Assembly: GCA_963767925.1 (NCBI GenBank)
Contig: CAVYGB010000002.1
Span: 384,001-448,000 of the forward strand
Source of the DNA: an uncultured delta proteobacterium
GTDB taxonomy: Bacteria; Myxococcota_A; Polyangia; Fen-1088
Length of the DNA stretch: 64,000 nucleotides
Reading direction: 5' to 3'
The position numbers and the translations under genes were made by a program. The notes under the pieces are model-generated. The model made no database searches. It saw nothing but the letters and a program-made list of their open reading frames with translations, and was not told the DNA's origin. Position 1 is the stretch's first letter. The number at the start of each line of letters is the position of its first letter. Shown piece after piece: positions 1 to 64,000 of this stretch.

Positions 1-639
1 CGGATCCTGGGCCCCGAAGGCCGTCGTGAGCTGCGGCTCGCTCCCGGGCAGCGCCGCGAAGGAGACGGCCAGCTTGCGGTAGTCGGCGACGTCGCAGCTC
101 GGCGGGTTGCCCGGGCAGGGCTGCGGGTTGTTCGGATCGAAGGGCATGCAGGTCAGGCCCGCCGGGCAGGGACAGGCCGGGGTGGGGCCGGGCGGGTTGA
201 AGGGCCCGACGCAGACCCCGGCGAAGCAGCGCGCCCCCACCGGGAAAAACTGCAGCCCGATGTTCAGCCCGGCCGACCCCGGGTCGCGCAGAAACCCGAG
301 CAGCCCCGCCCGCGCCAGGTCCCACTTCGATCCGGTGCCGCCCGCGACGGTCTTGGCCATCGAGGTGGAGACGTCGACGAGGAAGAGCAGGTCGACCGCG
401 GCGCGCTGGGCGGCATGGGCCTCGCCCGCGCAGGCCTCCCCCACCGCCACCGGCATCGGCGGAGCCGGCGGCGGCAGCACGAAGCCGGGCCCCGAGCCGG
501 GCCCGCCCGGGGGATCGCCGGCCCCACCTTGCCCGGCCGGCACCACCCCCGCCTTCTGGCAGGCGGCGGCGAGCAGGAGGAGGAGGGCCACGCCCGCCCG
601 ACCGTCGCGGCGGGAGGTCCCGGCCCAGGAGCTGTTCAT
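1..639 (-). CDS. vWA-domain lipoprotein, myxobacterial type (runs off the window edge)
   Basis: My translation (absent from the ORF track): MNSSWAG...ALLLLLAAAC lipobox, Gly/Pro linker, VDLLFLVDVSTSM (MIDAS DxSxS), SKWDLAR, IGLQFFP, Cys-rich insert, SCDVADY. GAGGT RBS upstream; no stop before base 1. Confidence 0.8.
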   Translation of the reverse strand, partial: MNSSWAGTSRRDGRAGVALLLLLAAACQKAGVVPAGQGGAGDPPGGPGSGPGFVLPPPAPPMPVAVGEACAGEAHAAQRAAVDLLFLVDVSTSMAKTVAGGTGSKWDLARAGLLGFLRDPGSAGLNIGLQFFPVGARCFAGVCVGPFNPPGPTPACPCPAGLTCMPFDPNNPQPCPGNPPSCDVADYRKLAVSFAALPGSEPQLTTAFGAQDP

Positions 640-806
640 GGCGGCTACCTCGCTTTGCTTCTTCGGGGAGGTTGGCGGAAGGGGCCGGACGCCCGGGCAC
701 GAAGGAGACGCCCCGGCCCTGCGAGCAGCTCACGGGGTGCGGCGGGAGCGGCCGATTCTTACGCCCGATGCGGCGAGCTGGGTGAGGGGCGCCCGGGCTG
801 GCAACC

Positions 807-867
807 GCCCCTCACCCTCACCCTCTCCCCACGGCCGCAGACGTCCGCGGGGAGAGGGCAAACAATC
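807..867. repeat. REP-like palindromic repeat, single arm
   Basis: CCCTCACCCTCACCCTCTCCCC...GGGGAGAGGGCAAACAATC; same family as copies at 21.3, 27.0, 34.7 and 61.7 kb. Confidence 0.7.
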
Positions 868-900
868 TCCTGGCCCCATCCATTCATTGGGCAAATACCG

Positions 901-1098
901 GGCAAGTCACTGGGTAATTACCGGTCAAGTCACTGGGTAATTACCTGGCAAGTCACTGGGTAATTACCTGGCCAAGTCACTGGGTGATTACCGGGCAAGT
1001 CACTGGGTGATTACCGGGCAAGTCACTGGGTGATTACCGGGCAAGTCACTGGGTGATTACCGGGCAAGTCACTGGGTGATTACCGGGCAAGTCACTGG
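901..1098. repeat. 23-bp tandem repeat (GGCAAGTCACTGGGTRATTACCG), 8 full copies plus 1 partial
   Basis: Units start at 901, 924, 947, 970 (24 bp), 994, 1017, 1040, 1063 and 1086 (partial). No spacers. Confidence 0.95.
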
Positions 1099-1127
1099 AA
1101 ATACTGGCAAGGCCACTCGTCTTGCGA

Positions 1128-1157
1128 ACAATTATCTTGTGCACAATTCAATTGTGC
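1128..1157. promoter_or_regulatory. OhrR-type operator (GCACAATT-C-AATTGTGC) with an adjacent weaker site
   Basis: Perfect inverted repeat at 1141-1157 resembling the OhrR box ACAATT-N-AATTGT, about 15 bp upstream of the ohrR start. ACAATTATCTTGT at 1128-1140. Confidence 0.75.
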
Positions 1158-1172
1158 GCTATCTATCTCCTC

Positions 1173-1702
1173 GTGAACGGCACTGACCTTCTCCGGCTGG
1201 ATGCTCAGCTCTGCTTTCTGCTCTACGCGACGACGCGGGCGGTCACGCAGGCTTACGCGCCGCTGCTGGCGCCGCTGGGGCTGACCTACCCGCAGTACCT
1301 GGTGATGCTGGTGCTCTGGGAGGAGGACGGGGTTGGCGGTAGCACGACGCTGGGGCACATCGGGGCGCGCCTCCGGCTCGACTCGGGGACCCTCACTCCG
1401 CTCATCAAGCGGATGGAGAGCGCCGGGCTGGTGGTCCGGGCCCGCAGGCGCGACGACGAGCGGGTGCTGACCGTCGGCCTCACCGAGGCGGGCCGCGGGC
1501 TGCGCGCCAAGGCCGAAGGGGTGCCGGTGCAGATGTTCTGCCAGGCCGGGCTGACCGCCTCCACCTTCGACCGCCTCGCCTCCGACCTGCGCCGGGTGCT
1601 CGAGGCCCTGCAGGGGCCGCGCGCGGACACCCCCACGGCCATCACCGCTTCTCGTCCCATCGACGACGACGACGACGACGACAACGGAAAGGAACCAACG
1701 AC

Positions 1703-1706
<4 letters not shown>
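1173..1706 (+). CDS. ohrR: MarR-family organic hydroperoxide resistance regulator
   Basis: LRLDAQLCFLLY (sensing Cys), LGLTYPQYLVMLVLWE, LDSGTLTPLIKRME, DER. Likely GTG start at 1173; overlaps ohr (ATGA). Confidence 0.92.
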
Positions 1707-2152
<446 letters not shown>

Positions 2153-2167
2153 CCGCCGGGTCGGACG

Positions 2168-3199
2168 TCAGAACGGCCAGTAGCAGATCTGCTGCTGGCC
2201 GGCGCTGGCGTCGGTGGCGTAGGGGGAAAAGCCGTGGCGCCGGTTCTCGTGCGTAGACGGCGCGGGCCTTGCGCTGGTTGCGACAGCTCGCCCACGTAGT
2301 CCTCGACCCCGATGAAGAAAGGGCGCCCGCCCGGCTGCAGCTTCATGGCCTGCCAGGCGCGCAGCTCGCCCAGGGCCTGGTTGTCCCGCTCGGGCGCGAA
2401 GACCGACTCGTGGGCGATGCCGTCGAGGAGCTGGGGCAGCGGACCGGAGCTCGGTGACGCCCAGCCGGGTGATGTCGCTGGTGGCGTTTTGCATGACGAT
2501 GAGGTGATCGGGGTAGGCCTGCCGCAGGGCCGCCATCAGCTCGAGCCCACCCTGCCGGCAGCGATCACCGCAGGGGCCGTTGTTGGTCTTGTCCCCGTGC
2601 TCGACGATCTCCATGTTGTCGAGGAAGAAGCCGTCGACCCCGGCCCGCACCAGGCGCAGGGCCACGTGATCGACGATCAGCTTGGCGTAGTCGGTATTGG
2701 ACGGGTCCATCCAGATCTCGTCCGGGTAGCCGGCGTAGCGCCCGCGCTGGGCCCGCAGGTTCTGCTTGCAGGGCACGAAGCCGGGCGGCGACCTTCGTGA
2801 AATATTCGCGGAAGGCCTCGCACGAGCCGACGTTCAGGTAGCTGATCACCCGGTTGCGCCCGCCCGCCTTCAGCTCGGCGAGCTCGCCGGGCGTCCAGGC
2901 CGCCACCCCGGGGTCGGCGTCGATGTTGATGATGCGGAAGCGCTCGCGCCACCCGCCTGAGCGGCCGGACCTTCCGCGCCGGACCCGTAGATACGAGACC
3001 CAGGGCCCCGTCGCCGGAAACCCCCGCCCCGGCCCCTTCGGCCCCCGCCGCCGCCGATCGCGCCAGCTGCCGCCTCCTCCGCCTTGGCCTCCGGCTTGAT
3101 CTCCGTCTTCCCCTCCGACGTTGTCTCAGCCTTGGTCTCAGCCTTGTCCTCCGCCCTCCGCTCGCGCGCTTCCCCTCCGACGCCGCACCGGCGGATCAT
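2168..3199 (-). CDS. GH114-like endo-alpha-1,4-polygalactosaminidase (several frameshifts; start uncertain)
   Basis: Fragments across frames: IINIDADP, RVISYLNVGSCE, YAGYPDEIWMDP, GVDGFFLDNME, IVMQNA, DGIAHESVF, IGVEDY, GFSPY. Lies downstream of pelG on the same strand. Confidence 0.75.
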
Positions 3200-3390
3200 T
3201 CGTGGCCACTGCCTACCCCCGGCAGGCGCCCGCGCCAACGGCTCGACTCCCAGCTCGCTCAGAATGAACAGAAGGGCTTCAGCGAACGTCCGCACTCTCG
3301 GCTCCCCAGTTCTGCCACTTTCCAGGTTCGAAGGCGGGCTCCGCCTGCCGGAGAGACCCGCCGCCGAAGTCGACGCCAATTCGGACCTTA

Positions 3391-3430
3391 CCTCGCCCTC
3401 TGTCCGGGGAGAGGGCCCGGGGGAGGGGGC
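3391..3430. repeat. Degenerate REP-like arm between pelG and the GH114 gene
   Basis: CCTCGCCCTCTGTCCGGGGAGAGGGCCCGGGGGAGGGGGC. Confidence 0.45.
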
Positions 3431-3457
3431 GCGGTCCGCCGCGCCCTCTTGCCCCGC

Positions 3458-4836
3458 TCAGACTTGCTGCATGAATGTGTCGCACTCGAGGCCTTCGAGG
3501 CGACGGGAGATGATGTTGAGGCCGGAGACGCTGGTGATGGCGGTGGCCAGGGCGAACCCATAGCCGTAAAACGCCGGGCCCAGCGACTGGGTCATCAGGG
3601 TCAGCATGAGGTTGGACGTGGCGAACAGGATGCTCAGCCACAAGCACCGCGCCCCGCTGGTCCAGATAGAACAGCACGTTGAACACCGCCAGCATCAGCA
3701 CCTGGGTGCCGACGCCCGCCAGGTCGACGAAGAACAGCTGCCGGTAGAGCGGCGAGATCCCCATGACGTCGAGGATGCGGGGGCCGATGAGGAACAGCAG
3801 CAGCAGGGTCACCCCCTGCACCTTGAAGATGTCGCCCATGCCCTGGCGGGCGGCGCTCGACAGCGTCCCCTTGAGGCGCTGGATGTTGACCAGCGAATCG
3901 CCGCTGCGGACCGCGCTGATAAAAGGCGTCGTAGCTCTCGGCGAAGTCGGTCTCGACCCGCACCAGGAACACGGCCATCCCGGGCACGATCGACAGGTAG
4001 GCCAGGAAGATCGGGATGTCGTAGATGATCGAGGCGCGCAGCGGCCCGATCACCGGGTCGGAGACCAGCGGGTTGGCCCAGAAGGCGAACTTGTCGACCC
4101 AGACGCCCAGGTTGTAGAAAAACCCGGTGAAGCGCCAGGCTGAGGTAGCTCGCGCCGGCCGAGGAAGTCGAACGACACCAGGATGGCGCCCGCGCGGGTA
4201 GCGCCGGATCACCGCCAGGAACAGCAGGAACAGCAGCACGATCTGCCCGACCAGGAAGCCGGTCAGCAGGCCGGCCAGCCCCCGGCTGCGAGCGCACAGC
4301 GCCCCGCCCACCGAGGTGCCGTAGCCGATGAGGAAGCCGACCAGCACGCTCCGGTAGGCCTTGAGCCCCGACAGCAACACGACCACCACCCACAGGTCGC
4401 ACAGGGTGACGAAGCCGATGATCATGAGGGCCCGGTAGCTGAGCGGCCAGCCCCTCGAACCCGTACCAGACCACCGCGAAGGAGAAGGACCCCGCCACCA
4501 GCGTGGTCAGGGCCAGCGCCCCGAACAGGTTGGGCAGCACCTTCGACTCTTCCTTGGCGAACAGCCGGTCGGCGATGAACCGGGTGAACATGAGCTGCAG
4601 AAAGCCGGTCAGGATCAGCGACCCGGCCATCAGGTAGGTGATCGACACCAGGAACTGGCGCAGGGCCAGCGACTGCACCCGGGTCACGCTGAGGATGCCC
4701 GATCGCCCATGACGCCCAGGATCGACAGCACCCAGGGGCCCGAGCTGATCATCCCCGCATAGCCATACGCGCGCAGCAGCCCCCAGAAGCTGTTCGCGCG
4801 CATCAGCCTACGAAGCTCGAACCCGATTCCTGCCAC
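3458..4836 (-). CDS. pelG: Pel exopolysaccharide transporter PelG (frameshifted)
   Basis: VAGIGFELRRL, YGYAGMISSGPWVLSI, FTRFIADRLF, FYNLGVWVDKF, YDIPIFLAYLSIVPGMAVFLVRVETDF, FYGYGF, ending TFMQQV. Confidence 0.92.
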
Positions 4837-6420
4837 CGGCAGCCTCCAGCGCGGTCCCGTAAACGCCACGGTAGGCGGCGAACATCTGATCGCGGGTGTA
4901 AAAACGCTGCACGCGCTCGAGCCCGGCGGCGCGGGCCCGGCCCCAGGTGACCGGGTCACGCAGCAGGGCCACGATGGCCGATGCGGTCTGCTCGGGCGCG
5001 GCGATCGGCACCACGCTGCCGGCGGGCCCCAGGGCCCGGTCCTCCGGCAGGCGCCCCTCGATCAGCTCGCGGCAGGAGCCCACGTCGGTGGCCACCACCG
5101 GCACGCCGCTGGCGAAGCTCTCGAGGATGACCAGGGGCAGGGCCTCGCTGATCGAGGTCAGCACGGTGAGGCCCAGCTTGGGGAAGATCTCGTCGGGCTT
5201 CTGGAAGCCGAGGAACTTCACCTTGCCCCCCAGGCCCAGCGCTGCCCACCAGCTCGTGGCACTCGCGGGCGTAGTCCCGGTCCTCGTCCTCCGGTCCCAC
5301 GATCCAGGCCTCCGCCTCGGGCATGGCCGCCACCACCGTGCGCATGGCCCGGATGAAGCCGCGCACGTCCTTGATCGGCACCACCCGCCCGATCAGGCCG
5401 ATCACCGGCGGCGGACCCGGTCGCCCTCCCGGCGGGGGGCCGGCGGAGAAGCGCTCGAGGTCGATGCCGTTGGGGATCACCCGGGTGCGGCCTCGGTCGG
5501 CGCCGTCGCTGATCTGGCGGTGCCCGGTTGCCCTCGTAGAGCGCGATGATGGGATCGGCGGCGGCGTAGGCCAGCCGGCCGATGCTCTCGAAGAAGCGGA
5601 GCCACAGCCGGCGCACGTAGGTGCGGTCCTCCTCGAGGCCGCTGCGCAGCTCCTCGGCGGCGTCCTTGATCCAGTCGGCGTGGGCCAGGTCGATCTTGCG
5701 TTCCTTGGTGTAGATGCCGTGTTCGGTGAGCACGTAGGGGCACTGGCGCCGGTGCTGCAGCAGCGAGCCCAGGAAGCCGGCGTACCCGGTCGAGACCGAG
5801 TGCAGCACCTTGAAGGGCGGCATCCGGGCGGCGATCTCGGCCATCTTGAACAGCGGGCCGTGCATCGTGCGCACGGTCCAGAAGTAGTCGACGAAGGAGG
5901 GTGAGGTGCAGAAGCGGTGGTAAGAGGCGCAGATCTGGTGCCAGGTCTCGTCGCTGTGCAGGAAGTCGCGCCAGCCGATGCCGTCGGGCGGTCTCGATCT
6001 CCGCCACCGCCGCCCGGATGCCGTCCGAGATGGCCCGCCCCCGGATCGCGGAGCTCGTCGTGCAGGCGGGCGAGCTGCTCGAAGCTCTGGACCTTGCTCT
6101 TGCGCGAGCTGCCCCTCCGGCGGGGCGAGGGCTGCTCGGCCAGGTAGTGGGTCTCGACGTGCACCAGGTTGGGGGGCAGCGTGTAGCGGATGGGCGAGTA
6201 GTCCTCGGGCGACGATCCGATGAACACGACGCCGAAGGTCAGCTCGGGCAGGCCGGAGATGATCTCGTGCACCCAGCTCGACACGCCGCCCGCTGACGAA
6301 GGGGTAGGTCCCCTCGAGCAGCAGGCCGACGTCGGCCCCCTCCCCGGCCGGCAGCCGGGGCAAGGTGGCGACCAGCTTCTTGCTGCCGGTTCTGGTGAGG
6401 CTCTTGATGGAAGGTTTCAC
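4808..6420 (-). CDS. pelF: GT4 glycosyltransferase PelF (frameshifted)
   Basis: LLLEGTYPFVSGG, SSWVHEII, SFVDYFWTVR, HSVSTGYAGFLG, LTEHGIYTKER, IPNGID, GRVVPIKD, LTSISEALPLVILE, TDVGSCRE. GTG start overlaps the pelE stop. Confidence 0.93.
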
Positions 6421-7421
6421 GACCACTGCTCCACGATGGGGGCCAGGCCGGGCCGCAGGCGGGCCGACCGGGCGAACACGGCCACCTGCCGGCGGACCTC
6501 GAGCGGGCGCGCGCTCGAGGTAGTCGGCCTCGGCCAGGTAGGGGCCGACCACCTCGATGGGCAGGCCCCGGCGCACCGACTCCTCCAGCATGGCCCGCGC
6601 CTCCTCGGGCCGGCCCAGCATCAGCAGCGCCCGCCCGGCCAGCAGCGCCATGCGCGGGCTGCCGTTCTTGTTCCGCCGGACCTCCGAGGAGTGCCAGAGC
6701 ACCTGATCGAGCGAGAAGGCCAGCAGCTCGCCCTCGACGAGGCCGCCGTAGACCAGCTCCCAGTACAGCTCGGCCAGGCGGCCGTGGGTGGTCGGCGGCA
6801 GGCGCGGGCGCTGCTGCCCCTCGCCGCCCGCGGTGCCGAGCAGCTCCTGGATCTGGGTCTGGATGTCGCGCTCCTTGCGCTCGAGGACGGCGTAGGCCAG
6901 CAGGCGCACGTCGTCGACCGGGTCGCGCAGGGCCAGGCGCAGGAGGTGCATCGCCGACCGCTCGGGCAGGCTGCGGCAGGCCAGCACCACCCGCAGGCGG
7001 CTCTCCGGATCGGGGCTGTGGCGCAAGATCCCCTCGAGCGAGCCAGGGCCGTAGCGCCGGTCGAGCTCGGTGTTGAGGGGGTTGCCGGGCAGGCTGGGGG
7101 GCATCGGTCTCGCGCAGCCCCGCCCGCTTGCGCTCGATCGGGCTGCGGGCGCGCACGGCCAGCATGGCGGCCAGCCCGGGCAGCCCGAACACCGGGAAGA
7201 AGGTGGCGAACCCCCCGATCAAGCATGGCGTCGGGGAAACGCGGCCGCCGGCCCTGGGGAGTCACGGCGAAGACCAGGGCGGCGGCGCCGCCGAGGGCGC
7301 CCAGCAGGTACAGGCCCACCGCCGTGTTGGGCACCTCGACGGCCCCCACCCCGAGGATCACCGCCTCGAGCTGGACGACCGCCGCCGCCAGCACGACGAA
7401 CCCGACCAGGAAAGATCTCAT
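6417..7421 (-). CDS. pelE: PelE (membrane protein with HEAT/TPR-like repeats; frameshifted)
   Basis: N-terminal TM segments, FFPVFGLPG, YGPGSLEGIL, LRLALRDPVDDVRLLAYAVL, LAELYWELVYGGLVEGEL, PYLAE. Confidence 0.85.
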
Positions 7422-8794
7422 GCCGAGGGCGCGGGTCTGCTTGGGTTTGGCCAGCAGCTTGAGCTGGGTCAAGGCGGTGTCGCTGGCCGAGTCCTGGAGG
7501 TCGACCGCCTGCAAGAGCCGGATCCCCCGCTCGCTCAGCGAGACGCGCAGCTTGGTCTGCACCGCCTTGTCGAGCCGCTTGAGGTAGGACTCCGCCCCCT
7601 TGCCGTCGGTGAGGGGCAGCAGCACGAACAGCCGCAGGCCGCCGTCGGGGGCCAGGGCCAGGCAGGCCTCGTCGATCCCCCGCCGCTCCTCCAGCACCCG
7701 GGGCAGGAGCTCGCTGGCCCGGGCGGCGTTGCTGACCGAGAAGACAACCAGGCTGGCGGGCACGCCGTGGCGGCGGGCGTCCACCAGGCAGCGGCGCACC
7801 CGCTGCTCGAACCGCTGGGTCGAGCGCGGGTCGTAGCTCTTGACGGTGGCCCCGAACTCCAGCGTGTCGGCCAGGGCCCCGGCCATCAGGGCGAACAGGC
7901 TCAGGTTCTCCGGGGTGAAGGCGTAAAAGGGCAGCTCCTGGATGGCGAGGATGGCCCACACCCGGCCGTCGACGTCGACCAGGGGGACCGCCGCCGCCAG
8001 GCTGGTCGTCATCTCGCCGATGGCCTCGCTGCCGTCGCGGCCCATGTGGGCCAGGCTGGCCACCCGCCGCGACTTCAGGGCGGCGCCCACCAGCGGGTCG
8101 GAGGCGATGCGGTCGGAGACCCGCCCCAGGGTGGCGCAGGGGGGCTCGACGCCCCCGGCTGGTCACCGGCAGCAGGGCGGCGGTCTGCACCTGGCCGAAG
8201 GCCTGGAACACCTCGAGCACGAAGGGGGCCCGCGTCTGCAGGGCCGAGTCGGACCCCGGGCGCGCGCAGCAACTCCGCCCGCAGGGTCGAGATGGCCGTG
8301 CGCAGGTTGCCGCGGGCGGCGGCGCTGCGCTCCTCGAGCCCGTCGTGCGAGACCTTGAGGAGCTGGTAGTTGCGGGCGAACTCGTCGAAGCGTTGCCGCT
8401 GGTGGGTGTAAAGGCCGGCGATGCGCCGGGCCTGGGTGGCCCACAGGTGGGCGAACTGCCCGGCCAGCATGCCGGTCAGCAGGAGGGCGGCGATGAGCTG
8501 GGCGGGCGGGAAGGTGCCCGGCACCGGCAGCACCTGCGTGCGCCAGGCCCACAGCAGGGCGAAGGAGAGGGCGGCCGCGCAGCCGAACCCGGCCATGAAG
8601 CCGTGGCGCAGTCCCGCCAGCATCGGCGCCAGCAGCGACCAGGAGACCGAGGACTGAACGAAGAAGGGATCGACCGCGTTGGTCCAGCGGCCCAGCAACG
8701 GAACGGCGGCGCACAGGAGCAGCGACTCGAGCGCCATCACCCAGGGCTGGACCGGGCGTACGCGTTCGACGAGGTCGTCTTCGTTCCGTCTCAT
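7418..8794 (-). CDS. pelD: c-di-GMP receptor PelD (4 TM + GAF + degenerate GGDEF; frameshifted)
   Basis: DPFF, LAPMLAGLRHG, FARNYQLLKVSHDGLEER, GAF region (VPLVDVDGRVWAILAIQELPF), I-site RGID, VLLPLTD. ATG overlaps the pelB stop. Confidence 0.9.
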
Positions 8795-11700
8795 CTGAAC
8801 CACCTAAGCGTGTAATTGAGATTCGCGCCCGCGTAGCGCTCCCCGGCGGCACTGCGGAGGTCGGTGTAGTAGAAACCGGTGAGCGCGAGTTCCTGGTGTT
8901 GCGCAAAAACCAGACCGAGCCCGGCGTGCACGGCATACGAGGCCTTGCGAGCCGGCCACATGTGCCCGGCCCAGCCGTCGAGATAATACCTCAAGGACAC
9001 GTGTGGACCGCGGGCATCCCCGACATCTCCATGGGTCGACCCGATGGAGAGGCCGACGCCGACATTCGAATATTCGAGCGCGAGCAGGTCGTCCGGATCC
9101 TCCCGTTGCGTCAAATAGGGCATCAGATCGTTGGGGATGCCCGGGCCCACCGGCGGCACCGAGTTGACGAAGGCGTCGGCGCGCGGGCGGATGAAGGCGC
9201 TGCCCACCGGCAGCCGGAAGGCGACCGCGCCCCGGGTCGCCAGCTCCGAGGTCAGGAAGTTGCGTGAGCGGGTGGAGAAGCGGGCCCAGGTCCCACCGAC
9301 CTCCAGCTCGAAGCGGCGGCCCAGGCCCAGGGTCATGTCGAGGTCGAGGCCGTCGCGCACCCCCGCCACCCGCAGCAGCGGCGTGTGGTTGGGGATGTCG
9401 TTGAAGGCGGCCTGGCCGCGCAGCTCGAAGCGCCCGTCGCGCATGCTGATGAGCTGCTCGAGCTCGGCGTAGGGGCGGTAGCCGTCGGGCAGGAACTCGG
9501 CCCCCGCCCGCAAGGTTGTCTCGCCGATGCGCTCGCGCAGCTTGGCGCTGGCTCGCATCCGCTGCTCGCGGCGGCCCCGGCTCAGCAGCTTGTCGTCGGG
9601 GGGCAAGGCCCACAGCTCGGTGGCCCCCGCCTCGAACCCGAACAGCAGGGCACCCGCCCGCAGCTCCAGCCGGGCGCCGGCGGCGCGCACCTCGAGCGGC
9701 CCCATCTGATCGACGCCCCCCCAGAACCAGGCCCCTGACAGGTGCTGCTCGCGCAGGTCGCGCACGTCGCTCACCAGGGCGGCGGCGTCCTCGGAGGCGA
9801 TCAGGTTCTCGTCGCGGGTCAGGCCCGCCGACTCGAGCAGACGCCAGGCGTCCCAGTCTCGCCCCAGCTCGCGCAGGGCGGCCACCCGCATCGGCAGGGA
9901 GATGGCCCGGCCGTAGGCGGTGAGGCGGGCCTCGACCGCGGCCAGGTCCCGCCGCTCGATGGCCTCCTCGAGCTGCTCGTCGGGGGTCAGGGGGCGGCCG
10001 CTGGCGGCCCGCTCGCGGGCCCGGGCCTCGCGCATCAGGGCCCGGAAGCGCGCGGACTTGGGCGCGTCGCCGATCAGGGCGTAGGCGTCGGCCAGCAGCC
10101 ACCAGGTCTCCTCGTTGCGCTCGACCTCGGGGCCCCAGGCGTCGAGGGCCCGCTTGGCCATGCCCCGGTCCTGCACGTGCACCGACAGGGTCAGCCACTC
10201 GCTGAGCGCGTCTTCGGCCCGGGGGTCGACCCTCACCACCCGCATGAAGTCGCGCTCGGCGTCGGCGGCCCGGTTCTCGTGGGCGGCGAGCTGGGCCTTC
10301 TGGAACCAGAAGTTGCTCTCCTGGGCGAACGACTCTTCCTTGCCCTTGACCTTGTCGAACAGGGCCCGGGCCTTGGCCCGGTTGCCCGACTTGAGCGCCA
10401 GGTCGACCGCGACGACGAGGAAGTTGACCTGACCGGTGCGCTCGTAGGCCTCGGCCGCGATGTTGACCGCCTCGGCCCGGCGGTTGCTGCCGTCGAGCGA
10501 GCGGACCAGGCGCTCGCCGATGTCCTCGCGCTTCTGGGTCCGCCAGAGGGCGGTGTAGGCCTCGGCGGCCAGCACGTGCTCCTCCAGGCGCCAGGCCAGA
10601 TCGCCGAGCAGCAGGAAGTAGCCCCGGTCGGTCTCGCGGGCCTGCCCGCGCAGGGCCACCAGCCGGGTCAGGGCCGCCTCGGGGCGCTGCAGGCGCCACA
10701 GGAGCTGGGCCTGCCGGACGCTGTCGTCGAGGGTCATGGCCTTGAGGCGGCTGAGCTGCTCGTGGCAGGCCAGCGCCCGCTCGAGCTCGTTCGTGTTCTC
10801 GTACAGGCGGGCCAGGCGGCTCCAGTATTCGGGCCGCTCGGCGAAGTTGAAGCGCAGCGAATCGAGGGCCTGGATGGCCCGCTCGGGCAGGCCCTTGACC
10901 TCGAGGGCGTCGGCGAGGGCGACCAGCTCGACGAGCTGCTGGTCGGCGGCGGCCGAGGCGCGCGAGGACTGCACCTGGGCCAGGGCGCGGACCGGCCGCC
11001 GGCGCGGCAGGGGCGCGCCGAGCACCCCCGCGCTGGCGCGGGCGGCGCGCGCGGTGGCGCGGGCGTGGCGCAGCGGGGCCCGGCAGGCGCCCGGGGCGTG
11101 ACCCGGGTGGCGGGCGCAGGTGGCGGCGGTGCGCGGGAGGGCGGCGGCCGCGCGCGGCGGCCGGCGCACCCGCCCGAGATCGTCGGCCGGCCGGCGCCGG
11201 GAGGGGACCCCGCCGCCGGGCAGCGCGCGCGGGCGCAGGGGCGGGGCGCTCTCGATGCGCCGGGGGGGCGGCACGCCGTCCAGCGAGGGGGCGTTCATGG
11301 CAGGGGCGGACATGCGGCGGACCCGCCGCAGGCTCAGCTCCAGCATCTCGATCTCGCGGTTGCTGTCGGACAGCGCGCGCGACAGCTCGAGCGCCTTGAG
11401 CCGCGCGTCCTCGGCGCCCCGCTGGGCCAGCCAGGACCAATGTTTGAGCGACTCCTCCGGCTCGCCCGACCAGCGGGCGAGCTGGGCGGTCTGCCGGCGC
11501 AGGGCCGAGTCGTCGGGGTAGCGCTCGAGCAGGAGCTTGGCCATCCGCAGGGCGCCCTCGGGATCGCCAGCTTTGAGGAGGATGTCGGACTGCTGGCGCA
11601 GGGCCTCGTCGCTCGATCCAGCCGCCACAACCCGCTGCTCGCCCCAGCGGCGGGCGCTGCCGAGATCGCCGCCCGCCACCGCCATGCGGATCGCCAGCCC

Positions 11701-12636
11701 GAGCAGCTCGACGTCGTCGGGGAACCGCTCGATCAGGGGGCGGGCCACCGCCAGGCCCGACTTGCCTTCGTTGGCCGCGTTGAGGGCCCGGATCGCCAGG
11801 CGGGCCAGCCGCGGCCCGTCGGGGAGGTCGGCCTCCTTGGGGTCCTTGCTCGGTTCCTTGCCCGTGGCCGCGCCGGCCGCGGCGCCGGCCTGCAGGTTGG
11901 TGACGCCCTTGCCCGGGTCCTTGCCGGGATCGCTACCCGGATCCTTGGCGGGAGGGCCCGCTTCCTTGCCCTTGCCCTGCCCCTTGTCCGCCGCCAGGGT
12001 GGCCGCCTCGGCGTAGATGCGGGCCGCCGTGCCAGGTTTGCCGGCCGCCTCGCTCCAGCGCGCCGCCTTCTCCAGCCAGAACAGCCGGCGGGCCGGCTCG
12101 AGGGTGGCCAGGCGCCGGTAGGCCTGGGCCGCCTCGGCGGGATCCCCGATCGACAGGACGAAGTCGGCCAGCTCGGCCAGCTCGGCCGGCTTGCGGGTGC
12201 GGGGGATCAGGCGGCGCGCCGCCGCCTGGGTCTCGCGCATGAGGCCGGCGCGCTCGGGCTCGTCCTCTTGCATGGCCGCCAGCCGGGCCCGGTCGAGGCT
12301 GAGCGCCACCACCTCGGCGCGGGAGGCCATCTCCTCGTTGCCCGGGCGCAGCAGGGCCAGCGTCTCGTGGGCCTCTTCCAGCCGGCCGAGGGCCTTCTGC
12401 TGTTGCACGAGCAGCAGGCGCGCCTCCGCGTCCTCGGGGTGAGCCCGCAGCAGCATGCGCAGATAGGCCATGGACAGCTCGTCCGGACGGGCCAGGTGGA
12501 CCGGGTTCTCGAAGTCGCTTCCGGGGAACAGCAGCACCAGCAGGGCAGAGACGATGCTGGTCAGCACCAGGAGCTCCGGCCAGGAGAGGAAGGGCCCGCG
12601 GCGGCGGCCCAGATCGACGCCCGCGATCAACGGCAT
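8791..12636 (-). CDS. pelB: PelB-like TPR + outer-membrane beta-barrel export protein
   Basis: 1281 aa; N-terminal hydrophobic segment then PDELSMAYLRMLL, many TPR-like helices, beta-strand-rich C-terminus ending LNYTLRWFR; located between pelA and pelD. Confidence 0.85.
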   Translation of the reverse strand: MPLIAGVDLGRRRGPFLSWPELLVLTSIVSALLVLLFPGSDFENPVHLARPDELSMAYLRMLLRAHPEDAEARLLLVQQQKALGRLEEAHETLALLRPGNEEMASRAEVVALSLDRARLAAMQEDEPERAGLMRETQAAARRLIPRTRKPAELAELADFVLSIGDPAEAAQAYRRLATLEPARRLFWLEKAARWSEAAGKPGTAARIYAEAATLAADKGQGKGKEAGPPAKDPGSDPGKDPGKGVTNLQAGAAAGAATGKEPSKDPKEADLPDGPRLARLAIRALNAANEGKSGLAVARPLIERFPDDVELLGLAIRMAVAGGDLGSARRWGEQRVVAAGSSDEALRQQSDILLKAGDPEGALRMAKLLLERYPDDSALRRQTAQLARWSGEPEESLKHWSWLAQRGAEDARLKALELSRALSDSNREIEMLELSLRRVRRMSAPAMNAPSLDGVPPPRRIESAPPLRPRALPGGGVPSRRRPADDLGRVRRPPRAAAALPRTAATCARHPGHAPGACRAPLRHARATARAARASAGVLGAPLPRRRPVRALAQVQSSRASAAADQQLVELVALADALEVKGLPERAIQALDSLRFNFAERPEYWSRLARLYENTNELERALACHEQLSRLKAMTLDDSVRQAQLLWRLQRPEAALTRLVALRGQARETDRGYFLLLGDLAWRLEEHVLAAEAYTALWRTQKREDIGERLVRSLDGSNRRAEAVNIAAEAYERTGQVNFLVVAVDLALKSGNRAKARALFDKVKGKEESFAQESNFWFQKAQLAAHENRAADAERDFMRVVRVDPRAEDALSEWLTLSVHVQDRGMAKRALDAWGPEVERNEETWWLLADAYALIGDAPKSARFRALMREARARERAASGRPLTPDEQLEEAIERRDLAAVEARLTAYGRAISLPMRVAALRELGRDWDAWRLLESAGLTRDENLIASEDAAALVSDVRDLREQHLSGAWFWGGVDQMGPLEVRAAGARLELRAGALLFGFEAGATELWALPPDDKLLSRGRREQRMRASAKLRERIGETTLRAGAEFLPDGYRPYAELEQLISMRDGRFELRGQAAFNDIPNHTPLLRVAGVRDGLDLDMTLGLGRRFELEVGGTWARFSTRSRNFLTSELATRGAVAFRLPVGSAFIRPRADAFVNSVPPVGPGIPNDLMPYLTQREDPDDLLALEYSNVGVGLSIGSTHGDVGDARGPHVSLRYYLDGWAGHMWPARKASYAVHAGLGLVFAQHQELALTGFYYTDLRSAAGERYAGANLNYTLRWFR

Positions 12637-15296
12637 GGCAGCGATACCTCACGCGTGTCGTTGGAAGGGAAAGACAGACGAACCGTACGGCGGGCCACGT
12701 CCACCCGCACGCGGCTGGCGCCAGCTACCCCCTCACCGGAGGGGCAACCCCCGATGGTGGCGTTGACCGGCATGTGGCCCTTCAATCGGAAGGTGACCTT
12801 GGATCTGTCGCGCGTCCAGGAGACGACGGCGGCGTTGGCCGACACGAGGTGGGGCAAGGTCGGCTTCTGCGAGGTCAGGGCCAGGGTGACCTCGGGCTCG
12901 CCCCCGAAGGCGACGTAGCGGCCCGGGCCGGTGTCGGTCACACCCGCCACGCCGACCGAGTTGTTGAAATCGGGCCAGCCCAGCCGCCGGTCGAGGCGCA
13001 CGGTCCGCAGCGATCCCAGGCCGCGCAGCTCCCAGGCGCCATCGATGCGCCGGGCGAACGTCACCCGGTGGTAGTCCTCGACCTTGGCAACCATTTCACT
13101 GACAACGATCGGCAGGGCCTCCTGCTCGAGCGCGTACTTGTAAACCTCGTGCAGCGCGGTTATTCCCGCCGGTTTGGTGCCCGAATAGAAGTGGTAGTAG
13201 ATGTTGATCGGCTTGAGCCGCCGGGGGGCCTCGCTGAAGCGGAACCCGTCGACCACGTCGCGGAAACCGTAAAAGCGGGTGGTCCACTCCGAGGTGTACA
13301 CGTTGTCGTTGTGGGCCTGGGCGTAGACGTGCAGCATGCCATCGACGTAGCGGCCCAGCGAGGGGACCTGCGAGAGGGTGGGGATCTCCCGGGGGTTCTC
13401 GGCGTTGAAGCCGTTCATGTTGGCGAGCCTGAGGTTGGTGACCTCGCGCATGGCGTCCGCGGCCGGCATGGCGTCGCCGCTCCAGAGGAAGACCGCGGCC
13501 GGCTTTTCCTTGGGGGCCAGCCGATCGTTGATGTAGGCGATCGAGCCGGCCACCTCCCGCTGGGCGGAGTAGCGGTAGCCGGGGATGTCCATGTTGACCG
13601 AGTCGGCCGACTCGGCGGCGCGCGTGCGCTCGCCCTTGGAGGCGCGGCCCCAGTCGAAGGGGTGGCTGTACGAGTGGCTGGCCACCTCGACGTTGGGCAG
13701 CTTGAAGATGGCCCGGGCGATCTGCTCGAGCTTGGGGGACTCGTCCTTGTATTTTCCGGCCGGACCGATCTCCCCCTCGATGATCGAGACGGTGTGGGGG
13801 AGATCGTAGCGCTGCAGGAACTCGCGCAAGATGACCTCGCCGGCGTAGGCCCGCCCGGGCATCTCCGCCCGGCTGACGAAGCTGTCCCCGTCGATGTGGA
13901 TGAACAGGAGGCGCCGGCCGCTCTCGGTGGTGGCGTCGGGGGCGGGGATGGGCTCGAGGTCGAGGGCCCGGGTCAGGAAGGCGAAGGGATCGAGGATCCA
14001 GCGGATGCGGTTCTCGAGCCCGTTGTCGAGGACGTAGGGCTCGAGGGCCAGGCCGCCCCAGCTCCCGGTGATCACGGGGGTGAGGCGCTGGCCCCGGCTG
14101 TCGCGCAGCTCGATGTGGACCTCGCCCTCGCGGGCCTGCCAGTTGGGCAGGTCGCGGGCCAGCGGCGAGGGGGTGGCCTCGAAGCCCATCACCACGCTCG
14201 TGCCGGCGATCGAGACCGGGGGGACGATCGGCTTGTTCGACTCGACCAGGCCCATGCGGGCCAGCATGGTCGAGGAGGGGGGCAGGCCGGGCTTGCCGAA
14301 CATGGCGACGCGCAGGCCGCTGTTGATCTGGGCCAGCAGCCAGGACTCGTAGGCCCGGGGCTGGGGCATGTCGTCGTCGCTGTACCAGCTCGCGATGCCG
14401 GCGTAGCGGGCGCTGAGATCCCCCTGCGGCAGCTTGCTGTTGCGCACGTCGAGGTAGTCGGCGACGTAGCCGTGGTACTCGATGGGGACGGCCAGCAGCC
14501 GGTGGGCGACGGTCTCGGCCATGTTCGCCTCCTCCTGCCCGTCGTAGAGCACGAGGACCCGCCGGGGCACGAACTCGCGCAGGCCCACCCCGAGGCTGCG
14601 TCCGCCCACGGTGACCCAGGGGATGAAGCCCCGCTCGGCCAGGGTGCGGGCGATGCCCCGGGCCTGCTCGCGCTGTCCGCCGGGCATCCGCTCGAGCACG
14701 ATGAAAGGCAGCTTCGAGCTGCCGCGCACCCGCACCAGGTTGGCCAGCCGGCGCACCCCCTCGATGTCGTCGAGCACGCCAGGGGCAGCGGTGACCTCGC
14801 CGGGGCGGGGCAGCCGTTCGGTGAAGATGCCGTCGGTGACGAAGCCCGAGATCGAGCCCGCCACCGCGCCGAGCCGGTCGAGGTCGCCCCAGTAGTAGAT
14901 CTGGGCGGAGGGGTTGCGCCGGCGCGCTTCCTTGAGCAGGGCCTCGCTGGCCTCCACCCGGCGGGGGTCGCGGGCGTCGAACAGGAAGGCGGTGAAGCCG
15001 CGCTGCTGAAGCCTGGTCAACAGGGCCAGCGCGGCGGGGCCGCCGGCGGCGACGTCGGTGGAGCTGATGCGGGCGATGGACAGGGTGCCGCTGCGGCGGA
15101 GGGCGGTCAGCTCGGGATCGCTGACCCTGGCCGGGTCGAGCACCACCTCCTGGAACCAGCCCAGCGCCTCGAGGGGCAGGCGGTCGCCCGAATAGAAGGC
15201 GATCGATCGGGCCCAGGCGGCCGAGGGCCCGAGGAGCCCGCACAGCACCACCAGCAGCCCCGCCAGCGCGTGACCGGCGCGCAGGCTCGTCACCAC
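12627..15296 (-). CDS. pelA: PelA: N-terminal GH166-like domain (degenerate) + polysaccharide deacetylase
   Basis: Signal peptide then SIAFYSG, GFIPWV, PRRVLVLYD, RWILDPFAFL, PDATTESGRRLLFIHIDGD, EVASHSYSHPF, FLWSGDA, TSEWT, PRRLKPINIYYHFYSGTK. Start probably about 15296 rather than 15530. Confidence 0.92.
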   Translation of the reverse strand: MVTSLRAGHALAGLLVVLCGLLGPSAAWARSIAFYSGDRLPLEALGWFQEVVLDPARVSDPELTALRRSGTLSIARISSTDVAAGGPAALALLTRLQQRGFTAFLFDARDPRRVEASEALLKEARRRNPSAQIYYWGDLDRLGAVAGSISGFVTDGIFTERLPRPGEVTAAPGVLDDIEGVRRLANLVRVRGSSKLPFIVLERMPGGQREQARGIARTLAERGFIPWVTVGGRSLGVGLREFVPRRVLVLYDGQEEANMAETVAHRLLAVPIEYHGYVADYLDVRNSKLPQGDLSARYAGIASWYSDDDMPQPRAYESWLLAQINSGLRVAMFGKPGLPPSSTMLARMGLVESNKPIVPPVSIAGTSVVMGFEATPSPLARDLPNWQAREGEVHIELRDSRGQRLTPVITGSWGGLALEPYVLDNGLENRIRWILDPFAFLTRALDLEPIPAPDATTESGRRLLFIHIDGDSFVSRAEMPGRAYAGEVILREFLQRYDLPHTVSIIEGEIGPAGKYKDESPKLEQIARAIFKLPNVEVASHSYSHPFDWGRASKGERTRAAESADSVNMDIPGYRYSAQREVAGSIAYINDRLAPKEKPAAVFLWSGDAMPAADAMREVTNLRLANMNGFNAENPREIPTLSQVPSLGRYVDGMLHVYAQAHNDNVYTSEWTTRFYGFRDVVDGFRFSEAPRRLKPINIYYHFYSGTKPAGITALHEVYKYALEQEALPIVVSEMVAKVEDYHRVTFARRIDGAWELRGLGSLRTVRLDRRLGWPDFNNSVGVAGVTDTGPGRYVAFGGEPEVTLALTSQKPTLPHLVSANAAVVSWTRDRSKVTFRLKGHMPVNATIGGCPSGEGVAGASRVRVDVARRTVRLSFPSNDTREVSLPCR

Positions 15297-15894
15297 CGCA
15301 CAGACCGGCGAGGAACACAAAACGGTCCTCGAGGAGAGAGAGCTTCGATCGTCACAGGTCGCCAAGGAGGGGGGTAAGCAAGTGCAAGACAGGGGTAAGC
15401 CGGAGGTGCACCAGGGTTCACAGAGCCGACATTTTGCCTTCATGCGGGTGGTTTGCAAAGCCGTTACAGGCCCCGGAGGCTGCCGGTTTTCCCCGCGAAA
15501 ATCCGGGAGGGACCACCTATACGCGCGCAAACGGATGTACCGACACTTACTTTACTTTCGGAGGATAGTTTCCGGTTTTTTTCGAAACGAAACACCAGGT
15601 CGTACGGACTTGCTGGTTAAACGGTCAGGCACGGGTGATACTTGGGCGGCACTTACCCGACGCATCGTGACAGGTGACGTGGGGTTTTCCGGGGCACGGC
15701 CGGCGAGTCCGGAGTCGTCCCGATATCGTGGGGCCGGGCGTGTGTTGCGGGACTGAAAGCAAATCGCGACCGCGAACCGCGGACGCTCGACCCACCAATC
15801 GCTTAAGCACCCCTCCCCTCTGGGTCTTCAAAGGCGCCGCTGGCGTCCGGATCCGGGAACTCCCTTTCCGCCCTTGCGCCCCGAAAGGTAAGAC

Positions 15895-17679
15895 GTGCGG
15901 CGACCTGCCGAAAACAACTCCATTTCCCTGTCCTTTCCCGGGTCCGCCACTCCCGCCGGGGGCCCGGCGCCCCCCGCCGAGCTCCCCCCCAGGTTTACGT
16001 GGTGGAGCGCCCGGCGGATCGGATTGGCCGTCTTCCTGGCCCTTTTGCCCGCGCAACTTTTGCTGGGCGGATGCATGGGCGAGATCCTCGGCGACCCCCA
16101 GCTCGGCGCGCTCGCCACCCCCACCGGGGGCCCCGAGGTCCAGGTCGGCGAGGGCGCGGTGGCGGTCGAGCCGGGGCGCACGGTGGCCCACCGGCTCAAC
16201 CGGGTGGAATACAACAACACGGTCCGCGATCTGTTCTTCGGGCTGGACCTTCGACCGGCCGACGCCTTCCCGGTCGACAACTTCGCCGAGGGCTTCGACA
16301 ACAATGCGCAAGAATTGCGGATGTCGAACCTGCTGCTCGAGAAGTACCTCGAGGCGGCCGACCGCATCGTCCCCGCCGCCTTCGCCAGCGGGCCGGTGCG
16401 CGAGCGGCTGATCGGCTGCGACCTCCAGCAGGCCGGGTGCACCCGGCGCGTGCTGGGCAGCTTCGCCGAGCGGGCCTTTCGCCGCCCGGTCGGAGGCGGG
16501 GACCTGGCTCCCTATCTCGCGCTGATCGAGCTGGCGCGGCGACAGGGCGACAGCGTCGAGGTGGGCCTGCAGCTCGCCATGAAGGCGATCCTCGTCTCGC
16601 CGACCTTCCTCTACCGGGTCGAGCCCGATCCGCCCCAGGGGACCACCCGCGGCCTCGACAGCTACGAGGTGGCCTCGCGGCTCTCCTATTTCCTCTGGAG
16701 CAGCATGCCCGACGAGGAGCTGGCCGCCCGGGCCCGCGCCGGGGCCCTGCGCCAGCCCGAGGAGATCGGGGCCCAGGTGCAGCGCATGCTGGCCGACCGC
16801 AAGGCGGGGGCCCTGGTCGACAACCTGGCGGGGCAGTGGCTGTACGCCCGGCAGATCCCCGAGCTGCAGCCCGACCCCACCCTGTTTCCCGAGGGCGCCT
16901 TCGACGCCAGCCTGCGCGAGGCCATGTACGCCGAGACGCACCTGTTCCTGCGGGAGATCCTGCTTGGCGACCACAGCGCGCTCGATCTGCTGAAGGCCCC
17001 CTTCACCTTCGCCAACCGGCGCCTGGCCGAGCACTACGGCCTGCCCGACGCGCGCGCCCTCGGCAGCGCGCTCACCCGGATCGACACCGGCGGGCAGCGG
17101 CGGGGCGGGCTGCTCAGCCAGGGCGGCTGGCTCACGGTGACCAGCCACCCCGACAGCACCTCGCCCACCAAGCGGGGCAAGTGGATCCTCTCGGACCTGC
17201 TCTGCCAGACGCCCCCGCCGCCCCCGCCGGGGGCCGACGCCCTGCCCGCCCGGGTCCAGGGGGTCAGCCTGCGCGAGCGGCTCGCCCAGCACGCCAGCGT
17301 CGAGCCCTGCCGGAGCTGCCACGCCACCTTCGATCCCCTCGGGCTGGCGCTCGAGAACTTCGATCCCATCGGGCGCTGGCGCGAGCAGGACGAGGGCCAG
17401 CCCATCGACGCCCGGGGGGTGTTGCCGGGGACCGACCTGGCCTTCGACGGGCCGGCCGGCCTGGCCGAGGCGCTGCAGAAGGACCCCCGCTTCGTCGGCT
17501 GCCTGACCCGCAAGCTGCTGACCTTCGCCCTGGGGCGAGGCATGGAGCCGGCCGACGGGCCGGCCCTCGAATACCTCACCGAGCGGTTCGCCCGAGGGGG
17601 TCACCGCTTCCGTGACCTCGTCGAGACCATCGCCCGGAGCCCACTCATGACCATGCGCGGAGGCAGGAGCGAGCCATGA
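15895..17679 (+). CDS. DUF1592/DUF1588/DUF1587/DUF1595/DUF1585 lipoprotein with a CxxCH motif
   Basis: LLLGGC lipobox, HRLNRVEYNNTVRDL, SPTFLYRVE, ASRLSYFLWSSMPD, TSPTKRGKWI, CRSCH, DPLGLALENFD. Confidence 0.9.
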   Translation: MRRPAENNSISLSFPGSATPAGGPAPPAELPPRFTWWSARRIGLAVFLALLPAQLLLGGCMGEILGDPQLGALATPTGGPEVQVGEGAVAVEPGRTVAHRLNRVEYNNTVRDLFFGLDLRPADAFPVDNFAEGFDNNAQELRMSNLLLEKYLEAADRIVPAAFASGPVRERLIGCDLQQAGCTRRVLGSFAERAFRRPVGGGDLAPYLALIELARRQGDSVEVGLQLAMKAILVSPTFLYRVEPDPPQGTTRGLDSYEVASRLSYFLWSSMPDEELAARARAGALRQPEEIGAQVQRMLADRKAGALVDNLAGQWLYARQIPELQPDPTLFPEGAFDASLREAMYAETHLFLREILLGDHSALDLLKAPFTFANRRLAEHYGLPDARALGSALTRIDTGGQRRGGLLSQGGWLTVTSHPDSTSPTKRGKWILSDLLCQTPPPPPPGADALPARVQGVSLRERLAQHASVEPCRSCHATFDPLGLALENFDPIGRWREQDEGQPIDARGVLPGTDLAFDGPAGLAEALQKDPRFVGCLTRKLLTFALGRGMEPADGPALEYLTERFARGGHRFRDLVETIARSPLMTMRGGRSEP

Positions 17680-19178
17680 CGTCGATTCGATTGACCACCG
17701 GCCTGCGCCGCAAGCTCTCCCTGTCGCGGCGGGCGGTGCTGCGCGGGCTGGGGGCCTCGCTGGCCCTGCCCTGGCTGGAAGCGATGCGGGCGCCACCTGC
17801 CCGGGCCGCGGGCAAGCCGCTGCGGTTCCTCACGGTGTTCGCCCCGCACGGGATGCACATGCCGGGCTGGACGCCGAAGCAGACCGGGGCCGACTACACC
17901 CTGCCGCCAATCTTGACCCCCCTGGCCGCCCTGCGGCCCCACTTCAACGTGGTCTCCGGGCTGGCCAACTATCCGGCCAGCATCACCACCAAGGAGTTCG
18001 CCGGCTCGCACGCCCGCGGCACGGGTGGCCTGCTGACCCAGTCGCCCCTGCGCTTCACCTCGAGCAAGGACATCCAGAACGGCATCTCGGTCGACCAGGT
18101 GGTGGCCAGCCACCTCAGGGCGCAGACCCGGCTGCCCTCGCTGGAGGTGGGGGTGGCCGCGGGCAGCGCCACCGGCAACTGCGAGGACGGCTATAGCTGC
18201 GCCTACCTGCACAACATCTCCTGGAGCGGTCCCACGACCTTCCTGCCCAAGGAGGTCAGCCCGCGGGCGCTGTGGAACCGGCTGTTCGCCGGGGCCGGGG
18301 CCATGCCGGCCGGGGCGCCGCCCCCCGCGCCGAGCAACCAGGTGGCGCCCGCGCCGACGGCGGGGGAGGCCAGCAGCGACCGGCAGCTCCTCTACCGCAA
18401 GAGCGTGCTCGACGTGGTCCACGGCGACGCCGCCCGCCTCAACGCTCGGCTGGGCCGGCGCGATCGGGCCAAGCTCGACGAATACTTGACCTCGGTGGGC
18501 GAGCTGCAGCGGCGGATCGTCGACTTCGAGAAGCCGGGCGCCTCGGGCCTGGGGGCCCGGCCGGCCGCCGCCGTGTGCGCGCCAGGGACGCCGCCGCCCG
18601 AGGGATCGGGGGGCAGCTACCAGAGACACCTCGAGCTGCTGTCGGACCTCATCGTCCTCGCCTTCCAGTGCGACGTGACCCGGGTGGCCACCTTCATGCA
18701 GGAGGACCCCTTCAACTCCCGCAGCTTTTCCTTCCTGGGGGTCTCGGGCAACCATCACAGCACCTCCCACCACGGGGGCGACTCGGCCAAGCAGGCCGCC
18801 CTGCAGAAGATCGACACCTTCGAGGTGGCCCAGCTCGCCTATCTGCTCGACAAGATGGCCCAGGCCACCGAGGGCGAGGGCGAGAGCCTCCTGCACAACT
18901 CGATCGTGCTATTCACCAGCGACTTCGGGGACGGCGACGACCACTACCACTGGGACCTGCCCATGCTCGTCGCGGGGCATGCCGGGGGCCGCTGGAAGCC
19001 CGGCCGGCACATCGCCTACCCGCACCGGGGCGGCGGGGGGCCCTCGAACCGGACCGACACGCCGATGGCGAACCTGTTCGTGTCGGTCCTGCAGGCCTTC
19101 GATATTCCCGCCACGACCTTCGGCAGCGACGGGCAGCAGCCGTACGGAACGCGGCCGCTGCCCGAGCTGGCGGGGTAG
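17676..19178 (+). CDS. DUF1552 (HxxSHH) Tat-exported protein
   Basis: SRRAVLRGLGASLALPWLEAM Tat signal, SVDQVVA, NISWSG, SVLD, LAFQCDVTRVAT, HHSTSHH. Overlaps the upstream DUF1592 gene (ATGA). Confidence 0.9.
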   Translation: MTSIRLTTGLRRKLSLSRRAVLRGLGASLALPWLEAMRAPPARAAGKPLRFLTVFAPHGMHMPGWTPKQTGADYTLPPILTPLAALRPHFNVVSGLANYPASITTKEFAGSHARGTGGLLTQSPLRFTSSKDIQNGISVDQVVASHLRAQTRLPSLEVGVAAGSATGNCEDGYSCAYLHNISWSGPTTFLPKEVSPRALWNRLFAGAGAMPAGAPPPAPSNQVAPAPTAGEASSDRQLLYRKSVLDVVHGDAARLNARLGRRDRAKLDEYLTSVGELQRRIVDFEKPGASGLGARPAAAVCAPGTPPPEGSGGSYQRHLELLSDLIVLAFQCDVTRVATFMQEDPFNSRSFSFLGVSGNHHSTSHHGGDSAKQAALQKIDTFEVAQLAYLLDKMAQATEGEGESLLHNSIVLFTSDFGDGDDHYHWDLPMLVAGHAGGRWKPGRHIAYPHRGGGGPSNRTDTPMANLFVSVLQAFDIPATTFGSDGQQPYGTRPLPELAG

Positions 19179-19206
19179 CCCCTCCCCCTCCGGATGAGGG
19201 GGGGGC
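19178..19206. terminator. GC hairpin between convergent genes
   Basis: GCCCCTCCCCCTC-CGGAT-GAGGGGGGGGC immediately after the stop codon; no U-tract. Confidence 0.35.
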
Positions 19207-19274
19207 GACCAGGCCGCGCGCGCCCAGGGACTGTTTTCGAAGTAGTCGGGTCCCCTCGCTTCGCTCGGGCCCGA

Positions 19275-20879
19275 CTAGGGCGCCCACCAGTTGCCGGACA
19301 TCACGATCAGCGACAGCAGGCGGACCGTGTCGGCGTGTCCGTCGGCCGGGTTGACCGTGTTGCCGGCGCTGACCCGGTTCCAGATGGCGTCGAGCCAGGG
19401 CTGGTACTTGGCGTCGACGATGGCCGCCGCGCCCAGGGGCCCCTCGAACAGGAAGCTGCCGCTGCCGCCGAGCGCGCTCGAGTCGTCGAGGCGGTAGCCG
19501 TCGACGATCATGGCCGGGTTGCCCATGGTCTTGGGACCGCTGATCCAATCGCTGATCTTGCTGAGGACGGCCTTGGCCCGGGCCGCCGGCTCCCCCGAGC
19601 TGGTGAGGAAGTCGGAGGCGATGCGCAGGGGCACCCGGGCCGCAGTGTAGCTGTAGCGGCCGTCGTTGGCCCCGTTGCCGTTGGACCAGTTGGCCGGCGC
19701 GGGCGACGGGATGGTGGTGACGTTGACGATGAAGTCCGGCAGCAGGCCGGTCACCGGGCTGTTGTTGTCCTGGATCGACTTCAGCACCGAGTGGCTGGCG
19801 TCGATGGCCCCCATCCAGAAGGCGTCGGTGGTGACGGCGGAGAAGGCCCGGAAGTGCCCCGGCATGAGGTCCGAGCTGCGCAGGCCGATCGAGAACTTCG
19901 GATCGGGCGGCGCGCCGGCGTCGACGGCGGGCTGGCTGGTCGAGACCCAGTCCCCGAGCACCGGGAGCCCCATGGCGGTCATGTCGCTGACCTTGATGGC
20001 CCCGATCATGTCGCGGGCCAGGGCCAGGTAGTTGACCGGGCCGGCGCTGCCCCACTGCTTGTCGGCCATCAGCAACGACAGGGCGATGTCGAGGTCCCCG
20101 TCGGTCTGCGACTCGGCGTTGGCGATCATCGCCGGGCAGCCGCTCGGGATGTCGCGGGCCATCAGCTTGGGGTTCTTGGTGCTGCGGAACCGCTGCACGT
20201 ATTTGAGGAGGGCGTCGTAGCTTTGCTGGGCCCGCATATCGCCGGTCGCCATGACGACGGTGATCAACATGCCCATGCCCTGCAGCGACGACACCGCCTG
20301 CTGGCTGCCGAAATCCTCGGGGGCATCGACGTAGGCGAAGCCGTTGCAAGCGCCCGAGGTGATGGTCCGCAGGTAGGCGGTCCGCCACTTCTCGTAGAAC
20401 GACATGACCGCCTGGTCGAGGGTGGCCTGGGCGCAGCCGCCGGTGCCGGTCGCGCCGCCGTCGGCGCCCACCGGGGCGCAGTTGCTCGGCCGGATGGTGC
20501 CGGTCGGGTAGGCCATGGGGTGGCTGAAGAAGGGCCGCATCGCCGCCGCGGAGGGCCCACCGTCGCCGGTGGTGGCGTCGCCCGGACGGGCGTCGCCGCT
20601 GGCGCTGCCGCCCTCGGAGACCGAGCCGTCGCCGCTGGCGGCGTCGACCGCGGGCGCATCGACGGCCGTGCCGCCGCTGCCGCCACCGCCGGTGCCGGCC
20701 GTGCCCACGTTGCTGCCGCCGCGCCCGCCGCTGCCGCCGCGCCCACCGGCGCCCGCGCTGGGGGCGGGACCGCCGCCGGTGCCGCCGGGCGGCTCGGGGT
20801 CTTCACGACACCCGACAGGGACGATCACCAGCGCGCAAACGGCCACGCATACCAAACGCTGCGCAACGAAACTGGTCAT
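19275..20879 (-). CDS. GH8-like glycoside hydrolase lipoprotein (catalytic residues atypical)
   Basis: AGGAG RBS, lipobox IVPVGC, Gly-rich linker, FYEKWR, TDGDLDIALSLLMADKQWG, LGDWV, RSSDLMPGHFRAF, TGLLPDF, YSYTAARVPLR, GYRLD, LIVMSGNWWAP. Confidence 0.85.
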   Translation of the reverse strand: MTSFVAQRLVCVAVCALVIVPVGCREDPEPPGGTGGGPAPSAGAGGRGGSGGRGGSNVGTAGTGGGGSGGTAVDAPAVDAASGDGSVSEGGSASGDARPGDATTGDGGPSAAAMRPFFSHPMAYPTGTIRPSNCAPVGADGGATGTGGCAQATLDQAVMSFYEKWRTAYLRTITSGACNGFAYVDAPEDFGSQQAVSSLQGMGMLITVVMATGDMRAQQSYDALLKYVQRFRSTKNPKLMARDIPSGCPAMIANAESQTDGDLDIALSLLMADKQWGSAGPVNYLALARDMIGAIKVSDMTAMGLPVLGDWVSTSQPAVDAGAPPDPKFSIGLRSSDLMPGHFRAFSAVTTDAFWMGAIDASHSVLKSIQDNNSPVTGLLPDFIVNVTTIPSPAPANWSNGNGANDGRYSYTAARVPLRIASDFLTSSGEPAARAKAVLSKISDWISGPKTMGNPAMIVDGYRLDDSSALGGSGSFLFEGPLGAAAIVDAKYQPWLDAIWNRVSAGNTVNPADGHADTVRLLSLIVMSGNWWAP

Positions 20880-21310
20880 GACTAGGCTCCTTAACCTGAG
20901 AGAGGGGCCGAACCGACAGAACCGGCAGCGGCGCCTCATGGTAGGGCAGGGTCGTACAGCAGCGCAAGCAACTACCATCTTGCGCGCCTGGACCGACATG
21001 GTCGCGCGAGGCCGGATGTGCGCCGGGCTCTCACGCTTGTGTACATGAGCGGAGGAGCGGGAAAGCCCCCCGGTCTCGCCCGCGGGATCCCCACGCCCCC
21101 GTAACGAAAGCCGAAACCCGCGCGCCCGCGCCGCCACCCGCCGCCCGCGGGCGACAGCGTTGGGACCGCGGACACGCCCGTGGCGCCCGCCGCCGCGCGC
21201 CCCGACGGTGCGCGATCCGCGCGCCAGATCCGCGCAGGCCGCTGCGCGCCAGGCGGCCGATCCGCGTACCACCGGAGGCAGGGCCGCCCGCGCGCTTTCG
21301 ACCCCGGAGA

Positions 21311-21470
21311 CCCCTCACCCCTTCCCTCTCCCCGCTCCGCGGGGTGAGGGCGAACGGACAACCGAGAGCGAAAATCTCGGACGAACCCGCCGTGAAACCC
21401 TCTCCTCGGGAGGGTGATCGGGGCACCTGGCGGATTGTTCGCCCTCGCCCCGCGGCAGGGGGGAGAGGGG
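21311..21470. repeat. REP-like doublet (inverted arms, REPIN/MITE-like)
   Basis: CCCCTCACCCCTTCCCTCTCCCCGCTCCGCGGGGTGAGGGCGAAC, an 80-bp spacer, then GTTCGCCCTCGCCCCGCGGCAGGGGGGAGAGGGG. Spacer ends resemble those of the 61.7 kb copy. Confidence 0.8.
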
Positions 21471-21541
21471 CGTCCGGGGCGGGATCGAGACCGTTCGGTG
21501 CCTTCCCGGGCGCGGCCCCGTCTTTGCTGGGAAGGGCGGGC

Positions 21542-22312
21542 ATGACCACCGTCGATCTCGAGACGGCCCGGCAGGCGCGCGGGCTCCGCCTCGTCGTCCT
21601 CGCCTCGGTGCCGAGCGCCTGGGCCGAGGCGGCCAAGGCGATCCTCCACGTCAAGGGCCTGCCCGCGCTCGTGCACCGCTGCGAGCTTCGCGCCCCCGCC
21701 GTCCGGGCCTGGACCGGCGTGCACAACAACCCCGTGCTCATGCACGACGACGATCCCCCGCGCAGCCACTGGAGCGAGATCCTCGCCCTCGCCGAGCGCC
21801 TGGCCCCCGGTCCGGCCCTGCTGCCCGCCGACCGCGGACTGCGCCTGCGGGTCCTCGGCCTGGCCCACGAGATCGTCAGCGAGGGGGGCCTGCTGTGGGC
21901 GGGGCGCCTGCTGATGATCGATCTCTCGCTGACCTCCGAGGGCCAGCGCGGCTTCTCGGTCCCGGTCGCCCGCTACCTCGCCGGAAAATACGGCTACGCG
22001 CCCGAACGGGTGCCGGCCGCCCGCCGGCGGGTCGAGGAGGTGCTGGCCGCGCTGGCCGGAGATCTCCGCCGTAGCCGCGCCGCCGGCAGCGACTACGTGA
22101 TCGGGCCCACCCTCACCGCCGCCGACCTCTACGCCGCGACCGCGCTGTCCCCCTTCGCCCTGCTCCCCGACGACCTCTGCCCCCTCCCGCCCGGGATGCG
22201 CGAGGTGTTCAGCGCGCTATCTGACCACCTGCGCCCCCTGGTCCCGCCCGAGCTGATCGCGCACCGGGATCTGGTCTACCGCCGCCACCTGGAGCTCCCG
22301 ATGGTGCTGTGA
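21542..22312 (+). CDS. Glutathione S-transferase-like protein
   Basis: PSAWAEAAKAILHVKGL, NNPVL, WSEILALAERL, YVIGPTLTAADLY (GST C-terminal motif), LIAHRD. Confidence 0.7.
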   Translation: MTTVDLETARQARGLRLVVLASVPSAWAEAAKAILHVKGLPALVHRCELRAPAVRAWTGVHNNPVLMHDDDPPRSHWSEILALAERLAPGPALLPADRGLRLRVLGLAHEIVSEGGLLWAGRLLMIDLSLTSEGQRGFSVPVARYLAGKYGYAPERVPAARRRVEEVLAALAGDLRRSRAAGSDYVIGPTLTAADLYAATALSPFALLPDDLCPLPPGMREVFSALSDHLRPLVPPELIAHRDLVYRRHLELPMVL

Positions 22313-22393
22313 GCGCGCTCGGCAGGGGTCCAGATCGGGGGAGAGCCTCGGAGTGCCTGGCCCGGGATCCAGGGCGCGAAACACCGAGGCCGG

Positions 22394-23765
<1,372 letters not shown>

Positions 23766-23788
<23 letters not shown>

Positions 23789-25121
23789 GGACCTGGTCGG
23801 GGGCGATGGCCCCGCTGGTGGAGAGCACCTCGGGCAAGGTGACGGTGGCGGTGGTGCCGCCGTCGGGGACGCTGGCGAACTCCAGGCGCCCGCCGTGCTG
23901 GGTGATCACGGTGCGGGCCAGGACCACGCCGAGGCCGGTGCCCTCGGCCCGGGTGGTGAAGAAGGGGGTGCCGAGCTTCTCGAGCACAGCCGCGGTCATG
24001 CCCCGGCCGGTGTCGCGGATGCGCAGCACCCGCTGGGGGCCCTGGCGCGCGACCTCGAGCGAGACCTTGCCCCCGCGGGGGGTGGCCTCGAGGGCGTTGG
24101 CCGCCAGGTTGAGGACCGCTTCCTCGAGGCGGCGGCCGTCGCCGGCCAGCATGAGGGTGCCGCCGGTGCGCTCGAGCTTGACGCCGGTGGAGGCGGCCCG
24201 CCCCTCCAGCAGGGCCACCACGTTGTCGGCGACGGCGGCGAGGTCCACCGCGCCCACCCGCAGATCCTCGAGGGGGCGGGAGAAGCCGAGGTAGTCGCGC
24301 AAGATGGCCTCCATGCGGGCCACCTCCCGGGTCAACACCTCCAGGCGGCGGTGTGAGCGCTCTTCGGTGGCGGCCGACAGCTCGAGCTGCAGCAGGCTCT
24401 TGACCGCGGCCAGGGGGTTCTTGAGCTCGTGGGCGACCTTGGCTCCTACCTGCTCGAGCGAGCGGACCCGGCGGATGGCGGCCTCCAGGGCCTGCTCGCG
24501 CAGCGACTCGAGGGTGCGGCTCTGGGAGGCGAAGCCCTCGCTGAGCGCGAGCACCGAGTGGCAGCCGAAGGCCACGCAGGCCAGGAGGTTGAACACAACG
24601 AGGGCCTGGTAGTGGGGCGAGGGGACGGGGGGCCCGGTGAGCGAGGCGGGCAGGAACGCCAGCACGAAGGCGCTGGCGATGAAGGTGCTGGCGATCATCT
24701 TGGCGGGCAGGGTCCAGCGCAAGATGGCGACGGTGGTGATGACCGGGGCGACGAGGATCGGCAACATCGGGCTGCGCAGGGCGCCGGTGGTGGCCAGGGC
24801 GGAGGTGATGAACAGGCCGCCCATGACCAGCCACAGCCAGAGGGCGCCGGGGGTCAGGCGGCGGGTGCGGGGGTGGATGAAGCTGCCGACCGCGATCGCC
24901 ATCGGCAGGACGGCGATGGCCAGCAGCACCGCCAGGCGTCGGCCGGGATAGCCGGCCTGGGCAAGCACGGCGAGGTTGGTGCCGATGACGATGGCCATGA
25001 ACAGGGGCCGCTGCCGGACGAAGCGCTGCCCCTCGACGGTGGACAGCTCGCAGCCCCCGCACTCCTTGATCCAGGTCGACAGGCGTCCTTCGCCGGCGGT
25101 TGTCGTGGGCATCGCGTCCAT
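23766..25121 (-). CDS. Membrane sensor histidine kinase
   Basis: Multiple TM segments, AHELKNPL, NLAANALEA, DTGRGM, PFFTT, GTGLG. Confidence 0.93.
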
Positions 25122-25367
25122 CCCGTCTTCCCTCCAGTCTTACAGCAAGTCCGGCGCCAGCCCATCGCCGGGCGAACAGCGGTCCGATCCCGGCCGATCG
25201 CCCGGGGAAAGAGGCGATCCAGGGGGCCGGGTCGGCCGGCGGCACGGCGGGGTGCCGGAAAACCGGCGTCGGGGTGGATGGGCGATGTTCCCCTGCACTG
25301 TCCTACTCCTGAGCCCGCGTTGCGGGGCGCGTCCGTCGGGGGCCTCGGCGCCGCATCGATCGGCGCT

Positions 25368-26900
25368 TCAGCGGGCCTGGTCGAGCACGGCGAGGTCGCG
25401 GCCGAGGGCGTGGCGCAGGCGGGCGCCGGCGATGCGCTGGTCGACGCGGGTGGCGATGGCCTCGAGCTGGGCCCGCGACCGCTCGGTCTCGGCGTCGGTC
25501 AGCTCGACGCTGGTGGCGCGCCCGTTCTGGAAGAGCGCGCGCCGCACCCGGTACGACTCCTCGGCGGCGGCCAGGCCGCGGGCGGAGCTGGCGCTGGCGA
25601 CGCGGGCCTCCAGCAGGGCCTCGCGGGCCTGGATCACCTCGAGCTCGATGCCGTCGGCGAGGGCGGCGCGTTCGGCCTCGAGCTGGCGGGCGCGGGCCAG
25701 GGTGGCGGAGCGGCCGGCCTCGCTGCCGAGGAGATCGGTGGGCGACCAGGTGAGCTGCACGCTCGCGTCCCAGGTGCCCTTGTAGCGATCCTGCTGGGGG
25801 AAGATGCGGCCGTTGGGGTTGGCGTAGGTGGCGCTGGCCACCGCGTCCAGGCGGGGCAGGCCGGCGGCCCGCTGCGCGCCGGCCTGGGCCCGGGCGGCGC
25901 CGGCGCCCTCCAGCAGCGCGCGCGGCTCCAGCCGGCGGGCCAGGGCTTCGTCGAGCAGGGCGCGGGGGGTGGCGGCGGTGGCGTCCTGCAGGTCGGCGAG
26001 CTCGGCCGGCTCGCGCAGGTCCTCGCCGACGGCGTAGGTCTGGCCGCTGTCGTCGTGCATGAGGACGCGCAGGCGCTCCTCGGTGACGGTGGTGGCGGTT
26101 CGGGCGCGGGCGACCAGCACCTCGGCGGTGGCGACCTGCGACTCCACCCGCAACACGTCGGCCTTCGAGGCGGCGCCCGAGGCGTGGGCGGCGCCGACGT
26201 CGCGCAGGTGGGCCTCGGCCTGGGCGAGCGCCTGCCGGGCCACGTCGGCCTGCAGCCGGGCCCGCGTCCAGGCGTAATAGGCGACGCGGCCGTCGGCGGC
26301 GGCGCGCACGCGGGCGGCCTGCTCGAGCAGGGTGGCCGAGCGGGCGCTGGCCCGGGCGGCCTCGTGCAGGCGAGGCAAGCGGAGGAGGTAGTCGGACAGC
26401 GGGAGCTGCAGGGAGGCCTGGGTCGTGTATTGATCGAGGATCACCGGGAAGCTGAGGGGGAAGGCGAGCAGCGGGGTGCCGGCGGGCAGCGGACCGGGGG
26501 GCACGTCGCCCGGCACGCCCACCAGGTTGCCGAGGGCCGGCTGCTCGATCGACGACAGCCGCGTGTAGCGGGCCACGCCCGAGAGGCGGGGTACGAAGGC
26601 GGCGCGCGCCTGGTCGATGACGGCGTCGGCGGCGGCCTTCTCCTCGGCGCGGGCCCGCGCGTCCCGGCTGGTGGCGGCCGCCCGCTGCGCCACCTGCTCG
26701 GCGGTGAGGCCGCCGGGGGTGGGTGGGCCGAACAGCGCCGAGAGGCTCTCCCCGGCGGGCGCCGGCGATCCGGCAGGTGCCGCCGCGCCGGCCGGCGGGG
26801 AGGTCTGGGCGACCGCCGGCGCGGCGGCGGTGAGCACGACAGCGACGGCCGTTACAGCGACGGCGGCGAGCAGCGAGGACGACGGAGAGGGACGTTGCAC
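25368..26900 (-). CDS. TolC-family outer membrane efflux protein
   Basis: Signal peptide, PRLSGVARYT, SKADVLRVESQVA, LPRLD, GRATSVELTDAE; AGGAG RBS. Confidence 0.88.
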   Translation of the reverse strand: MQRPSPSSSLLAAVAVTAVAVVLTAAAPAVAQTSPPAGAAAPAGSPAPAGESLSALFGPPTPGGLTAEQVAQRAAATSRDARARAEEKAAADAVIDQARAAFVPRLSGVARYTRLSSIEQPALGNLVGVPGDVPPGPLPAGTPLLAFPLSFPVILDQYTTQASLQLPLSDYLLRLPRLHEAARASARSATLLEQAARVRAAADGRVAYYAWTRARLQADVARQALAQAEAHLRDVGAAHASGAASKADVLRVESQVATAEVLVARARTATTVTEERLRVLMHDDSGQTYAVGEDLREPAELADLQDATAATPRALLDEALARRLEPRALLEGAGAARAQAGAQRAAGLPRLDAVASATYANPNGRIFPQQDRYKGTWDASVQLTWSPTDLLGSEAGRSATLARARQLEAERAALADGIELEVIQAREALLEARVASASSARGLAAAEESYRVRRALFQNGRATSVELTDAETERSRAQLEAIATRVDQRIAGARLRHALGRDLAVLDQAR

Positions 26901-26938
26901 GATCGGGCTCCTTGCGCGGGTTGCGTGAGAGCCCGGAC

Positions 26939-26954
26939 TTCAAGCGCTGTGCCA
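26939..26954 (-). promoter_or_regulatory. Putative sigma54 promoter of the TolC gene (TGGCACAGCGCTTGAA)
   Basis: TGGCAC-N5-TTGA about 40 bp upstream of the start; the -12 element reads GA instead of GC. Confidence 0.5.
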
Positions 26955-26976
26955 CCACGAGCGCAGGGCGCGGAGG

Positions 26977-27223
26977 CCCCTCACCCCTTCCCTCTCCCCG
27001 CTGCCGCGGGGCGAGGGCGAACACCCACTTCGGTGCCACCACATCATTCGAGCGAGGGCGGCGGATCTCCTTGCCGGGCGCCGCCGGCGGCGCACGCGCC
27101 CAGGGCGAGCGCGAGGCAGCAGGAGGACACGAGCGGCGTTCCTGCGGCTCCAACCCGTAATTTGGCTCCCCCTTGCCCGTTCGCCCTCGCCCCGCGGCAG
27201 CGGGGAGAGGGTGGGGTGAGGGG
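26977..27223. repeat. REP-like doublet carrying a duplicated gene fragment
   Basis: Inverted arms at 26977-27022 and 27179-27223; internal 27067-27140 matches 27430-27511. Confidence 0.85.
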
Positions 27224-27249
27224 TCTGCGATTCGACCCGTGCGGGTGCT

Positions 27250-27531
27250 CTAGGGCGCGGGTGGGCCGGCGTCGGCGTTTTCTTGCGGGGTGGAGACCAC
27301 CTTCACGATGGGCTTTTCCCCGTTGGGGCAGACGAACTCGACGGTGCGCTGGTCCTTGAGGCGGTCGGTGGGCTGGCCGCCGCCGGGGCAGGTGACGGTG
27401 GCGCGGGTGCCGGGATAGACGTTGATGACCTCCTTGCCGGTCGCCGCCGGCGGCGCGGTGGCACACGCGCCCAGGGCGAGCGCGAGGCAGCAGGACAACA
27501 CGAGCGGCGTTGGCGAGCGGACGGCGGTCAT
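27250..27531 (-). CDS. Small lipoprotein (93 aa) of unknown function
   Basis: GGAGG RBS; MTAVRSPTPLVLSCCLALALGAC lipobox; two further Cys in CPGG and CPNG. Confidence 0.7.
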   Translation of the reverse strand: MTAVRSPTPLVLSCCLALALGACATAPPAATGKEVINVYPGTRATVTCPGGGQPTDRLKDQRTVEFVCPNGEKPIVKVVSTPQENADAGPPAP

Positions 27532-27924
27532 GACTGCCTCCTTCTGATGATGGAGCGGGTCGGGGAGCGCGCTCCCGCCGGCGATCTTAACGCCGAGCCG
27601 CCGCGGCGTCAGGTAGTCCCAGCGTGGGTGGGTGTACCCTGGCGGGGTGCCGGAGATCCGGCTGGCGCCGCCAATCCGGCCGGCAGGGGGGGCCGGGGGC
27701 GCTGCCGGAAAGGCGGCGGTGAGGAGGGGCACGGCGCGCCGCGTTGGAGCCCGCGCGGCTGTCCGCCGAGGCAGCGGACGGACAGGTGTCGGCGGACAGC
27801 GGACGGGAGCGGGGGCGGGCACGCCGAGCCGGGCGCCTCTCACCCGATGCGCAGACGCGCCGACTTCTCCCGCAGCGGGAGAGGTGATCGGGCTCCGGCT
27901 CGAGCGAACGCCGACAGGGGGCCT

Positions 27925-27940
27925 TGGCTTGCGGTGTGCA
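27925..27940 (+). promoter_or_regulatory. Putative sigma54 promoter of the MFP-RND operon (TGGCTTGCGGTGTGCA)
   Basis: GG-N10-GC spacing about 30 bp upstream of the start; a sigma54 activator gene is nearby. Confidence 0.5.
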
Positions 27941-27971
27941 AAGGGCCGGGGGGCAACCTGGAGGAATGTTC

Positions 27972-29054
27972 ATGAACGCTTCGAAATGGTCCTTCGCCAT
28001 CGCCCTGCTGGCGCCGGTGCTCGCGGGATGCGGCGTGCGGGCCAAGGCAGCCGCGCCGGCCACATCGGCTGCGGCCGCGCCGGCGCTGGCGGTGAAGACG
28101 GCGGCGGTGGTGGCGCAGGCCCTGCCCCGCACGCTCACCTTGACCGGGACGTTGACCGCCAACCGGGAGTCGGGGGTGGCGGCCGACCTGGCGGGAAAGG
28201 TGGCGGAGATCTTCGTCGAGCGCGGCAGCCGCGTGCGCGCGGGGACGCCCCTGGCCAGCCTGGATCGCCGGCAGGCGGACCTTGTCGAGGACGAGGCCCG
28301 CTCGCAGGCCGCCGCCGTCGCCTCGCAGTCGGCGCTGGCCCAGTCCGAGTGCGCCCGGGCCGAGAAGCTGTTCGCCGAGGGGGCCATCAACCAGGCCGAG
28401 TTCGACCGGAGCAAGACCCAGTGCCAGGCCGCCGCCCTCAGCGCCCAGGCCGCCGAGGCCCGCAGCCAGCTCGCCGGCAAGACGGTCACCGACCTCGTCA
28501 TCCGCGCGCCTTTCGCCGGGGTGATCGCCGACCGCTTCATCAACCCCGGTGAATACGTGCGCCCCGACAGCAAGGTGGCGACGGTGGTGCAGCTCCACCC
28601 GCTGCGGCTGGAGCTGTCGGTGCCCGAGCACGCGCTGTCCGCCTTCGGGGTGGGGGCAGAGGTGGCCTTCTCGGTGGCGGCCTGGCCGGGTCAGAGCTTC
28701 ACCGGCAAGGTGCGCTTCATCGGCGCGACCGTGCGACGGGCGACCCGCGACCTGCTCGTCGAGGCGGTGGTCGACAACAAGGACGAGCGCCTGCGCCCCG
28801 GCATGTTCGCGGTGGCGGAGGTCAAGCTCGGCGAGGTGGTGCTGCCGGTGGTCCCCCGCACCGCCCTGCGCACCGACGCCCGCGCCGGCACCGACCGCCT
28901 CTACGTCGTGCAGAGCGGCCGGGTGGAGGAGCGCCTGGTGCACACCGGCGCCGCCGCCGGGGAGCTGATCGCCATCCAGGCCGGCGTCAAGGCCGGCGAG
29001 CAGGTGGTGCTCGCCCCCGCGACCAACCTGCGCGACGGCATGCCCGTCCGCTGA
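27972..29054 (+). CDS. RND efflux periplasmic adaptor (MFP), lipoprotein
   Basis: VLAGC lipobox, GKVAEIFVERGSRV, IRAPFAGVI, LRPGMFA, GVKAGEQVV. Confidence 0.92.
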   Translation: MNASKWSFAIALLAPVLAGCGVRAKAAAPATSAAAAPALAVKTAAVVAQALPRTLTLTGTLTANRESGVAADLAGKVAEIFVERGSRVRAGTPLASLDRRQADLVEDEARSQAAAVASQSALAQSECARAEKLFAEGAINQAEFDRSKTQCQAAALSAQAAEARSQLAGKTVTDLVIRAPFAGVIADRFINPGEYVRPDSKVATVVQLHPLRLELSVPEHALSAFGVGAEVAFSVAAWPGQSFTGKVRFIGATVRRATRDLLVEAVVDNKDERLRPGMFAVAEVKLGEVVLPVVPRTALRTDARAGTDRLYVVQSGRVEERLVHTGAAAGELIAIQAGVKAGEQVVLAPATNLRDGMPVR

Positions 29055-29249
29055 GCCCAGCCAGGCACCCCCTCCCCTGCCCGTTTACCTCCGCTGCGGC
29101 CGTCTGCGGCCGGGCGCAGACGGGTAAGGGTGCAGGGCGGTTGCCCGGTCGGGCGCTCCCTCACCCGCCGCGTGCAGCCGCGCGCCTCCCTTCCTTCCAC
29201 ACGTAACCTCTCGCAACTCCCGCCTCCCGTCCTCGTCAGGAGACTCCCC

Positions 29250-32200
29250 ATGCAATGGCTCGCCAGCGTCAGCGTGCGCCGCCCCGTGTTCGCCACCGTG
29301 ATGGTCCTCGGCATCTGCGTCCTCGGCCTGGCCGGGTACAGCCAGCTCGGGGTCGATCGCTTCCCCCGCATCGATGCCCCCTTCATCACGGTCAACACCC
29401 GCCTGCCGGGCGCGGCCCCCGAGGAGGTCGAGACCGAGGTCACCGACAAGCTGGAAGAGACGCTGAACACCATCAGCGGCATCGACGAGCTGCGCTCGGT
29501 GTCGAGCGAGGGGATCTCCCTCGTCTTCCTGAGCTTCAAGCTCGACAAGGACGTCAACGTCGCCGCCCAGGAGGTGCGCGACAAGGTGAACCTGGCGCTG
29601 CCCCGCCTGCCCCGGGACATCGAGCAGCCGACGGTCATGCGCATCGACCCCTCCGCCACCCCCGCCCTGTTCATCGCGGTCAACGGCGCGCTGTCGATCC
29701 GGGAGATGACCGAGGTGGCCGACAAGATCGTCCGCCGTCAGATCGAGAACGTCAGCGGCGTCGGCGAGGTGGTCCTGCTGGGCGGACGCGACCGGCAGGT
29801 GAACGTCTGGATCGACCCCCTCAAGCTGCGGGCCTTCGGCCTGACCGCCTCCGACGTGCAGCGGGCCGTCGCCAGCCAGAACCTCAGCCTGCCCGCCGGC
29901 TCGCTGCAGGCGGGCCAGGGGCAGCAGACCCTGCGCCTGCGCGGCCGCGTCGCAGAGCCCGCAGGAGCTCGGGGAACCTGGTGCTGCGCAACCAGGACGG
30001 CCGGCTGGTGCGGGTGGCCGACGTGGCCCGCATCGAGGACGGGCAGGAGGAGGGCGCAGACCCTGGCCATGCGCAACGGCGAGCCGGCGGTGGTGCTGTC
30101 GGTCAAGCAAGCAGGCCGACGCCAACACGGTGTCGGTCGTCGACGCCGTCCGCGAGCGGATGGCCGACATGGTCCCCCTGCTGCCGGCGGGCGTGACCCT
30201 GGAGGTCGTCCGCGACAACTCCGAGACCATCCGCACCAGCATCAGCGCGGTCACCGAGCACCTGGTGCTGGGCGCCATCTTCGCCGCGCTCATCGTGCTG
30301 CTGTTCCTGGGCCACCTGCGCAGCACCATGATCGCCGCGCTGGCCATCCCCATCTCGCTCGTCGGCACCTTCGCCCTGATGTGGATCCAGGGCTTCACCC
30401 TCAACACCATCACGCTGCTGGCGCTGGCGCTGGCGGTCGGCATCGTCATCGACGACGCCATCGTCGTGCTGGAGAACATCTTCCGCTACGTGCACGACAA
30501 GAAGCTGGCCCCCCGCCAGGCGGCGGTCGTCGCCACCAAGGAGATCGGGCTGGCCGTGCTGGCGACCACCCTGTCGCTGCTGGCGGTGTTCCTGCCGGTC
30601 GCCTTCATGGGCGGCATCGTGGGGCGCTTCCTGCAGAGCTTCGGCCTCACGATGGCCTTCGCCATCGCCATCTCGCTGTTCGTCAGCTTCACGCTGACGC
30701 CCATGCTGGCCGCAAGTGGCTAAGGCCGCCCGCCCGGTGGCCGAGGGGGAGCGGGCCCGGCGCAAGCCGGTGCTCGAGCGCATGGTCGACGGCTTCTATC
30801 AGCCGCTCGAGCGGGCCTACATGACGCTGCTGGCCTGGGTGATGCGCCACCGCTGGGTGGTGGTGCTGGCCGCCGGTGCTGACCCTGGTCGCCACCGTGC
30901 CGCTGATGGGGGCGGTCAAGAAGGGCTTTCTTGCCCGAGAGCGACGAGGCCCACTTCGAGATCAACCTGCGCGCCCCCGAGGGGACCAACCTCGAGGCGA
31001 CCGGCATCATCGCCGAGCGCATCGCCCGCGAGGTGCAGCAAGATCCCCGGCGTGCAGTTCACCCTCACCACCATCGGCGACAACGCCCAGCGCTCGCCCA
31101 ACGTGGGCAACATCTACGTCAAGCTCAGCGACCCCACCGCGCGGGAGGAGTCGCAGGAGCGTGCTGATGGAGCGCGTGCGCCAGGAGGTGCTGACCCAGG
31201 AAGCCGGCCGACCTGAAGGCCGACGTCTCGCTGGTGCCCATCATGTCGGGCGGCCTGGCCCAGGCGATGATCATGTACGACCTGTCGGGGCCGGATCTGC
31301 AGGAGCTGGAGCGCTACTCCGAGCGGATCGTCGCCTCGATGAAGAAGATCCCCGGCGCGGTCGACGTCAGCAGCACGCTGGTGACCGGCAAGCCCGAGGT
31401 GGCGGTGCAGATCGACCGGGAGCGGGCCGCCGACCTCGGCGTGTCGGTGGCCGACGTGGCCTCGGCCCTGCAGCTGCTGGTGGGCGGCGATGAAGGTGTC
31501 GACCTACGAGGAGGCGGGGCAGCAGATCGAGGTGCGGGCCCGCGCCGAGCGGCAGTTCCGGGCCGACGCCGACGGCCTGCGCGTCCTCACCGTCCCCTCG
31601 ACCAGGCTGGGCACGGTGCCCCTGACCGACATCGTCACGCTGGAGACGGGCGACGGCCCCGCCCAGATCAACCGCCTCAACCGGCGCCGGCAGGTGACCT
31701 TCATGGCCAACGTCGTCGCCCGGCTTCTCCGAGGCGGCGGTGCTGGACGGGGTCAAGGCGGCCGTCGCCGCCGAGAAGATGCCCGCCGGCTACATCGCCA
31801 TGCCGATGGGCCGCTCCAAGGAGATGGCCAAGGCCGGGCAAGGCCTTCCTGCTCGCCTTCCTGCTGGCCATCGTCTTCATGTACCTGATCCTGGCGGCGC
31901 AGTTCGAGTCCTGGCTGCACCCGGTGACCATCCTGCTGGCCCTGCCGCTGACCCTGCCGTTCGCCATCCTGTCGCTCATCCTGCTCGGGCAGTCGCTCAA
32001 CATCTTCTCCGGCGCTGGGCATCCTGGTGCTGTTCGCGGTCGTCAAGAAGAACGCCATCTTGCAGATCGACCACACCAACCACCTGCGCGGCCGAGGGCA
32101 TGGCCCGCGCTCGACGCCATCCTGCTGGCCAACAAGGACCGGCTGCGGCCCATCTTGATGACCACGCTGGCCTTCGTGGCCGGCATGATCCCGCTGGTGC

Positions 32201-32452
32201 TGTCCGACGGGCATCGGCGCCGGGTTCAACCAGGCCACCGCCGGCGTGGTGGTCGGCGGGCAGATGCTGTCGCTGCTGCTGACCCTGGTGGCCACGCCGG
32301 TCGCCTACTCGCTGTTCGACGACGCCCGCGCCTGGCTGGCCCGCCGCACCGGGAGCGCCGCCGGCAATCTCAATCCGGACGAGACCGGCGAGCTCCCCCT
32401 CGACGGCAGCGCCCCCGCGCGCCCCGCCCTCCCCCAGCTCGCCCGCAACTGA
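29250..32452 (+). CDS. RND efflux permease (AcrB/AcrD/AcrF family; many frameshifts)
   Basis: [82 protein letters not shown]. Confidence 0.92.
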
Positions 32453-32512
32453 CCCGGGCCGCGACGAGGGAGGCGGGTGCGGTCGGCGAGGTGGGCGGTG
32501 GCGGGTGCGGTG

Positions 32513-32911
32513 TCAGGGCTGGTCGGGGTTCGCGAGGCTCATCACCTCCCGCACCTCGATCGCCATGTTGAGGGGCTTGCCGTCCGGCCCCGGCGCCGCC
32601 GAGGCGTGGGCGGCGATGGCCTGGGCCCGCTCCGGGCTGTCGACGTCGATGATCCAGTAGCCGGCCAGGAACTCCTTCGTCTCGGGGAAGACGCCGTCGG
32701 TGATCGGCTGGCCACCCTGCCCGGCCCGCACCCGCCTGGCGCGGGCCGGGGGCGACAGGGCCTCGACGGCGACCAGCTCGCCCGCCTCCTGCAGGCCCTC
32801 GTTGAGCGCGCGCCAGTAGTCGCCGTGGGCCTTCACCGCCTCGGGCGCCCAGCTGAAGATCTCGTAGCTCCCGTCGCCGCGCGGGGTGTTCATCATGAGC
32901 ATGTATTTCAT
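32513..32911 (-). CDS. YciI-family protein
   Basis: MKYMLM, ITDGVFPETKEFLAGYWIIDV, IEVREV. Confidence 0.9.
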   Translation of the reverse strand: MKYMLMMNTPRGDGSYEIFSWAPEAVKAHGDYWRALNEGLQEAGELVAVEALSPPARARRVRAGQGGQPITDGVFPETKEFLAGYWIIDVDSPERAQAIAAHASAAPGPDGKPLNMAIEVREVMSLANPDQP

Positions 32912-32916
32912 CGCGC

Positions 32917-33483
32917 TCAGCCTACCCGGTAGCGGAGGTTGACCACACCCGCGGCGAGCGGGCGGCTGTCGATGAGCTGCAGGCGGGTGGTGGGCACCCC
33001 CTCCTCGAACAGCCGCTTGCCGGCGCCCACCACGATGGGCTGGACCAGGAGGTGAACCTCGTCGACGAGCCCCAGCGGCAGCAGGGAGCGGACCAGCGCG
33101 GCGCTGCCGAAGATGAGGATGTCTTGCCCGGGCTGCTGCTGGAGCTCACGAATTTTGCCCGCCACGTTGCCGTCGAGGATGGTCGTGTTGTTCCAGTCGG
33201 CCCGCTTCAGGGTGTTCGAGGCGACGTATTTCGGGAGGCTGTTGAGCCGGTCGGCGATGCCCATCTCGTTGTTCTTCAGCCTGGACCAGTACTGCGACAG
33301 CATCTCGTAGGTGACCCGCCCGAACAGCAGGGCGTCGGCGGCGTGGATGGCGGCGTCGATGATCTGCCCGCGCTCGTCGGTGTGGTAGGGGGCGAACCAG
33401 GTGTCCAGGGTGCTCGCGTCGAACACCCCGTCCAGGGTGGTCCACTCCGAGGCGATGACCTTTCTCGTCCGTGCTTTTTCCAT
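32917..33483 (-). CDS. Dihydrofolate reductase-like (RibD C-terminal) protein
   Basis: RKVIASEWTTLDGV, LLFGRVTYE, PKYVASNTL, DILIFGSA, LVDEVHL, GAGKRLF. Confidence 0.9.
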   Translation of the reverse strand: MEKARTRKVIASEWTTLDGVFDASTLDTWFAPYHTDERGQIIDAAIHAADALLFGRVTYEMLSQYWSRLKNNEMGIADRLNSLPKYVASNTLKRADWNNTTILDGNVAGKIRELQQQPGQDILIFGSAALVRSLLPLGLVDEVHLLVQPIVVGAGKRLFEEGVPTTRLQLIDSRPLAAGVVNLRYRVG

Positions 33484-33810
33484 GGTGCGTACCTTCCTTT
33501 CACCGGCTGGTCGGAGCCGCCGGGCGGGGCTCGACATCGCGGGCGCGATTTTCTTCTCGGGGAGGACTTTGCGTCCTGCGCAGCGCGCTGAATGCCCGGC
33601 CTGCCCCGTAGGCCGGGCCGGCAGGCGGGACGATTTGCGGGTTCCACCCACAGCGCCGGCGCCGGCCGGGGCCGGCGCCGGTCGCCGCCGCCGGGCATGA
33701 TCGGCGGGGCGTGGCGTCGGCGCCGGCCCGGAGCCGCGCGGGGCGGCGGAAAGGACGGGATGCGAGAGCCACGGCAGGCCGCAAAGGTTCCCCCGGCGGC
33801 GGCGCGCGCG

Positions 33811-34629
33811 ATGAACGCGCCGGAGGTTCGGCCACTGCGCCCCGCGATCCGGGCGGGATCAGCGGGGCGGTTCGGCCGAGAGCCGAGGTTTCCCGGAAGG
33901 GCGCCGCTGGCGGGGTCGGCGGCGCGCTTCGGGGGGGTGCTGGCCCTCGCGCTGCTCGCGGGGTGTGCGCGGCAGGCGGGGGGGCGGGCGGCGAGCGGGG
34001 CGATGGACACCGTGAGGGAGAAGGTCCAGCAAGGCGCACCGCCGGAGCAGAGCCCGGTCGAGATCGTGGCCGGCCGGGCCGTCGATGGCGCCCTCGATCG
34101 CCTGACCGCGCCCGAACACGTGGCGGCCCTGCGCCGGCTCATCGAGGAAGCAGCTGCTGGCGCGGTGGCCAGCGCGCTCCACGCTGCCGGCGACCCGCAG
34201 GCCGGTGAGGACGACGGACGGCTCGACCGGCTGGCCACCCGGGCGGCGACCGCGGTGCGGACCGCCCTGGCCGCGGGCCTCGTCGAGGACCTCGGCCCGC
34301 AGGGGCGGGGCCCCCTCGGCCACAGCTTCGCGGCGACGGTGGGCAGCGCGACCGGCTCGGCGACAGACGCCGCCCTCGCCCGCCTCGACTGCGAGCCGGG
34401 AGACGCCCGCTGCCTCGATCGCCGCCTGGCCGAGATCAGCCAGAGCGCCGCCAACGGCTTTCTGCGCGGCGTGCGCGATTCGCTGGGCGTCGGCCTGCTG
34501 ATCCTCGCCTTTCTCGCCGGCGCCGCCGCCGCCACCATCGTGAGCCTCGGCATCGCCCTCGCCCGCCGTCCCCGCCCCCCCACCCCGGTCGCCGACCGCC
34601 CCCGCGACTGGGCCGTCAAACCCGGCTGA
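33811..34629 (+). CDS. Hypothetical lipoprotein with a C-terminal TM helix (start uncertain)
   Basis: LALALLAGC lipobox, Ala-rich helical body, C-terminal hydrophobic segment. Confidence 0.55.
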   Translation: MNAPEVRPLRPAIRAGSAGRFGREPRFPGRAPLAGSAARFGGVLALALLAGCARQAGGRAASGAMDTVREKVQQGAPPEQSPVEIVAGRAVDGALDRLTAPEHVAALRRLIEEAAAGAVASALHAAGDPQAGEDDGRLDRLATRAATAVRTALAAGLVEDLGPQGRGPLGHSFAATVGSATGSATDAALARLDCEPGDARCLDRRLAEISQSAANGFLRGVRDSLGVGLLILAFLAGAAAATIVSLGIALARRPRPPTPVADRPRDWAVKPG

Positions 34630-34692
34630 CCGCCCCCCGGGCCGAATTAGAATTCGGCTACTCGGGAGATGATCGAAGCAAGTCCGCCAGCC

Positions 34693-34737
34693 GTTCGCCC
34701 TCGCCCCGCGGCAGCGGGGAGAGGGAGGGGTGAGGGG
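34693..34737. repeat. REP-like single arm between convergent genes
   Basis: GTTCGCCCTCGCCCCGCGGCAGCGGGGAGAGGGAGGGGTGAGGGG, nearly identical to 27179-27223. Confidence 0.85.
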
Positions 34738-34753
34738 CTCCGGCGTCAGCGGT

Positions 34754-35842
34754 TCACACCGTTCGTCGCTCCAGACGAGAACCGTCGGGCTGAAACAGGT
34801 GCAGGCGGTCCCGGCGCAGGCGCAGGGGGAGCTCGGCCCCCTCGGTCACCGCCTGCTCGGCCGGGACCAGCACCCGCAGGGGCTGGCCGTCGAGCTGGGC
34901 GTGGCAGAGCAGGGTCGCGCCGAGCGGCTCGACCAGATCGATCCGGACGCGGCCGTCGGCCTCCCGGTCGTCTCCCTCGGCGCCGAGGAGCACGTCCTGC
35001 GGGCGCACGCCGAGGTCGAGGGGAGCGCCCTCTGGCAGATGCGCGGGCAGGTCGGGCAGGCGCAGGGTCAGGCCAGCGCAGCTCAGCGCCCCACCAGGGG
35101 CGACCCGCGCGGGCAACACGTTCATCTCGGGCGAGCCGACGAAGCTGGCGACGAAGCGGCTGGCCGGGCGCTGGTAGACCTCGAGAGGTGGGGCCACCTG
35201 CTCGAGCCGGCCGGCCCGCATGACCGCCACCCGATCGCCGAGGGTCATCGCCTCCTCCTGGTCGTGGGTGACGTAGACCATGGTGGCGCCAAGCCGCCGC
35301 TGCAGGCGCCCCAGCTCGGTGCGGGTGTGGACGCGCAGCTTGGCGTCGAGGTTGGAGAGCGGCTCGTCGAGCAGGTAGGCCCGGGCCTGGCGGGCGATGG
35401 CCCGCCCGAGCGCCACCCGCTGGCGCTGGCCCCCGGAGAGCTGGCCCGGCTTGCGGTCGAGCAGGCCGGCGAGGTCGAGCAGCGCGGCCACCTCGCCCAC
35501 CCGGGCCGCGATGGCGGCGCGCTCCACCCCCCGCATGCGCAGCCCGAAGGCGAGGTTCTCGCGCACGCTCTTGTGCGGGTAGAGGGCGTAGTCCTGGAAG
35601 ACCATGGCCACGTCGCGGGCCTGCGGCGGCGCGGCGGTGACGTCCTCGCCGTCCATCCAGATGCGCCCGGCCCCGGGCTGCTCGAGGCCGGCCAGCAGCC
35701 GCAAGATCGTGCTCTTGCCGCAGCCCGAGGGGCCCACCAGCACGAACAGCTCGCCGTCGGCGATCTCGAGGTCGAGATCGTCGACCGCCCGCTGGCCCCC
35801 CGGGAACTGCTTGCGCACGCCCTGCAGGCGAATGGCGGCCAT
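34754..35842 (-). CDS. Sugar ABC transporter ATP-binding protein (MalK/SugC-like)
   Basis: [51 protein letters not shown]-like tail. Confidence 0.95.
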
Positions 35843-35865
35843 GGGCTATCGCCCCTCCGTCCGGG

Positions 35866-36684
35866 TCATCGGATCGACCCCGCGGTCAGGCCGCCCACGA
35901 TGCGACGCTGGAAGACCAGCACCAGCAGGACCACGGGCAACGTCGAGAGGACGGTGGCGGCGAGGATCTGGCCCCAGGGGATCTGGTGCTGGCCGCGGAG
36001 CAGGGCCACCGCCACCGACACCGTCTGCCGCTCGGGACCGGTGGTGAAGGAGAGGGCGAACAGGAACTCGTTCCAGCAATAGATGAAGGTCAAGATGGCG
36101 GTGGTGGCGAGGCCGGGCATCGCGATCGGCAAGACGATCTCCCAGAGGGTGCGCAGGCGGCCGGCGCCGTCCACCATGGCCGCCGCCTCCAGGTCCCGGG
36201 GGAGCTGGCGGAAGTAGCCGGTCAGCAGCCAGACCACCAGCGGCATGGCGAAGGTGAAGTAGGGCAACACCAGGCCGGGGTAGGTGTTGATCAGCCCGAG
36301 CGCACGCAGGCCGAGGTAGAGGGGCGAGACGACCGCGATCTGCGGGAAGACGCTCACCGCGAGCACGAGGGCGGTCAGGGCGTTGCGCCCCCGGAACTGC
36401 AGGCGGGCGATGGCGTAGGCGGCCAGGGCGCCCAGCGAGACACAGACAACCGTGGTGGAGGCCGCCACCACCAGGGAGTTCCGGAGCGGCATCCAGAAGT
36501 CGCGCTCGGCGAACAGGGCCCGGTAGTGCTCGAGCCCGAGCCGGTCGGGGCGCAGGCCCACCCCCTGGTAAAGGTGGGCCTCGGGCAGCAACGAGGAGAT
36601 CAGCGCCCAGTAGAGGGGAAAGGCGATGGCGAGCACGAGCGCCCCCACCGCTGCCCGGGCCGCCCAGCGCCCGAAGCCCGTCAC
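35866..36684 (-). CDS. Carbohydrate ABC permease (MalG/SugB-like)
   Basis: NSLVVA, LEAAAMVDGA (EAA motif), CWNEFLFAL, FQRRIVGGLTAG. Confidence 0.93.
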   Translation of the reverse strand: MTGFGRWAARAAVGALVLAIAFPLYWALISSLLPEAHLYQGVGLRPDRLGLEHYRALFAERDFWMPLRNSLVVAASTTVVCVSLGALAAYAIARLQFRGRNALTALVLAVSVFPQIAVVSPLYLGLRALGLINTYPGLVLPYFTFAMPLVVWLLTGYFRQLPRDLEAAAMVDGAGRLRTLWEIVLPIAMPGLATTAILTFIYCWNEFLFALSFTTGPERQTVSVAVALLRGQHQIPWGQILAATVLSTLPVVLLVLVFQRRIVGGLTAGSIR

Positions 36685-38942
36685 CGGCGGGTCCCTTCGC
36701 TGGCGCCAGGCCCGGCGCCGGCGAGCGCGCGGGTGTACAGGAGGGCCAGGCCGAAGGCCACCGCGAACACCACCACCGAGAGGGCCGAGCCGTAGCCGAA
36801 GCGCAGGTGGTGCAGCAGGGCGGCGAAGGTGTAGAGCGCCACCGGCTCGGTCGCCGTGCCGGGGCCGCCGCCGGTCAGCACGTAGACCAGGTCGAAGACG
36901 CGGAAGGCGTCGAGGCTGCGAAAGACCAAGACCACCAGCAGCGCGGGACGCAGCAACGGCAGCGTGATGTGCCAGAGCTGGCGGGCCGGGGTGGCCCCGT
37001 CAGTCCGGGCGGCCTCGTACAGGCGCGGGTCGATGCTCTGCAGCCCGGCCAGCAGCAGCAGGGCCACGAAGGGGGTCGTCTTCCAGATGTCGGCGAGCAG
37101 CAGGGGGACCCAGGCCAGCAGCGGCCGGGAGAACCAGGCCGGCCCGGCGTCGACGAGGCCGCTGGCGGCGAGCAACCGGTTGACCACCCCGACGTCGGCG
37201 AACATGAACTGCCAGACCAGCGCCGCCACGACGGTGGGCAGGGCCCAGGGCAGCAGGACGGTGGTGCGGAGCAGGCCGCGCCCGCGGGTCACGTGGTGCA
37301 GGGCGAGGGCCAGCACCAGGCCCAGCACGACCTCGGCGCCGACGGTGATGGCGGTGAACACCGCCGTGTGGGCCAGCGCCTCCCAGAAGCGGGCGGCGCC
37401 GAGCAGCTCGCCGTAGTTGGCCAGGCCGATGAAGGGGCGGCCCTGGGCGGGCAAGCGGAGGTCGTGCTGGTGCAGCGACTCCCACGCCGTCCAGAGCAGC
37501 GGGGCGAACCCCACGAGGGCCATCACGGTGAGGGCAGGGGCGAGCAGCGCCCAGGCGACCGGTCCATCGGCGCTCCGCTCGGGGGCGTCGGGTTCGCCGC
37601 GGCGGCGATGGCGGCGGCGGCGCCAGAGGAGAGCCGCCGCGGCGAGGACGAGCGCGAGCAGGGTGGCCCCGGCGAGGGGCGCCCGGCCGCCGGCCGTCGG
37701 GCGCGCGGTGGCCTGGGCCAGGATCCGCCGCATGCGCTCGGCCGCGGCGGCGAGGGCGGCGGCGGGCGCCTTCTGCCGGGTGAGGGCGGCGTGCAGCTCC
37801 ACCTGCAGCGCCGCCGAGGTCTCGGCGTAGAGCGGTGTCACCGGCCGGGCCACCGCCCGCTCGACGATGGCCCGCACGTCCGCCACCGGCACGGAGAGCG
37901 CGCGGGCCAGGCGCGGATCGTCGTAGAGGGATCGCCGCGCCGGGTATTGCCCCGCCAGGCGCGCCCGCTCGAGGCTCTGCTCGGGCGCGGTGAGGAAGCG
38001 GACCAGCTCGACCGCCGCCTCCGGGTGCGCCGAGCGGGCGTTGACCGCCAGCCGCGCCCCGCCGAGCGCCGCCGCCGGACGCCCGCCCGGCCCGGCCGGC
38101 AAGGCGGCCACCCCCACCCGCCCGGCCACCTGCGACCCCGCCGCGTCCGCCAGCAAGGGATAGGCGTAGGGCCAGTTGCGCATGAAGGCCGCCTGCCCGT
38201 TCTGAAAGGCGAAGCGCACCGGCTCCTCCTGCCAGGCCAGCGCAGCCTCCGGCACCAGCCCGGATCGCACCGAATCGCACATGAAGGCGAGCGCCCGCAG
38301 CGCCGCAGGCTCGTCGAGCCGCACCCGCCCCCCCTCGTCGAGGATCCGCCCGCCGAACGCCGCCAGGTGCTCGACGAACACCGTGACGAGCCCCTCGTAG
38401 CGGGCCCCCTGCCAGACGAACCCGTAACGGGCTCGCCCCGACCGCACCAGCGCCAGCCCCTGGTCCCGCAGCGCCAGGAGGTCCACCGGCGGCGCCGGCA
38501 CCAGGTCCCGCCGGTAATACAACATCCCCACGTCGACGAAGATCGGCAGCGCGAACAGCCGCCCCTCGAAGCGATCCGCCGCCAGCACCTGGGGAAAGAA
38601 GTCCGCCGCCTCGCTCTCGAGCGCGTCGAGCGGTCGAACCCACCCCGCCGAAGCCAGCTCCGGCGTCCAGACCACATCGAGCTGGAGAACATCGGGCTGC
38701 CGCGCCCCCGCGTTCAACCACTGCACATAGAGATGGTGCCGCTGATCCGCCCCATCCGGCGTCGGCTGCCGCGTGACCGTCCACCCCCGCTGCCCCCGCT
38801 CGAACGCCGCAAGCTGCCGTTCGAACACGGCCCCCTCCGCCCCCACCGCACTCCCAGAGAACACCAGCTCCGGCATGGAAGCGCCATCATAGAGGATCAC
38901 CAGCGCTGCGCCCGCGCGCCGGGGCAATTCGCCGCGATTCAC
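36681..38942 (-). CDS. Fused sugar-binding protein + permease (trehalose/maltose-like; start uncertain, 38876 or 38942)
   Basis: SBP part PDVLQLDVVWTPE, DVGMLYYRRDL, WQGARYEGL, FMRNWPYAY, LGG; in frame with permease FIGLANY, LLPWALPTVV, DIWKTTPF, LYEAARTDGA. Confidence 0.88.
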   Translation of the reverse strand: MNRGELPRRAGAALVILYDGASMPELVFSGSAVGAEGAVFERQLAAFERGQRGWTVTRQPTPDGADQRHHLYVQWLNAGARQPDVLQLDVVWTPELASAGWVRPLDALESEAADFFPQVLAADRFEGRLFALPIFVDVGMLYYRRDLVPAPPVDLLALRDQGLALVRSGRARYGFVWQGARYEGLVTVFVEHLAAFGGRILDEGGRVRLDEPAALRALAFMCDSVRSGLVPEAALAWQEEPVRFAFQNGQAAFMRNWPYAYPLLADAAGSQVAGRVGVAALPAGPGGRPAAALGGARLAVNARSAHPEAAVELVRFLTAPEQSLERARLAGQYPARRSLYDDPRLARALSVPVADVRAIVERAVARPVTPLYAETSAALQVELHAALTRQKAPAAALAAAAERMRRILAQATARPTAGGRAPLAGATLLALVLAAAALLWRRRRHRRRGEPDAPERSADGPVAWALLAPALTVMALVGFAPLLWTAWESLHQHDLRLPAQGRPFIGLANYGELLGAARFWEALAHTAVFTAITVGAEVVLGLVLALALHHVTRGRGLLRTTVLLPWALPTVVAALVWQFMFADVGVVNRLLAASGLVDAGPAWFSRPLLAWVPLLLADIWKTTPFVALLLLAGLQSIDPRLYEAARTDGATPARQLWHITLPLLRPALLVVLVFRSLDAFRVFDLVYVLTGGGPGTATEPVALYTFAALLHHLRFGYGSALSVVVFAVAFGLALLYTRALAGAGPGASEGTRR

Positions 38943-39126
38943 GCCGAGGGTTGGTCCCAGGTGAGGGCGAGCCCCGGCGATGGCGGGCGCCTCGGGCGCG
39001 CGAACCGCCGGGGCGCGAACCGCGGGGGAGCGGGGTGCGCGAGCGGGGTGCGGGGTGCGGGAGCGGGCCCGGCATCGCGCGCGGGGAACGTGGTCTCGGC
39101 TGCGAGCGGGCGGTGGGACCGTCCGT

Positions 39127-39510
39127 TCAGAGGACGATCGCGATGGGGCCGGGCAACGGCGCGGCGGGCGCGGCGAGCTGGGCGAGCAGACGGTGGACCT
39201 CCACCATGAGCGCCGCGACCGGCATCTCGCCCAGCAGCGGCCCGGGTCCACGCGACAACTTCTCGAGCCCCTTGCCGAGGAGCCCGGCCGCCGGACCGCG
39301 CCGCCCACCCTGCAGGTGGTGCAGCCCCGCCGCGATCTGGATGAGCCCCTGAACCCGCACCCGCTCGATCCCGACGGGCGCGTGCCAGACATCCTCCCAG
39401 TGCTCGTGCGCCTCGAAGTACCGCCCAGCATTGAAGGCCACCCGTCCCTCTTCGAGCCGCTCCCGCCAGAGGTCCTTCGCACCCGGGGACACCAGCATCG
39501 ACTGTGGCAC
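39127..39510 (-). CDS. DUF309 domain protein
   Basis: FNAGRYFEAHEHWEDVW, QGLIQIAAGLHH. Start approximate. Confidence 0.85.
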   Translation of the reverse strand: MPQSMLVSPGAKDLWRERLEEGRVAFNAGRYFEAHEHWEDVWHAPVGIERVRVQGLIQIAAGLHHLQGGRRGPAAGLLGKGLEKLSRGPGPLLGEMPVAALMVEVHRLLAQLAAPAAPLPGPIAIVL

Positions 39511-39766
39511 GTCGCCCGGAGATCCGGCAAGGCGGCCACCGGTCGACCCCGTACGGTCCCCCCTCACCACCAGCTCGCCCACTCGCCCCCTTTTCACCAC
39601 TCGCCCACCCGCCCGCGGGCCCCCTTCCCACTCGCCGACTCGCCGGCGCGGACTCGCCCTCACGGCGGCGGGACCTTGCCCGTGATGTGCGCCGGCGTTA
39701 CCTTGGCCCGGGGTGGACGGCGGGTTGTCGTCGCGCCCAGGATTCACCCGACGGAAGGCCACGGCG

Positions 39767-40102
39767 ATGAAGAAATTTCTCGTTCTCTACAAGGCCCCCA
39801 CCGCATCGTTCGAGCAGATGATGAAGGCCACGCCGGAGCAGCAGAAGGCCGGCATGGACGCCTGGATGGCCTGGGCCACCAAGGCCGGCCCCTCGATCGT
39901 CGACATGGGCGCCCCCCTCGGCAAGAGCCTCCAGGTCACCCCCACGGGCGCCTCCCCCATCAAGAACGACCTCGGCGGCTACTCGATCATGCAAGCCGAC
40001 TCCAAAGAAGCCCTCGCCGAGACCATGAAGGGCCACCCCCACTTCATGACCCCCAGCGGCACCGTCGAAATCACCGAGCTGATGCCCCTCCCCGGCACGT
40101 AG
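39767..40102 (+). CDS. YciI-like protein
   Basis: MKKFLVLY, GMDAWMAW, IVDMGAPLG, GGYSIMQA, HPH, VEITE. Confidence 0.8.
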   Translation: MKKFLVLYKAPTASFEQMMKATPEQQKAGMDAWMAWATKAGPSIVDMGAPLGKSLQVTPTGASPIKNDLGGYSIMQADSKEALAETMKGHPHFMTPSGTVEITELMPLPGT

Positions 40103-40346
40103 ACGCCCGGGCGCCAGGTGACGCCGGGGCGCCGGGGCCTCGATCGCCAATCGGCGGCCGCGGTCCCCGCCCGTGGCGGCCTGGGAGGTCGAGCACCCGC
40201 AGCCTCGACTTGGAGCTCTCACGCCCGGGTCGCTCCGCCAGTGGCCCCGTTCCGACCTCGGACACCCGCCCGACGTGAAATCCTCCCGCCTCGAGCGGAA
40301 CGGTCTTGATCTTTTACTGCGATCATACTATTATCGCCCCATTCAA

Positions 40347-40643
40347 ATGACAATTGGCCCGCGTTGCGCTCAGCTCGCCTTGCCCCGGACCGGCGGGTGG
40401 GGAGGGCGACGGAGAGGGGCCGGGCGGCCGCCGATTCCGGGGCGGAGGCGGCTGGTGCCGCATCGGACGCGGCTGGCGCACAAGGGGGCTCACCCTTTGC
40501 ACGTGACCTTGCGCGCGAGGGCGGGCTTGCTCTCGCTGCGGTCGAAGCGGGTGTTCGGGGTGCTGCGGGCGTGTTTCCGGGCGGCGAGCCCGGCGGCCTT
40601 CCGGGTGGTGCAGTTTTCGGTGCAGGCCAACCACGTGCACCTG
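40347..40643 (+). pseudogene. N-terminal fragment of an IS200/RAYT-like HUH (Y1) transposase
   Basis: QLAL, GWGGRRRGAGRP, PLHVTLR, SLRS, FRVVQFSVQANHVHL (HUH motif). Similarity stops right after HVHL, so the catalytic Tyr region is missing. Confidence 0.75.
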
Positions 40644-41085
40644 CGCAGAGCGTTTGTGGCAGGCGCTGCCCGCTTTCGAATGGAGATGTTCGCTCCGGAC
40701 CTGGGTGTATCGCCTGGCACGGACCGCCTCGGCCGACGTCCATCGAAGGGCTCAGCGCCGCGCTCGCCACGAAGTTCGGCCCGCTACCTCAGCCGCCTAC
40801 GAAGAGCTCCAGGCCGAGGTGCGCACCGGAACCCTCTCGATGCTGAAGACGGCCAGGCGCGCGGAGCTCGAGCGGCTCCGCGACGAGTTGCCCGCAGAGG
40901 ATCGCCTGCTGCTGATCTTGCGGGTGGATCGTGATCTTTCCTGGCGTGACGTGGCCCTGGTGGTGTCGGATCTCTCAGAGAGCGCGGAGGAGACACTCGC
41001 GCAGGAGGCCGCCCGCCTGCGCAAGCGGTTCCAGCTCGTCAAAGATCGCTTGCGTGAAGCGGCTCGAGCGCGGCAGCTGATCTGA
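40642..41085 (+). pseudogene. 5'-truncated ECF sigma-70 factor
   Basis: ERLWQALPAFEWRCSLRTWVYRLAR, LPAEDRLLLILRVDRDLSWRDVA, AARLRKRFQLVKDRLR. N-terminus is replaced by the transposase fragment in another frame. Confidence 0.75.
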
Positions 41086-41091
41086 ACGTGC

Positions 41092-41400
41092 TCACTCGGC
41101 CGGCGGGGGCGCCGGGCGTGGCAGTCGGCTGGCGAGGAACTCGCGCCAGCCAGGCGGGGCCCAGGCCAACCGTCTGTCCTCCTGGGGCTTCGAGGGGATC
41201 CCTCCTCCTGGCGGAAGACCTCTGGCCCGGTGGGGTTGTACGTCCGGGAGCAGGAGAGAAAGGCCGGAGAGACCCCGATCGGGACGGAGGCCGACCCGGG
41301 CGTTGCTCAGCGCGACCCGAAACGTGGCAATGCCGGCCCGATCGAACACGGCGAACTCCTCGAGCCGGTCGATGAAGCTTCCGATGTCGACGTAGTCGGA
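41092..41400 (-). pseudogene. Possible C-terminal remnant of a clostripain-like (peptidase C11) gene
   Basis: DYVDIGSFIDRL...GLSGLSLLLP...RRLAWA..GWREFL resembles C11 C-termini. No start; the upstream sequence runs into the phaZ 3' end. Confidence 0.3.
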
Positions 41401-41460
41401 TCCTCGAGGAGGATCCGGCCCCCGCCGCCATTGCCGCCCGGCCTCGCCGGCGACCTGCGC

Positions 41461-42747
41461 TCAGCCGGCGGCGGCCGACCCGACCGGGGCCACCCCGACG
41501 GGCGCGCGCTCGGCGGCGGCGATGAAGGCCTGGACCTGGGGGTAGACCAGCTCGCGCCAGCGCCGGCCACTGAAGATGCCGTAGTGTCCGGCGCCGCCGA
41601 CGGTGAGGTGCCGCTTGCGCCCCGCCGGCAGGCCGGCGCACAGGACGTGGGCCGCCTCGGTCTGGCCGAGGCCGGAGATGTCGTCCAGCTCGCCCTCGAT
41701 GGTGAACAGCGCGGCGCTCGCGATGGCCTCGGGCGCCACCCGCTCGCCGCCCACCTGCCAGAGCCCGCGCGGCAGCAGGTGCTGCTGGAACACGATGCGG
41801 ACGCAGTCGAGGAAATACTCCGCCGGCATGTCGAGGGCGGCGTTGTATTCGTCGTAAAAGCGGCGGTGCTCGGCGGCGTTCTGGGCCTCGCCCCGCACCA
41901 GGTGCTCGTAAAAGGCGAGGTGGGAGCCGAGGTGGCGGGCGGGGTTCATCGCCATGAAGTTGCCGAGCTGGAGAAAACCGGGGCAGACGCGGCGGCCCCG
42001 GCCGGGGTAAGGCGCCGGCACCTGGTGCAGCAGGTAGCGCTCGAACCAGCTCAGCGGCTGGGTGGTGGCCAGCCGGTTTACCTCGGTCGGGCTGAACCGG
42101 GTGTCGAGGGGCCCGCCCATCAGGGTCAGGCTGCGCGGCTCGCGCTCGCCGGCCGCCGCGATCAGCGACGCCGCCGCCAGCGCCGGGACCGCCGCCTGAC
42201 AGACCGCCAGGAGGTGCAGGCGCTCCGGGCCGATGTGGCGGATGAACGTCCGCAGGTAGCCGACATAGTCCTCGAGCGAGAAGCCGCCCCGATCGGTCGG
42301 CACCAGGCGCGCGTCGGTCCAGTCGGTGACATACACCTGATGGCCGCCGAGCAGGCTGCGCACGGTGTCGCGCAGCAGGGTGGCGTGATGGCCCGACAAG
42401 GGCGCCACCACCAGCACCACCGGATCGCGGGCCAGCGCCCCCACCACCTCCGCCCGGTCGGCGAAGCGCTGGAACCGCTGCAGGCGGCAAAACGGCAAGT
42501 CGAGCACCGTCTGCTCGACCACCGCCACCTCGGCGCCGTGGGCCTGCACCGACGGGATGCCGAAGGTCGGCTTGTCGTAACGTTTGCCGAGCCGATAGAG
42601 CAGCTCGTAACCGGCCGCTACCTGCGCTGCGCCAGGGAGCTGGGAGAGCCAGCTCTCCGGGGCCGAGAAGATGTTGGCGCCGGCCCGGGCCAGATCCAGC
42701 CCCGGTCCGACGAAAGCGCGGTTGAGCTCGTGAAGCGCGTACAACAC
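41461..42747 (-). CDS. phaZ: Intracellular polyhydroxyalkanoate depolymerase
   Basis: KRYDKPTF, VAPLSGHHATLLRDTV, VYVTDW, LAVCQ (catalytic Cys), MGGPLDTR, PGFLQL, FYDEY, EGELDDISG, GHYGIFSGRRW. Confidence 0.93.
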   Translation of the reverse strand: MLYALHELNRAFVGPGLDLARAGANIFSAPESWLSQLPGAAQVAAGYELLYRLGKRYDKPTFGIPSVQAHGAEVAVVEQTVLDLPFCRLQRFQRFADRAEVVGALARDPVVLVVAPLSGHHATLLRDTVRSLLGGHQVYVTDWTDARLVPTDRGGFSLEDYVGYLRTFIRHIGPERLHLLAVCQAAVPALAAASLIAAAGEREPRSLTLMGGPLDTRFSPTEVNRLATTQPLSWFERYLLHQVPAPYPGRGRRVCPGFLQLGNFMAMNPARHLGSHLAFYEHLVRGEAQNAAEHRRFYDEYNAALDMPAEYFLDCVRIVFQQHLLPRGLWQVGGERVAPEAIASAALFTIEGELDDISGLGQTEAAHVLCAGLPAGRKRHLTVGGAGHYGIFSGRRWRELVYPQVQAFIAAAERAPVGVAPVGSAAAG

Positions 42748-42887
42748 CTCGCTGACCCCCTGTCGCGTCCACAACGCGACAAGCGGGTATCATACCAGCT
42801 TCACATCCGGTCTCGACAGCAATCCCTGTCGCTCACTGCGCTGTCGGTCACTGAAACGGTCCTTCGGTTGTGTCCCTCGTGCCGTTC

Positions 42888-43685
42888 CTACTGTGCGGTC
42901 CAGCCTCCATCCACCACGATGGTCTGTCCGGTGATGTTGCGGGCGGCGGGCGAGAGCAGGAAGGCGGTGATGCCGGCCAGCTCGTCGAGTCCGATGAACA
43001 CGCCTTTCGGCATCGGGGCGAGCATGACCGTGCGGATCACCTCCCCTTCGGGCAGCCCGCGCACCCGCGCCTGGTCGGCGATCTGCCGGTCGACCAGCGG
43101 CGTCTTCACGTAGCTCGGGCAGATGGTGTTGATGGTGACGTCGGTGTCGGCGGTCTCGAGGGCGAGGGCCCGGGTCAAGCCCACCAGCCCGTGTTTGGCC
43201 GCCACGTAGGCGCTCTTGAAGGGGCTGGCCACCAGGGCGTGGATGCTCCCCATGTTCACGATCCGGCCGAAGCCCTGCCGGCGCATGCCGGGCAGGGCCG
43301 CCCGGGTCAGGCGGGCCACCCCGATCAACATCACCTGGATCAGCAGCTCCCAGCGAGCCGGCGGAAACTCCTCCAGCGGCGCGACATGTTGCAGGCCGGC
43401 GTTGTTCACCAGCACCTCGATCGGCCGCCCGAGCCGGGTCAGCGCGGCCGCGACGCTGGCGTCCGAGGTCACGTCCAGCACCAGCGCCTCGGCCGCCCCG
43501 CCCGCCTGGCGGATCCCGGCCGCCACCCCCTCGACCGCGCCGCGCTCGAGATCGCTCACCACCACCGCGTGGCCGGCCGCCGCCAGCTCCCGGGCCAGGC
43601 CGGCGCCGATGCCGCTGGCGGCGCCGGTGATCAGGATGTGGCGGGCGTCGGCGCGGGACCCGGCCCCCGGGGGTGAAGGACCCAT
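42888..43685 (-). CDS. bdhA: D-3-hydroxybutyrate dehydrogenase
   Basis: TGAASGIG, NNAGLQHVAPLEEFP, SIHALVASPFKSAYVAAKHG, ICPSYVKTPLVDRQI. Confidence 0.92.
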   Translation of the reverse strand: MGPSPPGAGSRADARHILITGAASGIGAGLARELAAAGHAVVVSDLERGAVEGVAAGIRQAGGAAEALVLDVTSDASVAAALTRLGRPIEVLVNNAGLQHVAPLEEFPPARWELLIQVMLIGVARLTRAALPGMRRQGFGRIVNMGSIHALVASPFKSAYVAAKHGLVGLTRALALETADTDVTINTICPSYVKTPLVDRQIADQARVRGLPEGEVIRTVMLAPMPKGVFIGLDELAGITAFLLSPAARNITGQTIVVDGGWTAQ

Positions 43686-43696
43686 CGCGGCGCCCG

Positions 43697-44686
43697 CTAC
43701 CAGTCGAGCAGGGCCGCGCCCCAGGAGAGGCCGCCCCCGAACCCGCACAACATGACCCGCGAGCCCCGCTGCAGCCGCCCGCTCTCCCGGGCCCGGGCCA
43801 GGGTCAGCGGGATGCTGGCGGCGGCGGTGTTGCCGTAGGTCTCGACGGTCGTCACCGTCCGTTCCATCGGCAGCTCGAGCGACTTCATCATCGCCTCGAT
43901 CATCCGCAGGTTGCTCTGGTGCAGCACCACCAGGTCGAGGTCGTCCGGCTCGAGCTGGTGCTCGTGCAGCAGCGCCCGGATGGTGCGGGGGACGGTGGTG
44001 ACGGCGAAGTCCCAGACCTTGGGCCCGTCCATCATGAAGGTGTTGAGGCGCCGGGCCAGCACGTCGGCGTCGACCGGCTGGCGGGTGCCGCCGGCCGGCA
44101 CCTGGATGCAGCGGCTGCCCCGGCCGTCGCTGCCCAGCCGGAAGTGGATGCGCCGGTCGTGCTCCTCGGTCTGCGACAGCAACACCGCCCCCGCCCCGTC
44201 GCCGAAGAAGATGCAGGTGCGCCGGTCGTTCCAGTTGAGCACCTTGGTGAAGGCGTCGGTGCCGATGACCAGCGTGTTGCGAAACTGCTCGGGCGCCGCC
44301 AGCATCATGCTCTGGGCCACGTCGAGGGCGAACACGAACCCGGCGCAGACCGAGTTGACGTCGAAGGCCGGGCACTGCCGCTCGCCCAGCCCCAGCTTCT
44401 CCTGGATCAGGCAGGCCACCGCCGGCTGCGACTGATCGGGCGTCGCGCAGGCCACCACGATGAGGTCGACCTCCGACCGATCGAGGCCACCCTGGCTCAG
44501 GCAGCGCAGCGCCGCCTGGCAGCCCATGTCGCTGGGGGCCTCACCGGGCGCGGAGATCCGCCGCTCCTCGATCCCGGTCTTGGTGAGAATCCAGTCGTGC
44601 GAGGTGTCGACCTGGCGGGCCAGCTCCTCGTTGCTCATCGTCCTGCTGGGTACGTAGGCCCCCACGCCGGCCACTCGAATGCCCAT
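43697..44686 (-). CDS. KAS III-family condensing enzyme (FabH or NphT7-like acetoacetyl-CoA synthase)
   Basis: WILTKTGIEERR, TPDQSQP, AFDVNSVCAG (Cys), FGDGAGA, VPAGGTRQP, HQSN, TVETYGNTAAASIP, GFGGG. Confidence 0.9.
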   Translation of the reverse strand: MGIRVAGVGAYVPSRTMSNEELARQVDTSHDWILTKTGIEERRISAPGEAPSDMGCQAALRCLSQGGLDRSEVDLIVVACATPDQSQPAVACLIQEKLGLGERQCPAFDVNSVCAGFVFALDVAQSMMLAAPEQFRNTLVIGTDAFTKVLNWNDRRTCIFFGDGAGAVLLSQTEEHDRRIHFRLGSDGRGSRCIQVPAGGTRQPVDADVLARRLNTFMMDGPKVWDFAVTTVPRTIRALLHEHQLEPDDLDLVVLHQSNLRMIEAMMKSLELPMERTVTTVETYGNTAAASIPLTLARARESGRLQRGSRVMLCGFGGGLSWGAALLDW

Positions 44687-44700
44687 GGTCAACGCGCCTT

Positions 44701-45708
44701 TCAATCCCGCAGCGACGGTTGCGCCTGCTCCCAGAGCAGGGCCCCGCCCATCCGGACCTCCCGCTCGCGCAGGAACCAGCGGCACTTGGTCCGCCCGTAT
44801 TCGCGCAGCTCCTCCAGCATCTCGGGGCGGCGATCCAGCTTCGACCGGTAGTTCAGCTCGCGATCGAGGGCGATGCGCGAGACCTGGATGGGGTGGAAGC
44901 GGGGATCGTTGATCCGCCCCTGGGCGATGGCCCGGTTGATCTCGTCGATGAAACGCAGCTCCTGCTCCATCGACAGGTTGCCGGCCAGGGCGTTGCGGCG
45001 GTCGAGGATCTCGTGGGTCTCGGTGGGGATGCGGGGGCAGGTGCTCGAGTTGATCTGGATCAGCCACAGCTCGTCGAGCTGGTGCTCGATGAGGTCGTGG
45101 ATCGGCGGGTTCTGGGAGAAGAGGCCGTCCCAGAACACGCCCCGCCCCGGCACGTGGACCGCCCGGAACAGCTCCGGCACGGCGGCCGAGGCCAGCAGGC
45201 TCTCGACGCACAGGTCCTCGCCGGTGAAGATCTCGAAGTGCCCGCTCAGGACCTCGACCGCGCCGATCTGGAGGATGGGAGCGCCCGGCTGGCGGGCCAG
45301 CCGGCGCAGCTCCTCGAAGTCGAAGTGTTGCTCGAGGATGGCCCGGAAGCGCTCCTCCCCCAGGGGCGGCAGGTGGTAGGGGCTCACCTCGGGCAAGATC
45401 ATGAGGTCGCGCAGGCCCATGATCCCCATCAGGGTCTGGTTGAGGATCCGGTCCCCCATCTCCCGGGCCGAGACCGCCTGCCAGAAGGCCTGCAGCTTCT
45501 GGACCGCCCGCTGGGGATCGCCCCGCAGCAGGCCGTCCCAGGCCAGGGCGGCGCACATCGCCCCGCCCGAGGTGCCACTCAGCGCCACCACCTCGACGTC
45601 CTCCGGGAGGTTCGCCAGCAGGTTCTGCAGGACGCCCGCGGTGAAGGCGGTGTGGCTGCCTCCTCCCTGGCAGGCGATCGCTACCCGACTCCGTGTCCCG
45701 TTTGACAT
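44701..45708 (-). CDS. Patatin-like phospholipase/esterase (candidate PHA depolymerase)
   Basis: CQGGGSHTAF, GTSGG (Ser nucleophile), LASAAVP, WDGLFSQNPP. Confidence 0.88.
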   Translation of the reverse strand: MSNGTRSRVAIACQGGGSHTAFTAGVLQNLLANLPEDVEVVALSGTSGGAMCAALAWDGLLRGDPQRAVQKLQAFWQAVSAREMGDRILNQTLMGIMGLRDLMILPEVSPYHLPPLGEERFRAILEQHFDFEELRRLARQPGAPILQIGAVEVLSGHFEIFTGEDLCVESLLASAAVPELFRAVHVPGRGVFWDGLFSQNPPIHDLIEHQLDELWLIQINSSTCPRIPTETHEILDRRNALAGNLSMEQELRFIDEINRAIAQGRINDPRFHPIQVSRIALDRELNYRSKLDRRPEMLEELREYGRTKCRWFLREREVRMGGALLWEQAQPSLRD

Positions 45709-45714
45709 GGCTCT

Positions 45715-46872
45715 CTACTCCGTTCCTGGGTTGGCGTGACCGGACTGGTTTGCGGGGGAGGGTGCGGGGCGGGAGGCGGGCGTGGAGCGCGCGGCCATCC
45801 AGCGCGTCGCCTCGGGCCAGAGCGTGCGCTGGGCCTTGCCCCCGACGATCAGCCCGACGTGCCCGGCGTCGATGGTGAACGAGCGGATGTCGCGGGACCC
45901 GACGAGGGGGCGGATGCCCTCGGTCGAGGCGGGGGCCACCAGGTGGTCGTTGCGGGCGGTGAGCAGCAGCAGGGGGCAGACGATCCGGCTCAGGTCCACC
46001 GCCCGCTCCCCGAGGTGGAGCTGGCCGCGGGTCAGCTCGTTGCCCTGGTAGAGCTTCTTGACGAACTCGCGGAAGGTCTCGCCGGCGACCGGGATGTTGT
46101 CGTTGATCCAGCGCTCCATCGCGAAGAAGCTCGACACCGCCTGCAGGTCGTCCATCTGCTCGTAGAAGGCCAGGTTCTTCTCCAGCATGTTCTGGACCGG
46201 CTTCATGCTCAGGAAGCAGGCCTGGAGGAACCAGGCCGGGCAGTTGCCGTGGGCGTCGACGAAGGCGTCCACGTCGAAGTGCTGGCGGTCGGCCCAGAGC
46301 TGCAGGAGGGACTCGCGCCCGGAGAAATCGATGGGGGCGGCCAGCAGGGTGAGGCTGCAGATCGTCTCGGGGTGGAGCGCCGTGAACAGCGCCGATATCG
46401 TCCCGCCCATGCAGTAGCCCAGCAGGTGCAGGTCGCGGCGGCGGTGGGCCCGCAGGATGAAGTCGACGACCCGCCCGAGAAAGCCGCCCACGTAGTCGGC
46501 CAGCGCGAGGTGGCGGTCGCCGTCGCCCGGCACCCCCCAGTCGATCAGGTAGACGTCGAAGCCCTCGCGCAGGTAGCGGGCGGCCACGCTCTTGTCCGGC
46601 TGCAGGTCGAGGATGTAGGCCCGGTTGATGAGGGCGTAACAGAGCAGCACCGGCTCGGCGTGGGTGGCGGGCGTCTCGCGCCGGTAGCGCAGGAGCTTGA
46701 ACATCGGCTCCTCCAGCACGACGTCGCGAGGGGTGGTGCCGACCCTCGTGCCCGAAGCCACCTCGACCACCTGGGGGAAGCTGAGCAGCCGCCGCCACAT
46801 GCGCTGCTGCTCGGCGAACATCGCCGCCAGGGGCTCGAAGTCGACCCGCGCCCGTCCCGTTCCCGCGTCCAT
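45715..46872 (-). CDS. phaC: PHA synthase PhaC, class III/IV-sized
   Basis: GTTPRDVV, YALINRAYILDLQP, VYLIDWG, lipase box GYCMGG, MERWIND, RNDHLV, GHVGL; about 385 aa; GGAGGAG RBS. Confidence 0.93.
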   Translation of the reverse strand: MDAGTGRARVDFEPLAAMFAEQQRMWRRLLSFPQVVEVASGTRVGTTPRDVVLEEPMFKLLRYRRETPATHAEPVLLCYALINRAYILDLQPDKSVAARYLREGFDVYLIDWGVPGDGDRHLALADYVGGFLGRVVDFILRAHRRRDLHLLGYCMGGTISALFTALHPETICSLTLLAAPIDFSGRESLLQLWADRQHFDVDAFVDAHGNCPAWFLQACFLSMKPVQNMLEKNLAFYEQMDDLQAVSSFFAMERWINDNIPVAGETFREFVKKLYQGNELTRGQLHLGERAVDLSRIVCPLLLLTARNDHLVAPASTEGIRPLVGSRDIRSFTIDAGHVGLIVGGKAQRTLWPEATRWMAARSTPASRPAPSPANQSGHANPGTE

Positions 46873-46912
46873 GGGGGCTCCTCCGGTTTCCATCTTCTGG
46901 TGGTCCCGGCCT

Positions 46913-47707
46913 TCACATCGCCATGCCGCCGTTGACGTCGAGGACGTGGCCGGTGACGAACCCGGCCGCCGGCGAGGCCAGGTAGAGCACGCTGGCCGCG
47001 ATCTCCTGGGGATCGCCGAGCCGGCCGACCGGCGTCTGATCGAGGACCGATTGCAGGGCGGCCTCGGGGACACCCTCCAGCATGCGGGTCTTGACGAAGC
47101 CGGGCGCGATCGCGTTGACCGTGACGCCCTTGCGGGCATATTCGCGGGCCAGGGCCTTCGTCAGCCCGATCAGGCCCGCCTTGGCGGCGGCGTAGTTGGT
47201 CTGCCCGAAGTTCCCGATGCGGCCCACGATGCTCGAGATGTTGATGACCCGCCCCCACTTGCGCGCCGCCATCCCGTCGATGAACCGCTTGGTGACGTCG
47301 AAGACGCTGTTGAGGTTGGTGTTGATCACGCTGTCCCAGTCTGGCCGCTCCATCTTGCGGAAGGTGCCGTCGCGGGTGATGCCGGCGTTGTTGACCAGGA
47401 TGTCGATCACCTGAAAGTCGTCGATCACCCGGGTACACATCTTCTCCACCTCGGCCGGGATCCCCACGTCGAAGGGGTAGGCCTTCGCCTGCCTGCCCCC
47501 CTCCCGGATCTCCCGGCAGACCTGCTCGGCCGACTCGGCCCCCAGCGGGCTGGATCCGATGGCGACGTCGGCGCCCGCCGAGGCGAGCATGAGGGCGCAG
47601 GCCCGCCCGATGCCGCGCGAGCCCCCGGTTATGAACACCTTCTTGCCGAGCAGGCTGAAGCCGGGGACGAGGACGCCGCTGCCGGGGACGAGATCGAGAG
47701 ATGTCAT
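46913..47707 (-). CDS. phaB: Acetoacetyl-CoA reductase
   Basis: TGGSRGIG, NNAGITRD, INISSIVG, GNFGQTNYAAAKAG, ALAREYARKGVTVN; directly upstream of phaC. Confidence 0.85.
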   Translation of the reverse strand: MTSLDLVPGSGVLVPGFSLLGKKVFITGGSRGIGRACALMLASAGADVAIGSSPLGAESAEQVCREIREGGRQAKAYPFDVGIPAEVEKMCTRVIDDFQVIDILVNNAGITRDGTFRKMERPDWDSVINTNLNSVFDVTKRFIDGMAARKWGRVINISSIVGRIGNFGQTNYAAAKAGLIGLTKALAREYARKGVTVNAIAPGFVKTRMLEGVPEAALQSVLDQTPVGRLGDPQEIAASVLYLASPAAGFVTGHVLDVNGGMAM

Positions 47708-47997
47708 GGGAGGTTCTCCTGTCCGAGTCGCGCCGGACCGTTGCGGCCGGTCGAGAGGGCCAAAGTTCTGAGGTTCCGTTGCATGAGGTCCAGGAACACC
47801 GGCGACCTCAGGTAGCGATCGGAGGCGCGGGTCACCTCGGCCAGCCAGGGGACGCGCTGGCGGCGGGAATCGGCGAGCAGAGCCGCCGCCGCCAGCAGGC
47901 CGCCGCCGCCGACCGCCCCCATCTGCTGGCACAGGCGCAACCACTGCTCGGTGAGGGCGACGAGCGGATGGGGGGGGGTGGGTGCGGGGGGAATCAC
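47704..47997 (-). CDS. Small hypothetical protein in the PHA operon (PhaE-fragment-like)
   Basis: WLAEVTRASDRYLRSPVFLDLMQRNL; stop overlaps the phaB ATG. GTG start inferred. Confidence 0.55.
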   Translation of the reverse strand: MIPPAPTPPHPLVALTEQWLRLCQQMGAVGGGGLLAAAALLADSRRQRVPWLAEVTRASDRYLRSPVFLDLMQRNLRTLALSTGRNGPARLGQENLP

Positions 47998-48028
47998 GGG
48001 GACTCTCCGGCGGGCGTCGGCGGTTCCG

Positions 48029-48460
48029 TCAGGAGACCTCGGTGGCCGACTCGGACTGGGCCTTCTGGACCATCTCCGCGGTCCGCTCCGACCACTTCTG
48101 GAACTCGCGGAACTGCGTCTCGGACTGCTGCTTGAACGTCTCGAACAGCTTGCGCCCGAGGTCTTCGGCCACCTTGCGGTAGTCCTCGGGGGACTTGGCC
48201 TCCGAGACCCGGAAGGTCTGCTCGACCGCCTGGATGGCCGACTTGTAGGCGTTGTCCAGCGAGGTCCGGTGGTCATTGAGCATCTCGAGGGTCAGATCGA
48301 CCCAGCGCTTCTGCAGATCGCGGGCCCACTCGGTCGAGGCGCCGGTGGCGCTGGTGGGCGCGGCCTGCCACTGCTGGGTCCATTGCTTGAAGACGTCCTG
48401 CTGCATCTGCAGGGAGGACTCGGATGCCTTGCGAAAGCTCTCGAAGATCTGATCGAACAT
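48029..48460 (-). CDS. Amphipathic helical protein, phasin- or PhaE-like
   Basis: MFDQIFESFRKASESSLQMQQDVFKQW...; 143 aa, Q/E/K-rich helices; GGAGGA RBS; first gene of the PHA operon. Confidence 0.7.
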   Translation of the reverse strand: MFDQIFESFRKASESSLQMQQDVFKQWTQQWQAAPTSATGASTEWARDLQKRWVDLTLEMLNDHRTSLDNAYKSAIQAVEQTFRVSEAKSPEDYRKVAEDLGRKLFETFKQQSETQFREFQKWSERTAEMVQKAQSESATEVS

Positions 48461-48752
48461 GGTCTTCCTCCGTTTCCTTGGTGCGGACGTCGGGCCGCTG
48501 GCCCGGGTCTGCGTCGCCGGGCGTGGCTGCGCCCATCTCTGACGATCGACTGGGCCGATGCGCGAGGGGGTGAAGCTCCGGACCCTCGCGTTCCCTTCGT
48601 TCTGGCGACGACAGTGTATGGTCGGCCGCGCTCGCGGAAACATCCGGCAACTGTCTGATTCGAGCCGCGGCGACGGCGGCTCGGGGTGGGGACGGACAGA
48701 AGGGCGCTCATCGCGGCCCGCGCGGACGGGGACGGGACGGACGGGACGAAGG

Positions 48753-49253
48753 TCAGGGGGAGAGAGAGATCGTCCTGGCCAGGAGGGTGTTCAGATTTTT
48801 CCAGGAGCGTTTCCAGGCGGTGCGGCTGGCTTCGCGGTCCATGGTCGTCATGAGCTGATCCTGGCGGAGGGTGATCTCGGTGGAGTGGGGGGCGGTCGAG
48901 CGGAAGTCGAGGGAGAGCAGGGTTGGATGGCGATCCGACTTGCCGTTGCGCTCGCGGACCCAGGTCTGCACCAGGCGCTGGTCGGGCAGGATCTCGACGT
49001 ATTCGCCACTGGTGATGGTCTGGCCTCCGAGGAGGCGGCGGACGACGAGGCGGTGGTGGCCGCCGACCCGCAGGTCGGCGCTGGCCTCGACGACCTTGCT
49101 GGGCCAGGGCGCCAGCCAGCGGCGCAGCAGGGCGGGGTCGGTCCAGGCGGCGAAGACCGCGGTCACCGGGGCGGCGAAGGTCTGTACCAGGTGGATCGAG
49201 GTGGAGGGAGGGCTGGGGGCTTCGCTGCCGGGCACGTTCGACTGGAACTTCAT
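48753..49253 (-). CDS. SRPBCC/AHSA1 domain protein
   Basis: FAAPVTAVFAAWTDP, DLRVGG, GEYVEILPDQRLVQTW; GAGGAGG RBS. Confidence 0.88.
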   Translation of the reverse strand: MKFQSNVPGSEAPSPPSTSIHLVQTFAAPVTAVFAAWTDPALLRRWLAPWPSKVVEASADLRVGGHHRLVVRRLLGGQTITSGEYVEILPDQRLVQTWVRERNGKSDRHPTLLSLDFRSTAPHSTEITLRQDQLMTTMDREASRTAWKRSWKNLNTLLARTISLSP

Positions 49254-49375
49254 GTGTCCTCCTCCTCGATCGGGGTGTGGGCGACAGTCAACCATCTGCT
49301 CGGTCATTCTTCGATCGCCGACGCGGCGGCGCCGTTGATCCGGGGGAACGCGTGTGACAGACAAGAGGGCTCTCC

Positions 49376-51346
49376 ATGTGCGGAATCGTCGGGCTGATTG
49401 ATCCAGCGCGGGTCGCGCCCTTCGGGCCGGGCGGGCCGGCGGCGGGCGAGGAGGCGGCGCCGGGCGAGGTGCGGGCGGCGCTGGCGGCCATGAGCCGGGC
49501 GGTGGCGCCGCGGGGGCCGGACAGCGCGGGGACCTGGTTCGCCCCCGGGGTGGCGCTCGGGCACCGCCGGCTGAAGGTCATCGATCTCTCGGACGCGGCC
49601 GCGCAGCCGATGGGCAACGCGGACGGATCGGTGCAGGTGGTGTTCAACGGCGAGATCTACAACTTCGCCGACCTGCGCGCCGAGCTCATCGCCCAGGGGC
49701 ATCGCTTCCGCAGCCGGTCGGACACCGAGGTCCTGGTGCACGGCTACACCCAGTGGGGCGAGGGGCTGCTCGACCGGCTGGTGGGCATGTTCGCCTTCGG
49801 GCTGTGGGACGCCCGCCGGCGGCGCTTGCTGGCCGCCCGCGATCGCATGGGGAAAAAGCCCCTGTACTTCGCCCAGGTGGTCCGCGCCGGCGCCCCGCCC
49901 CTGTTCGCCTTCGCCTCCGAGCTGAAGGGCCTGCTGCCGGTGCCCGGCTTCGAGCGCCGCCTCGACCCGGCGGCGCTGGCCCGCTATCTCACCTTCGAAT
50001 ACGTGCCCCCGCCCCGCTCGATCTTCCAGGAGGCGCGCAAGCTGGACGCCGGCGAGCGGCTGCTGCTCGACCTGGCCGGCGACGCCGGGGCGGCGCCCGA
50101 GGTGCGGCGCTACTGGGACCTGCCCCTCCCCACCGAACACGCGCCCTGGCCGGCGGCGCCGGCGGCCGAGGAGCTGACCGCCCTGCTGCGGCGGGCGGTC
50201 GAGCGGCGGCTGGTGGGGGACGTGCCGCTGGGGGCCTTCCTGTCGGGGGGCCTCGACTCGTCGGCGGTGGTGGCGATGATGGCGGAGATCGCGGGCGCCG
50301 ACCGCATCGAGACCTTCTCGCTGGGGTTTGCCGAGCCCTCCTTCGACGAGAGCGCCCACGCCCGCCTGGTAGCCCGCCACCTGGGGACCCGGCACCACGA
50401 GCTGCGGCTGGACGCCCCCACCCTGCTGGCCACCTTGCCCGAGGTGACGGCATTCCTCGACGAGCCGCTCGGCGACGCGTCCATCGTGCCGACCTTCCTG
50501 CTCGCCCGCTTCACCCGGGGGCAGGTGACGGTCGCGCTGAGCGGCGACGGGGGCGACGAGCTGTTCGCCGGCTATCCGACCTTCGCCGCGGATCGCGCGG
50601 GGGGCCTGTACTTCGACCGGCTGCCGGCCCGCGCCCGGGCGCTGGTGGCGGCGGCGGCGGGGCGGCTGCGCGCGCGCAGCGGGTACTTCAGCCTGGACTT
50701 CAAGGTGAACCAGTTCCTGCGTGGCGGGAGCGAGCCGGGCGCCCACCGGCACCAGCGCTGGCTGGCCTCCTTCCTGCCCGAGGAGCTCGACGACCTGCTG
50801 GCGCCCGGGGCGACCGCCGCGCTCGCCGCCGACCGCGACCCCCTGGCCGATCTCGACCGCCTGGCGGGGGCCCGGGCCGGGTGGCACCCGCAGGATCGCC
50901 TGCTCGAGCTCTACGCCCGGTTTTATCTCGCCAACGACGTCAACGTGAAGGTGGACCGGGCGGCGGGGGCGGTCGGGCTGGAGGTGCGGGCGCCGCTGCA
51001 GGACACCGACCTCGTCACCTTCGCCTGCCAGCTCCCGCCCGCCCTGCGGCTGCGCGGCCTCACCCCGAAGTACATCCTCAAGCGGGCCATGCGCGGCCGC
51101 CTGCCGGAGTCGGTGCTGGCTCGGCGCAAGCAGGGGTTCGCGGTGCCGGTGGCCCGCTGGCTGCGCGAGGAGCTGCGCGAGCCGCTGCTCGACGAGCTGG
51201 CGCCGGCGAAGCTCCGGCGCGAGGGGCTGTTCCAGCCGGCCGCGGTTGCCCGGCTGATCGACGACCACCTGTCGGGGCGGCGCGATCGGCGCAAGCAGCT
51301 CTGGACGCTGTTCCAGTTCGAGCGCTGGCTGGCCGCCTGGGGCTGA
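49376..51346 (+). CDS. asnB: Asparagine synthase (glutamine-hydrolyzing) family amidotransferase
   Basis: MCGIVG, RGPD, LGHRRL, FNGEIYNF, RDRMGKKPLY, LSGGLDSS, SGDGGDELFAGY, RRKQGF. Confidence 0.93.
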   Translation: MCGIVGLIDPARVAPFGPGGPAAGEEAAPGEVRAALAAMSRAVAPRGPDSAGTWFAPGVALGHRRLKVIDLSDAAAQPMGNADGSVQVVFNGEIYNFADLRAELIAQGHRFRSRSDTEVLVHGYTQWGEGLLDRLVGMFAFGLWDARRRRLLAARDRMGKKPLYFAQVVRAGAPPLFAFASELKGLLPVPGFERRLDPAALARYLTFEYVPPPRSIFQEARKLDAGERLLLDLAGDAGAAPEVRRYWDLPLPTEHAPWPAAPAAEELTALLRRAVERRLVGDVPLGAFLSGGLDSSAVVAMMAEIAGADRIETFSLGFAEPSFDESAHARLVARHLGTRHHELRLDAPTLLATLPEVTAFLDEPLGDASIVPTFLLARFTRGQVTVALSGDGGDELFAGYPTFAADRAGGLYFDRLPARARALVAAAAGRLRARSGYFSLDFKVNQFLRGGSEPGAHRHQRWLASFLPEELDDLLAPGATAALAADRDPLADLDRLAGARAGWHPQDRLLELYARFYLANDVNVKVDRAAGAVGLEVRAPLQDTDLVTFACQLPPALRLRGLTPKYILKRAMRGRLPESVLARRKQGFAVPVARWLREELREPLLDELAPAKLRREGLFQPAAVARLIDDHLSGRRDRRKQLWTLFQFERWLAAWG

Positions 51347-51361
51347 CCGCGCGGGTCCCGC

Positions 51362-52153
51362 TCAGCGCGGATCGACCTTCGGCAGGTCGGTGAGGGTTGT
51401 CGGGGAGCGGGGGGGCGCCGGGCGCTCGGCCTGGGCAGGGGACGGCGGGCCGACATCGACGGTGGATGTGGGCAGGGCCGCGGCGGCCTCGGCGGCGACG
51501 GCCCCGGCGGCTGCCGCCAGGGGGGCGGTCTTGGTGAGCAGCTCGCGCCGGCGCGCGCGGCGGTAGCGGGCCAGCTTGAAGAGGACGAACCCGGCCCCGA
51601 CGATGGCGATGACCAGGATGCCGTATTCGGAGCGGCGGGCCCAGCGGACCACCCGGTCGATGTGCTCCCCGAAGATCCAGGCCAGATAGACCAGGAAGGG
51701 GACCGACAGCAGGGCCGCCATGCTGTTGTAGACCAGGAACACGGCCGGGCGGACGTGCAAGGTGCCGGCGGAGAAGAAGATCGAGAAGCGCAGGCCGGGC
51801 AGAAAGCGGCCCACGAAGATCACCTTGCTGCCGTACTTGCGAAAATAGGCCCGCACGCGCAGCTGTTTGCGGGCGCTGAACAGCCGCTGGAACGGCCCCC
51901 AGCCCAGGATGCGGCGGCCGAAATAGCGCCCGAGAAAAAACGCCGCGCAGTCACCACCGAGCACGGCGCCGAGGCAGACCAGGAACACGGTGTGGACGTT
52001 GACCACCCCGAGGTGGGCCATGTAGCCCCCCGAGATGAGCGAGATGTCCTCCGGAATGGGCAGCCCGAGGCCGCACAGGAGCAGAATTCCCGCCAGGGTC
52101 AGGTGAACCGACGTCGGCTCGAGCCTCAGGAGATGATCGAGCAGCCATTCCAT
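51362..52153 (-). CDS. DedA family membrane protein
   Basis: CGLGLPIPED, GAVLGGD, GRYFG, GRFLPGLR. Confidence 0.9.
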   Translation of the reverse strand: MEWLLDHLLRLEPTSVHLTLAGILLLCGLGLPIPEDISLISGGYMAHLGVVNVHTVFLVCLGAVLGGDCAAFFLGRYFGRRILGWGPFQRLFSARKQLRVRAYFRKYGSKVIFVGRFLPGLRFSIFFSAGTLHVRPAVFLVYNSMAALLSVPFLVYLAWIFGEHIDRVVRWARRSEYGILVIAIVGAGFVLFKLARYRRARRRELLTKTAPLAAAAGAVAAEAAAALPTSTVDVGPPSPAQAERPAPPRSPTTLTDLPKVDPR

Positions 52154-52320
52154 GGGCGAAAGCCCGTCCGCGGACGCTTCAAGCTCCCTCCCCATAGCAT
52201 GAACCCCGTCGAGGGACCCGGACGGAAGCGCAGCGATGAGAAAGCGTGGCCTGCCCGATTCTGCGTTGACACATCCCTGCGTAGTCTCATAGGTTTTGCG
52301 TCGTGGGCGAGGTCCGTTCG

Positions 52321-53091
52321 ATGTACACCAGGATAAAGTCTCCTGTCTTCGGCGTTCTGCTGGTCGGCCTGGGCATCGGCGTGGTTGTGGGTGTTTCGAG
52401 CTGCAAACCCGACTACCCCGCGTGTGAGTCCGACGGGGACTGCAAGCCCAGGGAGTTCTGTGTAAACCGTAGGTGCCAGCAGTGCCGGGACAACCGGGAC
52501 TGCCCCCCGGGTAGCTCCTGCGCGGCGGGCCGCTGCGCCCCCGTGGCCGGCTATTGCCAGGACAAGAGCCAGTGCCCCCCCGGGCAAGAGTGCATCGCGA
52601 ACCGCTGTCGGCCCTGCGTCGCCGACGGCGAGTGCCCCTCGGGCATGAAGTGCCTGCAGGGCGCTTGCCGCAAGCCCCAGTGCACCACCGACGATCAGTG
52701 CGCCCAGGACCAGGAGTGCCAGAACGGCTTCTGCGTGAGCGCGCGGCCCAACGCGGTCGCGGCCGCGCCCTGCCAGCTCGAGAGCGTGTACTTCGACTTC
52801 GACCGGGCCACGTTGACCAACGAGGCCACCACCGCGCTGGGCAACAACGCGGGCTGCCTCAAGCGGAGCGATCGCCCCGTGAACCTGGTGGGACGCGCCG
52901 ATTCGCGCGGCACGCCGGAGTACAACATGGCGCTGTCCGACCGGCGGTCGCAGGCGGTCAAGGACTACCTGCAGCGGCTGGGGCTCCCCACCAACCGCCT
53001 CATCCCCGTGCCGCGTGGTGAGCTCGACGCCGCCGGAGGCGACGAGGCCGGGTGGGCCCGCGACCGGCGGGTCGACTCGGAATGGCAGTGA
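52321..53091 (+). CDS. Pal/OmpA-family lipoprotein with N-terminal Cys-rich repeats
   Basis: Lipobox VSSC, five C-x4-C-x5-C-x4-C-like repeats, VYFDFD, GRADSRGTPEYNMALSDRRSQAV, RDRRVD; followed by cpoB. Confidence 0.88.
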   Translation: MYTRIKSPVFGVLLVGLGIGVVVGVSSCKPDYPACESDGDCKPREFCVNRRCQQCRDNRDCPPGSSCAAGRCAPVAGYCQDKSQCPPGQECIANRCRPCVADGECPSGMKCLQGACRKPQCTTDDQCAQDQECQNGFCVSARPNAVAAAPCQLESVYFDFDRATLTNEATTALGNNAGCLKRSDRPVNLVGRADSRGTPEYNMALSDRRSQAVKDYLQRLGLPTNRLIPVPRGELDAAGGDEAGWARDRRVDSEWQ

Positions 53092-53895
53092 GGCCACCGG
53101 TGGCCCGCCGCTGGGCGCTCGTGGGCCTCGTGCTGGCCACGGGCTGCGTCACGACCGGCGAGGGCGACATGATGCGCAAGGACATCACGCTCCTGCGCCA
53201 GCGGCTCGAGCACATGGAGCGGCGGGGGTCGGAGGCCGAGGAGCAGATGACCCGGCTGCGCACCATCCTCGACGAGGCCACCGCGCTGCTGGCGCGCAAC
53301 AACGCCGACGTGGGGGCCCGGGTGCAGAAGACCGAGATGGACCTCGGCGCCATCTCCGGCAAGCTGGAGGAGGCCAAACACCTGCATCGAGCAGGTCCAG
53401 AAGAAGCAGGTCGAGGACACCGGCCGGCTGACCGCGCTCGAGCAGGGGCAGCAGAAGATCGTCGACCGGGTGGCCCCGGCCATGGCCGAGGACCCCGCGA
53501 CGCTGTGGAAGCAGGCGCAGGAGCGGATGGCGGGGGGCATGCGCGAGGACAGCCGGCGGTTCTTCCGCGGCTTCATCCAGCGCTTCCCCCAGGACCCGCG
53601 GGCGCCGCAGGCTTATCTGGAGATCGGGCGCTCCTACGCGCTCGAGGGGAAACACACCCAGGCGGCGGCGGAGTACCAGCGCGTGCTGGACGCCTTCCCG
53701 AAGTCGCCCGAGGTCCCCGAGGCGATGTGGCTGATCGGCCAGTCTTTCGTCGACCTGAAGTTCTGCACCGACGCCCGGGCCTTCCTGCAGGATCTCGTGC
53801 GCCGCTACCCGCGCTCGCCCCGGATCAACGAGGCGAAGACCCGCCTGCGCGACCTGCAGAAGCTGATCAAAGACAAGCGCGTCTGCGCCAGCTAG
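53088..53895 (+). CDS. cpoB: CpoB/YbgF-like TPR lipoprotein (one frameshift near 53385)
   Basis: LATGC lipobox, coiled coil, FIQRFPQDPRAPQAYLEIG, FPKSPEVPEAM, YPRS; overlaps the Pal-like gene (GTGA). Confidence 0.8.
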
Positions 53896-54035
53896 CCGGG
53901 CCCGAGCCCAGCGAGGGGACCCGGCTATTTTCTACGGCGTTGTCCTGGCCAAGCCGGCCAGGCGCGCGCCGGACGGTTCGAGCGCGCCAAGCCGGTGGGC
54001 GGACGTTCGCGCCGGCCCGGAGTAGGATGTCGGCC

Positions 54036-55493
54036 ATGCGAAGCGACCGCGACAGCTTGCCAGGGGGGTGGGCGGCGCGCAGGCGCCGGCAGGCGGCACG
54101 CAGCGATCGCCCGGGACGCGGCTGGCGGCCGGCGGGCGCGGCGACCAGAGCGGCGCTTTTCCTGATTGCGGGCCTGTCCGGGGCGTGCGCGACTACCCGG
54201 GCGGTGCAGACCGGGCAGACCGAGCAAGCGGAGGATACCCGCCACCCCAACGACCTCGCCATCGGCGATCCGGGCCGGCGGGACAACGTGCTGACGGTGC
54301 CGGCGGGGGCCCTGCTCGACACGCGGCGGGGCGATCGGGTCAGCGCCGACGAGATGGCGGCGCGCCTCGATGACGTGCGCCTGGTGTTCGTCGGGGAGAC
54401 CCACGCCAACCCGGCGGCGCAGGAGACGGAGCTGCGGGTGCTCGAGGCCCTGGCCCGGCGGGGGCGCAAGGTGCTGGTGGGGCTGGAGATGTTGCCCGCC
54501 TCGGTGCAGCCGGCCCTCGATCGCTGGGTCGCCGGCGACGGGAGCGAGGACGACCTGCTGCGTGGGATCCACTGGTACAAGCACTGGGGCTTCCACTTCG
54601 GCTACTACCGGCCCATCTTCCAGTTCGCCCGCGACAACAAGGCCCCCATGGTCGGGGTCAACGTCGAGCGCGAGGTGATCACCAACGTCCGCAAGATCGG
54701 CCTCGACAAGCTGGCGCCCGAGGACCGGGCCAAGCTGCCGCCGCGGCTCGATCTCGACAACGCCGAGCACCGCGCGCTGTTCACGGCTTACATGGGCGGG
54801 GCCCACGAGATGCCGCCCGACATGCTCGAGGGGATGTTCCGGGCCCAGTGCGCCTGGGACGGGGTGATGGGCTGGAACGCGGTGCGGGCGCTGCAGGCCG
54901 AGCCGGATCCCCGGGCGGTCATGGTGGTGCTGATCGGGGTGGGCCACGTGGCCTACGGCCTGGGGGCGCAGCGGCAGGCCGACCTGTGGGGCAACTTCAA
55001 GGCGGCGTCGGTGGCCTCGGTGGCCGAGGCCGACGAGGACGGCGCGGCCCGGACCGTGCGCGGCTCGTTCGCCGACTTCATCTGGGGGGCGCCGGCGCCC
55101 GACAAGGCGCCCGTCTACCCGACGCTGGGCGCGTCGCTGACCGACAAGCCGGGCGCGACCGGCCCGGCCATCTCGGGGATCCGACCGGGCTCGCCGGCGG
55201 CCAAGGCCGGCCTGGCAGCGGGGGACATGGTGACGGCGATCGACGGGGTGGCCACGCCCGACAAGGAGGCGACCCTGTTCGAGATGGCCCGCAAGGGCTG
55301 GGGCGACACGGTGGCGGTCGAGGTGGTGCGCAAGGAGGGCAAGAAGACCCTCTCCGCCCTGCTCGAGCGAGCGCCCGCCCCGGCCGTGACGCCGGCCCCC
55401 ACCTCGCCGGCGCCGGCTCCGGGCGAGGCGAAGCCCCCTGACACCGCGCCCCCGACCGGAGCCAAGCCGCCCACCGCGCCCCACGGCAAGTGA
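54036..55493 (+). CDS. ChaN-family lipoprotein with a C-terminal PDZ domain
   Basis: LSGAC lipobox, VFVGETH, VGLEM, YYRPIF, AQCAWD, GVGHVAYG, GSPAAKAGLAAGDMVTAIDG. Confidence 0.85.
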   Translation: MRSDRDSLPGGWAARRRRQAARSDRPGRGWRPAGAATRAALFLIAGLSGACATTRAVQTGQTEQAEDTRHPNDLAIGDPGRRDNVLTVPAGALLDTRRGDRVSADEMAARLDDVRLVFVGETHANPAAQETELRVLEALARRGRKVLVGLEMLPASVQPALDRWVAGDGSEDDLLRGIHWYKHWGFHFGYYRPIFQFARDNKAPMVGVNVEREVITNVRKIGLDKLAPEDRAKLPPRLDLDNAEHRALFTAYMGGAHEMPPDMLEGMFRAQCAWDGVMGWNAVRALQAEPDPRAVMVVLIGVGHVAYGLGAQRQADLWGNFKAASVASVAEADEDGAARTVRGSFADFIWGAPAPDKAPVYPTLGASLTDKPGATGPAISGIRPGSPAAKAGLAAGDMVTAIDGVATPDKEATLFEMARKGWGDTVAVEVVRKEGKKTLSALLERAPAPAVTPAPTSPAPAPGEAKPPDTAPPTGAKPPTAPHGK

Positions 55494-55594
55494 GCCCGGC
55501 GCGGCGCGGGCGGCGGTCCTGCGCTGCGTTTGCTGCCGGAGGCGGCTGGTGGAACCGGTTCCACTGGGAGGGGGGTCGGTGGTAGGAGTCGCTC

Positions 55595-56671
55595 ATGCGA
55601 AGTTTGCTGGCGGCCCTGGGTTGTCTTGCCGTGGCGCTGGGCGGTGTGGGGGGAGCGCGGGCGGCTGACCCGCCGCTGCCCACGGGGAACGTCAAGGACT
55701 TCAAGGTGCGGGCGGCCCTGCACTCGATCGGGTACGCGGGCATCTGGCGCGGGCAGGCGCGGCTCTCGGTCGACGACTTCCTCAAGAAGGCCAAGCACCT
55801 CGGCTACGAGGGCGTGGCCCTCATGGCCAAGCGGCCCCACGTCTCGCCCTACGACTACGACGACAAGGCCCGCAAGGCCCTGCGCGCCCGGATGGACGAG
55901 CTGGGGCTCAAGCTGGCCTTCCTCGCGGGGTACACCGACTTCACCGCCGGCATCGACAAGCCCGGCATCCCCCACCTCGAGATCCAGGCGCTCTACGTGG
56001 GCGAGGTGGCCCGCCTGGCGCGCGACCTCGGCACCCCGATGGTGCGCATCTTCACCGGCTACGAGCGCCCGGGGATCCCCTACGACAAGCAATACGAGCT
56101 TGTAGCCGAGGGGTTGAAGATGGCCGGGCGGGAGGCGGCCAAATACGGCATCACGCTGGCGGTGCAGAACCACCACGACATCGCCATCCACCACGACGCC
56201 ATGAGCTGGCTGATCAGGGAGGTGGGCCTGCCCAACGTCAAGGTGGGCTGGGACGCCTGGTCGCCCCAGCTCGAGGGCCTCTCCGCCGCGGAGATCCGCC
56301 GCTCGGTGCTGAGCATGAAGCCCTGGCTGATCAACACCATCGCCGCCGACTACGTGCGCCTGCCCCGCTACACCTACCAGAACGAGCTCACCAACTACCG
56401 GGCCCAGGAGAGCCTCATGCGGGCGGTGCCGATGGGCAAGGGCATCGTCGACTACAAGACCTTCATCGGCGCCCTGCGGGACATCGGCTACCAGGGCTTC
56501 ATCACCTACGAGATGTGCGAGGTGCTCGACGGCGGCGGGTCGATCGAGAACCTCGACCGCACCGCCCGGGGCTTCCTCGACTACGTCAAGCAGTTCGACC
56601 CACGTCAGCGAAAGAACGCGACGTGGACGTTGAACGAGGCGGCGCCGCCGGTGCCGCCCGGGTCGAGGTAA
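55595..56671 (+). CDS. Sugar phosphate isomerase/epimerase (xylose isomerase-like TIM barrel) with a signal peptide
   Basis: AKHLGYEGV, LGTPMVRIFTG, LAVQNHH, GKGIVDY, IGYQGFITYE. Confidence 0.85.
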   Translation: MRSLLAALGCLAVALGGVGGARAADPPLPTGNVKDFKVRAALHSIGYAGIWRGQARLSVDDFLKKAKHLGYEGVALMAKRPHVSPYDYDDKARKALRARMDELGLKLAFLAGYTDFTAGIDKPGIPHLEIQALYVGEVARLARDLGTPMVRIFTGYERPGIPYDKQYELVAEGLKMAGREAAKYGITLAVQNHHDIAIHHDAMSWLIREVGLPNVKVGWDAWSPQLEGLSAAEIRRSVLSMKPWLINTIAADYVRLPRYTYQNELTNYRAQESLMRAVPMGKGIVDYKTFIGALRDIGYQGFITYEMCEVLDGGGSIENLDRTARGFLDYVKQFDPRQRKNATWTLNEAAPPVPPGSR

Positions 56672-58479
56672 TAGAAGGTCGCGGCGGCGCGGCCCTCGGC
56701 CGCCACCGCGACCTCGGGGTGGTAGGCCTGCAGGCCGTCGACGGTGCCGAGCACCACCTCCGCCTGCCAGCCCACCGCCGCGACCGAATAGCGGCGCACG
56801 ATCACGCTGGCGGTGTCGGCCGTGGCGCTGACCTTGCGCCGCCAGACCGCGTGGACGTTGCCGGCGGCGTCGAGGCCCAGCCGGGGGATGGGGTCCTCGG
56901 TGGTCAGGCCGCTGGCCTGGTTGCTGGTCTCCAGGGCCTGGGCGCCGGTCCAGCCGGTCTGGGGGTGATAGCGGGTGTGCACGACGTTCCAGCGGTAACC
57001 TACGATGGGCTGGGTGAAGGCCACGGTGGCCTGGCCAGTGGCATCGATGACCACCGCCGGGGCGCTGACCCAGTCGGCGGTCAGGACGCGCTGGGGACCC
57101 CGCCAGCCGCTGCCGCTGGCCGGCGTCCACGCGTTGTAATAGAGGTCGGCGGTGTTGTCCCCGCGCTGCTGCCAGACCGCCATGCCCCGGCTGCCGTCGG
57201 CGGCGATGGCGACGTCGACCTCACCGGCGGCGTCGCCGTAGCTGTCGAGCGGGGCGGGGGTGCCCACGGCGCCGGCGGTGAGCTCGGCGGCCCAGATGCT
57301 GTCCTCGCCGTCGTCGTCGTCCTGCACCCAGGCCAGCAGGCCGGCGCCCCCCTCGGACATCGCCACCCGGGGGTAGCGCTCGTCGGCGTCGGAGCCGGGC
57401 TTCACCTCGGCCACGTCCGAGAAGGTCGTGGTGGCGGGATTGAGGTGGGCCGACCAGAGGCTGTTGATGTTCTCGCTCGACTCCTGCCAGGCCACCCGGG
57501 CGGCGCCGTCGGCCGCCACCGCCAGCGCCAGCTCGTGGTAGACGGGGCCGGCGTGCACGAGCACCGGCTCGGACCAGGTGGCGCCCGCGTCGGCCGAGTG
57601 GCGGGCCCACAGGCCCTGCAGGCCGGGGTCCACCTCGGAGGTGCGCATGTACCACACGATGACGGCGCGGCCGCCGGCCGACATCGCCACCTGCACGGCG
57701 TCGGTGGTGCCGCGCGACTCGATGGTCTGCACGGCGCCCCAGGCGCGGGTGGCGCCGTCCTGGCGGCGGAGCTTGACGCCCACCCCTTCGCGCCAGGCGA
57801 CGATCACGTTGCCCCGGCCGTCGATGGCGACGTCGGGGGTGTACGAGCCCGCCAGCGGGTCCTGCTCGATGTCGGCGCCGGGGGTCCAGGTCCGGTTCTC
57901 GACGACGGGCGCGTCGCCGGGGCTGTCGACCGGCAGGTCGGGGCTGCCGCCGTCGGGCACGGGGCCGTCGGTGGGCGGGGCGCCGTCGGATCCGCCGGGG
58001 CCGTCGGCGCCCGCATCCGGGCGGTCGCCGCCGGCGTCGCCGCTGCCCCCGTCGCCGCCGGGCACCTCGGGCGCCAGCAGGAGCTGCACCAGCAAGGCCC
58101 GCTCGCCCTCGCCCACCGTGAGGGTGATCCGGCTGGCCGAGGCGATGGCCACCCCGGCGGCGTTGTAGCCGCGGGCGCCCACCGAGACCGATCCGGAGTA
58201 GCCGTCGGGCAGGTAGACGCCCACCTGCAGGGGGGTGCCGGCGGCGGCGGTCCAGTCGAAGCGCTGCCGCCGCACCTCGCGCTCGGTGTTGCCCACCACC
58301 TCGGCCACCGACACGTCGACCGTTCGCAGGCCTGCCACCGACCCGGGGGCGATGTCGACCGGGATCAAGGCGCGGGCGCCGGAGCCCCCGCAGCCAGCCA
58401 GGGCCACGACAAGGGCGACGCCCAGAGCGACGGCGGCCGGCCCGCCGGCGCGCACGGTAGCTGCGCCGGTCACTGGCAT
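56605..58479 (-). CDS. Lipoprotein with repeated beta-strand (propeller-like) modules
   Basis: LVVALAGC lipobox, DG-rich linker, repeats such as PDVAIDGRGNVIVAW, PRVAMSEGG and PRLGLDAAGNVHAVW. Confidence 0.75.
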   Translation of the reverse strand: MPVTGAATVRAGGPAAVALGVALVVALAGCGGSGARALIPVDIAPGSVAGLRTVDVSVAEVVGNTEREVRRQRFDWTAAAGTPLQVGVYLPDGYSGSVSVGARGYNAAGVAIASASRITLTVGEGERALLVQLLLAPEVPGGDGGSGDAGGDRPDAGADGPGGSDGAPPTDGPVPDGGSPDLPVDSPGDAPVVENRTWTPGADIEQDPLAGSYTPDVAIDGRGNVIVAWREGVGVKLRRQDGATRAWGAVQTIESRGTTDAVQVAMSAGGRAVIVWYMRTSEVDPGLQGLWARHSADAGATWSEPVLVHAGPVYHELALAVAADGAARVAWQESSENINSLWSAHLNPATTTFSDVAEVKPGSDADERYPRVAMSEGGAGLLAWVQDDDDGEDSIWAAELTAGAVGTPAPLDSYGDAAGEVDVAIAADGSRGMAVWQQRGDNTADLYYNAWTPASGSGWRGPQRVLTADWVSAPAVVIDATGQATVAFTQPIVGYRWNVVHTRYHPQTGWTGAQALETSNQASGLTTEDPIPRLGLDAAGNVHAVWRRKVSATADTASVIVRRYSVAAVGWQAEVVLGTVDGLQAYHPEVAVAAEGRAAATFYYLDPGGTGGAASFNVHVAFFR

Positions 58480-59110
58480 TGCCGCCCCGGATCGCAGGCG
58501 GGCATGTCGGGGCCGCCGGCGGCGAACGCCAGCGCGACGCCGCCGAGCACGGCGACGCCCACCGCCGTCCAGAACCACCAGCGCCGGTAGATCGGCGGGC
58601 GCCGGGGGTCGGGCGGGGGCGCGGTGATCTGCAAGTTGACCGGAGCGGGGGCCGGGTCGACCGCGGCGGGCAAGGGAGGTGGCGCCGGCTCGGGCTCGGC
58701 CGCAGCAGCGGCCACGGCCGCCGCGCGGCTGTCGCGGAGCTGCTCCATCTCCTGGATGTAGCCCTGGATCTCCTCGCGCTCGTCGCGGTCGGCGTTGCGA
58801 GCCTTGCGCAGGTACTCCTTGAACGACCGGATGGCCTTCTCCGGCTCATCCAGGTTCTGGTAGCAGCGCCCGATGTTGCGCAGGTAGTTGGGGTGGAGCT
58901 TCTCGGCGTAGAGCTTCACGTACAGGTCGAGCGCGTCCTGGTAGCGGCCGGCGGCGTAGGCCTCCCGGGCCCGCATCTCGCGCCGGTCCTTCACCGGCGC
59001 GGCCTCCGCCAGGTTGGGCGCGACGATCGCCCCGGCGACGGCGCCGACCCCGCCCGCGAGCCACAGCAGCACCCCAATCGCCGCCCAGCGCCGATGCGCC
59101 CGCAGCTCCC

Positions 59111-59114
<4 letters not shown>
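58470..59114 (-). CDS. TPR-domain membrane protein (myxobacterial type)
   Basis: Signal peptide, [45 protein letters not shown] segment; GTGA overlaps at both ends. Confidence 0.85.
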
Positions 59115-60593
<1,479 letters not shown>

Positions 60594-60769
60594 CGCCGCC
60601 CATTATCTCTCGAAACGCCTCGCCAGGTCCTCTCCCGAATCGCAGTTTCCTCGACGGACGGGCGTTCCCCTGGCCCCACCTCTCGCACCTTCACCGATTT
60701 CGGCCCCGCTGACCTCGATAGCCATACAGCGCGCCCACCTTTCCGGTCGCCGCGCGCTATGCTCGGCCG

Positions 60770-61558
60770 GTGCGCACGAGGGAATCTGGATCCGCGAGCC
60801 CCCCGGGGGAAGGCGCCGGCGACGACGCCGAGCGCGAGGAGCACAGCGCCGCGGTGGAGCGCTGGCGGCGGGCGCGCACCGCGCGGCTGGTGGCGCCGGC
60901 CGGCTGGCTGACCCTCGTCGATCGCCTGCTCCTGTCCGAAGGGGACAACGACACGCCCATCGGGCGGGTCCGGGTGGCCGAGGGCCGGGCCTGGCTGCGC
61001 GCGCGCAGCGACCTGCCGGTCAGCATCGACGGGGTGCCGCTGACCGGCGAGCGCGAGCTGCACACCGAGGACGGGGGCGGCCTGACGCCGGTGCTGGCGG
61101 CGGGGATGATCTACGAGCTGGCGCGCATCGAGGGCCAGCTCTCGCTGCGGGTCAAAGATCCCGACTCGGCCGCGCGCCTCGCCTTCCAGGGGCTGAGCTA
61201 CTACCCCGCCGACCCGTCCTGGCGCCTGCAAGCACGCTTCGAGGTGCCGGCGCCGGGCGGGCCAGGGATCGCCCACTTCTCGATCGGCGGGCGGCCCCTG
61301 TCGCTGTCGACCGAGCGGCCAGCGGCCGCGCGCCTGGTCTTCGTCTTCGCCGACGAGACCAACCGCACCGACACCTACCCCGGGGGCCGCTTCCTGTACG
61401 CCGACCCGCCCGCGGGGGGACAAGCGGTGATCGACTTCAACTACGCCTTCAACCCCCCGTGTGCGTTCACCGCCCACGCCATCTGCCCGGCGGTGCCGCC
61501 GGGGAATCGCCTCCCGATCGCGGTGACAGCGGGCGAGCGGCGCTACGAAGCGGGCTGA
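60770..61558 (+). CDS. DUF1684 domain protein
   Basis: GWLTLV, LRVKDPD, FADETN, TYPGGRFL, DFNYAFNPPCAFT..AICP..PPGN, VTAGE. Confidence 0.9.
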   Translation: MRTRESGSASPPGEGAGDDAEREEHSAAVERWRRARTARLVAPAGWLTLVDRLLLSEGDNDTPIGRVRVAEGRAWLRARSDLPVSIDGVPLTGERELHTEDGGGLTPVLAAGMIYELARIEGQLSLRVKDPDSAARLAFQGLSYYPADPSWRLQARFEVPAPGGPGIAHFSIGGRPLSLSTERPAAARLVFVFADETNRTDTYPGGRFLYADPPAGGQAVIDFNYAFNPPCAFTAHAICPAVPPGNRLPIAVTAGERRYEAG

Positions 61559-61674
61559 GGGGCCTCAGCGACTGAGCGACCAGCCCCCTGCTATGGAAAT
61601 GGCGTAACCGCTCGAGATCACTGATCTCACCATTTCCGTCAGTGGGGGTGAGGCCGTCTCCGGCGTCACGAAGA

Positions 61675-61881
61675 CTCTCCCCGCTGCCGCGGGGCGAGGG
61701 CGAACGGACAGCGGAACGCGAAGGTCTCGCCCAGATCCGCCGCAGCTCCCCGCTCGAGGTGATCATCGGGCACCTTGCCGTTCCTTCGCCAGAATCCGAC
61801 GTGGATCACCCTCGTGATGATGACCCGGGCACCCAGCTGATTGTTCGCCCTCGCCCCGCGGCAGTGGGGAGGGGTGAGGGG
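61675..61881. repeat. REP-like doublet
   Basis: CTCTCCCCGCTGCCGCGGGGCGAGGGCGAAC ... GTTCGCCCTCGCCCCGCGGCAGTGGGGAGGGGTGAGGGG. Confidence 0.8.
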
Positions 61882-62034
61882 TCCGGGCGCGGCTCGAACC
61901 CCCTTCGTCTGCATTGTCAGGCTGGCAAGACTACCCGCTTGCTTTCGCCACTCCCGAGATCCGATCTGACAACCCGTGACCGCGGAGACACGCGGCTGTG
62001 CGCGAATGCCGCGGCCGCCGCGCCCGGCTCGCCC

Positions 62035-62050
62035 TGGCACGACAGGTGCA
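62035..62050 (+). promoter_or_regulatory. Putative sigma54 promoter (TGGCACGACAGGTGCA)
   Basis: TGGCAC-N6-TGCA with GG-N10-GC spacing, 13 bp before ATG 62064. Confidence 0.55.
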
Positions 62051-62063
62051 CCAGGCCTGCTCC

Positions 62064-63062
62064 ATGGTTCACAAAGCCCAGCTACGTGGAGTCTGGCGTC
62101 GCCGTCTCGCCCGTGCCCTGCCCGCCCTGCTCCTCATCGGCCTCGGCGGGCTCGCGCTGGCCATCGATCTCAGAACCGGCGCCACCCGACGGCTCGACGC
62201 CGCCGAGCAGGACTTCGCCGCCGCCTTCGGTCGCGAAGCGCTGGCCCGGGTGCAGGCCGCGCTGGACCGGCCGCCGGAGCTGGCGCAGCGGCTGACCGCT
62301 GCGGTCGCGTCGGACCTCCTCGACCCGGTCGAGAGCAAGCGCCTGTTCGAGCTGGCCAGCGCGGAGACGCCGCCGGCCGCGCTCGCCGGGTGGCGCGCCC
62401 GATGCGACCGGTTGCTCGCGACAATGGACCGCACACGCCAGGCGCCCGCTGTCGCCGTGGTGGAGTCAGCCGGCTCCCGGCCCGGACGCGCGGCCTGGCG
62501 GTCGGGCGAAACCATGCGGACGATCACCTCCGTGCAAGCCTGCGGGCTGGCGGCGGCGGCGCAGGGCGAACGGGCAGCGGCCATCGTCGCCGTCGAGCTG
62601 CTGGGGGCGCTGGCCCGCAACCTGGAGGCGTGGCCGCAGCGGCTGTCGCTCATGGTCGGAGTCCACGCCGAGAAGGGCCAGCTCGATCTGGTGAAGCGCC
62701 TGCGCGGAGGCGCCGACCGGGCGGAGCGATCCCGCATCCTCGCCGCCCTCTCCCCCGAAGATCTCCCGCGCCGCCACCGCGACGCCATCGCCGGCGAGGT
62801 GCTCCACGCGCTCGACGGCTGGCACGCGCGCCGGCCTCCGGGCCAACAATCGCTCGAAGCCTGGTACCTCGCCCCGTTCGAGGCCGGGGCCTACGTCCGC
62901 GCGCTCACCCGGTACCTGGTGGCCGACGAGCGCCCCCCATCGTGGCCCGACTCGATCTTCGCCGACGCCCACTCCCAGGGACCCTTCCTCGAGAAGGAGC
63001 AGGCCCGGCAAGGCGATCTGTCCGTCCGTCGTGAAGACGAGCACCACGCCCTCGCGGAGTAG
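62064..63062 (+). CDS. Hypothetical protein with an N-terminal TM/signal anchor
   Basis: Open frame with GC-rich third positions, hydrophobic ALPALLLIGLGGLALAI; no motif recognised. Confidence 0.55.
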   Translation: MVHKAQLRGVWRRRLARALPALLLIGLGGLALAIDLRTGATRRLDAAEQDFAAAFGREALARVQAALDRPPELAQRLTAAVASDLLDPVESKRLFELASAETPPAALAGWRARCDRLLATMDRTRQAPAVAVVESAGSRPGRAAWRSGETMRTITSVQACGLAAAAQGERAAAIVAVELLGALARNLEAWPQRLSLMVGVHAEKGQLDLVKRLRGGADRAERSRILAALSPEDLPRRHRDAIAGEVLHALDGWHARRPPGQQSLEAWYLAPFEAGAYVRALTRYLVADERPPSWPDSIFADAHSQGPFLEKEQARQGDLSVRREDEHHALAE

Positions 63063-63160
63063 GGTTGCCTGGGAGGTCGAGCTCCTCGCAGCGCGGGGCG
63101 GGGGATTCGCTCTGGCGTTCCCCATGATCTTCGTCGAATGACGCGAGGAGTAAACCGCCG

Positions 63161-63600
63161 CTCGCCGGGACCAACGGCGGAGGGAAGAGCAGCATCGGCG
63201 GCGCCATGTTTCGCGAGAACGGCGCCGACTACTTCGACCCCGATGAAGCGGCGCGGGCATTGATGATGGCTAACCCCAGTCTCACCCGGCCCCAGGCCAA
63301 CAGCACGACCTGGCAGCAAGGCAAGGGGCTGCTCGAGAGGGCCATCGCGGAGCGACTCGACTTCGCGTTCGAGACGACCCTGGGAGGGAGCACGATGGTG
63401 GGACTTCTGGCCAAGGCCCTCCTCGATGGGGTGGAGGTCCGGGTCTGGTATGTCGGCCTCACCAGCCCCGAGCTTCACATTGCGCGCGTCCGGTCGCGGG
63501 TAGCCTGAGGTGGCCACCCTGTCCCCGATGAAGACGTCTACCGGAGATACGAGCGTGGGCGCGCCAACCTGATCCGGCTTCTGCCGACGCTCACCGAGCT
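63161..63600 (+). pseudogene. Zeta-toxin-like/AAA P-loop ATPase remnant
   Basis: LAGTNGGGKSS (P-loop), FDPD, FAFETTLGG, VWYVGL, HIARVRSRVA*GGHPVP; in-frame TGA at 63506; no start codon before the P-loop; similarity ends at LTEL. Confidence 0.8.
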
Positions 63601-63664
63601 CGCCCGGATGAGACAGGCCGCCGAGCAGGGGCTGGCGAGCGGGTCGTTTTCAGGGCGGCTCGGA

Positions 63665-64000
63665 TCAGCGGGCTGGCTTCGGTGAGAGGCGGAAGACCTC
63701 GGTCTCCTTGCTGGCCACCGGCTCCACCGTCAGGCCCACCGAGGCCAGGGTGTCGACGAACAGCGCGTGGGCCTCGTCCAGGGTCATCCGCGTCGGGGAC
63801 AGGGGGGTGACCTTCTTGCCCTGCAGGCGGCGCGTAGAGGAACGTCCGACAGGTGATGATGCTCATCCAGGAGACCAGGTCGGCGACCTCCGAATCGGGC
63901 TTCACGTTGAGCTTCAGGACGCAATTCGGCTGCTACGCTTGATTGCATGGCACAGCGGGAGCCAGATGGGGACAACGTGGAGGCTGGTGTCGCCGGGCTT
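63665..64000 (-). CDS. C-terminal part of a protein with a secretin (GspD) N0-like domain (partial, frameshifted)
   Basis: LNVKPDSEVADLVSWMSIITCRTF ... KKVTPLSPTRMTLDEAHALFVDTLASVGLTV across frames. Confidence 0.5.

Follow-up and report, generated by a model that had tools for sequence, protein, structure and literature searches.

Gene content of the pha cluster

The window analysed here is a stretch of 64,000 nucleotides from an uncultured delta proteobacterium of the class Polyangia. From the sequence and from family scores, positions 41461-48460 hold eight genes, all on the minus strand, which is the co-directional set that a preliminary description had listed. The first gene (48029..48460, minus strand) encodes a phasin-like protein of 143 amino acids, P0008, whose match to Phasin_2 is weak (E 0.0016, 19.1 bits, under the Pfam cut-off); phasin homologues head the related clusters too, with two tandem copies in some loci. 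It is followed by a conserved small ORF with a GTG start (47704..47997, minus strand; P0295, 97 amino acids), the stop of which overlaps the ATG of phaB. Using tblastx with the 324-bp phasin-phaB spacer, we found the P0295 frame matched in 22 of 39 related loci, and 21 of these 22 matches are located between the phasin gene and phaB. P0295 had no match in Pfam or NCBIfam; the ESM Atlas gave a weak lead (score 0.78), with PHA_synth_III_E in 31% of cluster members, and P0295 could act with PhaC as its short, PhaE-like partner.

The phaB gene (46913..47707, minus strand) encodes a PhaB-like, FabG-like NADPH ketoreductase of 264 amino acids, P0006, which scored 288 bits against TIGR01829 (acetoacetyl-CoA reductase) and 291.5 bits against TIGR01830 (FabG), each slightly under the cut-off. 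The class III-like PHA synthase PhaC (45715..46872, minus strand; P0005, 385 amino acids) is the sole PhaC match in the genome and presents the lipase box GYCMGG, a PhaC_N match and 361.5 bits against TIGR01836, slightly under the cut-off of 365.3. A patatin-like esterase gene (44701..45708, minus strand; P0004, 335 amino acids; PF01734, 61.9 bits) comes next; it stands in line between phaC and the KAS III gene in 7 related loci and is an optional member of the cluster. The esterase is probably associated with PHB granules. A passage in PMC7203880 describes a patatin-domain protein of Synechocystis, Slr0060, isolated with PHB granules, and a reference title in PMC7137286 points to related patatin/PHB-granule work in Haloferax mediterranei.

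The KAS III gene (43697..44686, minus strand; P0002, 329 amino acids), a candidate acetoacetyl-CoA synthase gene, encodes a protein scoring 327.9 bits against the FabH family model TIGR00747, which has a cut-off of 292.1. Downstream are the genes for the 3-hydroxybutyrate dehydrogenase BdhA (42888..43685, minus strand; P0003, 265 amino acids; TIGR01963, 342.2 bits with a cut-off of 307) and the intracellular PHB depolymerase PhaZ (41461..42774, minus strand; P0007, 437 amino acids; TIGR01849, 528.5 bits; PHB_depo_C, 282 bits). Weak evidence points to a promoter-like site in the 113-bp gap upstream of phaZ. Measured on the sequence, the gaps are 6 bp between phaC and the patatin gene, 14 bp between the patatin and KAS III genes and 11 bp between the KAS III gene and bdhA, all below 15 bp as described before. 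The window was also correctly described as lacking a thiolase, acp, fabD and plsX; no thiolase was found in it except for a weak match to the KAS III itself, nor was PlsX, FabD or ACP. The cluster is best explained as a self-contained module for PHB synthesis and turnover.

Distribution of the cluster and genomic background

A search for related loci returned 39, of which 29 encode a KAS III that is 71-81% identical; two of the 29 are cut off upstream, leaving 27 assessable. At 24 of these 27, phaC lies directly upstream of the KAS III gene or has only the patatin gene in between, and because the gene order is identical in these 24 related loci, the arrangement is not due to chance. The remaining three, consisting of phasin, patatin and KAS III genes only, are second copies; their genomes have the full cluster as well. 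Among 201 genomes sampled from the class, KAS III orthologues (at least 71% identity) occurred in five, and an orthologous PhaC (63-68% identity) in exactly the same five, adjacent to the KAS III in 5/5; of the 26 genomes sampled from the same family, the other 22 had neither. The best KAS III matches fetched from ten other genomes of the class were housekeeping-type FabH with classical motifs (10/10), and nine of these ten genes adjoin fabD, plsX or a FabG-like gene. The linkage of the KAS III gene to phaB and phaC, noted earlier at this one locus, recurs in other genomes and is strongly conserved.

The genome carries a housekeeping plsX-fabH-fabD-fabG-acpP set on another contig, C8, with fabH at G000:C8:3001421-3002401. 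With this separate gene in place, and 35.7% identity between its product and the pha-linked KAS III, the possibility that the latter is the housekeeping FabH was rejected. A PhaA-type acetoacetyl-CoA thiolase is encoded as well, unlinked to the cluster (G000:C10:1064247-1065407), and of 61 genomes from the family, 45 have a PhaA-type thiolase at E <= 1e-80, cluster carriers included. The preliminary description had proposed that the KAS III makes acetoacetyl-CoA for PhaB out of acetyl-CoA plus malonyl-CoA in a thiolase-independent pathway. Since the genome, like most of its relatives, encodes this unlinked thiolase, the PHB pathway cannot be called thiolase-independent; the thiolase could supply acetoacetyl-CoA, which counts against a malonyl-CoA-dependent role of the KAS III.

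Phylogeny and site signature of the pha-linked KAS III

NphT7, from Streptomyces sp. CL190, is an acetoacetyl-CoA synthase (EC 2.3.1.194). As the NphT7 reference we used three actinomycete KAS III genes (L056-L058), each of them the next gene downstream of HMG-CoA synthase. The pha-linked KAS III forms an isolated clade: in a set of 1.84 billion representatives, its own representative scored 557 bits and the next full-length match 288 bits at 44% identity. In a tree of 70 rows (IQ-TREE, LG+C20+F+G4, PMSF), where the rows outside the clade are best matches to the query rather than curated references, the pha-linked enzymes were monophyletic (9 rows, support 100/100) and fell together with the NphT7 side, the three HMGS-linked orthologues included, in a 22-row clade (99/97). 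The FabH proteins of E. coli and Bacillus, the genome's own FabH and plsX-linked FabH lay outside this clade. Constraining the pha-linked rows with 22 classical FabH rows cost 40.55 lnL, and this grouping was rejected by the AU test (p-AU 0.011, for a group picked after the tree had been seen). The enzyme groups with the NphT7 orthologues, away from housekeeping FabH. Within the wider clade it lies outside the NphT7 subclade, which counts against the malonyl-CoA reading, and the sister relation between the pha-linked enzymes and the NphT7 side received weak support (85/41).

The motifs TPDQSQP, AFDVNSVC, VPAGGTRQPVD and TVETYGNT, from which a resemblance to NphT7 had been drawn, all occur in the translated KAS III, and the resemblance is borne out by the three HMGS-linked orthologues, which carry TPDRPQP, AFDVNAVC(S/T)G and (A/G)GGSR, as well as HQANGV(M/L)L, without the Arg. 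AGGSR failed as an NphT7-type marker; it is not discriminating because it is common in representatives of ordinary FabH, and the pha-linked KAS III has AGGTR. A passage in PMC5432608 reports a yeast test in which two AGGSR-carrying KAS III enzymes brought no benefit, and this also counts against the malonyl-CoA reading.

Sites were compared, in E. coli numbering, across 130 pha-linked, 13 NphT7-side and 130 other rows. Gln87 was present in 130/130, 9/13 and 2/130 of these, respectively, and Arg or Lys at 152 in 129/130, 10/13 and 15/130. Lys or Arg at 214 occurred in 0/130 pha-linked sequences (all Asp/Glu), 4/13 of the NphT7 side and 107/130 other rows; the figures for Lys or Arg at 257 were 0/130, 0/13 and 94/130, and for Ser276 0/130, 0/13 and 107/130. 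The ACP-docking face is altered in the pha-linked KAS III. The catalytic triad Cys112, His244 and Asn274 is intact in 130/130 pha-linked sequences. Two features of the same sequences count against the malonyl-CoA reading: Arg249, the Arg of HQxNxR whose retention had rightly been given as a caveat, is kept in 130/130, and the Arg36 position is still basic (Lys in 108, Arg in 18, His in 4). We know of no Arg249-retaining member of the NphT7-containing clade with known activity. According to a passage in PMC5432608, citing Okamura 2010, it is the missing Arg249 that has been suggested to leave NphT7 without KAS III activity.

Monomer supply and comparison with known systems

A dedicated KAS III holding the place that the thiolase PhaA has in canonical pha operons is the best explanation of this gene content. 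On the sequence evidence we consider it an even call that the pha-linked KAS III would act as an acetoacetyl-CoA synthase that depends on malonyl-CoA and feeds PhaB and PhaC. Its active-site Cys would be acylated by acetyl-CoA, malonyl-CoA would use the same CoA tunnel and be decarboxylated by the His-Asn pair, and an irreversible, NphT7-like condensation would yield acetoacetyl-CoA. The PhaB-like reductase would make (R)-3-hydroxybutyryl-CoA, the class III-like PhaC would polymerise it on phasin-coated granules, and PhaZ and BdhA, probably with the patatin esterase, would return the polymer to acetoacetate. A passage in PMC5509993 gives the NphT7 chemistry as established (acetyl-CoA plus malonyl-CoA, with no thiolysis), and literature searches for a KAS III-driven PHB route found engineered versions only. 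We infer that the malonyl donor would be CoA-bound and that PHB synthesis would be supplied by the pha-linked KAS III rather than by the unlinked thiolase. The closest solved structures to the P0006 reductase are acetoacetyl-CoA reductases (4k6c, 3gk3), which favours the malonyl-CoA reading, as does finding no ACP, FabD or PhaG-like gene within the cluster; that P0006 fits FabG models as well as PhaB models counts against it. Of the earlier proposal that the KAS III feeds PhaB, the second KAS III, its pha linkage and its NphT7 kinship stand, and thiolase independence falls.

The main rival, unlikely in our view though to be taken seriously, is an ACP-dependent route. Here a true KAS III would condense acetyl-CoA with malonyl-ACP that the housekeeping ACP pool provides, the FabG-like reductase would turn acetoacetyl-ACP into (R)-3-hydroxybutyryl-ACP, and the acyl group would pass to CoA through acyl-CoA:ACP transacylase activity of the KAS III, or through the patatin-fold protein, before polymerisation by PhaC. 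Arg249 and the basic residue at 36 in all pha-linked sequences suit such a route, but 214 is acidic in 130/130 and 257 never basic, where ordinary FabH has Lys/Arg in 107/130 and 94/130. The KAS III exceeds the FabH family cut-off (TIGR00747), although in the phylogeny it sits with NphT7, apart from classical FabH, and the 291.5 bits of P0006 against the FabG model have to be set against a cluster without ACP, FabD or PhaG. The patatin and KAS III genes are paired in three loci, yet most related clusters have no in-line patatin gene. A passage in PMC8231600, citing Nomura 2004, has FabH turning R-3-hydroxyacyl-ACP into the CoA form for PHA synthase; there is, however, no obvious need for a dedicated second FabH to tap the ACP pool.

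Improbable, in our judgement, is the use of other primers (propionyl-CoA, butyryl-CoA) with malonyl-CoA, so that a copolymer would be fed with 3-ketovaleryl- or 3-ketohexanoyl-CoA and most acetoacetyl-CoA would come from the unlinked thiolase. Such a role would fit the PhaA-type thiolase in the genome and its relatives and Gln, not Phe, at 87 in 130/130, the residue that caps the FabH primer pocket and, as Phe87 in FabH, sets chain length (a passage in PMC8231600, citing Nomura 2004). However, Gln87 is common to the HMGS-linked NphT7 orthologues and NphT7 uses acetyl-CoA (a passage in PMC5509993), no other cluster gene suggests C5 or C6 monomers, and by its family assignment BdhA belongs specifically to the C4 route. 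Very improbable is a KAS III that supplies no monomer and, with the patatin-like lipase, makes or remodels a granule-surface lipid or small molecule, or is a passenger through operon inertia: in three phasin-patatin-KAS III loci the 6 kb upstream contain neither phaB nor phaC, many secondary pathways employ KAS III-like enzymes and the NphT7-side representatives include role-unassigned Streptomyces and Actinomadura proteins, but those three loci are second copies beside a full cluster in the same genomes, the KAS III gene co-occurs with phaC and is adjacent to it in 5/5 genomes, the cluster has no further lipid genes, and the gene is under purifying selection, as the triad is fully conserved at 71-84% identity within the clade.

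The pha-linked KAS III has in common with NphT7 the KAS III fold with its Cys-His-Asn triad, the wider clade (99/97), Gln87, Val111, a basic 152, a non-Ser 276, no basic 257, and a location next to acetoacetyl-CoA-consuming enzymes; it is about 38-40% identical to the orthologues L056-L058. It differs in having Arg249 where the orthologues have Val, Asp/Glu for Arg at 214, Trp213 for Arg and AGGTR for AGGSR, in lying outside the NphT7 subclade, in its linkage to phaB and phaC rather than to the mevalonate pathway, and in being found in Polyangia rather than actinomycetes. With housekeeping FabH (E. coli and the genome's own copy) it shares the triad and a score past the TIGR00747 cut-off; it keeps Arg249, Trp32 and Arg151, and its closest solved structure is a FabH (4ryb, 278 bits). 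Unlike FabH, it lies outside a plsX-fabD-fabG-acpP context, and Phe87 is replaced by Gln, Lys214 by Asp/Glu, Lys/Arg257 by Ser/Ala and Ser276 by Ala.

Canonical phaCAB operons likewise combine a reductase and a synthase with one enzyme making the C4 keto-thioester, whereas the cluster here has no thiolase and, compared with both those operons and the engineered NphT7-PhaB-PhaC route, adds the turnover genes bdhA, phaZ and patatin. That engineered route, for example in PMC11539682, uses the chemistry proposed here, but the condensing enzyme here is native and from another branch of the NphT7-containing clade. A KAS III was also combined with a PHA synthase when FabH supplied PHA monomers in a recombinant E. 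coli strain (Nomura et al. 2004, cited in a passage of PMC8231600); in that engineered strain a housekeeping FabH was over-expressed, acting as ACP-to-CoA transacylase, whereas the pha-linked KAS III is a dedicated divergent paralogue in a native cluster.

A PHB gene cluster with its own KAS III

The window (72% G+C) lies at C2:384001-448000 in a genome of 9.3 Mb in 13 contigs, and MAGs closely related to its source bear the labels Polyangia, Polyangiaceae or Myxococcota. Codon-position G+C and the translations gave eight minus-strand genes at 41461-48460, bearing out both the gene count and the four KAS III motifs quoted in a preliminary description. The first gene encodes a phasin-like protein with a weak match to Phasin_2 (E 0.0016). 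The spacer between it and phaB holds an ORF of 97 amino acids (47704-47997, minus strand), the stop of which overlaps the phaB start. The family scan returned no Pfam or NCBIfam match for this ORF; its frame was matched in 22 of 39 related loci by tblastx of the spacer, and the ESM Atlas pointed weakly (0.78) to a cluster in which some members are annotated as PHA_synth_III_E. For the PhaB/FabG-like reductase the FabG model gave 291 bits and that for acetoacetyl-CoA reductases 288 bits, both narrowly below cut-off; among solved structures it is closest to 4k6c and 3gk3, which are acetoacetyl-CoA reductases. PhaC is class III-like, narrowly missing the TIGR01836 cut-off (361.5 versus 365.3 bits), and has the lipase box GYCMGG. 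A profile search of the genome, which is 84% complete, found no PhaE (PF09712) at E <= 0.1. Because no recognisable PhaE is present, the missing partner of PhaC may be the product of the 97-aa ORF, the phasin-like protein, or the two together.

A patatin-like esterase, assigned to its family by profile, is encoded between phaC and the KAS III gene. The KAS III itself (P0002; 43697..44686, minus strand, 329 aa) scored 327.9 bits versus 292.1 for TIGR00747 and 374.7 versus 249 for NF006829, and contains both Pfam KAS III domains (PF08545 and PF08541); its KAS III fold is not in doubt. BdhA (profile score 342 bits) and an intracellular PhaZ (528 bits) complete the cluster. The gaps are 6 bp between phaC and the patatin gene, 14 bp between the latter and the KAS III gene, and 11 bp between the KAS III gene and bdhA. 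By consensus alone, the 113 bp that separate bdhA from phaZ contain a match to a sigma-70-like promoter whose -10 element is extended (42789-42816, minus strand), and phaZ may have a putative promoter of its own; a promoter and terminator scan of the cluster returned nothing beyond weak consensus matches. Upstream and divergent, a 656-aa ORF beginning with MCGIVG (49376-51346, plus strand) resembles a glutamine-dependent asparagine synthase.

P0002 is a second, dedicated KAS III copy. The separate housekeeping FabH that the preliminary description proposed to look for was found on another contig (C8:3001421-3002401) within a plsX-fabH-fabD-fabG-acpP cluster, the acpP of which is at C8:2999318-2999542; this FabH outscores P0002, at 385 bits, and the two are 35.7% identical. 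No such fatty-acid-starter context surrounds P0002, searches of the window having found no plsX, fabD or acpP and, again as described, no thiolase. A third KAS III-family match in the genome is a chalcone-synthase-like type III polyketide synthase of 366 aa (C13:233348-234184; 1495-2595, minus strand, of locus L003).

Conserved linkage and kinship with NphT7

A scan in which each species was represented by one genome gave 39 loci, 29 of which encode a KAS III 71-81% identical to P0002. When the window proteins were mapped onto the 39 loci, two of these 29 proved to be cut off upstream, leaving 27 assessable. Recurrence of KAS III-pha linkage in other genomes, which the preliminary description proposed to check, was borne out: in 24 of the 27, phaC lies directly upstream of the KAS III gene or is separated from it by the patatin gene alone, the commonest order being phasin-phaB-phaC-(patatin)-KAS III-bdhA-phaZ. 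The remaining three (L018, L022 and L043, each at about 4500-6990) read phasin-patatin-KAS III, with neither phaB nor phaC within 6 kb upstream; they are second copies, the same MAGs holding the full cluster at L028, L033 and L015. The linkage is thus conserved and the cluster moves as a unit, and the patatin and KAS III genes seem to travel as a pair. Two further clusters look degraded (L048, 2203-7770, and L053, 1505-8630), with partial KAS III matches of 61% and 47% identity respectively and PhaC missing or split.

Among 201 genomes sampled from the class, KAS III orthologues at least 71% identical occur in five, all of one family. An orthologous PhaC (63-68% identity) is found in precisely those five genomes, adjoining the KAS III every time, and the remaining 22 of 26 sampled genomes of the family have neither; other PhaCs of the class reach no more than 42% identity. 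Next-best KAS III matches, taken from 10 further genomes of this class, included no intermediate relatives. All 10 carry classical FabH motifs of the housekeeping type, seven adjoining fabD and/or plsX, two a FabG-like gene only, and one no recognised neighbour. A search of 1.84 billion cluster representatives gave 557 bits for the one that stands for this clade; the full-length protein ranking next reached 288 bits, with 44% identity. The pha-linked KAS III is an isolated clade. Where the 120 closest proteins of a larger collection are named, all bear the generic name 3-oxoacyl-ACP synthase III.

A metagenome scan for sister contexts with the nearest relative outside the clade (P0134) was uninformative, all 80 loci carrying FabH (39-49% identical), and tblastn kept no match to the window PhaC in any of them. 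Most of these loci belong to a large, uniform FabH group (L087-L164) with the motifs TPDRxAP, AFDISAVCSG and KYANTSGGT, unmatched by the HQxN pattern where FabH has HQANxR and usually with an SDR gene next downstream; this type of FabH probably belongs to another phylum.

NphT7 is the acetoacetyl-CoA synthase (EC 2.3.1.194) of Streptomyces sp. CL190, and an excerpt of PMC5509993 places its homologues as the last gene of actinomycete mevalonate clusters. We therefore chose stand-ins by synteny, as KAS III genes directly downstream of HMG-CoA synthase. The synthase was above cut-off in three of 401 actinomycete genomes, each with such a KAS III. These three orthologues carry TPDRPQP, AFDVNAVC(S/T)G, (A/G)GGSR and HQANGV(M/L)L, and the NphT7 motifs given in the preliminary description were therefore correct.

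In a FastTree phylogeny of 157 rows the pha-linked clade adjoins the NphT7 group. Besides the window enzyme and its relatives, these rows were named FabHs and 133 full-length representatives, a further 17 representatives having been removed because their lengths fell outside 300-375 aa. We then used IQ-TREE (LG+C20+F+G4 by PMSF) on 70 rows, comprising the 24 non-pha rows of a 39-row FastTree set, 9 of the 13 full-length pha-linked enzymes of the 157-row phylogeny, 36 of its 118 other rows and an added E. coli FabH. This gave a 22-row clade with 99% ultrafast bootstrap and 97% SH-aLRT support, at a bootstrap correlation of 0.989 where 0.99 was wanted. Its members are the 11 rows of the NphT7 side, two single representatives and the pha-linked enzymes, themselves grouped at 100/100. 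Outside it lie E. coli FabH, the housekeeping FabH of the source genome, a Bacillus FabH and the plsX-linked FabHs. Forcing the pha-linked rows together with 22 classical FabH rows, a group named after the tree had been seen, cost 40.55 log-likelihood units (p-AU 0.011). The proposed resemblance to NphT7 would thus amount to a probable grouping with its orthologues and away from FabH, but not to membership of the six-row NphT7 subclade (95/97), outside which the pha-linked group lies; a sister relation to the NphT7 side is weak (85/41). Representatives on that side from Streptomyces europaeiscabiei and Actinomadura macrotermitis are labelled generically "ketoacyl-ACP synthase III" and give no functional clue.

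Proposed route and donor specificity

We propose that P0002 is an NphT7-like acetoacetyl-CoA synthase feeding the PhaB-like reductase and then PhaC, a reading which, judged from sequence, we consider evenly balanced between right and wrong. P0002 would convert acetyl-CoA and malonyl-CoA to acetoacetyl-CoA, CO2 and CoA, the acetoacetyl-CoA would pass to the PhaB-like reductase and on to PhaC, and PhaZ, the patatin esterase and BdhA would mobilise the polymer. The cluster as a whole would then be a native, ATP-driven and effectively irreversible PHB route, which we put forward a shade more tentatively. As to the patatin esterase, Slr0060 of Synechocystis, a protein with a patatin domain, was recovered together with PHB granules according to an excerpt of PMC7203880, and a reference title in PMC7137286 names a patatin-like PHA depolymerase of Haloferax mediterranei.

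Donor specificity was addressed by comparing sites, in E. coli FabH numbering, among 130 pha-linked enzymes, the other clade members (13 from the 22-row clade) and a set of 130 other rows. The basic ACP-docking patch of FabH, which Zhang et al. reportedly described in 2001, is said to comprise Arg36, Lys214, Arg249 and Lys256/257 of the E. coli enzyme. The Cys112-His244-Asn274 triad, as aligned to that enzyme, is present in 130/130 pha-linked enzymes, which have Lys, Arg or His at position 36. None of the 130 has Lys or Arg at 214, where all have Asp or Glu (basic in 4/13 of the other clade members and 107/130 other rows), or at 257 (0/13 and 94/130). Ser276 is likewise absent from the pha-linked enzymes (0/130) and the other clade members (0/13) and present in 107/130 other rows. 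Conversely, all 130 have Gln87 (9/13; 2/130 other rows, which mostly have Phe or Met) and 129 have Arg or Lys at 152 (10/13; 15/130). Arg249 is found in 130/130, 7/13 and 118/130 respectively; the window enzyme reads HQSNLRMI, whereas position 249 is Val in all three NphT7 orthologues. On the NphT7 side, P0134, P0136, P0147, P0189, P0197 and P0233 keep Arg249. According to an excerpt of PMC5432608, an Arg that matters for binding ACP is missing from NphT7. The pha-linked enzyme thus appears to have lost two basic docking residues, one of them now acidic, and to have kept the one thought most important, and this is the main uncertainty.

It is here that an ACP-dependent route has to be weighed, in which acetoacetyl-ACP would be reduced to 3-hydroxybutyryl-ACP and transacylated to CoA. 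FabH fills such a role in engineered E. coli, as mentioned in an excerpt of PMC8231600 citing Nomura 2004, and the retained Arg249 would suit it; the lost residues 214 and 257 would not. We consider this route unlikely, though it is the strongest of the rivals.

Other candidate markers were rejected. The AGGSR motif, proposed in PMC5432608 to recognise CoA and reading AGGTR in the window enzyme, is common among ordinary FabH representatives, and the Val before the catalytic Cys (Val111) also occurs in FabH 4ryb and in the metagenome FabH group. In the PhaB-like reductase we looked at the positions of E. coli FabG Arg129 and Arg172, which we take to be ACP-contact residues. Position 129 is Gly in 21/24 and position 172 is Lys in 24/24; this was uninformative because the housekeeping FabG of the source genome also lacks Arg at aligned position 129.

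If the CoA-dependent reading of P0002 is true, Arg249 does not separate CoA-using from ACP-using KAS III enzymes. A better signature would combine Gln87 and a basic 152 with the loss of the basic residues at 214 and 257, and the retention of Arg249 in this clade would sharpen the KAS III rules for CoA versus ACP extenders.

Supply of the C4 unit and comparison with known systems

Textbook PHB synthesis begins with a thiolase step that is thermodynamically unfavourable. Engineers have bypassed it with NphT7, malonyl-CoA decarboxylation drawing carbon into the polymer. The preliminary description went further and proposed a thiolase-independent PHB pathway. That the window has no thiolase stands, but the search of the genome for phaA did find an unlinked PhaA-type thiolase on contig C10, so that independence from thiolase is not proven. 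TIGR01930 placed thiolases on contigs C13, C10 and C8, and that on C10 resembles biosynthetic acetoacetyl-CoA thiolases. Of 61 genomes from the family, 45 have an orthologue of it (E <= 1e-80), with or without the PHB cluster, and the distribution of this thiolase is therefore unrelated to PHB. Because the KAS III tracks phaC exactly and the thiolase does not follow PHB, the KAS III is favoured as the cluster's own supplier of C4 units. A tblastn search run only on the 10 loci of other class genomes and the 80 metagenome loci kept no match to the PhaA-like thiolase. In a relative with two pha-linked KAS III copies (G579), the PhaA-type orthologue is in two pieces with an internal TAG (C9:289076-290249), which may mean a pseudogene or a misassembly.

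Two other roles can be considered for an enzyme that follows phaC so closely. It is improbable that the KAS III acts as a primer extender supplying copolymer monomers, and slightly more so that its role is unrelated to monomer supply.

Full-text literature, from which most subscription journals were absent, yielded no native KAS III in a pha operon in the portions that it exposed, only engineered NphT7-PHB and general PHA genomics. The chemistry and the parts are known; what is new, as far as the searched literature shows, is a native conserved PHB cluster around an NphT7-related KAS III. If the proposed acetoacetyl-CoA synthase is confirmed, bacteria would already have arrived at the engineers' NphT7 solution by a natural operon, and a new, diverged set of enzymes, pre-matched to PhaB and PhaC, would be available for bioplastic and butanol engineering. 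If the enzyme is ACP-dependent instead, the cluster would be a native case of a dedicated FabH feeding short-chain PHA from the fatty-acid pathway, which was likewise not found in the same literature.

In the canonical phaCAB operon the thiolase is encoded with phaB and phaC, whereas the PHB cluster of the window has none. With respect to NphT7, the enzymes differ at Arg249, which is absent from the NphT7 orthologues and kept in P0002, but they are alike in that each adjoins a pathway that consumes acetoacetyl-CoA: NphT7 follows HMG-CoA synthase, according to the same excerpt of PMC5509993, and P0002 lies with phaB and phaC.
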